64,000 nt of DNA from Vicugna vicugna (Eukaryota). Within the stretch, counting starts at the first letter, position 1, and the number at the start of each line of letters is the position of its first letter. The stretch lies in contig MU058065.1 of the NCBI GenBank assembly GCA_013265495.1, positions 8,184,302 to 8,248,301 on the forward strand, written 5' to 3'. Of this stretch, positions 1 through 64,000 are shown piece after piece. The notes beneath the pieces were generated by a model. The model was given only the letters and a program-made list of their open reading frames with translations, was not told the origin of the DNA and ran no database searches. A program made the position numbers and the translations under genes.

Positions 1-2193
1 TACAGGGCAGAGTTGGGCTAGCGCGTCAGCAGCATCATTGCCCGGTGCCAGGGCTGGGCGGTGCCCTGGTACGTGGTAAACAGTATATTGGCCTTCTTGG
101 CCTTTGTCCCATAAATCCACATCTGCCCACAGGGGCCAGTGCCCAATTATCCAGTCTTGCAGGGCCCATTGGGGTATCCACAATGTAAGGCCTCGATACA
201 CGGCCCAACTATCTGTATAAATCTGCAAGGGGCTAGGTTTATTCATTAACATCAGCCATATTGCCCGTAACTCAGCCCATTGGCTGGATTGGCCTTCTCC
301 GGTCTCATACCAGAAGGCTTTAGTGGCAGGGTGCAGTGCTACTGCAACCCAAGTGGGCGGATTGCCCTTACAAGATCCATCAGTATATCAAGCAGTTTTC
401 GGGGGTGGCCCTTTCCCTTCATGAAAGGGACTGGGCACAGGGTCCACCCCTTGTTGTGGGAGTGTCTGTACATCAGACGCAACAAATTTTACAGGCGCTA
501 ACACCTGCTGCAACTCTGCAGCCAAGGGGCTAGCGGTGTATTGGGCTCTCTGTTCCAAATAAGCACCCCACTTCGTCAGAGTTGGGGTTTGGGCAGTTCC
601 CGATCGGGGTTGTTTTGTCCATGTCTGTACCCATCCTGCAATAGGGCATGTGGTCTGCACTTGGACCTCTTGCCTTCCCATCAGGGGTTCAGTGGCAATC
701 AAGGATGTATAAGTTGCTAGCAACTGTTTTTCAATCAGAGAATAACGACATTTAGCCCCTTTCCATAACTGAGACCAGAATCTTATGGGCACCTTCCGCT
801 GCCCATGTTTCTGCCATAAGCCCCAGCCATATCCATCATTGTCCACATGGACTGTCAACCAGAAAGGGAGGTCTGGATCTATAGTGCGCAGTGCTTGCGC
901 TTGGGCCACTGCCCTCTTAGTTTTAACAAATGTACATTTGGTCTCATCAGACCAATTTCAGACTTTTCCCTTTTTAATCAGTTTATACAGGGGTTTGGCT
1001 ATTTGGGCCAAATGAGGAATAAACACCCGCCAGTATCCCAGAAGACCTAAATAAGTCTGTAACTGTTTAACTGTTTTAGGGCGGGAATATGCCTGGATTT
1101 TGTCTATTACTGCTTCAGGCAGCACTTTTGTCTTACCCGACCAGACAACATCTAAGAATTTGACAGAATATCCAGGTCCTTGTACTTTGTCCTCGTTCAC
1201 GGCCCACCTCTAGCCCGCCAGGGCTTCTCGCAGCGCTGTGGCACTGGTTTCCAAATTTGAAAGAGAATCAGAGGTTAGCATTATGTCATCAATATAATGG
1301 AACAAGCGGACGGTATCTGGTTTGCTTCATGTAGCCAGGTCCTGGGCCACCAGGCCATGACACAGTGTAGGGCTGTGCAGATACCCCTGCGGCAACACAA
1401 CAAATGTCCATTGTCTGCCTTCCCAGGTGAAGCCAAACTGTTCTTGGCTCTCAGGGGCTATGTTTATCGAGAAGAATGTATTAGTCAGGTCAACCACATA
1501 GTGACAAGTACCCAGTTCATGGGACAGTCGGTCCATTAAATCTGTTATATTTGGCTCCGCGGCATGCATGGGGGGAGTGACTTTATTTAGTTCCCGATAG
1601 TCCACTGTCATCCTCCAGGAGCCGTATGGCTTCCACACTGGCCACACTGGAGAGTTATATGGGCTATGCGTAGCCCGAATTATATTGGCTTCCTCAAGCT
1701 TCAGAATAGTCTGTCCTATTTCCTTATGGCCTCCGGGCAATCGATATTGCCGGACATTTACCACTCGTGTGGCCTGTGGCAAAATCAAAGGTGCATGATG
1801 AGGATGCCCCCGTATAACTGTTTTCACCACACGGGCTCTCAGGCGAAATTTTTCTTGAGTCGTCTGTATTTGCAATCCTTGCAAAATGTCTATCCCCAGA
1901 ATGTATTTAGTTACTGGGGATATATGTACTTTATATGCAGCAAGGGGCAGACGGCCAATGCCCAAAATCAGAGTCACTCGTTTAACACATATTTGCTTGT
2001 TTCCATATCCTTCTATATCAACCCATGGTCCCTGAAAACGCTCTGGATTTCCATGCACCAATGTAATTTCAGCTCCTGTGTCTACTAGTGCCAGCACTCG
2101 CTGTTTATTCATGGGGGACCAGTGAATAGTCAGCTCAACATGTGGCCTCCGGTCGTCGGGGTGCCCCACGTCCCGAACACCTTGGCCTTTCTC
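1..2193 (-). pseudogene. pol: ERV pro-pol (aspartic protease, RT, tether, RNase H) with in-frame stops at 1327, 1210, 958 and 388; truncated by window edge
   Basis: DTG at 2074-2082; [28 protein letters not shown] at 1285-1296; RNase H YTDGS, SSQWAELRA, YTDSW, HVPGH, GNDAADALA between 387 and 1. Confidence 0.93.
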
Positions 2194-3564
2194 CTAGTCT
2201 GGGAGGAAATCAGCAAAGGCCACCTCTCGGGCCTGATGGGAGGTTGGCAATGGAGTATATTGTTGCTCAGGCCGTAATTTTTTCCATAAGGCCATCAGCA
2301 CCTCCAATGGCTGGCCATCTAATTTTACACGGTCCAGGCCAGCTGCCAGTAAATCACACCATATCTGCCGGCGATCTAGCTTTTGGGGCCCTCCTAAAAT
2401 TGGAGCATTCCCTTTTTTCCTTCTTGGTGTGGACTTTCCTTTCTGCGTCACTGCACGGGAGGAGGGGGTCTTGGACTCACCTTGAGTCTTGGCAGCACGT
2501 ACCCTCTTTCGGCGCACCTCTATGTCCCCCAGACGAGCCAGAGCCTCAGTTACTTCATGAATGGAGCAGTCTACATACGGTGCTAGTAGCGCCGCCATAG
2601 TTCCAAACGTTCCTGTTGGGCCATTAGCCAAAATCAAATCTTTTATTCGAGCTGTAAGGAGCTCATTAGCTGGACTATGGAAATGCAAAGAAAACATCAT
2701 CTGGTGCATGCTCATTTCCCGGATAACTTGCGCTAAGTCTAAATACGTGGTCCATTTACTCACATGTTCAGGCAAGTCCCCTGCACTTTCCCACACAGTG
2801 CGTACAGCAGCCATTAACCAGCTTATCAGCATATGGTTGCCAGCATCAGCATCTGACTGGGGAATAGTTTGTAGCCTCTGCCGCAGTGAGGGGACAGTTG
2901 TTATGCTGGCCAGCTGGCTCATCTCCTTCGGAGATAGCTCAGTCTGGTCAGCCCCATCATCCCAAAGGCGCAGTAGCCATGCAGGGATTGACTCACCCAT
3001 ACGCTGCTTGCATTGCTTTGCCAGGTCCCTCAATTCCATTGATGTGTAGGATGTATAGGTGGTTTGTCGTGTCACTTGCCGTGGCCCCGTAGGAAATCCC
3101 CCCTGAGCCATGGGCTCCTCCATTTTCATCCGCTGTCTCACCACGGGCTGTAGACGCAGTGGAATGGGGGGAGGGGTTGGGCTTATCGCTCCCAGGGGCG
3201 GTGGGACCGGAGCTATACAGGGATAGCTGCTCTCAGAGGCGGTGGAGCTAGGACCATGCAGACATCTTTCTGCTGTGCTGAGTCTCTGCTTAAGCTCCTC
3301 TTCTTTACACTGTAACTCCTCCACTTGTACCTGTAAATCTCTCATGTCTTGGCTAGCATGCCGTAAAACAGATAAGAACATCTAGGCCACCCTCTCGGCT
3401 GCCTCTCGGTGGGCTAATGGGACATTATTTTCTAACAGCTCCAACGCCCTCCGGACGTCATCTGGCCGGGGCGCCACTGTGTCCCAATCCTCAGGCTGAG
3501 CCCACATCAGCAAATAGGCTGCCACCGGGTACCATACAGAGGTAGGGGGCCACTTTGCTTCCAT
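2194..3564 (-). pseudogene. gag: ERV gag with one in-frame TAG at 3382-3384
   Basis: First in-frame ATG after the PBS is at 3564 (MEAKWPP...); ORFs 3382..3708 and 2194..3381 are contiguous in frame; coiled-coil, Pro-rich and MHR-like segments; no CCHC finger seen. Confidence 0.85.
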
Positions 3565-3603
3565 CAGAGCATCCCCATCAGGGGCAGGGGGTTCAGAAGG
3601 GGC

Positions 3604-3612
3604 ACTCACCTC
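3604..3612 (-). promoter_or_regulatory. Retroviral major splice donor
   Basis: GAG|GTGAGT consensus donor immediately 3' of the PBS. Confidence 0.7.
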
Positions 3613-3630
3613 ATCCTGCCGACTACGCCA
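3613..3630 (-). promoter_or_regulatory. Primer-binding site, tRNA-Ser
   Basis: Minus strand TGGCGTAGTCGGCAGGAT is complementary to the 18-nt 3' end of tRNA-Ser (ATCCTGCCGACTACGCCA); lies directly after LTR-end CA-CT. Confidence 0.92.
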
Positions 3631-3632
3631 AG

Positions 3633-4060
3633 TGTCAGCCGAGGGAGGCTGATGTGGGGTTCTAGGAGGTGAGCGGCCCAAACGAAAAAATGCACGAGGA
3701 GTTGCCATACTGCTGGACAGACTTTAGCCGGAGACACCATGGGGTTAACAACACATTATTGCCACAGGGAGGTGCGCGCCTGTGATGCACCTGTCCTGCT
3801 TTTATCTGTTTTCTGTCAGCACATGCGTGGTCTGAGTTTTTTTGTTCATTAGGCTTACAGAATATCTCTAGCACATGCGTACTTCTATTTTCTTTGTTCT
3901 AAATTTTATATAATTGACGCATGCGTGGAGCAATTATTTACTGCATACTACAAACATGCTCTGTAGTCGTGGCCTTGGGTCCCACAGCCTTAACTTATCT
4001 CAAGGCTCTGGCCATGGCCTTGGGTCCCACGGCCTTAACTCATCTCAAGGCCAGCTCACA
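3633..4060 (-). mobile_element. 5' LTR of the ERV (428 bp)
   Basis: Minus strand starts TGTGAGC at 4060 and ends GCTGACA at 3633 (6/7 inverted terminal match); ends 2 nt before the PBS; TATA-like GATAAAAG at 3799-3806; tandem repeats in U3. Confidence 0.8.
3970..4053. repeat. 45-bp-period direct repeat (two ~37-bp copies) in LTR U3
   Basis: tggccttgggtcccac(a/g)gccttaact(t/c)atctcaaggc at 3970-4006 and 4015-4051. Confidence 0.9.
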
Positions 4061-4299
4061 GAGGGACAAATATAAAGCAATGACCAAATATGTAAAATTA
4101 GCCATTGTCAGTATGAAAAGTTTGATACAATTTTTATAAAAACAAATTCTATGTATGTTTAATTACACAGGTTTGTATGCATAGCAAATAAATTACCAAC
4201 GGCTTCATCTCAAATTGTTTGTATTAGTTATCACCTCCAGGGGTAGGGTGGATGAGGATGTAGGACTTTCATTTTTTTAAGTTTATGCATTTCCAGATT

Positions 4300-4520
4300 C
4301 GTTGCTTTTACCTAGAATTTATAGCAGTGAATAGAGCAGCGGAGGAAGGGACAATCTTTTCAGTAAGTGGTGCTGAGATAACTACGTATTCATATGGGAA
4401 AAAATAAACGTTGACCTTATCTCCCCCATGTACAAAAATCAACTCCAGGTGGATTGTAGATCTCAGTGTTAAACACAAAACAATAAAGCTTCTGGAACAT
4501 ATTATATTCATAACCTTGGG
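4300..4520 (+). mobile_element. Old L1 (L1M-type) ORF2 3' fragment
   Basis: Recognisable L1 motifs such as aatctttt...gtggtgctg and aaaaatcaactccaggtggattgtagatct; boundaries approximate. Confidence 0.6.
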
Positions 4521-7500
4521 GTCATGGTTACACAGTGTTTATTTTATAGCATTTTGTTAAGCTGTAAATTTGTTTGATGAACTCTTTTGTGTGTTATATT
4601 TCACCCTCCCGAAGAGGTGGTAAAAAGAGAGGAAGAATGCCTAGTACTCAATGTATTTGCTGAATGGGTTGGGGGTGTGGGATGTGGGTAGAGGGTTTTG
4701 CAAAACCAGATAACTGTTGGCTGTCATAATGAGCAAAAAACTGTGACTCACAGGCTTCTTCATACTTTCTGCTGTGATTAGGAATCCATTTTCTTTGCTG
4801 AGACCACCCCTCTCCTCGGAAAACACAAAACCAAAATAAAACATAGGTATGAGAGGTTGCGCCAGGAAATCCCCTTTAACCTTCTAAGCTTTATTTTTTT
4901 TTTAATCTTGTGATCCTTAACTTTGTAGGGAGTGAGAGGATAGGGTAAAGAAATAAGGTTGGACTTCTTTTCATCCCCTTCACAGTTTAAATTTCACTTA
5001 AAAAAGAGCTTCAGAAAACATCAAGTTTCCAATAGACAAGAAGGCACAAATCAGGGAAAACCTAAGAACCGGCAGTGAGGGGACAGCACCTCCGGCCCTG
5101 TTTCTCAGCTCTCCCTCTGACCTAGAAAAAGGCTGGTGGGAAGCCAGAAAGGAAGAGACATGATTCACGCAAGCACAAGTGGATCAAGGCTAACGGGATT
5201 CCTTACTGCCTCTTGGAGTCTTCCTGACGCCGGCCCTCAAGGCAGAAGTTAACCAGGGCCATTCAGGGACCGAGACTCCACTTAAGGACCTGGGGAGGGG
5301 AGGCAAAGATAGCTCCAGTGAGCCGGTAGGGGCATAATTCAGTAAAACCTTTTAAGGGGACAGTTGATGGCAGGGACAGGAGTGGAATGAGATGCAACCA
5401 GATTTGCTTCATTCCAACTGACATTTCCAGAAAACATGATGGATGAGGAGAGGAGGGGAGTGTGTCTGAACTGAGCTGCAGAGTCCGTGAGGGAAAGGAG
5501 GGAGTGTGGAAATCCTTTCTTAAACCCAGAGGTATTCAGTCTCTAAACAAGTCCAAGTGTCCTTTACTGAATCATGCAGAAGTGGCTGGAAAGCTCTCAA
5601 CAAATTTCAGAGGTACATTTGGGAAGGTACAACTTAAAGTATGTAGGCTACATGGTCTAAATAAAATTTGCTTTGGAGGACCTCAGGGACATCTCAGATT
5701 GAAAAAGAGAGAGAGTGAGTGTAGGCAAAACTGAGGTTTAACTAGAGGCCTCAGGTGGAAGTTCAACAAAGTAACTAAGACCACAAAGGAATAGTGGTTT
5801 CAAACACAAGCAGCCTCCCACTGGCAGACACTGACCTGACACCTTGCAGTATGTCAAGGGCTGCTCTGTGTGGGAGGCCCTGGGTGAATGCAGCCAGGAT
5901 CTGTTAATTTAATTTAGAAGTGATTCTTCTAAGCAACACTGTATATTTCAAAATCACCAAGGCATTCACTTCTACTTTGAAGCATACCCCTTGTATCCTG
6001 GCCACATCCCTGGAGTAAGGAGGGACTATTAACAGAAGTCAGAAATGAGAGCCTAAGCAATTAAAGAACTTGACCAAACGCCAGTGGGGCCCATGGAAAA
6101 GCAGTACTCACATTCTCTGGAGACCCTGATGAGGGTGGAGCGAGCAGCAGGCAGGTGGCAGCATCTCTGGGCAGTAGTCTGGATGTCCGCAGACTCAGGG
6201 GACAGGGCCTCTCAACGTACGTCAAGCTGTGTGATGTGAGTGTGTAGAGCAGGGGCTGTGATGAGGCACTGGGGCCGGCCAGGAAGAGCTGCTTCTTTCT
6301 GAGACTGTCTCAGGATTTGACTGTGGTCCAGAACCTTTCTTCTTCCTGGCTGCAGGTCCTGCTCTGCCTCTTCCCAGCTGAGACGCCCTGGGCACAGTTT
6401 CTGTATCTGCACAAGGGAAATATAACTACCTTCTTCCGAGACTGGGTTCACTGTGTCAATAGATTAAAGTGCTCAGCGCCCCGCACTTAGTCCACAGAGC
6501 AAAAGTGAAAACCATTCTGGTCTAACAAACAATCCACACACCATCCACCAGCACAACGTGGTGTTCACTGCTGCCGAGGAAACTGGGCTGACTCTAAGCC
6601 CTCAATTACACCTGGCCCCTGGCTACCTACAATACCAATGAGAGCAGCAACTCCTTTGTTCTTGAAACACTTAAAAAAAAAATCCCCTTCCTGCACACTC
6701 ACGTGGGTCTCCTTCTCCTCTTCCCAACCCTAGATGTTTGGGTGCATAGGGGTCAGTCAGAGCCAGTTTTCTCCTGATGCCATCAGGCTCCTGGATGATC
6801 TCATCCACCCTGGGGCTACAAGCACCATTTACATCTGGTGCAGCCTGAGTCAGAAGACTCAGACACCCTACTGCCTACGGAGCGTCTCCGCTTGGACCTT
6901 GCCACAGGTTAGGTTTTCCAGAAACACACTGAGATGAGTTTGGGGTGCAAGATGTTCATTAGAGAGCCTTTCCTGTGAAAGGAAGGGGGAGGAAGGAAGG
7001 CGGGGCAGAGGGACCTCCCTCTGGGATACAAGCCTGAAATCGCCTCTGACAACCCAGTGGGCAGTAGGGAGACTTGTGGGGGTACTGCCCATCAGAGGGG
7101 GTGCCCACCAGGCCAAGCTGCCCGGCCTTCACGCCCACCTTGCTCAGCCACCGATGCACGCTGCCCCAGGAAGGGCGTAACCTCAGACAAAATGGTTTCC
7201 TGCGGTCTGGGACTAACTGGAGGTTGTGGTCAGGTGGAGACTGTTTGCCAGCTGCACTCCCGCAGCTGGGCAGCAAGTCCCTTCTCAAAGTGGGCGCTGG
7301 GCAGGGGGGTCTCCAGGTCTGCCAGATTGTCTAACAGCTGTCTCAGACTCAACAAGTCCAAAACCAAACCCTTGATTTCACCCTGGCCCCCAATCTCTCC
7401 TCCCCCATCTTTTTTTTTAAATCTATCTCTAAATGGTTAAGACCACTAACACTTTGCTGAGGCAACACCCCAGGTCTCAGTATTGACCTCTCTTCCTGAA

Positions 7501-7865
7501 ATGCAAACGGTCAATCCATCTGCAAATTCTTTCAGATTTACACCCAAAATATGTCCAGATTCCAACTGATTCTCACCACCTTCACACTGCTCCTCAGCTC
7601 GACCACACCCCAGCACCACCCCCAAAGTCAGCTGTGAGCTCGGTAGCCTCTTCTACCCAACCCCTTCCTCCGTTCATCCTTTCTGATCTCTTTTCTACAC
7701 ACAAACCAGGCGATCTGCTCAAAACCAGTCAGTGCTTCCATTCACATTCAAAATGAAATGTTTCCTTACCATGACCTAGGACATCCGGCCCGGCTCTCTC
7801 TTCGACATCATCATCTGTTACTTTTCCCACTTGGCATTCCCCTCCCCTCACCCCTCTCTAAAGGT

Positions 7866-8154
7866 GCGCTGTCCAGCACAGGAGCCACCAGCCGTGACAC
7901 CTGAAACATGGCGAATTCAGGCTGTTGATGTATGGTTACTGTCAAATACACACTGGATTTTGGAGGTTTGGTACGAAAAAACAAATGAGAAGTTTCTCAG
8001 TAATTTTTAACAGTGATTATGTTGAAATGACAGTAGTTTGAATGTATTGGGTTACAAAAAATGTTACTAATTTGGTCCTTTATTTTTTAAAGTGCTCTTT
8101 AGAAAACTGAAATCCCCTATCTGCCCTGCGTTGTATTTCTGTCGGGCAGCGCTG
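7866..8154. mobile_element. MER3/MER33-like hAT DNA transposon remnant
   Basis: Inverted ends gcgctgtcc...gggcagcgc; internal aaatacacactggatttt motif; family from recall. Confidence 0.55.
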
Positions 8155-8162
8155 CTCTGAAC

Positions 8163-8486
8163 CAGGGGTTAGCAAACCATGGTCTGTGAGCCAAACTCTG
8201 CCCACTGCCTGCTTTTGTATGGCCTGTGAGCCAAGTACAGTTTTCACATTTTTCAATGGTTGAAAGTAAAAGAATAGTAATTTGTGACATATGAAAATTA
8301 TATGAAATTCAAAATTCAGTGTCCATAACAGAATTTTACTGGAAAAGAGCAATCATTTGTTTCTGGATTACCTATGGTTGATTTCACATGACAGGAGCAG
8401 AGGTGAGTAGTTCTGACAGAGACATCCTGGCCTGTAGACTCAAAATTATTATCTGGTTATTTATAGAAAAAGCTTGTCAACCCCTG
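8163..8486 (+). mobile_element. MER58B-like hAT/Charlie element
   Basis: TIRs caggggttagcaa...ttgtcaacccctg; 8-bp TSD ctctgaac / ctctaaac. Confidence 0.75.
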
Positions 8487-8910
8487 CTCTAAACCCTTTA
8501 CTTACTTTTTCTTCATAGAACATGTAACTATTGCCTCTTCTGTTATATGATAAACTCGGCAAAGGCCTGCACTTTTCCTCTTTTGTTCAGTGAATTACTG
8601 CCAGCACCTAGAACAGTGCCTGGCACATACCAGGTGCTCTGTTGAATCACTACATTTGAAAACTCCAGATTTGGGGGACTGTGTAGGAAACATCTCATTA
8701 ACGCAAGAACACGAGCCACCACTACTACAATCCACTGCCTCTGTTCCTCAGCCGGGAAAGCTGAGGTTAACTGAGACCCGAGCAAACCCACACATGAGAG
8801 GGGAAAGGAAATGCTGACCCTGGGCCTGGTCACCTCCTGGGCTTGAAGACAGAGACCAGTGCTGTGCTAATGACGGGGGGAGCACGGGCTTTAGAAACAA
8901 AATGCCTTAT

Positions 8911-8926
8911 TTTATTTTACTTTAAT
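8911..8926 (-). terminator. SMARCAL1: SMARCAL1 polyadenylation signals
   Basis: ATTAAA at 8921-8926 and AATAAA at 8911-8916 on minus strand, ~35-50 nt after the stop. Confidence 0.8.
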
Positions 8927-8961
8927 GAATCCCATGATTTTTCATGCTTTTTTGGCCCCTT

Positions 8962-9192
8962 CTACAGAGGAGAGGTAAAGCTGTCCCAGTTATCAAAAAA
9001 TTCAAATCTCTTTTTCTTCAGTGGACTGCCCAGCAGTGTGCTTTCATCTGGCGTGTCTCCCGTGTCCCGGGAACCAGCCCCGGAGGCACTTCCTGGGTCG
9101 AAGGACTCCGCTGCCTCCAGGAGCGCCGCGTCACTGCCGTCCTCCTCAAAGGACTTCTGGAACAGGTCATAGATCTTCTGCTGCTTTGGGTC
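8962..9192 (-). CDS. SMARCAL1: SMARCAL1 exon 18, last coding exon ([11 protein letters not shown]...[18 protein letters not shown])
   Basis: Pyrimidine tract then aag|GAC acceptor; TAG at 8962-8964; SMARCAL1-like C-terminus. Confidence 0.93.
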
Positions 9193-10222
9193 CTTCATCG
9201 GAGAAAGAAAAGACAAGACGTCAGCACCCGGGCACCAACACTGGCTCCCTCCACCACGGAGGCTGGGGAGAGGACACTAAGGAAGGCAGGGGACCAGCTG
9301 GGTGAACTGCTCATCACCCAAGCAGCCTTGGGCCTTCGTGTCTGGTTTCTCATCTTCTCAGCTGCTTGTTGGGGTAAAGAAAAAGAAATCATTGTGAAAA
9401 CAAAACAAAGAAGCTGCTCTCACACAAATTTATGCTGGGGATATTTTCTCCCTTCTGACTTCATAAATCGGTATTTCAGTACTGAAATAGCCCCCAAGCT
9501 CTCACTTCCTTCAAAACCTTCCTCCACTGAGAGGTTAGTTAAGCTGTGATTCAACTCCCAAATTGGTGTGTTCAGCCATGGCTTACACCTGACTTTCAGA
9601 GTGGATGTAAAAATACACACACTTAACATATTAGTAAGTAGGTACGTGTGCCTGTTTCTGACTACTCTGAAATTACAAATGATCAAAATGCCTGCCAACT
9701 GCATCTGTGCGTTGACAACAATGGTGCAGTGTTAAAATCACACCCAGCAGTTACAACCACAACACACGACAGGCTTGTTTTCATCCGTCTGCTGATCTCT
9801 CCAAAATCTAAATTTCCAACCCTGCCCATCATCCAACCCAGAGGCACATATTCAGTATCTCCACTGATATCCCACAGTTCCATAAAATTAAACTTGTTTA
9901 AAAACCAAAACCATCCCTCATCTCACTCCTACATCCTCGAACCAGCTCCAGTTCCTGACTTTTGATGGTCTACTACCATTCTCGTAGTCTGCCCGGCTTG
10001 CAATCACCAAGGCATCTTGACTCCGTATCTCACACATCACCGCATGGAGTTGCTTTCTGCTTTCTGTTCCCTTCTCGATACCTTGTAGGCAGGCTCTTTC
10101 CTTGGCCACACCACTTTCTACCTGCCTGGATTTGCAATGGCTTCACTGCACTTCCTGCCTCAGGCCTCCTCCCATTTCAACTGCTCACAGGTCCCTGCCA
10201 GGCTCATTTTGCCTCCAGACTA

Positions 10223-10376
10223 TCGTTTATTTATTTTTGTTTTGTTTGTGTTTGTTTTTTTGGGGGGGTAATTAGGTTTATTTATTTGCTTATTTTTAAT
10301 GGCGGTACTGGAGGTTGAACCCAAGACCTCATGCATGCTAAACATGTGCTCTAACCACTGAGCTATACCTTCCCCC
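10223..10376 (-). mobile_element. tRNA-derived SINE (Vic-1-like, camelid)
   Basis: GGGGGAAGGTATAGCTCAGTGG... head with A/B boxes, A-rich tail, flanking direct repeat ccagacta. Confidence 0.8.
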
Positions 10377-12451
10377 AGACTACCCTTTAACAAGATTTTC
10401 TTCACATGTCATTGGGCACCCCTGTGTCTACCTCATCAAGTCTAACGTGGCTTTTCAGGCCCTTTATAATCAGGTCTCAACCTAACTGGCCACTGTTTCT
10501 TCACTTTCACAGAAGCCCTCCACACTGGTGAAATGAAGGTCCTTGAAAACGAGTCCTGTAAGGACTCTGGAGTATTCCATAACCTGTCCTCCACCCTCCC
10601 TTGCCTTTCAGGATCCCAGCCTTTCAGATAGGAAGAGACATTAGAGATCGTCAAGGTCAGCCCCACAGCGTCCACGTGTCCTCCTCTACCATGTCTTCAT
10701 CAGCTTCTGTCTGAACAACTGCAAGGTCAAGGAAAGGCCACCTGCAAGGCAGCCCCCTCCAGGAAGAACTGACTGCTCACGTGCATTTGAGTATGCTGTG
10801 GGAGCACGGTGCGCTAACTTGGAGCACACGCAGCTACATTCCAAGACCAGATGAGTGTTTCACTTCCCCTCTCAGCAGGCAGGCAGGCATAAACGCCTTT
10901 GTTTTTGGCTCCTCTACAGGAGGCAACATTTTCTTTTACTAGAAGTTGATAACATTTTGGCCCTATTTTCATAAAAAATAAATTGACATAATTATTAATC
11001 AAAATAAATGCTGATAAACTCCATCTATATTATTTTGCATTTGTACTTTAGGCAGAATTCTTAACTAATTCAAAGCAACTGAGGGCCAGGCCAATCTGAA
11101 TAAAAGAGTTATAAATAAACCCATTCTCATGGGCTGAGAATCCTTTAAAGATAAGGCTCTTGCTCTTTAATGGGCACATAATAACCAAGGCTCTGTCAGA
11201 ACAGTCACCACTGAACTAGAAAGTTCTTTAAAAAAGTTTAAAAATAAGGTTGTTTTAAAATTGGCTTATTAAAGTTGGCTTATTAAATCAACTATACTTC
11301 AAAGAAAAAAAAACAGGCTTATTAACTACAAGGATAATTTATACTTAATGTTTAAAAATATGTCCTCCCTACCCTGAGTCTTATTTATCCCAATAACTAC
11401 CTTCTGAAGAGGGAACGTGGTTGCTCAGTAAATGCAAATGAAAGCTCATATCCTCAGACTGAGTCTCAGTATCGCCTACAAGGCTGTGTTGACTTAACCC
11501 TCAGCCTCTGATGCGCTGCAATTCCACGGGAAGGCGCAGGCACTTTGATCTCCTGAAGAGCAAGGCCACCTTTCTGCATGAGGCTCAGACCTCTGCCCAA
11601 GCCCTCGTGTTAGAAATAGTCCACTCAGGAGCCGCCCTCCAGCAGGCAGTTGCCCCCAAGTCCTCACCGTCCTGCCAACCGTCCGAGCAGGTGAAAGAAG
11701 ACCAGCACCTCTCACTCCTCTTTATCTGGTTTCATTGAGATGGAGGAGGAAGGGCTGGGGCAACTGGGGCCGCAGAGCTAGGCCAGGGCAGGCCTGCTGG
11801 GCCCCGGGCTGCTCTCTCCACAGGCAAACAAGCCACGGAAGGAAAGAAGCCGCTGGCCTCTTTGTCCTCTTGATAATAAGCGGGGCTGTCGCATGGGGAA
11901 TGCTGGGCGGAGCTGGGACGCCTTCGGCCTTGGGCTGGCTTCCCATGACCCGTGACTGCGAGCGAGACTTATTGCTCTGCAAGCCTCGGTTCACCCCTTT
12001 ACAAAGTGGGAGACACCAGGGATAAAATGCAGTGACAGAGGGGAAAATATGCTATATAAAGGCAATACCCCGTGTGAAACACTCCCCATCCTGTGCGGGG
12101 GGCGTGTTCCGGTGGCAGGCCTGCTGCTTGGTGTTGCTGTGCGCTTTTTTGCAACAACACAAGGGGAGTTTTCTGTCAGTTTCTAATGGCCTGATGGAAG
12201 AGGCAGCATTTGGAGGCTCTGGTTTTATGAGGATCTAGGTGGGCGTGTCAGAAGCAGCAGGCCTTAATGCCAGCACTTCTGCATAAGGGGAGGCAGACAC
12301 AATTGAACCAAGAATGACTGCAGCCATCACTTTAGCTCCTGGGCTGTGGGAGGTCCCCAGGAGTGATTCACACCCTCCCTCCCAGGACCACAGGACGCTG
12401 AGCAGGCAGCTCAAGGCCTCCCTCTGCCCCCGGGGTACGTGCTGGTGGTAC

Positions 12452-12548
12452 CTTGTAGAAATAACCTGTGGCTTCTGTCATTTCTGAAAAATTGGTCTCA
12501 GAAAGCCCGGCTTCCCCCAGAACTTTAATCTTCTCTTGAATCAGGGGC
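12452..12548 (-). CDS. SMARCAL1: SMARCAL1 exon 17 (97 bp; [32 protein letters not shown])
   Basis: cag|GCCCCTG...TACAAG|gtacc; frame consistent with neighbours; absent from ORF track. Confidence 0.92.
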
Positions 12549-13517
12549 CTGTTGGGGAGAAACGAGCTTCAGTGGAAACAACCTGCACAGAACCAGCAGA
12601 CCAATTAAAATGACACCACCCCCTGTTCTCATGGGACCGCGACAGGCTTACTGTTTCACACCTTTGCACCTTTCCAGGCACAAGTGCCCATCCTGAAATA
12701 GTTACCTCCTCTCTACTGTAAACTGACCAATTCAGGGCTCATATCATCAGGCTCAAAATTCTTTCCACTGGAAGATGTGTAGGAAATGAATGCCATTACA
12801 ACATTTTGAACCTGGCGCTGTTGTGAGCTGCCCAATTAACAAATCCACTAACAAAGAGAGGGAAGTAGGGGCAACCTGTGCACGCCATAAAGGTAGGGTG
12901 ATGCCTTAGTCATAAGTGTGGAAACAGAGATAAGTAGTGGAAACTAATGAGACAATCAAGAAACTCAGTATCAGGAAGGGGGATGTGGGATTAGGGAGGA
13001 GGCATTTGGGGACTTTTCTTGCTGAGGTAGTGGACATGAAATCCCAGAGCTGGAAGTTTTACCCCAGCTCTGCTAAGGAGGCACTACATGGCCCAGGGTG
13101 AGCCACCTTCTCCCACTGGCCCGGCAGCAGCACTGCAGGATGTGGCCTCATGGTACCGACGCATGTCATGAAGGGAAAAGGGGGCCATTTCCATGTCTCA
13201 GCAAGTGCCCTCCTGCTTAGGAACAGGGTGTTTTACAAACAAAAGTCCACCGATTTTATCCCAAGTTCCCCTCCCTTATCTCAGGCCAGTGGGAAGGAAC
13301 CACATCCCCTTATTCCTACGAGATTTCCTCATGCTCCCTGCAGCCACCAGTAATGCTGCGTAGGAGGCCAAACAGGGTCGTGATGAAAGAGGGTGGGCCC
13401 TACTAACAGGTCTTCTGTGGGGATCCCTGAAGTCCTCAGCAAAAGCAGAAGCTCTCGGGAGCAAAGGAAATCTGTCACTGGTGTCAACCCCAGCTGCCGG
13501 GCCAGCCAGAGGCGTTA

Positions 13518-13736
<219 letters not shown>

Positions 13737-14952
13737 TCACATGGCAGAGGGCCTGTGAGGCTCTACCCACAAAGGACCTGACAGCTGATAAAAGGGAGAA
13801 GCAAACGCAACACTGCTCAGGGAACTCAATCTGCAGCTGGGTAGCTGCAGATGGCCCTTCCACGTCAGGCCTGGTGCTGGGCGCTGCGGAGGGAGAACGA
13901 GCTTTAGCTCTGCCACCAGCCGTGACCAAGGGCAGACAGACTCGGCACACTTTTATTCTTCCTCCGTGGAACAAATAAAGTTATCTTCTAAATAAATAAA
14001 AGTACCGCACCCAGGGAGAGGCCATATATCATCAGGGGTAGGGGGTAATGGATAGAAAATTGTGGTATATGCATACAATGGAATATTAGCAGCAGTAAAA
14101 AGGAACGAACTACTGATACACATAATAACATGTATGAATCTCAAAATATATTGAGTGAGAGAAATCAGGTTTAAAAAAAGAGTACACACTGTATGAGTCT
14201 ACATTTATATAAAGCTCTAAAAATGCTTTTTTATGTGGAGGTAAACCCTACAATGAATACTAAGAACTCAGAGCATGGTTTCTGTTATAAATGCCTTCAG
14301 CCTCCAAGTCCTCCCACTGTTACAGCTGTTGCCTATGTGTGGTCACTGAGAGCCATACCGAGTCAGAATGAAAGGGAAGAACTTTCTGGAGTTCAGGAGA
14401 AAAGCTTAAGTCCAAACAAATGTCTTCCATCTGCTGCCACAGCCCTCAGCTGATCAGATAAGGCCAGTGGGCACCACAACTGTGTTCAAGGAACACCCAC
14501 CAGTCACTCCGCTGTGGCCCCACGGGTAAAGCGGCTCATGAGGGTGGTCGATAAACGGTGCTCATGCTAGGAAGCCAGAGTCCTGGGCTGGGGCCTGGGC
14601 TGCCAGGTGCTCCCCTTTAAGTGACAGCTGTGCTCTTGAATTCTCTGTGCCCCAATTTCTTCATAGAGAGATGGAGCCTGACATTCCTCCTAAAACGTCA
14701 GTCTTCCCATCGATAATAAGAAGGAGTTGATAATGCTACAGTAATAATCCAACCCAGTAGGTTGCTGTGAAGATCCAATACCTGGCCAACGAACTTAAAG
14801 ACAGACATATGGAAAGTACAAACGTGTTTCTGAGGCTTAACAGAAATGGAGGGAAGAAGATGAAACTGGCACCAGGGACAGAGCCCAGAAACCCTGCCTT
14901 CCCCCACTGACACTAGCTCCCTCCTCCCCGCAACCCAGGGCATGCCCCTTAC

Positions 14953-15135
14953 CCCTGGGTTCCAGAATAACTCTGCGAACACCACCAGCTCAGCTGAGGA
15001 GAAGGTGAGGCCCATGTTGGCGGCAGTGATGGACAGCACAGCCACGGCGTGCCCCTGGGACTGCTGGAACTGCTGGCACAGGTCCTCACGGTCGGCCGAG
15101 GGGGTGGAGCCATCGATGCGGATGTGCTGCACGCG
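14953..15135 (-). CDS. SMARCAL1: SMARCAL1 exon 15 (183 bp; RIDGST...[11 protein letters not shown]...WNPG)
   Basis: cag|CGCGTG...CCAGGG|gtaag. Confidence 0.95.
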
Positions 15136-15329
15136 CTGCCGAACAAGGGAGGGACACAAGGTGGGCTGCACGGTGCCAGGCCAGCCTTGGGGGCACAGCT
15201 CCAGGGACAGAGCCCCGCGCTGCTCTGGCTCAAAGCTGGCGGAGCATCGAGCTGTCACTTGGTACTGCTTTCCAAGCTTCTTTTCTGGTCTTTCCTTTGC
15301 TTTCAAATTGAAACTTGTGTTGAGACAAT

Positions 15330-16040
15330 CGAAGATTCACATGCAGTTTAAACAATAATACAGAGAGATTCCTTGTACATTTTGCCAGTTTCCCCTGGCA
15401 TTAGTAACACTGGCAAAACTATAGCATAACATCACAACTAGTATACTAACTTTGCTACAATCCACTGATCTTATCCAGATTTCCCCACTTATACTTAAAC
15501 TTGTGTGTATTTTATACAATTTTATCTCGCAGGTGGGTTTTCACGTACCCACCTTCACAGCAGAGATAGTGAACAGTTCTAACATCACAGGGATGCTCTA
15601 TAGCCCTTGTATAGCCACACCCATCTCCCTCCTGCTTCCCCTCACTCACCCGTCCCTAAACAATCCGTCCTGCCTTTCTAAAATGTTCCATAATGTTGTA
15701 TAAGTGGAGTCACACACTGGGTAATCTTTGGGGTTGGGCTCTTTAAACTCAGCATCACTACCCGGAGACTCATCCAAGTCATTGCACATATGGACACTTC
15801 ACATGCACTGGTGACTCATTCCTCCTCATTGCTGAGCAGCGTTCCATGGCATGGATGTACCACAGTGTAGCCACTCACCTCTGGAAGGACATCTGGGCTG
15901 GTTCTAGCTTTGCACTGCTACAAATAAAGCTACCATGAATATCTGGGTACAAGTTTCTCTGTGAACATAAGTTTTCATTCCTTTGAGATAAACACCCAGG
16001 AGTCAACTGCTGGATCTTATCTGACAGTTGAAGGTTTAGT
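15330..16040 (-). mobile_element. Old L1 3'-end fragment
   Basis: L1M-type 3' UTR motifs such as ggacatctgggctggtt and aaataaagctaccatgaat; boundaries approximate. Confidence 0.6.
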
Positions 16041-16704
16041 TCAACTTATTTTAGGCATTTATTTATTTTTTTAATGATAAAGACAGAAATTATAATGATA
16101 ACATACATCATTCTAATGATAAAGACAAGAAAAATAAAAATTAGTAATATTACCCATCCATTTTTTCCTGTCACTCTTCTCAATGTGTATGACATATTTT
16201 TTAAATAAAAGGTTTTACATCTTGCTTTTCTCCAATAAACATTATGTTGTAAATAAAGTAAGTTATTAAAAAGTTTTCTAAAACATGATTTTTAGTGGCT
16301 GTATAATATTTCATCATGCAACAATAGTATAATTTAACCATTCATCTCCTTCCTCACATTTGGGTTTTTTTTTTTTAATTTTCGCTAAAAAAGAAGGGTT
16401 GGCAAATATCCACCAAATTGTTGTCTATGCTCATAATGGAATACTACTCAGCAATAAAAAGGAATGAACTGTTGATACACACACTAACATGTATGAATCT
16501 CAAAATATGTTGAGTGAGGGAAATCAGGTTAAAAAAAAGAGCACACACTGTATGATTCCACATTTATATAAAGCTCTAAAAATGCAAACTAGTCTACAGT
16601 GACAGAGAGCAGATGCGTGGCGGCCTGGAGCTGGGAGGATGGGGAGAAACAGGCAATACAAAGGGCACAAGGAAACTTCTGGGGCTGACAGATACATTCA
16701 CTAC

Positions 16705-17216
16705 TGTATGGCTGTTAGCATCACTGGAGCCATCTTGGGTCCATTCAGTTCCTCCTGTCCTTCCACTGATCCTTACCTGGGGCTGTACTGTGCAATAAAT
16801 TTCTTTGTCATCCAGGGCTTTGTAGTTAACAGATACTGTTTAATGATCATTGGGTCCAAGTGGCCTCTACGCTCGGTTAGTCTCTAAACAATGACAACGA
16901 CCTTTGATGCTGTATTCCCGACACTCATGATACTAGTTACCCATCATAAATCTTGACTTAGGGAGGCACTTTCTGTCTCCAAGCACACACCCCTGTACCC
17001 TAGGTTAGCTATAAAACCATCCCAGCGGCTCCTTGGCATTGCAGAGAGCAGCTGCAAATGCTTCTGGATCACCATCCACCCAGTCCTACCCTGTATGTAA
17101 ATTCTACTCTGTAATAAACTGATCCATTGATTATGTGGAGCTGCCTGCCTTGTTTTTCAGTCTCAAGATACCTTCTCAGTTTGGCAGGCATTTTTCATTC
17201 TCTCTGCCCTCCAACA
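16705..17216 (+). mobile_element. Solo LTR (probably ERVL class) nested in an old L1
   Basis: TG...CA ends, TATAAAA at 17010, AATAAA at 17113, imperfect 5-bp TSD actac/actat, interrupts L1-like ttcacta|tcttga. Confidence 0.6.
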
Positions 17217-17349
17217 ACTATCTTGACTCTTACCCAGTTGTACACTTCAAATATGTAGTTTATTGCATGGTAATTATACCTCAATAAAGCTTATTAATAC
17301 AAAAAATTTTAAAGAGATGGGTTAAAATAAACCCGTTCATGGTTCTTTG

Positions 17350-19600
17350 TCTATACTTGGTCATTTCCTTAGACTAGACTACTAAAAATCAAAGTGCATG
17401 GCAAAAGAGAAAAACTTCATTGACAGCTCCTGACATGACCACTGAATTACTTTCCAATAAGTAACATATAAGCATGTCCAGCTCACTGCATTGTTATCAA
17501 TAGTGAGCCCTGTGTATTTTTAAAACCTCTGCTGGTTTGATAGGTTTTAAAAATTATCTCATTTTAATTTTCATTTATTTGATTACTACTGGAGTTGAAA
17601 TTTTTCGTATTTCAGATTCTTAGCAGGTCCAGTGATCTCCACAAAAAAGAATTGATCTGCATCATTGTTTTTTATGGATGAATGGACTATTATTTAATGG
17701 GACACCTACTGATGAACATTTGGGCTTCTAATTATTCAATATTATAAAGAACAACATGACTAATATTCTTGTACATAAATCTTCCTGACTGGTCTGGTTA
17801 TTTCCTTAGGATAAATTTCTAGAAAAGGAGCTTGGAAAAATTCACGTGCACATTAAGTTATTGCCAAATTGCTCTACCAAAACAATGTACCAAATGTGTA
17901 AAGGAACAATGATTTAACCACTGTGTATGTGTGACAGTACAGACCCAAATTTTTAGTAATCTGAATAATTTTTTCCTTTGTAATTTCTTTCATTGTTTTT
18001 ATGCTTAGAAAGTCATTCACCCATCCAGTGATCAGGTATGTATTCATTTATATTTTCTTCTAATACTTTATGTTTCAAAAAGTTTTGATTCATCTGGAAT
18101 TTAATAAACAGTGAATTAAAATTTCAGTTAAGTTCTCTACCCAATTATTTAGCCATTACCCAAACTTTATTTGTTGAATAAATTAAATCTGATTTGTGAT
18201 GACTTCTTGGTCACATATTTGTTTTTTATTTATATTAAAAGGCTATCTATTAATTCCACACATCTGTCCACCAGTTCTTGAACCAGCATGACTGAGTTTT
18301 ACAATAGGGACAAGTCTGGAGGGACAAGTCTATCAACATTGCTTCTCTTTCACAAAGGTGTCTTAGATATTGCTCATGCTTATTTTTTTTGAGACTCCTT
18401 TAGAATAACAGTGTAAATTTCCTTTAGAAAAATCTGATGGGAATTTTTATTAGACTTGAATTGAACCTACAAAATAACTTGAGACGGATAGACATTTTTA
18501 CACTTTTTAGCCTTTTTTTACACTTTTTAGCCTTTACAGAGAAGAATATGGCATAAGTCTTTCCAATTCTTCATTAGTTTCTACCCTCTTCTTGGTGAGA
18601 TTATTATTAATTACTTTTTATTTTCTTGTTGCTGTGAACTTAGCTTTTTCCCATTACATTAACTAATTAGTTACAGCCGATACATTAAAAAAAGCAATTT
18701 ATTTTAGTTTATTTGGAATTCAAGTACCCTACTAAACTTTTATGCATTCTAACAGTTTTCTAATTAATTTGGTTTCTTGAAATTGGAAACAGTTCTGATT
18801 TTTCCTTTCCAGGGAATGAACTATTAATTCTATTGGCTGGCTTCCTGTATCACATTATATACAAAATTCAAGTCCACCTCTAAGATTTTCAGAAAAAAAC
18901 AAAACAAACAAACAAAACAACAACAACAAAAAAAACAAAAACACCCCTGTCCTCCCCTAGCCCAAAAACAAACAAACAAACAAAAAACCAGAAGAAAATC
19001 TTCATGACCTCAAGTACGGAAAGATTTCTTAAACCAGTCATAGAAGTTAAAAACCATAAAGAAAAAAACTACAAGCATATGTGAAATATATTATAATTAA
19101 AAATTAAAATAAAAATGTAAAACTGTCCAATAGAAACAAAGTGAAAACACAGATCATAATTGGCAAAGGACTGACATCTAGAATTTATGAAGACTATTTC
19201 CAAATCAGTAAGAAAGAGACAAATAATCAACAGGCAAAGGACACAAATCAGAATGCTTACAGAAAAGAGCCTGAAATGATACTAAACATATAAAAAGATA
19301 TGCCTTTTACTGGTGGTCAGGGAAAGGCAAATTAAAGTAAGAATGAAATGAGACTTCATTTCAAAAGTAAAAAGTCTGATTAATACAAAGTGTTGATGAG
19401 TACACAGAACAGCAGGAATTCTCAAATGCTCCTGGTGGGATTACAAATTTGAATAACCACCTTGGAGAGCAATTTGACAATACCTAGTAGAGTGGAGGAT
19501 AAGCCTATCCAAGGGTCGTGCAAGATCATTCCTGGACATGCCTATGTACACACACAAGGCATACTTATGTGTGTACACATATGTACAAAAATGTATTTCC
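17350..19600. mobile_element. Degraded L1M fragments in both orientations
   Basis: AT-rich L1 ORF2-like motifs such as aagatttcttaaa...aaccataaagaaaa and ggagagcaatttgacaata. Confidence 0.5.
18893..18990 (+). repeat. A-rich (CAAA/CAAAA)n simple repeat
   Basis: Directly visible. Confidence 0.85.
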
Positions 19601-19614
19601 ATTCTTACTTACAA

Positions 19615-20135
19615 CCACAACATGGAAGCAACCTAAATGTCCATCAACAGATGACTGGATAAAGAAGTTGTCATGTATATATACAATGGAATACTACTCA
19701 GCCATAAGAAATAATAAAATAATGCATTGGCAGCATCATAGATGGACATGGAGATCGTCATTCTAAGTGAAGTAAGCCAGAAAGGGAAAGAAAAATACCA
19801 TATATCACTTATGTGTAGAATCTAAAAAAAAAAACAAAAACCCACAAATGAACTTATTTAAGAAACAGAGACAGACTCACAGACATAGAAGACAAACTTA
19901 TGGTTACAGAGGTAGGAGGGAGTGGGGAGGATTAAACTGGGAGCTCACAATTTGTAGCTAACCACTACATATAAAACAGATAAACAGCAACGTCCTACTG
20001 CATAGCACAATAACTTGTAATGGCCTATAATGAAAAAGAATATGAAAAGGAATATACATATGGATAAATGAATCAGTATGCTGTACATGAGAAATTAACA
20101 CAACATTGTAAATCGACCATACTTCAATAAAAATT
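19615..20135 (+). mobile_element. Younger, lineage-specific L1 3' end
   Basis: atggaagcaacctaaatgtccatcaacagatgactggataaagaag...catacttcaataaaaa. Confidence 0.8.
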
Positions 20136-20843
20136 AGCATAATAGCAAAAACTGTAAATAAAATTCAACATCCATCAGCAGGAGAATGGTATAGTTATTC
20201 AATGAGATACTATTCAGTAATTACAGTGAGTGAACTAAACCTGTAATGCTATGTAGAGAAATCTCTAAAACAAGGTTGAACAAAAAAGTAAACTGCAAGA
20301 TACACTATGATGCTGTTCATGTAAATATATTGCTATATATTGGTGGCTATATATTGCTCAGGGATACCTACTTTTAGAGTGAAGTATTACAATATTGGAG
20401 GGGAAGGATTCAGCATAGCGATTTCCCCCAGGGAGGAAGGGACAGGAATAAATTAGAGGGTTATCTTATTACTTAAAAAATAAACTTTGAAATAAATACG
20501 GCAAAATTTTCATTTATTAAATCTGGATGGGGGACTCAGAGATGTTTGTTGTATATTTCCCTGTACTCTTCTGTGTATTTGAAATAGTATGTAAATGTAA
20601 GAGACGAAGAAAGACCAAAGGAAATTTATGGCCTGAAATTTAACCAAAAAGGAAAAGGGAGGGGAAAATATGATGTGTTTAGTTTTAATAAAGATCCTTG
20701 GAAATCATTCTAGACATTTTCTACTCAATTTAATGAGAGCCATAAAACCCTGTGCTGAAGTTTGCGCTCAGCCACATGCAATGAGTAAAGCCACCCTGAC
20801 AGCAATAGGAGGAGCAAAAGGAGGGGGAAAGGACGCATCTCTA

Positions 20844-21332
<489 letters not shown>

Positions 21333-22925
21333 CTATTCCTGCATCTGCAGAAGACACCTTTGGGGTACCTGCCCTCCGGGGGCCTCTCTCCCCCTTCTCT
21401 GAGAGCTGACCTGTCCCCCTTTCCCTCAGGAGCTGTGGGGACATCATCATCTGAGTTCCTCCACACTCTTTAGTCATCTCCCAAACACAAATCAATTGAG
21501 GTTTTCTTATGTTTTATGTGTCTCCGATAGGTTGCTGAAACATTTGTATTGCATGGGGTCACGGAAGATAATTAACAGTTTGCACTCTGGCTGCTACTAT
21601 CATTGTCTCGTGTTTTCAATAAAAACTGAAGTGTCGTCTGTAGATCTGAAAATGCCTGGGCAAGGATTAAGAGATTCTTGACAGTAATCAAATTCTTGGA
21701 AGTGTAACACTGAAACATAAGTAATAATACTGAAAAGACGGTCAAGGATAGCTTTTTAGCTCCTTCCCACATCAGACCGCAAACTACAGGGCCAGCAATT
21801 AATTTAGTGGTAGATTTTCTGAGGCCAAGAACTATGGGGTGAAAGGCCTTATTTGCTTGGTCTTTATTCTCCCTTAATTTACTTCTCTTCCATCTACTGT
21901 GTTTTTTCTGCTCCTTATCTTTAGCTGTGGCCTGAAAAGAAAGTAGCTCCCCCCAGGAGTTGCAGGAAGGAGAGTCACCCAGTCAGCAGCCCCTTGCCCT
22001 GGGACTGGTGCCCTGCGGAGAGTTCCCAATTCCAGCACAGGTCACTGCTCTGGCAGGGGCAGCGGGAAGGTGTGCCTCCCCGGACAGGACACAAGGAGCA
22101 CTCGCTCTGCCTGAGGCCGTCCCCACACCCGGGTGCATCCGGGCAGAGAACAGACATCGCTCTCCTTGGGAAAGGATGAATCTCCAGGGTCTCCTATTAT
22201 AATATTATAGGCAGGTGGTGGAAAGGTAAGTGGACTGTCTTCTAAACAGCTAAGAATTATTTTCAAACAACACTATGGCCAACCAGGGCGTGGATTTGAG
22301 TTCAATCTGTGAATTGTTGGTACTAATAGAATCTAAACTTTAATTAGTTTGAGAGACATAAAATTTGCCATGACACAAGCAAAAAAGTTTATTGCTATAG
22401 CATCAGCAAGTCACAAGGCCATAAAAGAAGTGTGGCCAGCCCATAAACACCACAGCTCCCAATCTTCCTAATGTTTCTCTCCCCGCTACATCTCAGACAT
22501 GACGTTGTCACTCTGCCCTTCCTCACATCCCTAAGCTAAGGCTGCAAACACTTGCCAACCACAATAACCTTGGCTTTTATAGTGGAAGATGTCCATTAAA
22601 ATGAAAACAACAGCAAAAAGGGGAAGAAAAGCAACTATTAGAGGAAATTGGGGTCGTAAGATTTATAACCTAATTTCTACTTACTAACTGTGTGATTCTG
22701 AAGTTCAGAGATTTATATGAGATTTGCTCAATTTCTGCATTTTAAAAATGGGGCCAAACAAGGAAATAGTCTTACTTCTCTTAAAAAAAATTGGGGCCAA
22801 AAGAACTTTTATTGATCTCACAAAGAGGCTGTAAATGTGAAATGAGTTAACAGATGTCAAAATTGCTGGAAACTATAAAGCACTGTATAATTTATCATGG
22901 ATTTCTGAAAAAGCATGATAAGGTA

Positions 22926-23283
22926 TGTTATGGACTGAAAGTCTGTGTCCCTCCCCTTCTCCCCGTGCCCCCAGTTCATATGTTGAAATCTTAACCCCCA
23001 AGGTGATGGCAGTGGGAGGCTGGGGATGGTACTGGGAGGAGATGGAGTTAGTGCTCTTATAAAGGAGACCTTAGGGAGCACCCCTGTCCCGTCCACCATG
23101 TGAGGACACAGTGAGAAGATGGTTGTCTAGGATCCACGAAGAGAACTCTCACCAGACCCTGAATCTGCCAGTGCCTTGAACTTGGCCTTCCCAGCCTCTA
23201 GGATGGCGAGAAATAGCTATTTGTGGTTTAAGGCAGATGGCCTATGATATTTTTGTTAAAGCAGCACAAACGGACTCAAGACA
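22926..23283 (+). mobile_element. MaLR solo LTR (MLT1A/B-like)
   Basis: tgttatggactgaa...actcaagaca, ~358 bp, TSD aggta/aggtg. Confidence 0.8.
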
Positions 23284-24525
23284 AGGTGTTACCGAAGTTT
23301 ATCTATAAGGTGGAAAAATGGCTAGATTTAAAATTTCTAAAGGCAATGGGTGGTTCTGGGCCCAGCACTCAAGGAGCCTGGATTTCTTTGGTCACAAGCC
23401 GAGAAAGCGAGGGAGAGGCTCACACCCTTGCCATCTGTTACTCAGCAGCACGTGAGAAATGGGTCGGTGGGGGCAATTCAGAGTAGTTTCTGAGAGAGAA
23501 GTTTCCAGGCCATAAAAACCACACCTGGAGTTCATCAGCCTCCTAAGGGCATCATAAATGAAAAGGGCAGCAGCCAGCGGGTGAGGGTGCAGTCTTCGTG
23601 GGGAGTCTTGGATTTGAACAATGCAGTGAGCTCACTCTCAGACCACATTTAAGGGTGCGGAGGGAGAGGCTGGTGAGGCTGGAAGATGTGGAGGCTGAGT
23701 GAGAGGGCGGGGCAGGCTGTGTGTCCCAATTTATCCACGGATCTCGGTCCCCACAGCCAATCTGGCACCGCTCAACCCACACGGAGCTCATTGTCATTGT
23801 AATCTAACCACTGGGACCATTATTCTGCCAGAGTCTCACATGAACGTTAAACAAAAAATGAGGCAAGCTGCATGTCGTTAGCATCGCTTCGAGTTTCTAC
23901 CACAGTGATGTGTGAACGGCTGTGGGTTTTTCTTTCTTTAGCAAAGGCAGACAATTGAGATTTTTTTTCAGGTCAGTGAAGAATTTTAAGAACAGAAATG
24001 ATTACCTCAGCTTTAGTTCATAAGGCAGAAGAAGAACCAAGTGTGACAACGGCCACTTGCCCGTATCTTTTGAACACCTTTGACATTCGCCCTTTCTCAT
24101 TTAGGTAAATGATGGCTGAAACACGACGTCTGCGGAGAAGACCAGAGGATCCTGGTCTTCCATGAAATCCCTAATTTTTTCCTACAGGCAAGTGACCACA
24201 GTTCTCCTGGTGAGAGGGAAACTTCCCTTCAGTGTTTGGGTCCACCTTCCACATCAGGGGCTGCGGCTTCAGCTCACTGGGGTTAAGACAGGATCTCACA
24301 GGGACCCCAAGCACATCCTGATCGTGCTCCAGTGACAGGCCTACATCTGCCTCTCGGGTGCTAAGTCTGTGGTGCCTTAAACCTGATACTCAAGGCAGCT
24401 ATGATTCAAATCTGTCAACTCTAATCACTTCTTACAGAGCAATAAAACCATCCTGGCTGACTAAGGTAACAGGTGTTTCTTTTTTAGAAAGAGCGCGAGA
24501 GAAGTCACGCTTGGTGACCACTTAC

Positions 24526-24596
24526 ATGACAGATGGGATTTTAGCTTCAGCTGTTCTGTTGAAGAAGAGAATGAGGGCTTCTTTCTGCTGCTGTTT
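24526..24596 (-). CDS. SMARCAL1: SMARCAL1 exon 13 (71 bp; KQQQKEALILFFNRTAEAKIPSV)
   Basis: cag|AAACAG...GTCAT|gtaag. Confidence 0.94.
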
Positions 24597-27500
24597 CTGT
24601 GGAAGGAGAAATTGAGAATTTGGTCTCCTGCTCTGAGAACTCTGAGGTAGGCTGATGTCATTATCACCGCCACGAGCTTCACACATCCTAACATCAATCG
24701 TCAGAGCCAAGAGACCCTGACTTATCCACTTGCTTTAGCCAAGCCACAGGAACTGTCTGGGCTTTGGTTTTGTCCTGGGAGACATGGCATTATAGCTACT
24801 CTGTCATCCTTCGAGAACAGCTGTGAGAATCCAAAATGCGGCAAGGAACATGAAAGTTCTTTGGAAAGGCATTTCAGGTAGGGCCTCAGCATCCATACCA
24901 AGCTCAGGTGCTCGGCTGAAATGCAGCCTTGCTAAGCACACCTATTTACTACAGGCATTACAACTGAGTGACAACTTACACATGACATTGGCCCCAGGTG
25001 TGCCCCCCACCCTCCCTTTTCACCTGCCCAGTTGTATCCACACCCAACTGACTAAGCTCACCTCCAAGATTTACTGAATCAATTCCAACCAACCCCAACT
25101 AGTCTATTCTAGTATCATCTCAAAACTATTATTCACGCGTTTCTGGCCTGTCTCTACATAAAGTAATTGACTTCAAGAGGAAACCGTATTTTCTTTGTAG
25201 TCTGTATCTAAATAAATCCCAATAAAGAATGCTAACACAGGAGATGCTTAGTTTCCTGACAATATGAGACAACACTTACTGTCACTCTTGAGTTCCCAGA
25301 GATGACAGACACTCTTACCATCAGTGGTAGGGCAGCCGTCTCCTTCCACTGGCCAGCCTGGGTTTACAGATACCCCCACTTTTGGGTTCTGGGCCCTGTG
25401 AGGCCAGTGACCAACCTGGCAACTTTGGTTCTTCACAGAACAAAGCAGTAATAACACCTATGGCCCTGAACTCATCAATAACTCAGGAAACAGCCACAGC
25501 CAGACTGTACCTTAAATTACAGACACCGCAGACGGTGAGAAAAGCTACCTGCTCAAAATAGTTTTTTGCCTTTAAACAGCATCTTCCCTCTAGGCCTTGA
25601 CAAGAAGGAAGAAGAGACCCAGAAACCACAGGAATCCACAGGGACACTGACAGGCAGTGGATCCATTTTATGTTCTGTGTGTCATGGCAGTGGTGGCCAC
25701 CGTCCATTCTATTTGGGGGCAGCAGTTCAACTGAACAACTCAAACTTCCTGGGAACTCATGTTGAAGAGGTGATTCTGTGTGTGTATGTGTGTCTTAACA
25801 CGCTTCTCAGCCCCACGCCCAGTCAGGACTCAGACACATGCACAACTTTGTGAGTGTGGCCCATGAGCTCACACGAAGTCCATTCGTGGCCCTCAAAGGG
25901 TTCCCTGCAGCAGGTTAGGCCCTCCAACCGAACGCGTCCCCAGCAGGACGCGTGGAAGGGCTAGACAGTGTCAGGCTTCCGTATGATGACCTCACCTACC
26001 GTGTGGACCCCTCAAGCAGACTGCACCCCACTCATCCTCAATCTACAATTTTACTCCCGAGTCCTTCAGAGACTCTTGGCAGGCCCTTCCCTCTGACCTA
26101 CACCCACTCACTCCACACTTGCTAATAAGAAAGGGGGAGGGCAAAACAAACAGATGGAGAAATGGTGAAAAGCACTTTCAGAAACCTTGCCCCAAGATTT
26201 AACACGTAGAGCTGATGTGGGTGTGAGAAAACAAACATCCTTATCACACTCGGCTGGGGGGATGGTCCCCCGGCTAACCCTTTTGGGGATGATTTGTCAG
26301 TACGGTTCCAAAAGCTTTCAAAATATGCCCAAACCCTACGATGCAGCAACTTATTACCCCTTAAGATTTATCCTCATGATACAGCTGGAGGTAAACAAAT
26401 TCATAACTGCTTTTTCAGTGCAGTGTTACTTAGAATAGTGAACAACTGAAATCACTTAAATGTCCAACTAACAATGATTGGCAAAATTATAATACAGCCA
26501 GGTGAGAATCACCAGGCAGCCTTCAAATACTATACTTCAAAAGAATATATATCATGGAAAAGCGTACAGATACAGTTTTGCAACCTGCTTTCCTCCCCAC
26601 TTGATGTATCTTTATAAAATCCCAATTCTGCTTTTAAAATACATATGTTGCTCATTACATACATAAGCTACATATATATTTCTATATAAATATATATTTT
26701 AAAGCCAAATACACATATATTTTATAAAAAAAATACCCTAGTATATATGTCAAAATTACGTAATACAAAAACGAGTGAATCTTTTTTATGGTATAGTAAT
26801 AAAAAACATTTAATAAATGTTACTTATTATAAGTAATTTTCTTTTTTTCAGAATTTATACAATAGACATCTATTATATTTTTAATGTGGGAGAAATCAAT
26901 AGATTTATCTTAAGGAAAAAAAGCTCCCAAAACTGAGTAGACATAATACTAATCCATTTAATGATCTCACTTCTTTTGCCAGCCATGGGCTGGGAAATTT
27001 TAAATAACCTGCATTCTTTGTTCCTGCCTCCTAGACTTTTATTAAATTAGATCCACTGGGATTCTGAATTTATTTTTCTATGCTGGAATTTGAGTGGATT
27101 GTCAAACAGCAGAAAGGTGAGCTGATACTGTCACCAGGAAACCTGCACGGACTAGCTCCACTTTTCTGCTCCTGGTCTTGCTGATCAAAAAATGGCTTTA
27201 GACGGAAGATGATTAGAGTCTGTTTTTCTTAGCCTGTGAAGAGCTATCTATTATTTCAGCTGAAAAATGAGAAAAAGCTTTCGCTGTGCATTATGTTTTA
27301 TAAATTGGCTGCTTCACCTCGGCTTCTGTGATTTAAAGCTTTTCAAAAAATGTCTTCCTCCAGATGGGAAGGTGTGAGGGAACAAAGAAAGACTCTCTTC
27401 TTAACAGGCCAGCAGAGCTTTGCTGGAACCACTATAATGTGCAAAATTGCACGGAAACTTGGGGCTACAGAGTCACTGTAAAAACGGTGGTGGTGCTGGG

Positions 27501-30108
27501 GTGCTTTCTGTAGATTCACCGACTAAAACCATAAAACCGTGATCCTCCATTTAAAGTCTTTCAGCTCCAGATTTCACAGCCATTCACGGTTCGGAAGGCA
27601 TGTCAATGGTCATCTGGTCCAAGCCCCGGCCGGCACCAGCTCCCCTTCCTGAGTTAAGCTGTGGGGGTGCTCCCAGTTGGAGTCATGGTGTGCAGAGGCA
27701 CCAAATCCAGGGCTTTATGGTAAGAAAGGTTCTGATGTTCTAAAGTGTCATGCTCATAAATTCATTTGCCACTTGGATTTTCTATTATAAAAATGAATTT
27801 ACATTAAAGAACAAAAAAGAAAACCAAATTTTCAAGGATTTATCTTATTATCGAAAAGAATTTAGTATCTGGTTTGAGCGTCATGCTGAAGGTAATCTGT
27901 ACCAGCTCAATTTCTCTCTTAGGGACAATCTCTAATGTCCCCAGATGCCAAGGAAGCACATAGCAACTCCTAAGCACTGGACTGGGAAGAGCTCTAGTTT
28001 CCTTCTCCACTGGATTCTTTAAGAATGACACCGCAATTTAAGGCTTGTTTTCACAGTCTGCAAAATAGCATTTAGATTCTGGGGTGAAGAAGCAGAGACC
28101 ACAATCACACAACAGGTGGGACACAGAGCAACTGCCACTAGCCTTTCGTACTTTCTGGCACCAACCCTGTGAGGCAGGTCGTGGCTCCCCTTTTAGGTAA
28201 GATGAGGAATTTTCATAGCTACGGGAAGTTATAAACACCGAACATTCCTCATTTCCATAGCTCAGCCTTGTCAATTTCATATCCTTGCCTGTAAACTCAG
28301 AAATCAAACTTGCAGGTTACACCTACAATCATCTTTGGAAAGAGCCACTCACCTAACTATACACATTGGTGGAAAGTTTAAAAAATGGTTTCAAACCTTG
28401 CTGCACTAAGTTCAAGATTCCCATACTTCTTTGTCTTCTTTTTCTTTTTGGCCATACTACACAATTTACAGTTGCCTCTTGACCTTCTGTGACTTTCCTC
28501 CTCAATTCAAATGTTCACTGACTACTTTGTCAATTGTCTACACTGGCTGTTCTCCACCTGGTTCAGGAGGTGGACTGGGTACACAGCAGGGTGTTCTCTG
28601 GGGATTCCCATGGACTACTGACAGACTTTCTTCTGTCACACAAGGAACTAAAACATAGCATTTTATAAACATTCAGTTCTTTACATCTAAAAATATCACA
28701 CATCTGAATTTTTTCCATCAATATTATATATGCTATTCATGTCCATTGGTTTTCTTGTCTGTAGAGTTTATTAGGGGGCAAGTTAGTAGACATTAAGGTT
28801 TAATAAAGTTCTAAGAAAACATTTTACATTGGAAAGAAAAACTATTCATTGAGTTTTTATCTATAGAAATCAGAAAAAGACCACCAGTACTGATTCTAGC
28901 AACAGAACACCCTGGTTCGGCTTCAGGGTTCCACCGAAATACAATTTGAAAACCACTGGTCTATGCGTTCACGTCCATACATACGGAACTTTGTTTGAAA
29001 ACTCCACGACAAAAAAATTATGCCTGCTCCCTTCCTCCAGGCCGCCCATATGATTATGCATCATACAGCATACACTAAATACAGCTAGACAGTTAACCAG
29101 TGCATCCTCTGCCCTACACTGTTTCTTAAAAGTTACTAGCCAGACTTGCTCATCACAAGGTAAAATAACATTAAAAAAAAAAAATCACACCTCTGCCTCC
29201 TGTCATTCTGATTTATTTTGCACTCTCCCAGAAGGCTGAGATCTCACCTAGATCTACGTTTCTGTATACAGGGAATTATCAAGCCCACATAGTGCTTTAT
29301 GATAATATCAAAAAATGTCAATGACTTATTTTCTGGGGAATGAAAATTGCAAGGTTTTATCCCAAGAGGACAGAGACAGAGCTGGTATAGATTACTTTAC
29401 AGCACTTAGCACAGTATGACACTAAAGACAGACATGAAATGAAAGTGTTTTGAAAAGATAAAACCACCATCTTGGAAAGAGCCCTAAAATATAGGACTAA
29501 CAGGCTTGGTTATAGCCTCAGCTCTGTCGTGGAGTAGCCATAAGACCTTGGGCAAATCACAGTCTCTGTGAGCCTCAGTTTCCTTCTCTGTAAAATTGGG
29601 ATGCCAACTTCCTGCCAATGATAATGACTGTAGTGAGGGATAAGAGGGTTTGAAAACTATTGTATCTGTCAGTTTGTTGCTCTGACTAAACAAATGGCAT
29701 GGGATGGTTAGAGGGTTAACTTATATACCAAATACACTTAGGACTAACTTCCAACAACTGTTACTAGACTGAGACATTCTCAAAACACACTAAACATTGA
29801 TTGCAACTGTCTTTAAGGGATTCAGAATATATATCACCATCCTATGGTTGCCCTGGGATTTATTTTTAAGACCATCTGTCAACAGTGATTTATACAAGTA
29901 TAAAAGTGCAAATTAATAAAAGATTCTGGAAGCAGATTAGGTAGGCTGAGAAATGAAGCGGGCTCCCGGTCCTGGCCCAGGGAGACGGGGAGAGGTTACA
30001 GAAAGACAAGGGCAGTGACAGCTGGGTAATCTCCGCAGAGCCCCTTCCAGAAAGGAGCAGCTGTGGACACAACGGACTTCCAAACCCCTCCTCCAGCCTT
30101 GGACTCAC

Positions 30109-30327
30109 AGTTTTGTCCTTGGTGGTCATCTCCTTGGCCATGGCATCTAGGGCAGCTCTGGTCCCAGCGCTGATCTGGCCTGGGGCCACCACCACCATCT
30201 TGCGCTGCTTGGCTGGGAGCTGGGAGAGGACGTCACACTTGAGGCGTCGCAGCATGACCGCCTCCTCCAGCAGGAGCTTCAGCTCTCCGAGGTTGGAGGA
30301 GCCCGAATAATCCCATCCCCAGGGCAT
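30109..30327 (-). CDS. SMARCAL1: SMARCAL1 exon 12 (219 bp; [13 protein letters not shown]...MLRRLK...KDKT)
   Basis: cag|ATGCCC...AAAACT|gtgag. Confidence 0.95.
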
Positions 30328-33300
30328 CTGTGGAGGCAGGACCGAGATACGGCCTGTGAGGTTCTCCCAGGGCTGAGTAACAGGGCCGTGAGCCCCAGAT
30401 ACAACCTTCTCTTCCCTGGTCTCTGCTCAGAGAACTCCAAGTGGCCTTGCAGGATGAATAAAACCTCACAAAATACAAATGAGAAACAGGAAGGAAAAGG
30501 GAGAAAGAAAATCAGGAGTGAGGTGGACCAATAACACGTATCATCGTGTCCCACAGTTTGGCACTAAGCTTTCTAGCTGCAAAGGCAGGATGTCAAGAGG
30601 TTTGGTGTCCATTACGCTCAAGAACTAACGAGGCACTCAGCTTGTCCCAGATACTAAATGCAGAAATAATCCTTCCTGGGGCTTACCCTTCAAAACCCAT
30701 TTCACAATATAATAGATGATGTTGTAATATCTTTATTGGATGAGGTTTACGAGGATTTACAAAGCTGTTCTTCCTCAGTGTGGGTTATGCCAACAGAAAC
30801 AAGCATGGCGTGGTGAACACAATCGCGGTGGCGGGGGGAGCTGAAGGGAGAAGCCCAGAGCACAGGTGTCTGCAGTCTGGCTGAAACCAGAAGGGGTTTT
30901 ATTTAGAGTACCCAGGGAGTCCTTCAAAAAAAGAGTTCCTTCATTTAGCTGCTCATGGGAGACAGTGAGCAAGAATGTCTATTTCCTACCACACAGCTGG
31001 AAAAGATGTTACCAGTTGAAATAAAAACCCTGTCCTTTACTAACAACTTCCTGGAAACAGGACTGACTTCTATGGTCTTGCAGAAAATCAGGGAGCCAGG
31101 GTGCCTGCTGCCTTAGAGTTTCAGTTGCTCGTCTCCCCTTGTGCCTCAGCCCACCCTGGACTGTGAACTTCTGAGGGCAGGGGCTTGATCATTTTCCAGG
31201 GCCAGTGTACCTAGAACAATCATGGAAAATTTATAGGACACCTTTGCTAAACTGAGAACAGGAAAAGACAGCCCAAGGTGGAGAAATAACATAATAAAAC
31301 TGCTTCTTTTTAAAAAAACAAAATTCTGAAATCAACTAGAAGTTCTCTGCAAATGCCTTCATGCTATGAGGTCGAAAATGAGCTTGGCATGGGGCATTCT
31401 CTTCAGTGGCTTCTCTTCATGCAGGAATCTGGCCACAAAAAGAAAAAAGAAAGAAAAAGAAAAGGAAAAAAAAGGCGGCCCGGCCTACCAGCTGCTTTAT
31501 ATAAAAATCATGCTAGGAACAAAAGGGTATCATAATTAATTTGGGTATCATGAACCTACATTCTCATATTGTCAGCTCTTAATCTTACAGGTTAAAACTC
31601 AATAATACCAAAGGCTGACAGCTCAGCTGATTAACGGAAATAACAAACACCTAAGATGATTCTCTGTGTCATCCTTTCTCGGGTCATTTTGGGGAGGAAC
31701 ACTGGAAATGTGTGCAGGCCCTGGCCAACCTGGCTATGGTCGGTCACCTGACACTGAAAGGCCCCCGGCCCAAGCCAGGAAACGTACCGAGTCCACCAAG
31801 AACACACTGCTGAGCTGCAAGAGAGACACAGCCACAGACAAGGAGAGCTTTCGTCATGCTCCACTGCACTCTGGGGGTGGCCCCGCTCCTGCCGAATCAA
31901 GGCAGAGAGGCCTACTTCAACCCGCAGAGGCAGAGGGCACACAGAGGAGCTGAAAGAATTACGTAAGGTAAGTGTTTGCGGATTACCAGTCTCAGAGAGA
32001 GACCAACTTGCTGGGGCGGGGTCTCCTTGGCCATCCGCTGGTTGAAAACAGCCCTGGCATACTCTGTGAAGGCACCTGGCAACATTCATTACTGCTGACA
32101 GTGACAGGACGTCGGATGTGACCAGTCTACAGTGGAACCACGCCCAGGCCCGCCAGCACTGGCTGCAGGCCCATTCGACCTGTGTTTCTCTGTGCACTGA
32201 GCCAGCCCCCAGACCGCAGAGGTGAGCGTGTTACCAGCCGAGGCCTATGCCATGTCTGGAGGGGCCCAGCACAGAGAATCTCAGCAAAGTCCACCCACGT
32301 GAAGACTGGAGCTCGCACGGGCGATGCATCCGCTGACGAGGAGACCAGCGGTAACAGGGCCAAGCACTGGCTCCGCCCACACCCCCTTCTGCTGCTCTCA
32401 ACCTCCAGGCCCCTTTCCTCTGGTTCACAAGAGACACTGGTAGCACCTAGAATTTTCTTTTCCCTTTGTCTGGCAAGGCCATCCTTCTGAAAGCGAGTGG
32501 CTTTGGAAGGGACATAGGGAACTTGTGAGGAGGACAGCGGCTCCCGCTCCGCCGCCTGGGTCAAACTGATGAACACTAATGCCCGTCAGGAGGAACTGGG
32601 GTTTGTGAATAATGTAACTTAAACATTTACAAGTCGCTGGTTTCCTCACTGGGACGAGAAATGGACAATGGCAATCCACTTTGGTGTACACTGTCTTCCA
32701 GGCATATGTGAGAGAGACAGAGAGAGGAGGAGAAGGGGAAGGGGGTGGGGAAGGGAGAGGAAGAATGAATAATTAATTATAAGGAATGTTTTGCATCCTA
32801 CTTCTTCCCACTCTTTTATTTCTCCATGTCATTAAATATCCTTTTTTCCTTAAGTTAAAAAAAGTTGAGGTTTTAGAAGTGGAGACTTTGATGGCAATGG
32901 CATTCGTGTTTACGAGGCTTCCTCTGCCATATTTGGAGAAGAGAGGCCACGCGGGTTGTAGCTCCAGCAGCATCTGCCCCACTGGCACCAAATTCACAGA
33001 AATAATCTGTAGGTCAGAGGCTTCTGGCCTGGTGACCAGGCACAATTCACTATAATGAGTCAACGCCTGTGAGCAGAGGCCCGCTGATGAGAGCCCACCG
33101 GGGCGGCCCAAGATCCGCTCCCCGCCCTGCCTTCCCCAAGGCCCCCTCTGTCTTTCCACAGAGCGTGCAGGGCCTCGGCCTCGCCTGGGACTCACCCCAG
33201 CAACCCCTCTCGGGGGAGAGCCGCTGGCCCTCAGGGCTCCACACACCTACGTGTCAGCCACCGGTTTCTTTGTCGGAGAACACTAACCCGGACCCACCAC

Positions 33301-33398
33301 AGGTGTTAAAGCTCAGAGGGGCCTAACCCCTGAGGACAGGCCACGGTCAGAGTTAGGTGCGAAGCAGAACTGAAATCTGGCCTGCGCTTTTCTGATCA

Positions 33399-33770
<372 letters not shown>

Positions 33771-36700
33771 TCAAGATTACTCACCTCAGAACCAAGGTGG
33801 ATCTAGCTTCCAAAGACATGGAAGCTGGCCTCACACCCCAGCTCCGTGGGGGTGGGAAGTCTAAGTGAAGATACTGTGACTGGAGAAAAAGAGCACGCAT
33901 GCTCCAAGAACCTCACAGTGTGACACGTGTAAGAGGCTGGACGTCCTCTCCTAAGCTGCCTCAGCTGTGCCCCCTGCCCACCTCTATGTGAGCACTTAGA
34001 ACACTATACTGAATTCCACCTTGTCTTCTCCCTCACTGGACTGCAGGCTTCTTGAGATCAAGGACCGGGCTGTGATCACTTTTATACTCTGTAGCACCAT
34101 GGCTGGCACAAAGTAAGCAATCAATAATTATTCATGTTGCCTAAAAGTATTTAGAAGGAAGCTAATGAGCATCCCAGGAAACTTGGAGTGAACTCAAAGA
34201 ATCCAGCATTGGAAGAGGAAGTGAGAGTATGGGAGATGGCAGCAGCTCTGAACTTTTTCCAGGATAGACTTCCGACCCCCAGGCAGAACCTATGAGCAGA
34301 TAGCAACACCTAGGACCAGTCCTTTCTCAGTCCCAGGAGGAAGAGCAATGGCCTACATATAAGCCTCTATTTGATTTTCTTTACAGGGAAAAAGAAAAGG
34401 CCATCTCTAACTCAGCTGCAAAATGCTTTTCAGCCTTGAGATCTCTGACTCAAGCTCATTTTGCAGTTAATAAGGACTTTAATAAAAGATGGGACCTGGA
34501 TCCATTAACCCTACACTCAGCTCGGGCCTGCAGCAGCCGTGGGCAGCATGGGCATAAATAGTTGGTGGATTCCAATGACAGACTCCAGGCTCCCCATTAT
34601 CCTGACACCAGCCTGACCCAAGGAGACCAGACCCAAACATCTCACCTCTTACTCAGATGAGAAAGAGGGCGAGATAAAAAAGGAGACACTTCCCACTGTA
34701 TGAGAACATGGAATGGCCAAAGATCACTGGAGGTAAAGTGCATTTCACCTCTGGAAAGGGACCCTGCCGTGGGGCTCAGTTGTCTAGAAACAGCTTGTTA
34801 ACCACTGTCACCTTGACTTAGTGACAGCAGCATAAGGCAACTGCATGCAGTCAATCACCTACAGGAGGAAATTAGGTTTTCAAATGGATACACTGCCTCA
34901 TAAAAATAAATAAATAAAGATGCAACAGAGGAAAGAAAAATGATTCTTTATAAATATACAATATATACAATTTTCAAGATGCACTTCTGCCCTCTCAGCA
35001 ACCACCAATACCTAATTCCACTATGACAGGAGAGCTATGAATTTCTCCAGCTATCATTTTCCGCAGTTCAATTACCCGGCCTTCTAATTTCCTGCACAGT
35101 TTAATGCAGACTCATTAAAATAACAATGAGCTTCTTGAATGACGCCTGTAGCATCGCTTGCCTTGGCTCAAGACCATTTCAATGAAACGGGGAAAATGAA
35201 AAGTCTTATCAGGAAGAAAAAATCAGCTCATCGTCCCAAAGCTCTTCCCCACGTGACTGCTGCTGCAGCCTCGGGATGGAGCCTGGGCAGCAGCTCACGG
35301 ATCAGGGGATGGAAATTAACCCCAGGGTTCTCGGTCAGGTACTCATAGGATAGAGTGAATGCAGAGTCAGACCTCCCATACACGGTCCAACCGTGGAAAA
35401 TGGATGTTTGTGGGTGTGAACAGGCAGAGGCGGCATCATGGAAAAAGAAAAAGGCCAGCTGTGAAAAGAAGCCAGGACGGCATCTCATCTCCACGGAATG
35501 ATTTAGCCTGAGCAGCCCCAGCACGTCTGACTGTCAGCACTGCCACCCGTGAGGCCTTTAATTGTGCCCCGCTGCACATGATTTATACGTCACTCTCCAC
35601 CTCTGAGAACTTCCAATTTAGGAAACTATAAATGCAAAAAACTACATAAATCAACACTAAATTGAACACTTCATAGTTAACTCCTCTGGCACTCAAGAAA
35701 TGCACAATGGAACAATGTAAAAAAAAATGATTTCTATTTGCCTTTGGAGAGAAGTCTGGCGATTCACACGAGCAGGGGACCCCTCCTGTTGCCTGCCTGA
35801 TCACTGTGGGAGGGCAGACCCTCCAGCTGACACCACTCCCCTCTGACCTGGAGAGGCAAAGAGCCATCTCTTTAAAATGCGAAGGGTTTTGGGTTTTCTC
35901 TTCTAGGTGCAGGGGAACCGGGCTTTCTACTCCCCACTTGTGTTATCACATGAAAAGCTGGCCATTGCAGTGCTGTACGTAACACCCAAAGCCTGGTTAC
36001 AAAGCCACCACAAGGGAACAGATGATGCACATTATGGCAGATTTATACAACAGAATACCATCTGCAAGAATGAGGTCAAGTCATCAGGAACGAGGTGGAA
36101 AGATTACCAAGATACAACACTAAGGGAAAAAAGGTAGGTGCAAAATGGTGATTGTCGAACACTCGGGAGGGAGAAAGGAAACACATGTGCGTGTACTTTC
36201 ATGCGCATGGACTAACTTTTAGAAGTAAACCTGAACACTGGGCAGCTGTGGCTGCCTTCAGGGAGACGACTGGGGACTAGGAATCCAGAGGTGGGAGAAA
36301 GTTATTCTTCACTGTACACCCTTTTGTACTATTTGAATATGCCGTCTGTTTAAACTAATGAAAAAGGAAAAAGAAAAAGCTCATGCACCTTAGACCACTA
36401 TTCTCATCCAGCCAATCGGCAGAGATTAAAGGACTCTACACACACAAAGAGGAACAGCGAGTTATTTGGAAAGGATGGCGGGATTCTGAGGGCCTTTTTC
36501 CTTCTAAAGAAATAATCTAACTGGTTTAACAATAAAAAGTACTATAAATAAAACACCACTAAAGGAAACTCAAACACACACCTCACTGCTCAAAAGGGAA
36601 AAGTCTGATAACATTCAGGGCTGGGGTCACGTGGAGAAAAAGACCATGTTATTCAGGCCGAACAGGAGTGAAGACGGTGCTGCCCGAGCAGCCTGGACTG

Positions 36701-37018
36701 CAGAGGCATCTATCAAAAGGTAAAATTACGACCCAGAAACTCTGAATGTAAGAATCTGTCCTAAGAGGACAAAGTATACAAGCTGTGAATATACAGATGA
36801 CGTTCATTTGCAGAATTACTTATAATAGCAAAACAGCCTCCAACACTAAGAGCTAAATTATGGGATGTGTCCATATAACGAAATGCTCCCAAGCCATTAA
36901 AAATGACGATCTTGCCCTGCAACTGACAGTGTTAGAACAACAGTGGTTTTCTATGTTGGAAGAAGTAAAGGTGATCTTAGTTTTGTTCTTTATAGTTTCT
37001 GTCTTGCCTACTTTCACA

Positions 37019-37214
37019 CAGTTGACACTTAATCAGTGTGGGTTTGCACCGCACAGGTCCACTTATCAGCAGGTATTTTTCAATAGTAAACTCTACAGTA
37101 CTACATGGTCCAAGGCTGGATGAATCAGAGGATACGGAGGAACTGCAGTTGCCAAGGACCAACTAACTATAAGTTAAGGGCAGACTGACCCCCACGCTGT
37201 TCGAGGGTCAACTG
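37019..37214. mobile_element. Tigger-family (MER8-like) DNA transposon
   Basis: TIRs cagttgac...gtcaactg followed by TA. Confidence 0.7.
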
Positions 37215-37616
37215 TATATGACAGGGACCATCTTGCTTAGCATAGCCCAGGTGAATGGTGCTGCAGGGGAAGAAAGATGTCACACTTCCCGGGGGACAAT
37301 GACGCCAGTTTCTTACAACCTCAGCGCCATGTCCTCTGGACGCAGCTGCTGTTTCCATTCACGAAACCTGCATTATCTGGCCTGGCTCTCTCACAGGCAG
37401 TATGAGCTAATCTAATTACCTCATTACGGACATTTGCTGAAAATATCTTAAAATACTAATTATCATAACACAGTTCTATGAGATGCACAAGTTAAGAGGA
37501 GCAATCAAGTGCTATTAAATTAGGCCCTTATGTGGCTTTTCAAAGGCATTATTTACTTCTTCCCAACTCTGTTTATTCCCAAAATACTTAAATTCATTTC
37601 CTTAGAGTATATAGAT

Positions 37617-37850
37617 CAGTGGTTCTCAACAGAGAAGGGGAGGAGTGATTTGCTCCCTTACCCCCAGGGAACATCTGGCAATATCTGGAGACAACTGTGG
37701 TTGTCACAACTGGGGGTGCTCGCAGCATTTAGTGGGTAGAGGCCAGGGATGCTGCAAAGCATCCCACGATGCTCGATACAGCCCTGTGGATAACCAGCAA
37801 CTGTCCAGCCTAAAACAGCACGAGTCGAGTGCCAAGGTTGAGGAACGCTG
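37617..37850 (+). mobile_element. MER20-like hAT element
   Basis: cagtggttctcaac...ggcaatatctggagaca...gtagaggccagggatgctgc...gttgaggaacgctg. Confidence 0.75.
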
Positions 37851-39104
37851 GTCTAGATGAAAACACAGCAGACAGATGAGAGGTTTGATTAACAGAGTAA
37901 CACAGAATGTCTCATTCTCCATCTCCACTCAGTCACGTTAAAATTCCAGCATCACGTGAAGTCAACGTTAGGGGCGAGCGCAGCTTCAAGATGCTCATCA
38001 ACAGGCTATGCTCATGGGTCCTATTTTAAAATGTCAATTCATCCAAGTTCTGCTGCATAGGCAGAGTAACATATACTAGTTAGCAGTTAAAAGATTTGTT
38101 TTAAATGTGTCACTTTGAAAGAGACCCAAGATATTAAAAACGTAAACACTGCTTTAAAAGTGTTTTAAAAGCTTCTGGCTCAGAAGCACATAATTTAGAA
38201 GCCAATATTTAAGTCCATATTGTCTGGCCAGGCAATGAGTGAATTAACAAGATAGCTGCTAAGAAGCTTTGCTGTTTATCCTTAACGATATAATCTATCT
38301 ACCATGCAGTTTCTTTTGTCTAAATAGTCAGGGGTACAGATTTAATTTTAGTTATGGCTGTAATACCGGAACCATAGTACCAAGGCCTATTAAAATTTTT
38401 CAGAAGAAAACAATAAAACCTCCCAAAAGAAAAGTCACCACTCCGGGAAAAACATTTCATTTAAGTGTGTCCATAAATGGCTCTCAACCTATGAACGTTT
38501 GTAGGTAATACGAGCAGAGGATCAAGCTTTTTAAGTAAAGGACTTTTAGCTTTGGAGAAAATAACATAGTCCTGCTTTGGAAGATGTATTATATTACCTG
38601 CTGTTCCTAACACAAAGCAAACTTGAAATGAGTAGACACTTGCATGTGTTCTACGGGGAGTTGGAAAAAAACTGAATTAATTTTCAAATACTAGTAAGTT
38701 TCACCAACATTTAGCATTTGTTTTCCCTAGCTTAGGTACAATTTAAAGCTACTTAAAGCTTCTTTTAAGCAGGAAAAAAAAAGGCTGCAGTTTTAAAATG
38801 CTTACGCAACCCAAAGGCTGCTTTAATAGAGTCCAGTTTGCTCAGTCCATACAAACCAAAGGAGAGTCCCCCAAAGTCCTCTGTGAGACGTTTCGACCTA
38901 GCTATGAGAGAAAAGACTACTTTTCTAACTGTACTATTTTTTCCCAATAGTAGGATAAAGCTCACTACAAAAAGATGGAAGGAGATGGGTCTTCCCTCTG
39001 CCGGGACACAAAATACAGACCCAGAAGTGTGTGCCATACAAAACAGGGAGCTTATACTGCAATCAGAATGGAATGCTTTTGGATAAAGACTTGAGGCTGC
39101 ACTG

Positions 39105-39156
39105 TACACACACACAGACACACACAGACACACACAGATACACACACACACACATA
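39105..39156 (+). repeat. Imperfect (CA)n microsatellite
   Basis: Directly visible. Confidence 0.9.
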
Positions 39157-39775
39157 CCCCTTCTGCTCTGAAGCCAGGACTCAAGCAAACCGCTCAGCAC
39201 AGGTTTAGACCACCCCAGGAAGGGAAGTGCACGGTTGGCCCTCCCATTAACATTCTCGGAGCCGCCCCAGAAAAGCGCATCATCTTATAAAGCCAGTCTT
39301 AGCTTTGTAGCGCCTCCTGCTGGTGCCCATGGCCTGGTTCTAAGTCTGCATAACTCATAGCCCTTGGTTTCCAGCACCATGAGAGCTTTGTGACTTAGAA
39401 GACGGGCAGTTCCTCCTGGGCTACTTAGAGGACACGCTGCTGGAGGCTGTCCCTCTGCCTCGTCCAGGAGGAGCCCAAGAAGGTTCTGGAGTGAGTCTCG
39501 ACCAGGCCTGTGACCTTCAACAGGTCTTCATCTTTGAGAGACAGACAGACGCACTGACCACTGGTTCCTTGGAAGGATGCTAAGGAAGAAAAACTAATCT
39601 GGCACTTAAGCCCTAAGTAGAGATGCCCTGAGTCGATGCCAAGTCACATCCACAGCCCGCAGACCTGGACTTGCAGCCCCTGTTCCCCTTGGGCCCTTGG
39701 CCAGCCCAAGCCAAATACAGTGGATCTCAGTGCCAAGTGTGCTCAGGTACCAGGTCTGTTCTCAGCAGCACTCAC

Positions 39776-39841
39776 CTTGAGGAGGGGCATAGCCGCGCGA
39801 CAGCGGGCGGTCTTAATATTTTTGAGGAAGTGAGATTCATC
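39776..39841 (-). CDS. SMARCAL1: SMARCAL1 exon 10 (66 bp; Walker B DESH)
   Basis: cag|GATGAATCTCAC...CTCAAG|gtgag. Confidence 0.95.
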
Positions 39842-42800
39842 CTGAAAGGGAAACAGTCATGTAAGTGAACAAGGCCAAATCCTGAATGGATGGAGAGAAG
39901 GCCCACATTCAGCCTGGCCCTGGCATGGCATTACATTGAGTCTGCCTCCCTTAGCACGTTCTCATTCAGGGAGACGGCTGTGAGCCTGGATAAGGCCCAG
40001 GCTCCAGTGCATCTTCTCCATGACATTCCCGGCAAGATGCTTTATCTCTCAGGGACCGTTTTCCACCTGCCACGTGGGCTTGGCGACTCCCCTTCCCTCC
40101 ACCTCACAGGATGCACAGAACAAACCACTGAAAGGTGGTTTGCTGGTTTGCAAGATGCATCTGACATCTGCAAGGCACTAACATACTGTGCTGCAGACCC
40201 ACTGTGTGCCGGGCACTGGTGTGAGGTGCCGCGGCCCCCACCAGCCACTCTGACACCTGCTCAGATCGTGTACTGCATGCTGTCACCAAGGTGGATGCAA
40301 CACGGGACAGTGGGAACTTAGGGAAAGACGACGTGATTCTCTCCTCAAGGGACTGACTGTCACGTTTAGAATGTGGAGTTTGATTATTTAGAGCTCTGCA
40401 TTCTGTGCATAAGCAAACTAGAATACGTCATATTTCACAAAGCCAAACGAATAACTAACACTTCTTAGTATCAGGGGGAAAATTCCAAGTTACTTGCTGT
40501 GTGATTCGGAGCAACTACTTGACCTCTCTACAGCGCCAGTTCCTCCATCTGTAACATAGGAACAGTAAGGGTACCTAACATTATCACGTTGTTGTCTTAA
40601 ATGGACTGACGCACACGAAGCCCCTAAAACAGTCCAGCCACTTAGACAGTTATCAGTTGCCCTAAGACGGGGACACCAGGGAGATCCCAGCTCTGTCCCT
40701 GAAGATGATCTATGAGAAACCCTGTTCTGTTTCAGCTATGATGAGCCAAAAAGGAACCCAAAAGCACAAAAAGGGGAGTGTGAGATGAATCCCCAAATAT
40801 TAAGACAATACGTACTCTCAGAAGCCTGGGGTGCAACATTCATGCTCTTGTCTAATGATGATCCTGCCTGACAGCCAAGAAAAAGAGGTTTAGAAAGCAA
40901 AGTAGCAGAAAGTACAGAGGATACGGATGGGAACAGGCTCTTTCCACCAGTGGGTAAAAATGTACCACTATTATAACTCATCAGAGGGAGAGGCTTTATC
41001 CGAATCTCTTCTGAGAAGTGTGACATCACAGAACCAGCCCTTTATTCCTTCCAACAACATTGCTCTGAAATCAGAAGACGACAGGGTTCTTACTTAACTG
41101 AACAGACCAACACTGGTGGGGAGTGGCTTGCCAAAAATCATATGGAAGGTCAAGTGTTGAGCCAGAAACAGAAAAACATGAATTCTGAAGCAGATGCAAC
41201 CCAGCTTTGATTAGTGTCTCTTCACCCTGCACCTGCAGGCAAATCAGGTGCCCTCTGTCACTGACAGTCTCATCAGCTGTGATGCCTTCCGGGCCATGGG
41301 AGGATCAGCCATCACACACAAAGTACCCCCTGGATGCTTCTTCCTCCTACACACTGTACAGTCATCACCATCATGCTGCAAGACTTCTTTTAATGTTTTC
41401 ATTCCACATTTGTGCTGATATCTTTTCAAAGACGTACATAGATCTGTGCCAAATCAGTAATGACTCCTCCCAAGACTCATTACTCTTAAAGCTTTGAAAA
41501 AATGCAAATGTTTAAGTTGGCATATGCTAAGAACACAATATGGTTCTCATGTCCAAATTACAAAAACAGACCCCCAAGGTCAGTGACTGTGTCTTCTCCT
41601 TCCCCTCTGAGCGCCCACAGTCCTTGGCTTCCAGGTCTCTGAAGGCACTGGAATGGATTGTAAAGATCTGCGTGTGTGTCCACCTGTCCTGCTGGACTGC
41701 GGCTCCACAGAGGGCGGGGGCTAACCTTCCTCCCTCCACACCCTCCATGCACAGCACTGTAGGGCGCGGAGCTGGTTTCAACCTCTAGCTAGATGAGTGA
41801 GCGGATAAGCGTGCCTCCCACGGCCACCAGCCTGCTGCTGGGAAAACCAAGGCATGGTCTCTACCGCAGTCTGGTTGGCGGGGGTGATTCAGAGGCTCTG
41901 GAAGGGTTTTCTAAAAGCCCTTCCCTGCCTCTCCTTCCAGGTGAGATAATCACTGGGTTAAGAGGAGCAGCGAGATCTGGGAAGCCACTGCCCATGGAGA
42001 ATCCTATTTTTAGAGGAAGAAAATACCATGGGCTTTTTCAAGTCACACATTTGAATAAAGGACATTTCATGTCACCTGGAGGCACTGGGTTTCCCTGTTT
42101 TGTCAGGAGGAAAAGTGAGGATAAACTTCCCCTGGAAATCACCCACCACACGCTTTGTCCTGGAATGTGTCACCAGGACTGGGTGTGGGAACCAGATGGA
42201 TGGGGACGGGGATGAGAGAAACTCACACCTTTTCAGAGCTATGTTTGAGAGTCATGTAGACACACTGAGTGCTGACAGAGGAGGCTGGAAGCAGGTCTCC
42301 CCAGACCTCCCTGATGAAGTATGAGAGGAGTTAGAACAAGGAAAGTTGGCAATTAAAAGATGTGTCGCCACATCTGAGAGCAGGACACTAAAGACTTCTT
42401 AAAAAAAAAAAACAACCCAGGGTAAAAAGTACTTTTTTGTGGAGAGAACTGTCTTTATATTGGCTGGAAGAAAATCTGTCAGCTGTCTGAATGCACATCT
42501 AAGTCATCCCGACAAGAGGCACCAGATGAAGGCACACGCCCATGCTGTCCAGCCTGCAGTTCCTGGAGCCCCAGTAGTCCTGGGTCCACATGTTCGCCTC
42601 CATCCATGACCCCACGTGGGGAGAGAGGGGCAAGAAACCCCTGGTGCAGAACCAGTAAATCACAGGTTTTTAACAAACCCCCAGGAGATTCTAACGTGTA
42701 CCCAGGGCTGAGAACCACTAACTGAGACGAATGGAATATCAGTTTCCCACAAAACAAAGACAGTGATTTCCATTCTCCTAGAAACCTAGTGAGGCTCTGT

Positions 42801-42884
42801 GACATGCACATGGACACTCCTGGAACTTTTAAGAAGAAAGCTTCCACAGAGATAAAGCACTAAAGATGGTGCCAAGTCACTTAC

Positions 42885-43043
42885 AATGATGACAACTTTA
42901 AAAGGGGTTTTGAGTTGCCTTTCTAACTTGCTCAGAAGGTCAAAACTGACAATGTTGACCAGGCCAGCAGTTAGGCAGTCCTTCCCAGTCACCACGACAT
43001 TGATGCGGTCTGGCCTCAGAGACGGCAGCCACCGACGGAAGGC
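42885..43043 (-). CDS. SMARCAL1: SMARCAL1 exon 9 (159 bp; AFRRWLPSL...FKVVII)
   Basis: cag|GCCTTC...ATCATT|gtaag. Confidence 0.95.
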
Positions 43044-44313
43044 CTGGGGACGACAGGACAGAACAAAACTGAAATGATGATCCGGCCCGGCAGCAGACAG
43101 CTGCGACCCCCGCCAACCCACCCACTGACTCTCCACGTGGACCAATGTTAACGCCCCCTGAAAAGAAACTGGGTCTCCTTCCCTCCCCGTCCTCCTGCAT
43201 TTGTCATAACCTTGTCCCACGGGCAGCAGTCATCTCCCTTGTGCTCAGACCCAGCCCCTCACTTCCCACTAACAGGACACTTCCCCTTGGTAAGCAAGCA
43301 CCCATTAGCAGTCACTTTGGGTGCCTGGGTTCAACTTCTGTCACCTTTAGCTGGATGGCAAGTTTCTGCAGAGAACGAATGCATCTCTTTTTAAGAATTT
43401 TATAAGGGATTGTTAGCAGAGCCTGGTACACCGAGGGCACTGATGATGATGAAAATATTCATGTCAGTGTTTGCTACAAAGCCAGTGGACAGCCACCAGG
43501 TGCCCCTGTGTCAGCAGCCGGGGGTCTGGTGCTCCCGGCAAGCCTGGGCCGAGACAGTCCTGATACTGGAGTGCCAGTCCTTTTTCCAGGCTCCATCCTG
43601 CTAATAACCATCTTACCATATGACCCTTCCCTGGCATCTCTGAGGGTGCTGTGGGAATCGAAGACACACACAAATAAATGTGTGTCGAACTGTTAGTTCC
43701 TAGAGGTTCTGGCACAACTCAGATCGCAAGGACAGAAGAATGAGGTACTGGTTTGACGCACATTTTTTAAATTTCGCTTTCTCTCCAATCGGAGGGGCAT
43801 ATCGGGCATCAGGGCCCCTGGCTGCAGGCAAAGCTGCCTCTTCCCCAAGAGCAGCTCCCGGGGCTGAGTAAGAAGCCACAGCGTGAGGAAGCCAACGGCC
43901 ACCTCGGGTAGCATAAAGCAGGGAAGAGCTACGGACGATGAACCAGGCCTTCCTTCCTCAACTTTGCTTGTGTGGATTTTTATTCGTTTCACAGGAACCC
44001 TCTGATCCTTGCATTTATGGCTGACAAAGCTCGTGGCTGAGTGATAACACAATGTTCATGTCGGGTTCTCCAGCCATAGAGGTTCCTAGGAGACCGTGAC
44101 TATCCCAACCACACTGCCTCCTACAGGGTGCAAAGCCCCCGAGCCACGAAGTCAGGGGGTGCAACTTCAAGGCCTGAGCTTGGTAAGGCCTTGACTTTCC
44201 TCTCTAGAGGCGTAAGCTGATTCTAACCCAGAAAACCAGGAGCCTGGCCAGCCTCCTGCCTTCAGCTGAGACAAGATCTTTCAGGCTCCCCAGGTCTTGT
44301 TCCCAAACTATCA

Positions 44314-44772
<459 letters not shown>

Positions 44773-46492
44773 TCAGGTTGTGGGAGCCGAGGGAGAGGGT
44801 TCCAGGAAGGAGCCGTCCTCAGCCCAGGCCAGGTGAGGCCCAGGGGATGTGGAAGGAGAGTGGGAAACAGCCCCTAACGAGGTGCTGGGAGGAGGGCGCT
44901 TGTCACATCAGGGATCTGCTGGGAAAGGAAGAAAGACGACGACGGGGCAGGGGGGTCAAAATAAGGCTTTCTCAAGATCAGAGAGGGCACTGTGTGCATA
45001 AAGCTAGCAAAGACAGAAGATGCTGGAGAAAAGGAGGACAGCCAGAGGAAAGGATGGAGCGATGGTGTCTGTCTAAGACGGGGCACCAGCCTCAGCAAGG
45101 GCTCTCATTACCCAGCAGCCTCCAGGGTCCCCCAGCCCTTCAGAGCTGCAGCCCTTGCCAACAGTGTGTGAAGGGGCGTGGAGTTATTACCCTGCTCCTT
45201 CAGAGCCCGACTGGCCTGGAATCCTAATTCCACCTCTTGGGAGCTGTACGCCTTTGTGCAAGCTGTCTGACTTCCTCGTGCTTCAGCTATGACGTGGGAC
45301 TAACAGCAGGAAGCACCCCAGAGAGCACTGCCAGGGTGCATAATGTTTAAAGCCCTCAGAACAGCGCCTGGGGCCTGCGAAGGTGCTGAGGAAGTGTTTC
45401 TCTTATAACTATTATCCAGGGAGAGCCTTCTGTTTCAGCCTCTAAGGGGTAGCTATCCATTTGGCTTCAGCCCCCCGGTCATTCCCAAAGCAAAAAAGAC
45501 CCCTGAATTTCATACTTTCCTTTTACCCTGCCTTGAGGTAGCCCAGCTTAGGAACAAAGTGATAAATAATGAGAACAAAGACAATGCCAGGATGATAAAC
45601 AATCACCTGCTGAACGCCATTTAACAGGGTAGTTTAGTATTAAAGAAAAAATGCTGCACACATCGTCGAAGACGTGGATTTTGGCCCCAGTTCCCCTTTT
45701 GGAAGCTGAGTGACTTTAGGCTGTGACTTAGACTGTCTTTCTTGGTCTCAACTCACTCCTTATTAAAAGGAACTGTTTAGATATTGGAGCAGGCTGATAC
45801 ATATCTAAGGGATTTTGCTCTGTACATTAAAGGGAGTTTTCAATTTTAGTTCTAACAAAAAACAAAGCAAAACAAAAAAACCATGGAATTGACAGCCCTC
45901 TTCTCCCAATACCAAACTCCTTGGGAAACGAAAACTGACATCTGGATTTAATTGGAAGTTCTGAGGAAAGGCTGTAAGTACCATTGGCAGTTTCAGAGCG
46001 ATCGAGGAAAAGATGGCAACAGCCCCCATGCGCTGGCTCTGACGCCTGTCGGCCCTGGGGTGCCTCACACAAACAGCGTCTCAGTGGCGACAGGTTAGCT
46101 GGAGAGGCCAGCACACACCGCGTGGACCCAGCGATCTCTCTTGGAGCCATGAGGAACCTGGACTCTGAAGATGGGGGTCGTCCAGAGCTGGGTGTAGGCA
46201 ACCTCTCTCGGAGTTAATGAAGGAGCCAGAGGGGGAAAGATGAAAGGGAAACCGAGCCCGAGCCCCGGTGAAAGGAGGCCCAAAGGATGTCTCGACAGAT
46301 GAAGGACTGAAATGGCAAAGCATGTTGTCTGAGAGAGAGAGAGCAGCACCCTGGCTGTTTCATGCTAACACGCAGACCCTTCTAGACGGCGGTGAAAGAG
46401 GAGCCTTCGTAAAAGAAGGAGCGTCTGCGTGAACCCGTCCGTGGTGAGTGATGACATTCGAGGAGAGGGCAAGAGGAAGATGAAGGACCTAC

Positions 46493-46679
46493 TTGACCCC
46501 AGTCCTCTGGAAGGGCAGCAGGCTAGACACAAGCTTGGAATCCACCCCGGAAAGGTCTGCCTCAGGGATGTCTGCCACTGGACACAGAGACGTCTTCTCG
46601 AGCTGAGAAGCGAAAGCCAGGGTGAGCGTCTTGGGCAAAGGATCCAGCTGAACTTGGGGAAGGCAGCGCGCCCTTTCAA
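46493..46679 (-). CDS. SMARCAL1: SMARCAL1 exon 7 (187 bp; ...[11 protein letters not shown])
   Basis: tag|TTGAAAGG...GGGGTCAA|gtagg; frame consistent. Confidence 0.92.
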
Positions 46680-47373
46680 CTAGAAAAAAGAACAGAGGCG
46701 AATGAATTGGAGTGTCAATGCCCAGGATCTCCGTGGGGAAAGCAGGGACTTCGAAATACCAAGGTCAGGGGCTGGAATTCTGCTGCTTGCCATCTTCTCC
46801 CAACAGTAACTGGAGAGAAAACTGGGTGCTGACAGATGCATTGTGGAGAACTAGCTTGCCCTCTCTATTCCCACTGTCTGCAAACCAGAGGGCAGTCAGT
46901 AATGCAAAACTGATTTTCTTCACTACACAAACACTGGAAAGAGCAAAAATGTTTTTATGACTGATTTCTTTTAAAACCAAAGTAACTTTTAAAATTTATC
47001 TTGGTATTCCCATTCAATAAATAAGAACCCATGTTCATAAAAAAAAAATAATCAGCCCAGGAAAAGCAAGACTTAGAATGAAAAATCTTGTCTTGTTTCC
47101 ACTCTCCCTGTTTTATTTTGACTCCGGTGTTTTAGCAGTCAGAGAATTCTAAGTCACCAGCTAACAACAGGCAAGGAAGCGCCGCGCTCTGTGCAAAGAA
47201 GCTGTTCAGCATTTCCGAGGAAGATCAGGAGGGCAGTGATGCTGACCACAAACAACGATTAAGGGCAGAGTCCACGCAAAGGCCGCCAACCAATCACACT
47301 GCACGTGGCCCTGCACACTTCTGACCCTTTCCATAAGAGAATCATCATCTCCCCTTGACAGAGGTGAGTTTTA

Positions 47374-47594
47374 CAGGTGTCAGCAAGCTAAGGCCTGTGG
47401 GCCAAATCGGCCTATTACCTGTCCTGGTAAACAAGGTTTACTGGAACTCAGCCAGCCTACTTGTGTATGGACTGTCAATGGCTGCTGTCACACCACGACG
47501 GCAGAGCTGAGTAGTTGGGACAGGGACTGCAAAGTCCATGAAGCCGAAAATATTGACTACCGAGCCTTTTATAAAAAAAGTTTGCCAACCCCTG
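47374..47594 (+). mobile_element. MER58A-like hAT element
   Basis: caggtgtcagcaa...ggccaaatc...tttgccaacccctg. Confidence 0.7.
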
Positions 47595-50500
47595 CTAAGC
47601 TTAGAGTCTAAACTATTACTAAGAGTGACCAGGGCTCTCAGTTAAAGCTTATATTTAGGGTCTTCACTTTCTTCCAAGTGTGCTGGTTCCAGACCCCTAC
47701 AGGATAGATGGGGAAATCTCGTCTTCTAGCCGAAGTCACTAAACCAAGTGGGAAAAATTAATTACTTGGTATCTAGATGGAAATGGAAGCAAATTCATTT
47801 TGCTGATTTTGCCTTCGAAGGAATTTAGCTTCACCTGATTTTAAAATTATTAAGAGGGAAAAAAAACCCTTTATTCAATAGAGAAACAGAAAAAGAATAA
47901 CCAGAGCTACAGACACAAATAAAACACAATTCTGGGGGGTGGAGGAGGCAAGCGAAGACAAGTTCAAAATTTTTAAAGTTAGAGAGAAGATGATAGACTA
48001 GAAATCTCTGGTGGTAGAATTATCATTAAACTACCCATCACAGCCGGCTGGCCTACAGTTGTAATTTTTAAGATGTTCTTCCCTTTGATCATTTCCTCTG
48101 AAAAATCTACTTAGAAGAATGAACATTGTTTACAGATCCTCAATTGCTCTTTATCCTTTACCTTTTCAGAGGCACCCAGGAGAGTTATAGTAACCCACCA
48201 TGGGGTTAACTGTCTTCAAGAATCCAGAAGGAACCAGATAGAGAACGTGGGTCTCCTTCATTTCTACCCAATATCATTTGAAATCTAAAGTCGTTAATTC
48301 TCTAGTCCATATGTTTGTGCGTTTTCATAATCTCCTCACCACTATTCCAAGTCTTTTGCCACAGCTATCAATCGGCAGTTACAAACACTGGTGTGAATAT
48401 GGAGGTCCAAGCCATCTACGGTCACCTTAAATTGCTTTGTCTTTTTAGTATATTTAAACCCATTTCCGTCTTTCCCTAAATGTATGTTCCAGTTATTTCT
48501 GGAAACAGTTTGCATGAACAGAATCACTATGATAAGAAATTAGGTGAGGTTGACGGCTTTAATATAAAAGAGACTGTCCATATTGATGCAGAAACACGTT
48601 TTATACTTTCAAATTAAATCTGAGCGTGCTGGTTTCTGCACACTTCAACAGACTGAGCACTCCATGCACTTTCAGAACCCATTTTCATTTTAATCCTAGG
48701 GATCTTCAGCACTCAGATACCTGATGAAAGCTAAGAAAGGGCTGACGATCCAGCTGGGGTGAAATGTGGTGCTTTGTAAGCATTATGTCCTTTCAGCCAC
48801 TGAAGAGGGAGAAATCCAACCTCCACTCTGTTTCCTACTGACTAGCGTCTCCCAGACCCTACGCTGCTCGTTCAGCCAGCTGGGTGTGTTTCTGAGACAG
48901 CCTCCATCCGCTGTCAATGGCTGTCCCTGCTAGCCCTTTCCCGTGCTGGGAGATGACAGCAAAGTGTCGTCTGGCTTCATGACTCATCGACAAGTCATCT
49001 CTGTGAAATAGCTCTCTGGCAGTATGCAACCGAGCCACCAGGAAGAGAGATGTTCGTGTTTTCAAATAGCAGCTAACAAGACCAGACCATCGAGGGGCAC
49101 GCAGAACCCTCTGGACTGTAACAGGCAGGGGAAAACAGAGGGCCCTTTGCCAATTTCACTGTGGCCAAGAGAGCCCAAATCCGCCTGAGGAGAGCGAGGA
49201 GGAAGGCTCTGAGACGGGCCTTATCTGGAGACAGTAACAGTCGCACCCCAGCAGTGAGCACTCACACACTCAGCTCTCACTGCCCCTTCATCAGGTTCAT
49301 ATGCACGTGCCCACTGCTCAGGTCAACACTCTGACCCTACACATGAGGAACGAGACCTACGGGTGAGGAGGGAGGTGCAAAGTCCCAGGTTTACCGTCTG
49401 TTAACAGTGGAATCAGAACTAAACTGGGGACTGATATTCTGCAGCACCTCACCTCCTGGGCCTCTTAGCTCCTGGACCTGGCTTCTAAATTTCCTAATGG
49501 GTCATATCACAAACTCAAAACTGTAATTTCAGTCCAACTTGTTTGTAACACTGCAGTGTTCCAGACAAGGAAAACAACTGTTTCCTTTCTCTGGCTCCAA
49601 GCTTCTCCTAGTCTATGAAATGGGGAGAATCAGCCTTACAGTCTACAGGACATTATAACAATGAGACAGCATGTTAAAAAGCAATCTGGACTCTAACTCT
49701 GAATTCTCAACTCAGGATCCTTGGGATTAGTGATATCAAAAGCAAAATCTTACGTGTAGCCATTATGTGCATTTTTCTGGGTGAAGAATCCTTTGTCTTC
49801 ATCAGACATTTCAAGGAGTCCCTGGCCCACAAGACTTGGAACTATTATATATAACGCTATGTGAACTGTGAGTCATAGTTTTTCAACATTATGTCTATCT
49901 GATAATGCTGTAAACATCCTGTTTTTTGTCCTTCCGTAAAAGTCAAAGCCTCTATAACTCACATATTTATATGTCTCTCTGTGGTTGAAAGACAAAGGGG
50001 TGAGAGAGAAATCATCAAAAATTCAGCTCTGGCCAAATGGTTTGCTCTCAATCACAGGTTCCAAACGGCACACGCCATGGGGTCTCAGATCGACGTCAGC
50101 CAACCTTCCTGCATCAGTGAGTGTTTGCTGATACTAAATAAGTAACTCATCATATTCAAACTTAACCTTGACTTTGCAGCAAGTCTTTCCTCAAGGAATT
50201 AAAAGCGCTTCCCTTTTATTTAATTTCTCTCAGTAGGACAGAAATGGATGAAATACACCTCCTCCTTTTTTTAACTGAAGGGACAAATGGGACCCAGAAT
50301 ATTCAATTACCTACCTGACACAGCAAGTCACATAAGGACACAGAGGGAAGGGACCCTCTTCCTTAAGGCCCTAGCCTGGTGGGCAAGACGGCTAATGACT
50401 TGGAGCCCCCCAGCTGGAGTATGTCTCTCTTGGCCTGACTGGTACCACCTTTGGTACCAGGAGTCCTCAAAGGGTCACACAGGAGGAACCTATGCTGTAC

Positions 50501-51196
50501 CAGCTTCATACCCCGCAGGATCATGACAGCCTGGAAGATTGGTGACGGACAGGCTGAGATATGACCACACCCAGGAGATACACCATGCTGCTCTCTGAGA
50601 TCCATTGCCCCACCCAAGCAGAACACTGAGAAACATAAGCCCAAATTGGCTTCTCCTTCCTATAGTCGACCTGTACACAGAGCCCTTCCCTTGGTCAGTA
50701 TCCAAAGCGCTTATTAAATGTTTACGCGCCCTGGCCTTGGCTTCAGAATTCAGCCCATTATGAAGCCTGTAACCACTAAGGCTCTCCAACCTTCACTGAC
50801 CACCTGGTGCTAGAAGTAAACTGAGAGCCTGTTCTCAGAAGGAATTCAAAACAGCTTCCATTTAAGCCAAGCAATCCTAGCTTGCCTTTGATTCCCAAAG
50901 TCCATATACCCTTACTTCCAGTACTTCGATGGGTAGGAGGTTTCACAGGCCCCAAGAATTTGACCAGGACTGCCTCACCCTGATGGAAGAAGAGGCCCTG
51001 CGTTTGCCTGGGCTGCTATAAAGCCGCCACCCCAGCGGACAGGGACCATCTTCACCTCTACCAGTCCTGTATGCCAGCATGCGACATTAACGCAGTAGAG
51101 GGGAGGACGTGATTCTTTTAAAAGACATTCAATTGAAGGCAGATAATTAAGGCTTAGCAACAGCATGATATAAAACAAACAAGGGGGGCATCTCAC

Positions 51197-51247
51197 TTAG
51201 TTTATTGTGCTCTTCCAGGAGAAAGTTCCACTTCCTGGTCTTGACAT
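51197..51247 (-). CDS. SMARCAL1: SMARCAL1 exon 6 (51 bp; end of HARP2, DVKTRKWNFLLEEHNKL)
   Basis: cag|ATGTCAAG...AAACTAA|gtgag. Confidence 0.93.
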   Translation of the reverse strand: MSRPGSGTFSWKSTIN

Positions 51248-51559
51248 CTGCAATGACAAGAAACAAAGAGGAAAATGTGACACCTTGCTCTCATATAATG
51301 TCATTGCACTTAATCACTCCCTGGTTTTATAACCCCCCAAGGAGACTCACGTGATGTGGCTGATCTTGGGTGCCTGGCACTATGGACACAGAAATTGAGA
51401 GGCCCTGTCCTCGTGGCTTTCACAGAATTCAGGGAGGAAAGACAGGCAAATGTGGTGACAGCACTGGCTTATAAGAGTGTTGATAAAGGGTGCTAAGGGG
51501 ACACATCCCTGGGGACGGCCCTGCAGGTCAGGCAGGAATGCCCTGAATTTCCAAGGTCA

Positions 51560-51950
51560 GGATAATACTTGTAGCTTACACTTATTCAGTGCTTACCTTA
51601 AGACAGAGACGGTGCCAAGAGGTTCATACACACCATCTCCTTGGCTCCTCAATAGGCTACAAGCTGGGCACCATTATTAGTTCCATTTTGTACATGGGAA
51701 ACAAGCTGCATATGTGGCCAGAGTAGTCAAACAGCCTTGGTTCAAATCCCAGATCTGCCACTTCCTGGCTGTGTGACCTTGGGCAAGTTATGTAACGTCT
51801 CTGTGCCTCAGCTCCCACATCTCAAAAAAAGGAGGATCCTACAGCCCCTGCCTCACAGGGTTCTTGTGGGGATTATGTAAAATTTAAATGTCAAATGCTT
51901 ATGAAAGGGTATCTGGTAAACAACGCACACTCAAAAAAAAGGGGAGTAAT
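51560..51950. mobile_element. MIR SINE fragments
   Basis: ggttcaaatccc...tgtgaccttgggcaagtta...ctctgtgcctcag core; similar MIR pieces near 22.7k, 29.5k, 40.5k, 45.2k, 56.7k and 60.9k. Confidence 0.65.
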
Positions 51951-52283
51951 TCTAAATCATGATGATGATAACAAGGATGCCATCTCCTGATTAGCACAGT
52001 GGAGCATAACCTACGTACATTAACTAAGAAGAGTGAGCATCTCACTACCCAGTGCTGGCCAATTACTTAGAGAGCTTTTCCGACCAATCAACCCACTGAG
52101 AAAAGCAAGCTCCAAATCAGCAAGTGCTTCTTCCCAGGCAGCAGCAGTTAATTCTTCTAGGTATGGTCACTGAGGGAGCAGGTGGTTAGGGAAATGGCAC
52201 TGTAGACATAGTGAGTCCACTTCAGGAAAAAAGCAAGCTGGCCTAGGTGCAACCTGACAAAGACCAAAGGCAGACAGACTACT

Positions 52284-52612
52284 CTTTTTTTCCTTTTTTG
52301 TTATTTCCCATGATTTTTTCAGGTCATTTTGCTTTTTTTTTTTTTTCATTAAAGTATAATCAGTTTACCATGTGTCAATGTCTACTGTACAGCATAATGT
52401 TTCAGTCATACGTATATGTACACTTATTCCTTTTCATATTCTTTGTCATTATAGGTTACTACAAGATATTGAATATAGTTCCCTGAGCTATACAGAAGAA
52501 ACCTGTTGTTTATCTATTTTATATATAGTAGTTAATATTTTCAAATCTTGAACTCCCAATTTATCCCTTCCCACCACCTTTCACTCCTGGTAACCATAAG
52601 TTTGTTCACTAT
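52284..52612 (-). mobile_element. 5'-truncated young L1 3' end with 15-bp TSD
   Basis: TSD GGCAGACAGACTACT at 52269-52283 and 52613-52627; similar to the L1 3' end at 19.9-20.1 kb. Confidence 0.85.
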
Positions 52613-52726
52613 GGCAGACAGACTACTTTTGATATGGGAATAGTGCAGGAGGCCCTTTCTGACAACAGCTTGATCCTAACAATGGCAGGGCAGTAAACAG
52701 GAAAGTCTGTGGATAACTGCTATGGA

Positions 52727-52778
52727 TGAAATGAAATGAAATGAAAAATAAAATAAAATGAAATGAAATGAAATAAAA
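52727..52778 (+). repeat. (GAAAT/AAAAT)n simple repeat
   Basis: Directly visible. Confidence 0.85.
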
Positions 52779-53646
52779 ACAGAGCCAATCATGGGTTTTC
52801 GATGTCTGCGTCTGGGCAGGGTTGGATGTCAATATTTCAGCTGTTCACATTCAGGTGGGAGGTTTTAAAGGTTTGTTTTCTACTTGCCAAAGGAAACACT
52901 AAAACCACTTCAAGAATGGGAATATGAATCCGTAAAAGCCACACTGTTTTCTAGAACAACATGGCCCAAGCTAAGAACGAAACCAAGGAATTCAGAATTC
53001 TTCTGTTCCTTATTCTGATAGGGCAGCTTTTGAAGAACCTCACAAAACATACAGCAAAACTGCTCTGCTTTGGCTGGTGGTTTTCAATCCTGACTGATTA
53101 TAGACCCACCTGAAGATTTTTTTAAAATGCCAGTGCCCAGGCCCCACTTCAAGCCAATTAAATCAGTATCTCCTGGTGGGAACCAGGCTTCAGTGTTTAC
53201 ACTGGGGGTGGGGGTCAGAAATCTGTGTTTTACCCACCCCTCAAGGTGGTTTGGATGCATGCTCAAGTTTGAGAACCATTGGCTTTGTCTACCCAAAGGC
53301 ATTTAATTCTATGGCAAACATCTATTTTTCAAGCTCTCCTAAGGACAAAATAAAAATAGGTGAGTTTAAGTGGCTGAAGCAGTAACTTACCTGCTTCCAC
53401 CAAGAAGACACTGACCAGGTGACTGAGGAAGGAGTCTTCTCTTTGCGAGGCCTTTAAGGACAAAAGAGGCCCCACTACGTGTTCGACCACCTGGAACAAT
53501 TTAGACAGCACCTTTCCATAGAGGAGCAGGCTAAGAAGACTCTATCAAGAGAGTCCTCTCTGAATACTCAAAGAGGGGAAGACACCCTACTCTGAGATCA
53601 CAGACCACTGTGCATCCTGGGAGCGAGGCAGAAGCCAATTACTTGC

Positions 53647-53886
53647 CGTAATGTCTGGAATCCATCTGTTGAAACAGTGCAATCAGGCCTTCTGAGTAGC
53701 CGATGTCTGCCTCGAAGCGGGCCCGGGAGATGAGCATGCACTGCCCTTTGACAAAGGTGAGGGAGGGAGCTGCAGGAAGGCAGGCCTGGGCCACGCTGCC
53801 GCTGCCAGTGGAGGGTGGCTCCCTGCGGCCCTCGGCCCCTTCCAAAGGCTGCAGGGTGACAGCAGGGAGGTGTTGGGCTGCTCTCA
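53647..53886 (-). CDS. SMARCAL1: SMARCAL1 exon 5 (240 bp; HARP2), ends at a GC donor
   Basis: cag|TGAGAGCA...CATTACG|gcaagt; encodes [28 protein letters not shown]. Confidence 0.9.
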
Positions 53887-55890
53887 CTGCCAAAGAAGAA
53901 GAAAACAGAGATGACGACCCAGGAGGCTTTCATGCGGCCCTGGATGCTCAGGCAGGCAGAGGAGGAAAGCAGGAGCAGGGGCAGGAGTTACGTCTGGCAG
54001 GCAGGTGAGATGGGGACTGCCAGATGGGGAAGGCGTGCATGTGCGCTTTCACTGGGGCTTCGGGAATTTCAGTATTTCCTGAACCTGACTCTTCTATTCC
54101 GTAGGTTTTCAAATTTTAAAAATTCAGAATTCAGAAATGAACAGGGGAAAGAGGAACCTCAGCACGATGAGTAAACTTATTAGATAATTTCTGTTGCCGT
54201 GTCAGAGAAGCCACCCAGGTGCGTCAGCACACCCGAAACCACCCATTTAACCCTATGCCCAGGTGACTGCTCTGCCTGCCGCTGGGAGGACAAGGAAGGA
54301 ACGCAGGACCATCAGGCCACAAACACACAGTTTGGAACCTTACTTCCTCTATTACTGACACATTTTAAAGATTAGTAGATTTGATGACATAAAACTAAAT
54401 TGTCAAAAAACATAGGCTGAAATGAAAGGCAAAACTCCTGAATAAAGATACTTGCAAGAAATATAAACAGAGCTCATACTTTAAAAAAATACAAAGATAA
54501 GAAGACAGAGATGTAACCAATTCAAAAGAGGAGGGGAAAGGACTAATAGACATTTGGAGAAATGTGCAACTTCACAAATAATCAGAGTAATAAAAAGCCA
54601 CGTTTTACTTATCAAACCTGTGGGATTAGGAAAACAGACAACAGCATTGCCAGATGGGAATAAAACCTTCTGGAAAACAGTTTGGCAATAATATATGGCA
54701 AGATAAAAAGTGGTCATAATGATTCAACTTCCAGGAATCTATCTCAACTAACAGTTGAAAATACAAAAATTTATAGACCAAAATGTTCCTTACAGCTTTA
54801 ACACTAGGAAAACTGGGAGCAATTAAAATTAAACAAAAAGAAAATGATTTACCCAATTTCCAACCCATCCTTACAATGGAATGTTATATAGCCATTAATT
54901 TCTTTTTTTGGAAGAAATTTTGGAAAAGACAAAAATAACAAAAAACAATATTAAGTTCAACAGTATGAAATCATTTTTTTGGAGGCCAAAGTGGTTCAAT
55001 AATGGATACATACACTTTTCATTACTCTGAACTGTTTAACATGCACCATTGAAATAAAAATGCTTATGCAGGAACACTCAGTGAAAAAGGCAAGATATAA
55101 ATTAAATTGCATATATAAAATATTGTATATTTTAATGCACAGGAAAAAAGGCTGGAAGGAACAAAACTAAAATGCTAACGGTGTTTAAGTGAGTGGGGAG
55201 AGATGGGGGCTGTTTTTCTTCTTTGCACATTGATATGCTTTCCATATGACCGATGACGAGTGTGTGGTAGGTTAAAGAGGCAAAATTCAGAGGCATACCC
55301 AAAGGAGAGTGACAGAAAGACTGACAGAGATAGTCTTTATATTTTATATTAATAAAAAGTATAATCTACTAAGAAGACACAGCAATCATGAACTGCCTGA
55401 AAATTAAGAAACAAATGCACAAATCCACAATCGTTGCAAGAGTATTCAAGGTGTATCTTGTTAGAGAGCAGACTGAGTGTGCCAAACACTGATAAGGATA
55501 CAGAGGAGTTAAACAACTGATCATCAGCAAAATTCATCTGAAAGCTACAGAGAGAATTCTGTGCCCAATAAACAGTTTTCTAAAGAAAAAAACATGTGGA
55601 GTGTTACCAAAAACAACCATACCACCCAAGAAAACATGAATGAATTTGCAAAAGCAGAAGTCATCCAAGTCACCATGCACTGTGGTCAGAAAACAGGAGT
55701 AAAAAGATGACAAAACAAAACAGATTTTTAAACAGTCTTTGTAGGTTACTTTTGCATACATCTATAAAAGTATAAAAAAAGTGAAAAAGAAAAAAACATT
55801 TGACCTGACATGAAAAAGACTTTGTAACAGTGGAAATCACTGGTTTAACACAAGCAACAGTGAGACTACCAGGTGTCAAGACCTGCAGTC

Positions 55891-56056
55891 TTTTTTTTTT
55901 AATATTATTTCTAACTTATTTATTCATTTAATGTTTTTTGGGGGTGGGGGAGTAATAAGGTCTATTTATTTATTTCAGTGGAGGTACTGGGGATTGAACC
56001 CAGGACCTGGTGCATGCTAAGCACGCGCTCTACCACTGAAGTGATCCCCTCCTGGA
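55891..56056 (-). mobile_element. tRNA-derived SINE (Vic-1-like)
   Basis: CAGTGGTAGAGCGCGTGCTTAGCATGCACCAGGTCCTGGGTTCAATCCCCAGTACCTCC; 16-bp TSD caaga(c/a)ctgcagtctt. Confidence 0.85.
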
Positions 56057-57088
56057 CAAGAACTGCAGTCTTAATCCCGAGCACGGGTCTTCTCCTCCCA
56101 GTACCTAACAAATGGATTAAAGTAATGGTAAAAGTGAGCTCCCCAAAAAGATCACCAGCAGCTTCCAAAGGAAGAGATGCCACTGGATGCCGTGCATTTC
56201 AACAGGTAGAGGCCAAGGAGAGACATTCTGCAGGGAGCTGTCCCATCATCCCCGGAAACTGTCCTGGTGACTCCAGAGAATTCTACCTTGTGCCCCAAAA
56301 TGGTAAGGGAGTGACTTCACCATGCACCCTCTGCTTTCGGCTTTTTGAACGGGGTGGGGACAGAGAGGGAACAGGAGTGGCTGCCGGGATTGACAAGCAG
56401 AACGGGAGATGAGAACACCCACGGCTGACTCTGACTGAGGTGCAGGCTCCAGGCCCCGGGAGAAGGTGACAAAAACCTTGGTGGAAGACAGTCAACAAAA
56501 CCTCAGAAGGCAGTGTGGTGCACCCAAGGGGCCCGACCAACACCAGACATGCACTGGCTGGAGCCAGTCTGGGCAACGCTCCCTCCCCGCATTCTCGGGT
56601 TAACTAGCCGCAGAGAGAGTATGGTGAGGATCTGCACTGTTTGCTGAACTGTTACCCTTCCTGGGAGCAGGGCGTTCACAGCTGCCTGGCATGGCTGGAA
56701 CCTGCAGTCCAACAGGAATATGCACTCTCAAGTCAGATTGCCTGGGTTGGAATCCCAGTTGCACAACCTATTGGCTATGTGATCCTCTCTGGGCCTCAGT
56801 TTTCCCATCTCTAAAATGGCTGTTATACGGAATAAAAGAGTTAGCATATATAAGGGGCTTATAACAACCTGGCATGTAGCAGGCTCCCTTAAGTGCTACC
56901 TTTTGTTAATATGACCAGTGACTTCCTCCCAAGGACCTGCCTTACTAGGCTGGCCATGGTGAGAAGGAGGATGGGCCTTGGCACCCAAAAAGTCATATGA
57001 ACAACCAGCTAGACTACATCTGCTCCTCCAGAGGAACTTTTCAAAACCAGCATCTTCCTGCACGAGGGGCAATGACACAGCTACTTAC

Positions 57089-57139
57089 TTAGGGCATCGT
57101 AGTCCGTCATGCTGAAGTTCCACGTCTTGGTGGCAGGAT
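57089..57139 (-). CDS. SMARCAL1: SMARCAL1 exon 4 (51 bp; end of HARP1, DPATKTWNFSMTDYDAL)
   Basis: cag|ATCCTG...GCCCTAA|gtaag. Confidence 0.93.
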
Positions 57140-57744
57140 CTGAAATGAAACAGAAGTACCTGGTTTGCCCACAATGAGGCTGATGGCTGTTGTTATAAGT
57201 TGTACTTGGATATTTAACAAAGGTTTATTGAATGAATGAATGAATGAATGAATGCTAAGTTCGCAACAGTTGACTGAAAAGCCCCTATTGCCGTACAAAA
57301 TCCCTGCAGAGAACAAACAGCAAATATAAATGAGGATAATGCTTCTGCTCTGTCCTTGTGGATGAACCAAACTGAGTACGTCACTTCATCTTGCTGAGCC
57401 AGTTCCATCGCCTTTGAAATGTAAATAACACCTACTTATGGCAAAGAACTGTTGTTAGGCTTCAGTGCTACAAGGCATAGAAAGCACCTGGCAGGGGCAT
57501 CTGCCTCTGAGTAAATATCCATCTACGCTCTGTATGGCCATGCAGCAGCCCCTGGGTGGGGCAACGGTTTGAAGGCATGTCTGTTACAAAAGGAAACATG
57601 AGCTAAAATAGAAAATTTTTAACAACTGGATAGACAGAATGTACCAATGCACTCTCTTCATGTTTATGAGAAACCGTCAGAGTAAAAGAGATTCTAGAAA
57701 TATGACAAAACATCCGAACAAGAACTAGATGGAAGACTTATTAC

Positions 57745-58567
57745 CGTAACGTCTGCTGGGCAGACTCTTAAACACTGCAATGAGCTCCACATTGTACCCG
57801 ATCTTCACCTGGAAACGGTCTCCATCCCTTATGCACGTTCCCTGCTGGGAGCTTGCCGCTTTCTGGAGTGGGGTCCCCGATTTCTGTTGGAGTCTTCCTT
57901 CTGTCTTAGGCGTCACACTCCCTGAGCCACAACGGATGTCAGAAATGTTCTGTCCGGAGGTGGAGGGTCTTGACATCTTGGCCTCTAATTCAGGATCTCT
58001 GGGTCGGGAGGAAGAAGCTGCTGTTTCCTGGGAATTCTTTGCTTTGGCCAAAGGCTCATGAGCTGTGTTAGCAAAAGGTGTCAATGTGGTCTCGTGTGAA
58101 GCCTGAGGATGACCATAACCTAACTCATAACCCAAGAGCTGTTGGCTGGTGACCTCTGGAGGGCTGTGTGCCAAGGGAGGGGAGATGCCAGTGACAGTCA
58201 TTTGGCTCGGTGGGCTGTGGCTTGGGCAGGATGTGGGCATCTTCTCTTGCCTTTTCCATGTCCCCTGTGCCCACGTTGAGGTGCTGAGTTGAAAACTCTG
58301 GGAATTTGGGGGTCTCTGGTCACCATTTGATGAATTCCTGGGATTCTGTTGCTTGAAAACAACACCATGGCTCCCTGAGTTAGAAGGATCCCTGGGGAGG
58401 TTTTGAGAAGGGCCCTGCTTGGACTGGGAAGGTGTGGCAGCAACGGCGAAGCCAGAGCCTGCGTTCTGACGCTGTTCTGCCAATAATTTCTCAGCTCTAC
58501 GGGCCAGAGCCTTTTGCCGATTCTCTTCAATTTTTTTCCTCTGCTCCTCTGTAAGAGGCAAGGACAT
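57745..58567 (-). CDS. SMARCAL1: SMARCAL1 exon 3 coding part (823 bp; RPA-binding motif [24 protein letters not shown] and start of HARP1); exon begins at 58625
   Basis: ATG at 58567 (AAAATGT); donor TACG|gtaat; acceptor cctcag|CTTTTG at 58625. Confidence 0.96.
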
Positions 58568-59032
58568 TTTAACAGGAAAACGCTCATGCAGGAATGTCAG
58601 TCTTTAATCAGAAACTTGGCAAAAGCTGAGGAAGGAAAAACAATATTGAAATAAACATTAAATGTATTTATTTGCTTACTTTAATTTTAACAAGCTTTTG
58701 TGCCAGGAAATGCACAAGAAACATAATCAGAGAATAAATTAAGGTTTCTTTTATAATTAAACACTCACACACACACAGGGACAGTAGGTACCATATGCCA
58801 AAAACCATGACCTTGACAAAAAGAGCAAAAAGCAAGGTCGATCAAATCCAAAGCTGAAAAGGTTATTTCAACTGCAGTATTTCTCTCTCTCTCATGCACC
58901 AACCAATACAAGTTATCAGATCTCAAGAAAGTTATGCAGTGCAAATTAAATCCATCAGATAACGAGAAGGGTGACATTTCAAACTAGAAAGGATAATGGA
59001 TTAGACTGACATAGACCAAAATAACCAAATAC

Positions 59033-59069
59033 CATGGAGTGACCCTTGCTAAAATAGCCTCTTTCCAAC
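59033..59069 (-). other. SMARCAL1: SMARCAL1 non-coding exon 2 (37 bp, 5' UTR)
   Basis: ttccag|GTTGGAAAG...CCATG|gtattt; resembles the human 5' UTR exon as I recall it. Confidence 0.7.
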
Positions 59070-59959
59070 CTGGAAGAAGGAAAAAGCATTCACATCACAC
59101 ACACTGCACACTAAATTCACCTGCCTCCCTGCCCCCCAAAATCAATCCTCTTATCATTCCTGGCAAATCAATCTGCAGATGGTCAGGTGCAAACCTTAGC
59201 ATGCTTTCCAAATCTACCACCATGGAGCAATCAAGTGACTCTTGAGAAAAATAAGGGGAAAAAATATATATTCTCATTGTACAAATTCAGATGCTACATA
59301 AAGAAAAGAGTAAAACTAATCTGTAATCTCATCATCCACCAATAACCACTGTTCATAATTTAAAGAATAATTCTGATTTTTTTCCTATCTATATCCATAG
59401 ATATATGTCATGTATTTGGAAGATAGATGAATTTATTACAAAATAGGATCATTAGTGTTCTGTTTTGTATCCACCCCCCTCCCTTTTTTTCTTGCCAATT
59501 AATTTACCTAAGTCATTTTTTCTATGAGCTGAGTCACTTTTACAGTACCCTAAACCCAGGGCGCTGGAAACCAATTTCTCTGGCTTGGTTCAGAATAAAT
59601 AGCTTCCATCCAACGTAATACCATGTGATGCTTACAATGATAACATGGGGACCCCGAGGAGTCAAAGGTTTCCATCCTTGACAAGAACTTCCTTGACAAG
59701 AACCCCAAACATCTATCTCCAGAGACCTCCCACTTCCTCCAACCACCAGCAGTTAAGAAAGGGTTAGGGAACGGTTTTGTTCCCGGGGCACGGCTGAAGC
59801 TCTCAGGCTCCCTGAGTAAAACACTCTTGCCTAACTTTCCAACCAGGGCTCTCCTGAGCCCCCCAAACTTCCAGGTCCAAGTCCTGGTGTGCTGCCTCCA
59901 CTAGCCAGGGGAGTCAAGGCCATGGAACGAAGTCCCATTGATCAGCCCCAAACTTATGG

Positions 59960-60560
59960 TCCCGCCACACGGACGCCTCTCTTCTTTTCTCTGGGACCTG
60001 TGTTCCACGCTATTTGGGGGTGCGCCTCCCCCCGACCCCGCAGTACGGGAGCGCCACGTCCCACTCCCACCCCTATCACCTCCACTTGGATTCACCCTTC
60101 CCGTTGGCCTACTCCCTGCCCCAGGCTAGCATTTGGTCTCGTCCGCCTCCACCGCCTTCCTCCCAGTTTATCTTCTCACCTAGAGAGAGGCCTGGAAAGC
60201 GAGCCACGTTCGCGGCCGACCCCGAGCCGAGGCGCGTCTCCAGAGCCCTCCCGAACCAGATTACTCCTCCGGGTGGCCAGTTAGGAGCCGGTATTTTAAC
60301 GCTGCCAGTTCTCCCGCCTTATTTCAGGCGCAGGGCCTGGAGGTAGTGTTGGTGGCGGAGTTGTTCACCGTGGAACTACATTTCCCAGCGGGCAACGCGG
60401 CCCCAGCTACGCTTCAAAAAGTTAGCGTTATGAGACCGGAGCGGCGCTGCAAGGTCTTCTGGGATTTGTAGTTTGAACCCGGAGCCTGGTGAGAATTAGG
60501 AGAGACGCAACGTCATGAGAGGGGCTAGAATGGTGCACCCTGGGAAGTATAGTCCTCGGT
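59960..60560. promoter_or_regulatory. SMARCAL1: CpG-island promoter with ZNF143/SBS-type motifs
   Basis: High CpG density; ACTACATTTCCCAG at 60375-60388 (+), ACTACAAATCCCAG at 60459-60472 (-), ACTATACTTCCCAG at 60540-60553 (-). Confidence 0.8.
60180..60300 (-). other. SMARCAL1: Putative SMARCAL1 exon 1 (start uncertain)
   Basis: Donor TAG|gtgaga at 60180 inside the CpG-rich region. Confidence 0.45.
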
Positions 60561-63500
60561 ACCCTCAAAGGTTTCATGAAACCTTTCGAGTTCTGGGTCC
60601 TGAAAGCCTGGGTCCTTCAGGTTTCCTAAATTGGAGTCTCGCTGACAGAGCTCTCAGAAGGCTGTCAGAGCTGTCTCCAAAGCGCTTCCTAGACGGGCAA
60701 ACAGATTTGGTAGCTCTTAATAAAAGAAGCCCCAGAGGCGTCCATTATTGAATTGATAACCTTGCAGTTTAAGCCCCACTTGCTGTTCAACTCCAGCCTG
60801 ACCTTCCTGGATCAAAAGAGAGTTAGCATTGTCGTCATTGTCTTCGTCATCATCATTGTGCTGAGCATTTAGTGTGAATTACCTCATTTAATCCTCACTA
60901 CAGCCTTACAGCACACACAGTATTTCTATCCTCCTTTTACACATCGGAAAACTGACTAGCTTTTTCAAAGCCTTGGGAGGCTATTTGTGATTCTGATTCT
61001 GGAGTGCAGGCTTCTGAGAGAAAATTAGTAAATTGACACTATCAGAGTCAGTTTACCCCATTTCTGAGCACTAGACCCATTTCCATTCCATAATCAACTC
61101 CACTATTAAATATTGGCAGTAAATATAAATTTTCCCCTATCATCAGTGTACACGTAAATGTTGATATTCTGTTTTCAAACATGGCTCATTTAAAAACAAA
61201 AAGGTAGAGCTCTACTTAAGGATTTGGAAAAACGGCCAAGACGTGTTGTTAAGAAAAACAAAGCAATGTGTATAGTTTGACCCATTTAAATAAAAAAAAA
61301 AAACCTTACTTACCAATGCATGTAAACTCATAGTTCAAGACCAAGGTGGGATGGGATACACTCTTCTACTTTTTAATCTATATTTTTCTGAATTATTTGA
61401 ATTTACTTAAAATAATCGTGTAGAACGGTGTGACTTTTAAAACAGTAAATCCAGCTTTTTAAATGACAAAGACATTGGCCTGTCTTACAGTCCTTGAGTA
61501 AAGTTCACCAGAAGAGTTGGGAGAGGCATGTTGCTATTGTTTGAAGCGCACCTTCTTAGGTCTTTCATTACTCTACACCCCAGCAGCCATTCCCTGCTAT
61601 ATAGTGTGAACAGAAACTAATGAACATCTTGCCCTGCCCTTCCTGTGCCCCAACAGAGTCAGTTAATTTGCTAAGAAAGCTGGTTGCTGGGCATTTCATC
61701 CACGACTGTCACCAGTTCATGTGACAGTCACTTCCCTTGGCTGTGCTCAGTTGGCTCACTTGTAAAATGGCATATTGCCCTTTGATGTGAGCTAAGAGGG
61801 CATGTGGACCAATGCAGCTTGGATTCTAGTGTTCCTAAAGCCCAATTCAGCAGGTCTGGAAATGAACTAAAAAATATGCTTATCTTTCCAGCTCAGACAG
61901 TCTAAAATCCTAAGAATGGGAAATCAGAATAAGAATTCAGTTTTTAAAAACTGTCTTCAGAAGGTAAACTAATCAAAATACCACTCAGTGTTCACATCTG
62001 TTCTTTCAGCACCATTTATTGAGTGCTATTATATGCAAGGCTTTTTCTTTTTCTTAATGTCTATACTTCCAAAGTTCTTGAGGCAACTTATAGTGAAAAT
62101 TCATTCACTGAAAAGGTTTAAAGGTCTGGAAGAAAGCGCAGGAACCAAGGAATGGAGGGAAAGGAGAGGATATTTGTAGCAGCTGAGCTCCAAATTAACA
62201 CAGAGCCTCCTTGCAACTAAAGCAAAAAAATGGAAAAATCATGCAAGGCCTTCAAATAAACACCGCATAGCTGAGGCTCCCAAACATAGGACAGCTGGGC
62301 AGTGCCAGACTGGTTTGAAGCAGCACCTGGTTGCCTTAGAAACACACAAACAAAATGACAATGTGATGAGTATTTTATAACGGTATTTTTTAAATGATTT
62401 ATATAATGATATAAAATTACATAAGATGGCTTGAGAATTTATCTCATAGTTTTTCATGTTTAACTCATTTTCTTTAGTAAAATGAGGATGGTCATAAATG
62501 CCTTTATTTACCAAAATTAGAAGTAGTTTTCCTTTCAAAAGTATCCAATAATAATTAGTCTCTGAAATCCAAAAATCTGCAGACACAATTTTAAGGGATT
62601 CTAGAGATGAGTAAGATCCAGTTCCCAATTCTCCAAAAGATTACCATATTTGAAGGACAGAAGACAGATAGCTAAAATCATCAGATTTAGCAAATGTCCC
62701 ACATATTTGTCTACAATATTGCATGGGACATATATTAAAAAGCATTATTTATCTGAAGTTTAAATTAAACTGGGGGGCCTATATTTTATCTGACAACCAC
62801 AAAATCAGTCCACTCCTATTATATCAGTGAGCAACAAACAAATATTCATTGATAGATAGATGATTCACAGGTATACTGAAACACCGAATTTTCATGGGAT
62901 ATGGTGAGCTATGTGTCCTTCTACTCCGCCATTTTGGCACCAACCCCCCAATACATCAAATTTTAAATCAAGAAGGGACTACCTGGTTTTATAGGTGAGG
63001 AAATAGAGGCCAGATCAGCTGCTAGTCCACACAGCACCATTGTGTATTACAAAAAACACACCCAGAGAAATTAGCTGTGCCTGACATCACAGACCCAGCA
63101 GAGGCTGGGCTGGAATAGGGAACCTCAATCCCACTGCAGGCTCTTTGTGACACTAATTAAACATACACGAAGTTGTTGCAGGCTTGCTCTTGCCTGACAG
63201 TATGTCTGGGTACCTACCACAGTCCTCTCCCTGGAGCTTACATGCTAGTGATGCAAGCACTGGGCTTCCCTCTTCCCTCAGTTTCTGGTCCCCTAGGGAG
63301 GGCTTGACAGACCTTTGGGAAGGGAGTTTTTGACAGCCACCTCAAGGGCATGTCATCACTCAAGTTAATTACACCTAGAGCACTGTGATAAGATTCGAGA
63401 GCGGATGCAAGATTTTGGGTGTGTAAGCAGGCTATTCCCTCCTCAGGCACTGCCAGGTGGTAAAGGTATTTGCATATCCAAAGCGCAGAGGAGCCATGTG

Positions 63501-64000
63501 AAGGTTTATAAGCCAAGAAATTCACCTTCCCTAGTGGTTGTTCCGTTCTGATGGACTTAATTGCTTGAGTCTGACAGTTCAGTTTTTCTCCCTTCTTTCA
63601 TCTGCACCTCCTTAACCCCACTAAAGCTCTAAATGTATTATAAAGACAAAAACTCCAGTATTATTTCTACACCATGCATTCTATAGTTTAGTGTGAGGGT
63701 TTTCCAAGAGTCTTAATTTCTAGAACTGTTTGGTCTTGGTAGCTGTGATTAATTACAAGCCTCTCCCTCAAATCTGGCACATTTTCTGCTGGGATGGCTT
63801 TGCCAAAAGCATCCCCCTTGACCCCCTATTCCGGTTTTCTTAGACCTGTGAAATGTCACTTTTCCTGTCCCTTCAAAATCACAAATTCCACTTTATTCAT
63901 CCATTCATTTATATATTCATTTAGTAACAATTCAAGGATCTGCTATGGGCCATACACTGTGCAAAGGCCCTGTGGTTGCAATAGTCAGTTAAAACCCCAA

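Follow-up and report, generated by a model that had tools for sequence, protein, structure and literature searches.

The window, a stretch of 64,000 nucleotides of Vicugna vicugna DNA, contains the 5′ half of a minus-strand ERV-S provirus: the 5′ LTR, a tRNA-Ser primer binding site (PBS), a splice donor and gag–pro–RT–RNase H. It belongs to a camelid-wide family and is dead through five premature stops without a frameshift. Our data indicate that this copy was probably crippled by APOBEC-type G-to-A editing at reverse transcription and inserted within roughly the last 4–9 million years. The dead reading frame is likely to reflect editing on arrival and not great age.

Anatomy of the provirus

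The gag, pro, RT and RNase H regions share one minus-strand frame, which has 6 stops compared with 82 and 77 in the other two. A tblastn search with six homologues gave eight segments, seven of them in this frame and spanning 3636 down to 10; the eighth, in another frame, comes from the last 29 residues of a bat gene model. Pfam domains were found for the protease, RT, tether and RNase H. The features are as follows.

4061..4065, no strand: candidate 5-bp target-site duplication gaggg, one side only; abuts the LTR end, with its partner beyond the window
3633..4060, minus: 5′ LTR, 428 bp, TG...CA with imperfect inverted ends, PBS directly after it
3961..4050, minus: 45-bp tandem duplication in U3, copies 87% identical, with three YCAAGGYCA motifs
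3755..3806, minus: putative TATA-like element (3806) and AATAAT poly(A)-like signal (3760), from a motif scan
3706..3708, minus: in-frame ATG in U5 that opens the gag frame 78 nt before the PBS, with A at −3 and G at +4
3613..3630, minus: PBS, 18/18 complementary to the tRNA-Ser 3′ end, 2-nt spacer after the LTR, within the gag frame
3604..3612, minus: splice donor GAG|GTGAGT at 3610/3609, just 3′ of the PBS, phase 0 from the ATG at 3708; used by alpaca RefSeq model P0083
2197..3708, minus: gag, with an MA-like block, a capsid-like two-lobed core and a basic C-terminal part; premature stop 3384–3382
3148..3175, minus: splice acceptor inside gag, pyrimidine tract and CAG|, phase 0; used by P0083
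2194..2196, minus: gag/pro in-frame stop; P0083 ends at the same place
1864..2151, minus: aspartic protease, DTG intact (Pfam RVP, E 2e-4, above cut-off)
1105..1791, minus: reverse transcriptase, YIDD (Pfam and frame); premature stops 1329–1327 and 1212–1210
660..960, minus: tether/connection domain (Pfam RT_RNaseH_2, E 2e-15); premature stop 960–958
13..390, minus: RNase H (Pfam RNase_H, E 1e-15); premature stop 390–388; the element leaves the window before integrase
8962..9192, minus: last coding exon of SMARCAL1, from motifs in translated exons; stop codon 8964–8962

The original prediction of an LTR, a perfect 18-nt Ser PBS, a splice donor and a single frame without net frameshift was confirmed in each of these parts. 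Its description of the copy as well preserved does not hold. Besides the gag/pro stop at 2196–2194, the frame is broken by the five stops at 3384, 1329, 1212, 960 and 390, which the prediction had omitted and which rule out an intact or revivable copy. The predicted CpG retention was borne out: observed/expected CpG in the provirus is 0.44, which ranks first among 16 4-kb bins (next 0.39), compared with 0.32 in the remaining window and 0.48 in an intact avian relative.

The U3 motifs, which we take to be NR5A-type, number three in the LTR compared with eight in 59,940 bp of flank, and from the sequence the R region may lie roughly at 3775–3735. Folding of the leader RNA was not better than that of shuffled sequences (z −0.72). 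The PBS 18-mer is the start of a template oligonucleotide for human tRNA-Ser (PMC3299991), and three type-S HERV-S PBS rows excerpted from supplement 1 of PMC4724089 are 1–3-base variants of it. No second copy was found in the flank searched. The LTR lies 4.9 kb downstream of the stop of the neighbouring gene on the same strand; this gene is presumably SMARCAL1, judging from motifs in its translated exons. Co-option of the LTR by SMARCAL1 was rejected, as it is about 4.9 kb past the gene's stop and poly(A)-like signal and no evidence supports it.

Sister copies, G-to-A changes and age

RefSeq models of sister copies are present in alpaca, Bactrian camel, wild Bactrian camel and dromedary, with 90–95% amino-acid identity. 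Because sisters occur in alpaca and in all three Camelus species, the family spans both camelid tribes, which supports the predicted camelid family. Searches for sister DNA gave 0/10 and 0/55 candidates in viral contigs, no match to the exact LTR/PBS pattern, and 4/144 candidates in metagenomes, none above 69% identity. In 14 runs from four organisms 0.49–0.59 of the sequence words were found, and in six RNA or likely-RNA runs 0.15–0.21; these values are not evidence of presence or expression.

Changes were counted over 417 of 1,236 codons, those covered by at least two of five camelid sister loci. The sisters are proteins, so the counts are of missense changes only, in about one third of codons, and they are annotated ORFs, biased toward intact copies. 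Premature-stop columns were excluded from all change counts, and the editing statistics do not cover the stops. Twenty changes are private to the window copy and 13 of them are explained by G>A only, compared with 10 of 31 among the sister changes (Fisher p 0.042). The data that suggested editing are also those on which it was tested here. On the coding strand there were 14 G>A events and one C>T (binomial p 0.0008), with about equal opportunity for the two (220 and 204 sites). Only one of the 14 private G>A changes is at a CpG, compared with seven of ten in the sisters (p 0.002). Plus-strand G>A bias is a published marker of APOBEC3 attack (excerpts of PMC6955324). Edited ERV copies described in excerpts of PMC4866542 and PMC6955324 likewise stand apart from the rest of their family by an excess of plus-strand G>A outside CpG, but the load here is light by comparison, with 14 visible events, no significant motif and scoring from protein. 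The main texts of both papers do not mention camels.

The distribution of the changes is uneven, with one private change in 111 columns of gag and 19 in 305 of pol (p 0.02); any editing would thus have been patchy. There are no alignment gaps to three of the sisters. A neutral divergence of about 2.5% would be required for five stops, and at that level 3.7 kb without a frameshift is improbable (0.001–0.03, assuming indel ratios of 1:10 to 1:20). On the editing reading, the parent virus would have been primed on tRNA-Ser and made Pol via read-through of the gag stop; a host cytidine deaminase would then have attacked its minus-strand DNA, mostly over pro–RT, and the damaged copy would have integrated anyway and aged little since.

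The first alternative is that an intact provirus inserted 10–25 million years ago, near the Old/New World camelid split, and decayed in the ordinary way, the G>A excess being noise and the absence of frameshifts luck. The total load fits such plain decay, since 4.8% private amino-acid change and five stops match about 2.5% neutral divergence (4.3–4.6 stops expected), and the family is present in both tribes. The G>A changes also show no significant deaminase context preference: among the 14 events neither GG, GA nor GxA stood out, with A at +1 in 7 (background 30%, p 0.10) and at +2 in 6 (background 25%, p 0.10). GxA is the context favoured by cow editing. The 14:1 strand asymmetry, the avoidance of CpG relative to the sisters, the almost unchanged gag, the missing frameshifts and the CpG ratio of 0.44 all count against ordinary decay, which we consider unlikely.

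Slightly less likely still is that the G>A excess is real but arose otherwise: through uracil mis-incorporation or RT error in a virus without a dUTPase, through inheritance from an edited parent by copying in trans, or through an artefact of assembly. ERV-S lacks dUTPase and the G>A contexts are mixed. The dromedary sister P0105 shows a milder lean (6/9 G>A, no C>T), and in gag 187–229 the window and alpaca P0083 share four G>A-type states that differ from the camel locus. However, a family-wide bias should appear equally in the sisters, and three of the five have 0–1 such changes; a collapsed assembly would be expected to come closer to the majority sequence rather than to depart from it.

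With substitution rates of 1–2.5 per billion years per site, the rough age ceiling is 4–9 Myr if the copy was edited and 10–25 Myr if it was not. Of the predicted relative youth, an age below that of HERV-S (canonical LTR divergence, mean 13.4%) is likely, although the age is bounded only indirectly.

Placement within ERV-S

By hand count, the RT core is identical at 108 of 152 positions (71%) to published HERV-S Pol and at 70 of 152 (46%) to HERV-L. In an RT tree whose rows did not include HERV-S itself, the provirus groups with elements of galliforms, mole, armadillo and bats (support 100/100), and the dUTPase-bearing mouse Pol P0110 lies outside. We take P0110 to be MuERV-L from its Mus members, 753 sequences and C-terminal dUTPase. 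A single clade of window, alpaca and mouse Pol was rejected (p-AU 6e-12). HERV-S Pol itself clusters with avian GGERVL18 (excerpts of PMC4724089), and the nearest full-length relatives, P0003 and P0006, are without a Pfam dUTPase. A profile-free search returned unnamed fragments (7/10 looked up, without a name), none usable as a HERV-S reference. The similarity and clustering of Pol, the tRNA-Ser PBS and a knuckle-less HERV-S-type Gag are those of the HERV-S group, whereas the clustering with P0110 and the Leu/Met PBS of ERV-L are absent. The HERV-S group is also characterised by a pol without a 3′-terminal dUTPase and by a class I-type env, both of which would lie beyond the window. Our data thus support assignment of the provirus to ERV-S (HERV-S-like, class III), as predicted over Leu-primed ERV-L. 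An ERV-L lineage element that had switched to a serine primer is very improbable and ERV-L identity is largely refuted: PBS type is unstable (2/87 canonical HERV-L chains use Ser) and the dUTPase position falls outside the window, but the RT identities, the rejected clade, the Ser PBS and a Gag that tracks HERV-S Gag from the N-terminal block onward argue against it.

HERV-S (HERV18/HERVL18-int, LTR18; Vargiu et al. 2016, PMC4724089, as excerpted) shares with the provirus its PBS type, a Gag homologous across the MA-like block and the capsid core, the lack of a zinc knuckle, about 71% RT identity and a pro in-frame with pol. The provirus is far less decayed, with no frameshift in 3.7 kb compared with HERV-S LTR divergence of 8–20%, and its frame is open from the U5 ATG, whereas HERV-S Gag, as reconstructed in the literature, begins with the MA-like block. 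The class III element of galliforms (cluster P0003, which has Gallus members; its DNA is in L001) is probably GGERVL18/AviERVIII; it is a sister clade in RT (100/100), 57% identical over pro–pol and without a Pfam dUTPase. Unlike the provirus it is intact, its PBS is not the Ser sequence, its gag starts downstream of the PBS with an in-frame stop upstream, and its gag and pol overlap in different frames; its contig has no env ORF listed. The nearest non-camelid relatives are models from Hipposideros (P0021), Saccopteryx (P0201), Molossus (P0085) and Talpa (P0006), 57–66% identical. These bat and mole ERV-S-like models are known as annotated fragments only. MuERV-L and HERV-L share the class III gag–pro–pol layout, YIDD RT and lack of a zinc knuckle but carry a Leu/Met PBS, a dUTPase after integrase and no env; the provirus Pol is 37% identical to the mouse protein over 685 residues. 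LTRs of the ERVL class may, like the one here, contain an AUG and a splice donor (excerpts of PMC5538554). XtERV-S of Xenopus (PMC8278194, as excerpted) is also class III with a Ser(AGA/TGA) PBS and an in-frame gag/pol stop, but it is ERV-L-related, with a leader of 158 bp and a dUTPase-like region. A Xenopus Pol in the tree, P0007, which may or may not be XtERV-S, falls outside the provirus clade.

The provirus is a further member of the known ERV-S group and not a new kind of system. As to the view that the family is poorly described, a search of the literature found no paper naming a camelid ERV-S. HERV-S-related ERVs have been reported from 29 bat species, and ERV-S outside primates is therefore not unusual.

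A possible U5 start of Gag and a candidate capsid-like product

The gag frame opens at the LTR ATG and crosses the PBS, which the original prediction had overlooked. The 33-residue start is identical (33/33) in alpaca P0083 and Bactrian P0084. Bat P0021 similarly has a Met upstream of the PBS from which the PBS and the MA-like block are read in one frame, but its spacer between the two is 2 codons shorter and there is another Met directly at the MA-like block. Less firmly than the editing history, these data suggest that Gag begins at the U5 ATG, so that the PBS would double as coding sequence.

A motif scan found no CCHC zinc knuckle in gag. By hand count the capsid core is identical to published HERV-S Gag at 40 of 65 positions, and the Gag core is 36% identical to that of the avian relative. 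The gag/pro stop is likely a natural read-through site; two camel models run across its position, and an in-frame gag/pol stop has been described in class III XtERV-S (excerpts of PMC8278194). Downstream of the acceptor, gag 3147..2197 is stop-free over 317 codons, and the 350 residues of P0083 are the sum of 33 and 317. Pfam gave no family in gag (one Cdc6_lid match, below cut-off) and a PDB sequence search gave no match. The predicted fold of 3147..2197 (pLDDT 72) had retroviral capsids at Foldseek ranks 1–7 with weak E values (0.35–1.3); its best match was VIA (Z 5.0), and a foamy capsid gave Z 4.5 over 147 residues (rmsd 4.8). These predictions are no more than suggestive of a capsid-type fold.

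A 350-residue matrix-less capsid protein is annotated at the alpaca locus, and in the provirus no stop interrupts either piece or either splice site. We propose tentatively, as a possibility that we hold to be doubtful, that mammalian ERV-S starts Gag in U5 and translates through its own PBS, that the donor splices the leader in-frame to the capsid half, and that even a dead, edited copy could in this way still yield a capsid-like protein in camelids, a candidate Fv1-style restriction factor. If true, a U5 start with the PBS as coding sequence would be an uncommon arrangement for a retroviral leader.

Most of what is known of ERV-S comes from degenerate fossils in primates, and camelid copies only 5–10% apart in protein clarify its organisation. 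They show that the ERV-S lineage was still circulating in artiodactyls 25 million years ago or more recently. The provirus probably also documents the action of camelid APOBEC on a class III retrovirus; for edited copies of this kind, stop counts can misdate the insertion.

Structure and classification of the provirus

The element, in minus-strand orientation, is cut off by the left window edge. Its features are as follows.

4060..3633, minus strand: LTR, 428 bp, TG...CA
3630..3613, minus strand: PBS, 18 nt, with two bases separating it from the LTR
3610/3609, minus strand: splice donor GAG/GTGAGT, 3' of the PBS
2196-2194, minus strand: gag/pro stop, likely a natural boundary
3384, 1329, 1212, 960 and 390, minus strand: five premature stops in the coding frame

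Gag, protease, RT, tether and RNase H, with domains assigned by Pfam, share one frame with six stops; the other two frames contain 82 and 77. In tblastn with six homologues, seven of eight segments, located between 3636 and 10, fell in the coding frame and therefore there is no hidden frameshift. The LTR, 18-nt Ser PBS, donor and single gag-pro-RT-RNase H frame of the original prediction are real, and CpGs are retained as it claimed (CpG O/E 0.44 in the element vs 0.32 in the flank). In U3 (window 3820-3926), four ACGCATGYG matches, which we take to be NRF1-like, form three sites, one of them palindromic, and the motif is absent from 59,940 bp of flank. The neighbouring gene, presumably SMARCAL1 from its motifs, is also on the minus strand, with its end at 8962. 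Two tRNA-derived SINE copies on the minus strand, at window 10290-10375 and near 56000, resemble the camelid Vic-1 family.

The RT core shares 108 of 152 residues (71%) with published HERV-S Pol vs 70 of 152 (46%) with HERV-L, by hand counts that disregard insertions in the published sequences. Two RT trees (42 and 19 rows), picked from search matches with most of the many bird matches omitted, grouped the window with galliform, mole, armadillo and bat elements in a clade supported at 100/100. A mouse Pol with a C-terminal dUTPase, by inference MuERV-L, fell outside this clade, and a single clade joining it with the window was rejected (p-AU 6e-12). The RT identities and trees, the latter proposed as a check by the original prediction, show that its ERV-S call was correct. 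From the N-terminal block on, the window Gag tracks HERV-S Gag (capsid core, 40 of 65 residues identical), and it has no zinc knuckle. The placement is based on RT, Gag and PBS, as the env and dUTPase regions lie beyond the window edge. A human tRNA-Ser template oligo starts with the same 18-mer as the PBS (PMC3299991). The supplement of PMC4724089 contains three S-type HERV-S entries, each 1-3 bases away from this 18-mer. PMC4724089 describes HERV-S as carrying a class I env and lacking a dUTPase, with a Pol that groups with avian GGERVL18. The armadillo RefSeq NDFIP2 model (P0039) opens with some 160 RT residues of the ERV-S clade, joined to the host gene; it is probably an annotation chimera.

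The camelid family and its age

The gag search matched four proteins, from alpaca (95%), Bactrian camel (90%), bat (59%) and wild Bactrian camel (97%, over a short stretch), and their clusters bring in dromedary. Protease-RT identity of three camelid loci is 90-93% to the window and 92.5-95% among themselves. Because sister loci were found in these species, the family is multi-copy and spans Old and New World camelids, which bears out the suggestion of a camelid family. Our literature search found no paper naming a camelid ERV-S; Dfam, Repbase and most subscription papers lay outside it, as did supplements of genome-wide editing surveys, which may list camelid copies.

Private amino-acid change amounts to 4.8% in total, or 1.7% once G>A is set aside, equivalent to about 2.5% and 0.9% at the base level. 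At substitution rates of 1-2.5 per site per billion years the insertion would be at most 10-25 Myr old from the total change, or 4-9 Myr without the G>A class; both figures are ceilings because change before insertion is counted in. LTR divergence in canonical HERV-S is 8-20%, with a mean of 13.4% (PMC4724089). Young Ser-primed elements are not unique: horse EqERV-S1 has an LTR divergence of 1.3% (PMC5682256, whose available text does not state its class), and 29 bat species are reported to carry ERVs related to HERV-S (PMC12402889). An alpaca LTR burst is dated to 1.5-4 million years, with no ERV-S named in the accessible part of PMC8605555.

The gag leader and splicing

From an ATG at 3708, within U5 and in strong context, the gag frame runs without a stop through the PBS into an MA-like block, a feature that the original prediction did not note. 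The alpaca and Bactrian camel models open with the same 33 residues, and at the Bactrian locus no Met lies between PBS and MA-like block. In the Hipposideros bat model the PBS is in frame with the same block, the spacer being two codons shorter. Judged from sequence, gag may start in U5 with the PBS as coding sequence, an unusual and unproven leader. Several points count against this start. Gene predictors tend to choose whichever ATG lies furthest upstream, and the window itself offers another ATG at 3564 besides an out-of-frame one upstream at 3740. Bat and published HERV-S Gag have Met at the MA-like block itself, and in the avian element L001 a stop interrupts that frame and the PBS differs. 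ERVL-class LTRs can hold an AUG and a donor (PMC5538554); a literature search on gag starting ahead of the PBS listed no ERV-S paper.

In the alpaca model P0083 the donor is joined to an acceptor at 3148/3147, and the 350-residue product lacks the MA-like part. The window keeps donor and acceptor in phase 0, with both pieces free of stops. The Bactrian model P0101 and the Hipposideros bat model P0021 both enter RT from gag at window 1257 (minus strand), and the gene models P0084, P0101, P0102 and P0104 all end at the same later RT motif, which suggests a conserved internal exon in ERV-S pol. In the predicted fold of the 317-residue gag piece (pLDDT 72) there are two helical lobes, and this fold matches retroviral capsids only weakly. 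At the nucleocapsid position, model residues 254-294 (window ~2388-2266) form a predicted three-helix unit with weak SAP/HeH-type matches (MANF SAP and Rho N-terminus, Z 3.6-5.0 over ~40 residues), possibly a knuckle-free nucleic-acid-binding module.

Premature stops and G>A change

The gag/pro stop is likely natural. P0083 terminates at its position, and its layout is shared by class III XtERV-S (PMC8278194); two camel models read across it. L001, an intact, env-less galliform class III element (1-5705), differs in that its gag stop overlaps the pol ATG (ATGA) and is not an in-frame read-through stop, and in that its PBS is not Ser. The five other stops are premature and therefore this copy is unable to make Gag or Pol; it is dead, and not well preserved as the original prediction had supposed.

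Ordinary mutation after insertion could have made these stops, and the total load of change alone is consistent with it. However, five stops need about 2.5% divergence, at which a frameshift-free 3.7 kb has a probability of 0.001-0.03 under assumed indel ratios. Editing by a host deaminase would give stops without frameshifts, and ERVs attacked by APOBEC3 are known for a plus-strand G>A bias (PMC6955324, PMC4866542). We compared 417 of 1,236 codons, those at which two or more of five camelid sister loci could be aligned, with stop columns excluded. G>A alone explains 13 of the 20 changes private to the window and 10 of the 31 private to sister loci (p 0.042). As events these are 14 G>A, 1 C>T and 6 other, with 220 and 204 sites available (p 0.0008), and CpG accounts for only 1 of the 14 G>A, compared with 7 of 10 for the sisters (p 0.002). 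Against editing, the pattern was first noticed in the very data that tested it, the comparison sees missense changes only, context at +1 and +2 shows no significant preference (p 0.10 each), gag is almost spared (1 of 111, vs 19 of 305 in pol), and a G>A lean is also present in the dromedary locus LOC116157823 (P0105; 6 of 9). The nine private changes of P0105 include no C>T, and three are in GTG context. On balance we favour an APOBEC-type editing scar in this provirus.

The element is thus a dead member of a known group, ERV-S, with a likely editing scar and a leader that is unusual, if unproven.
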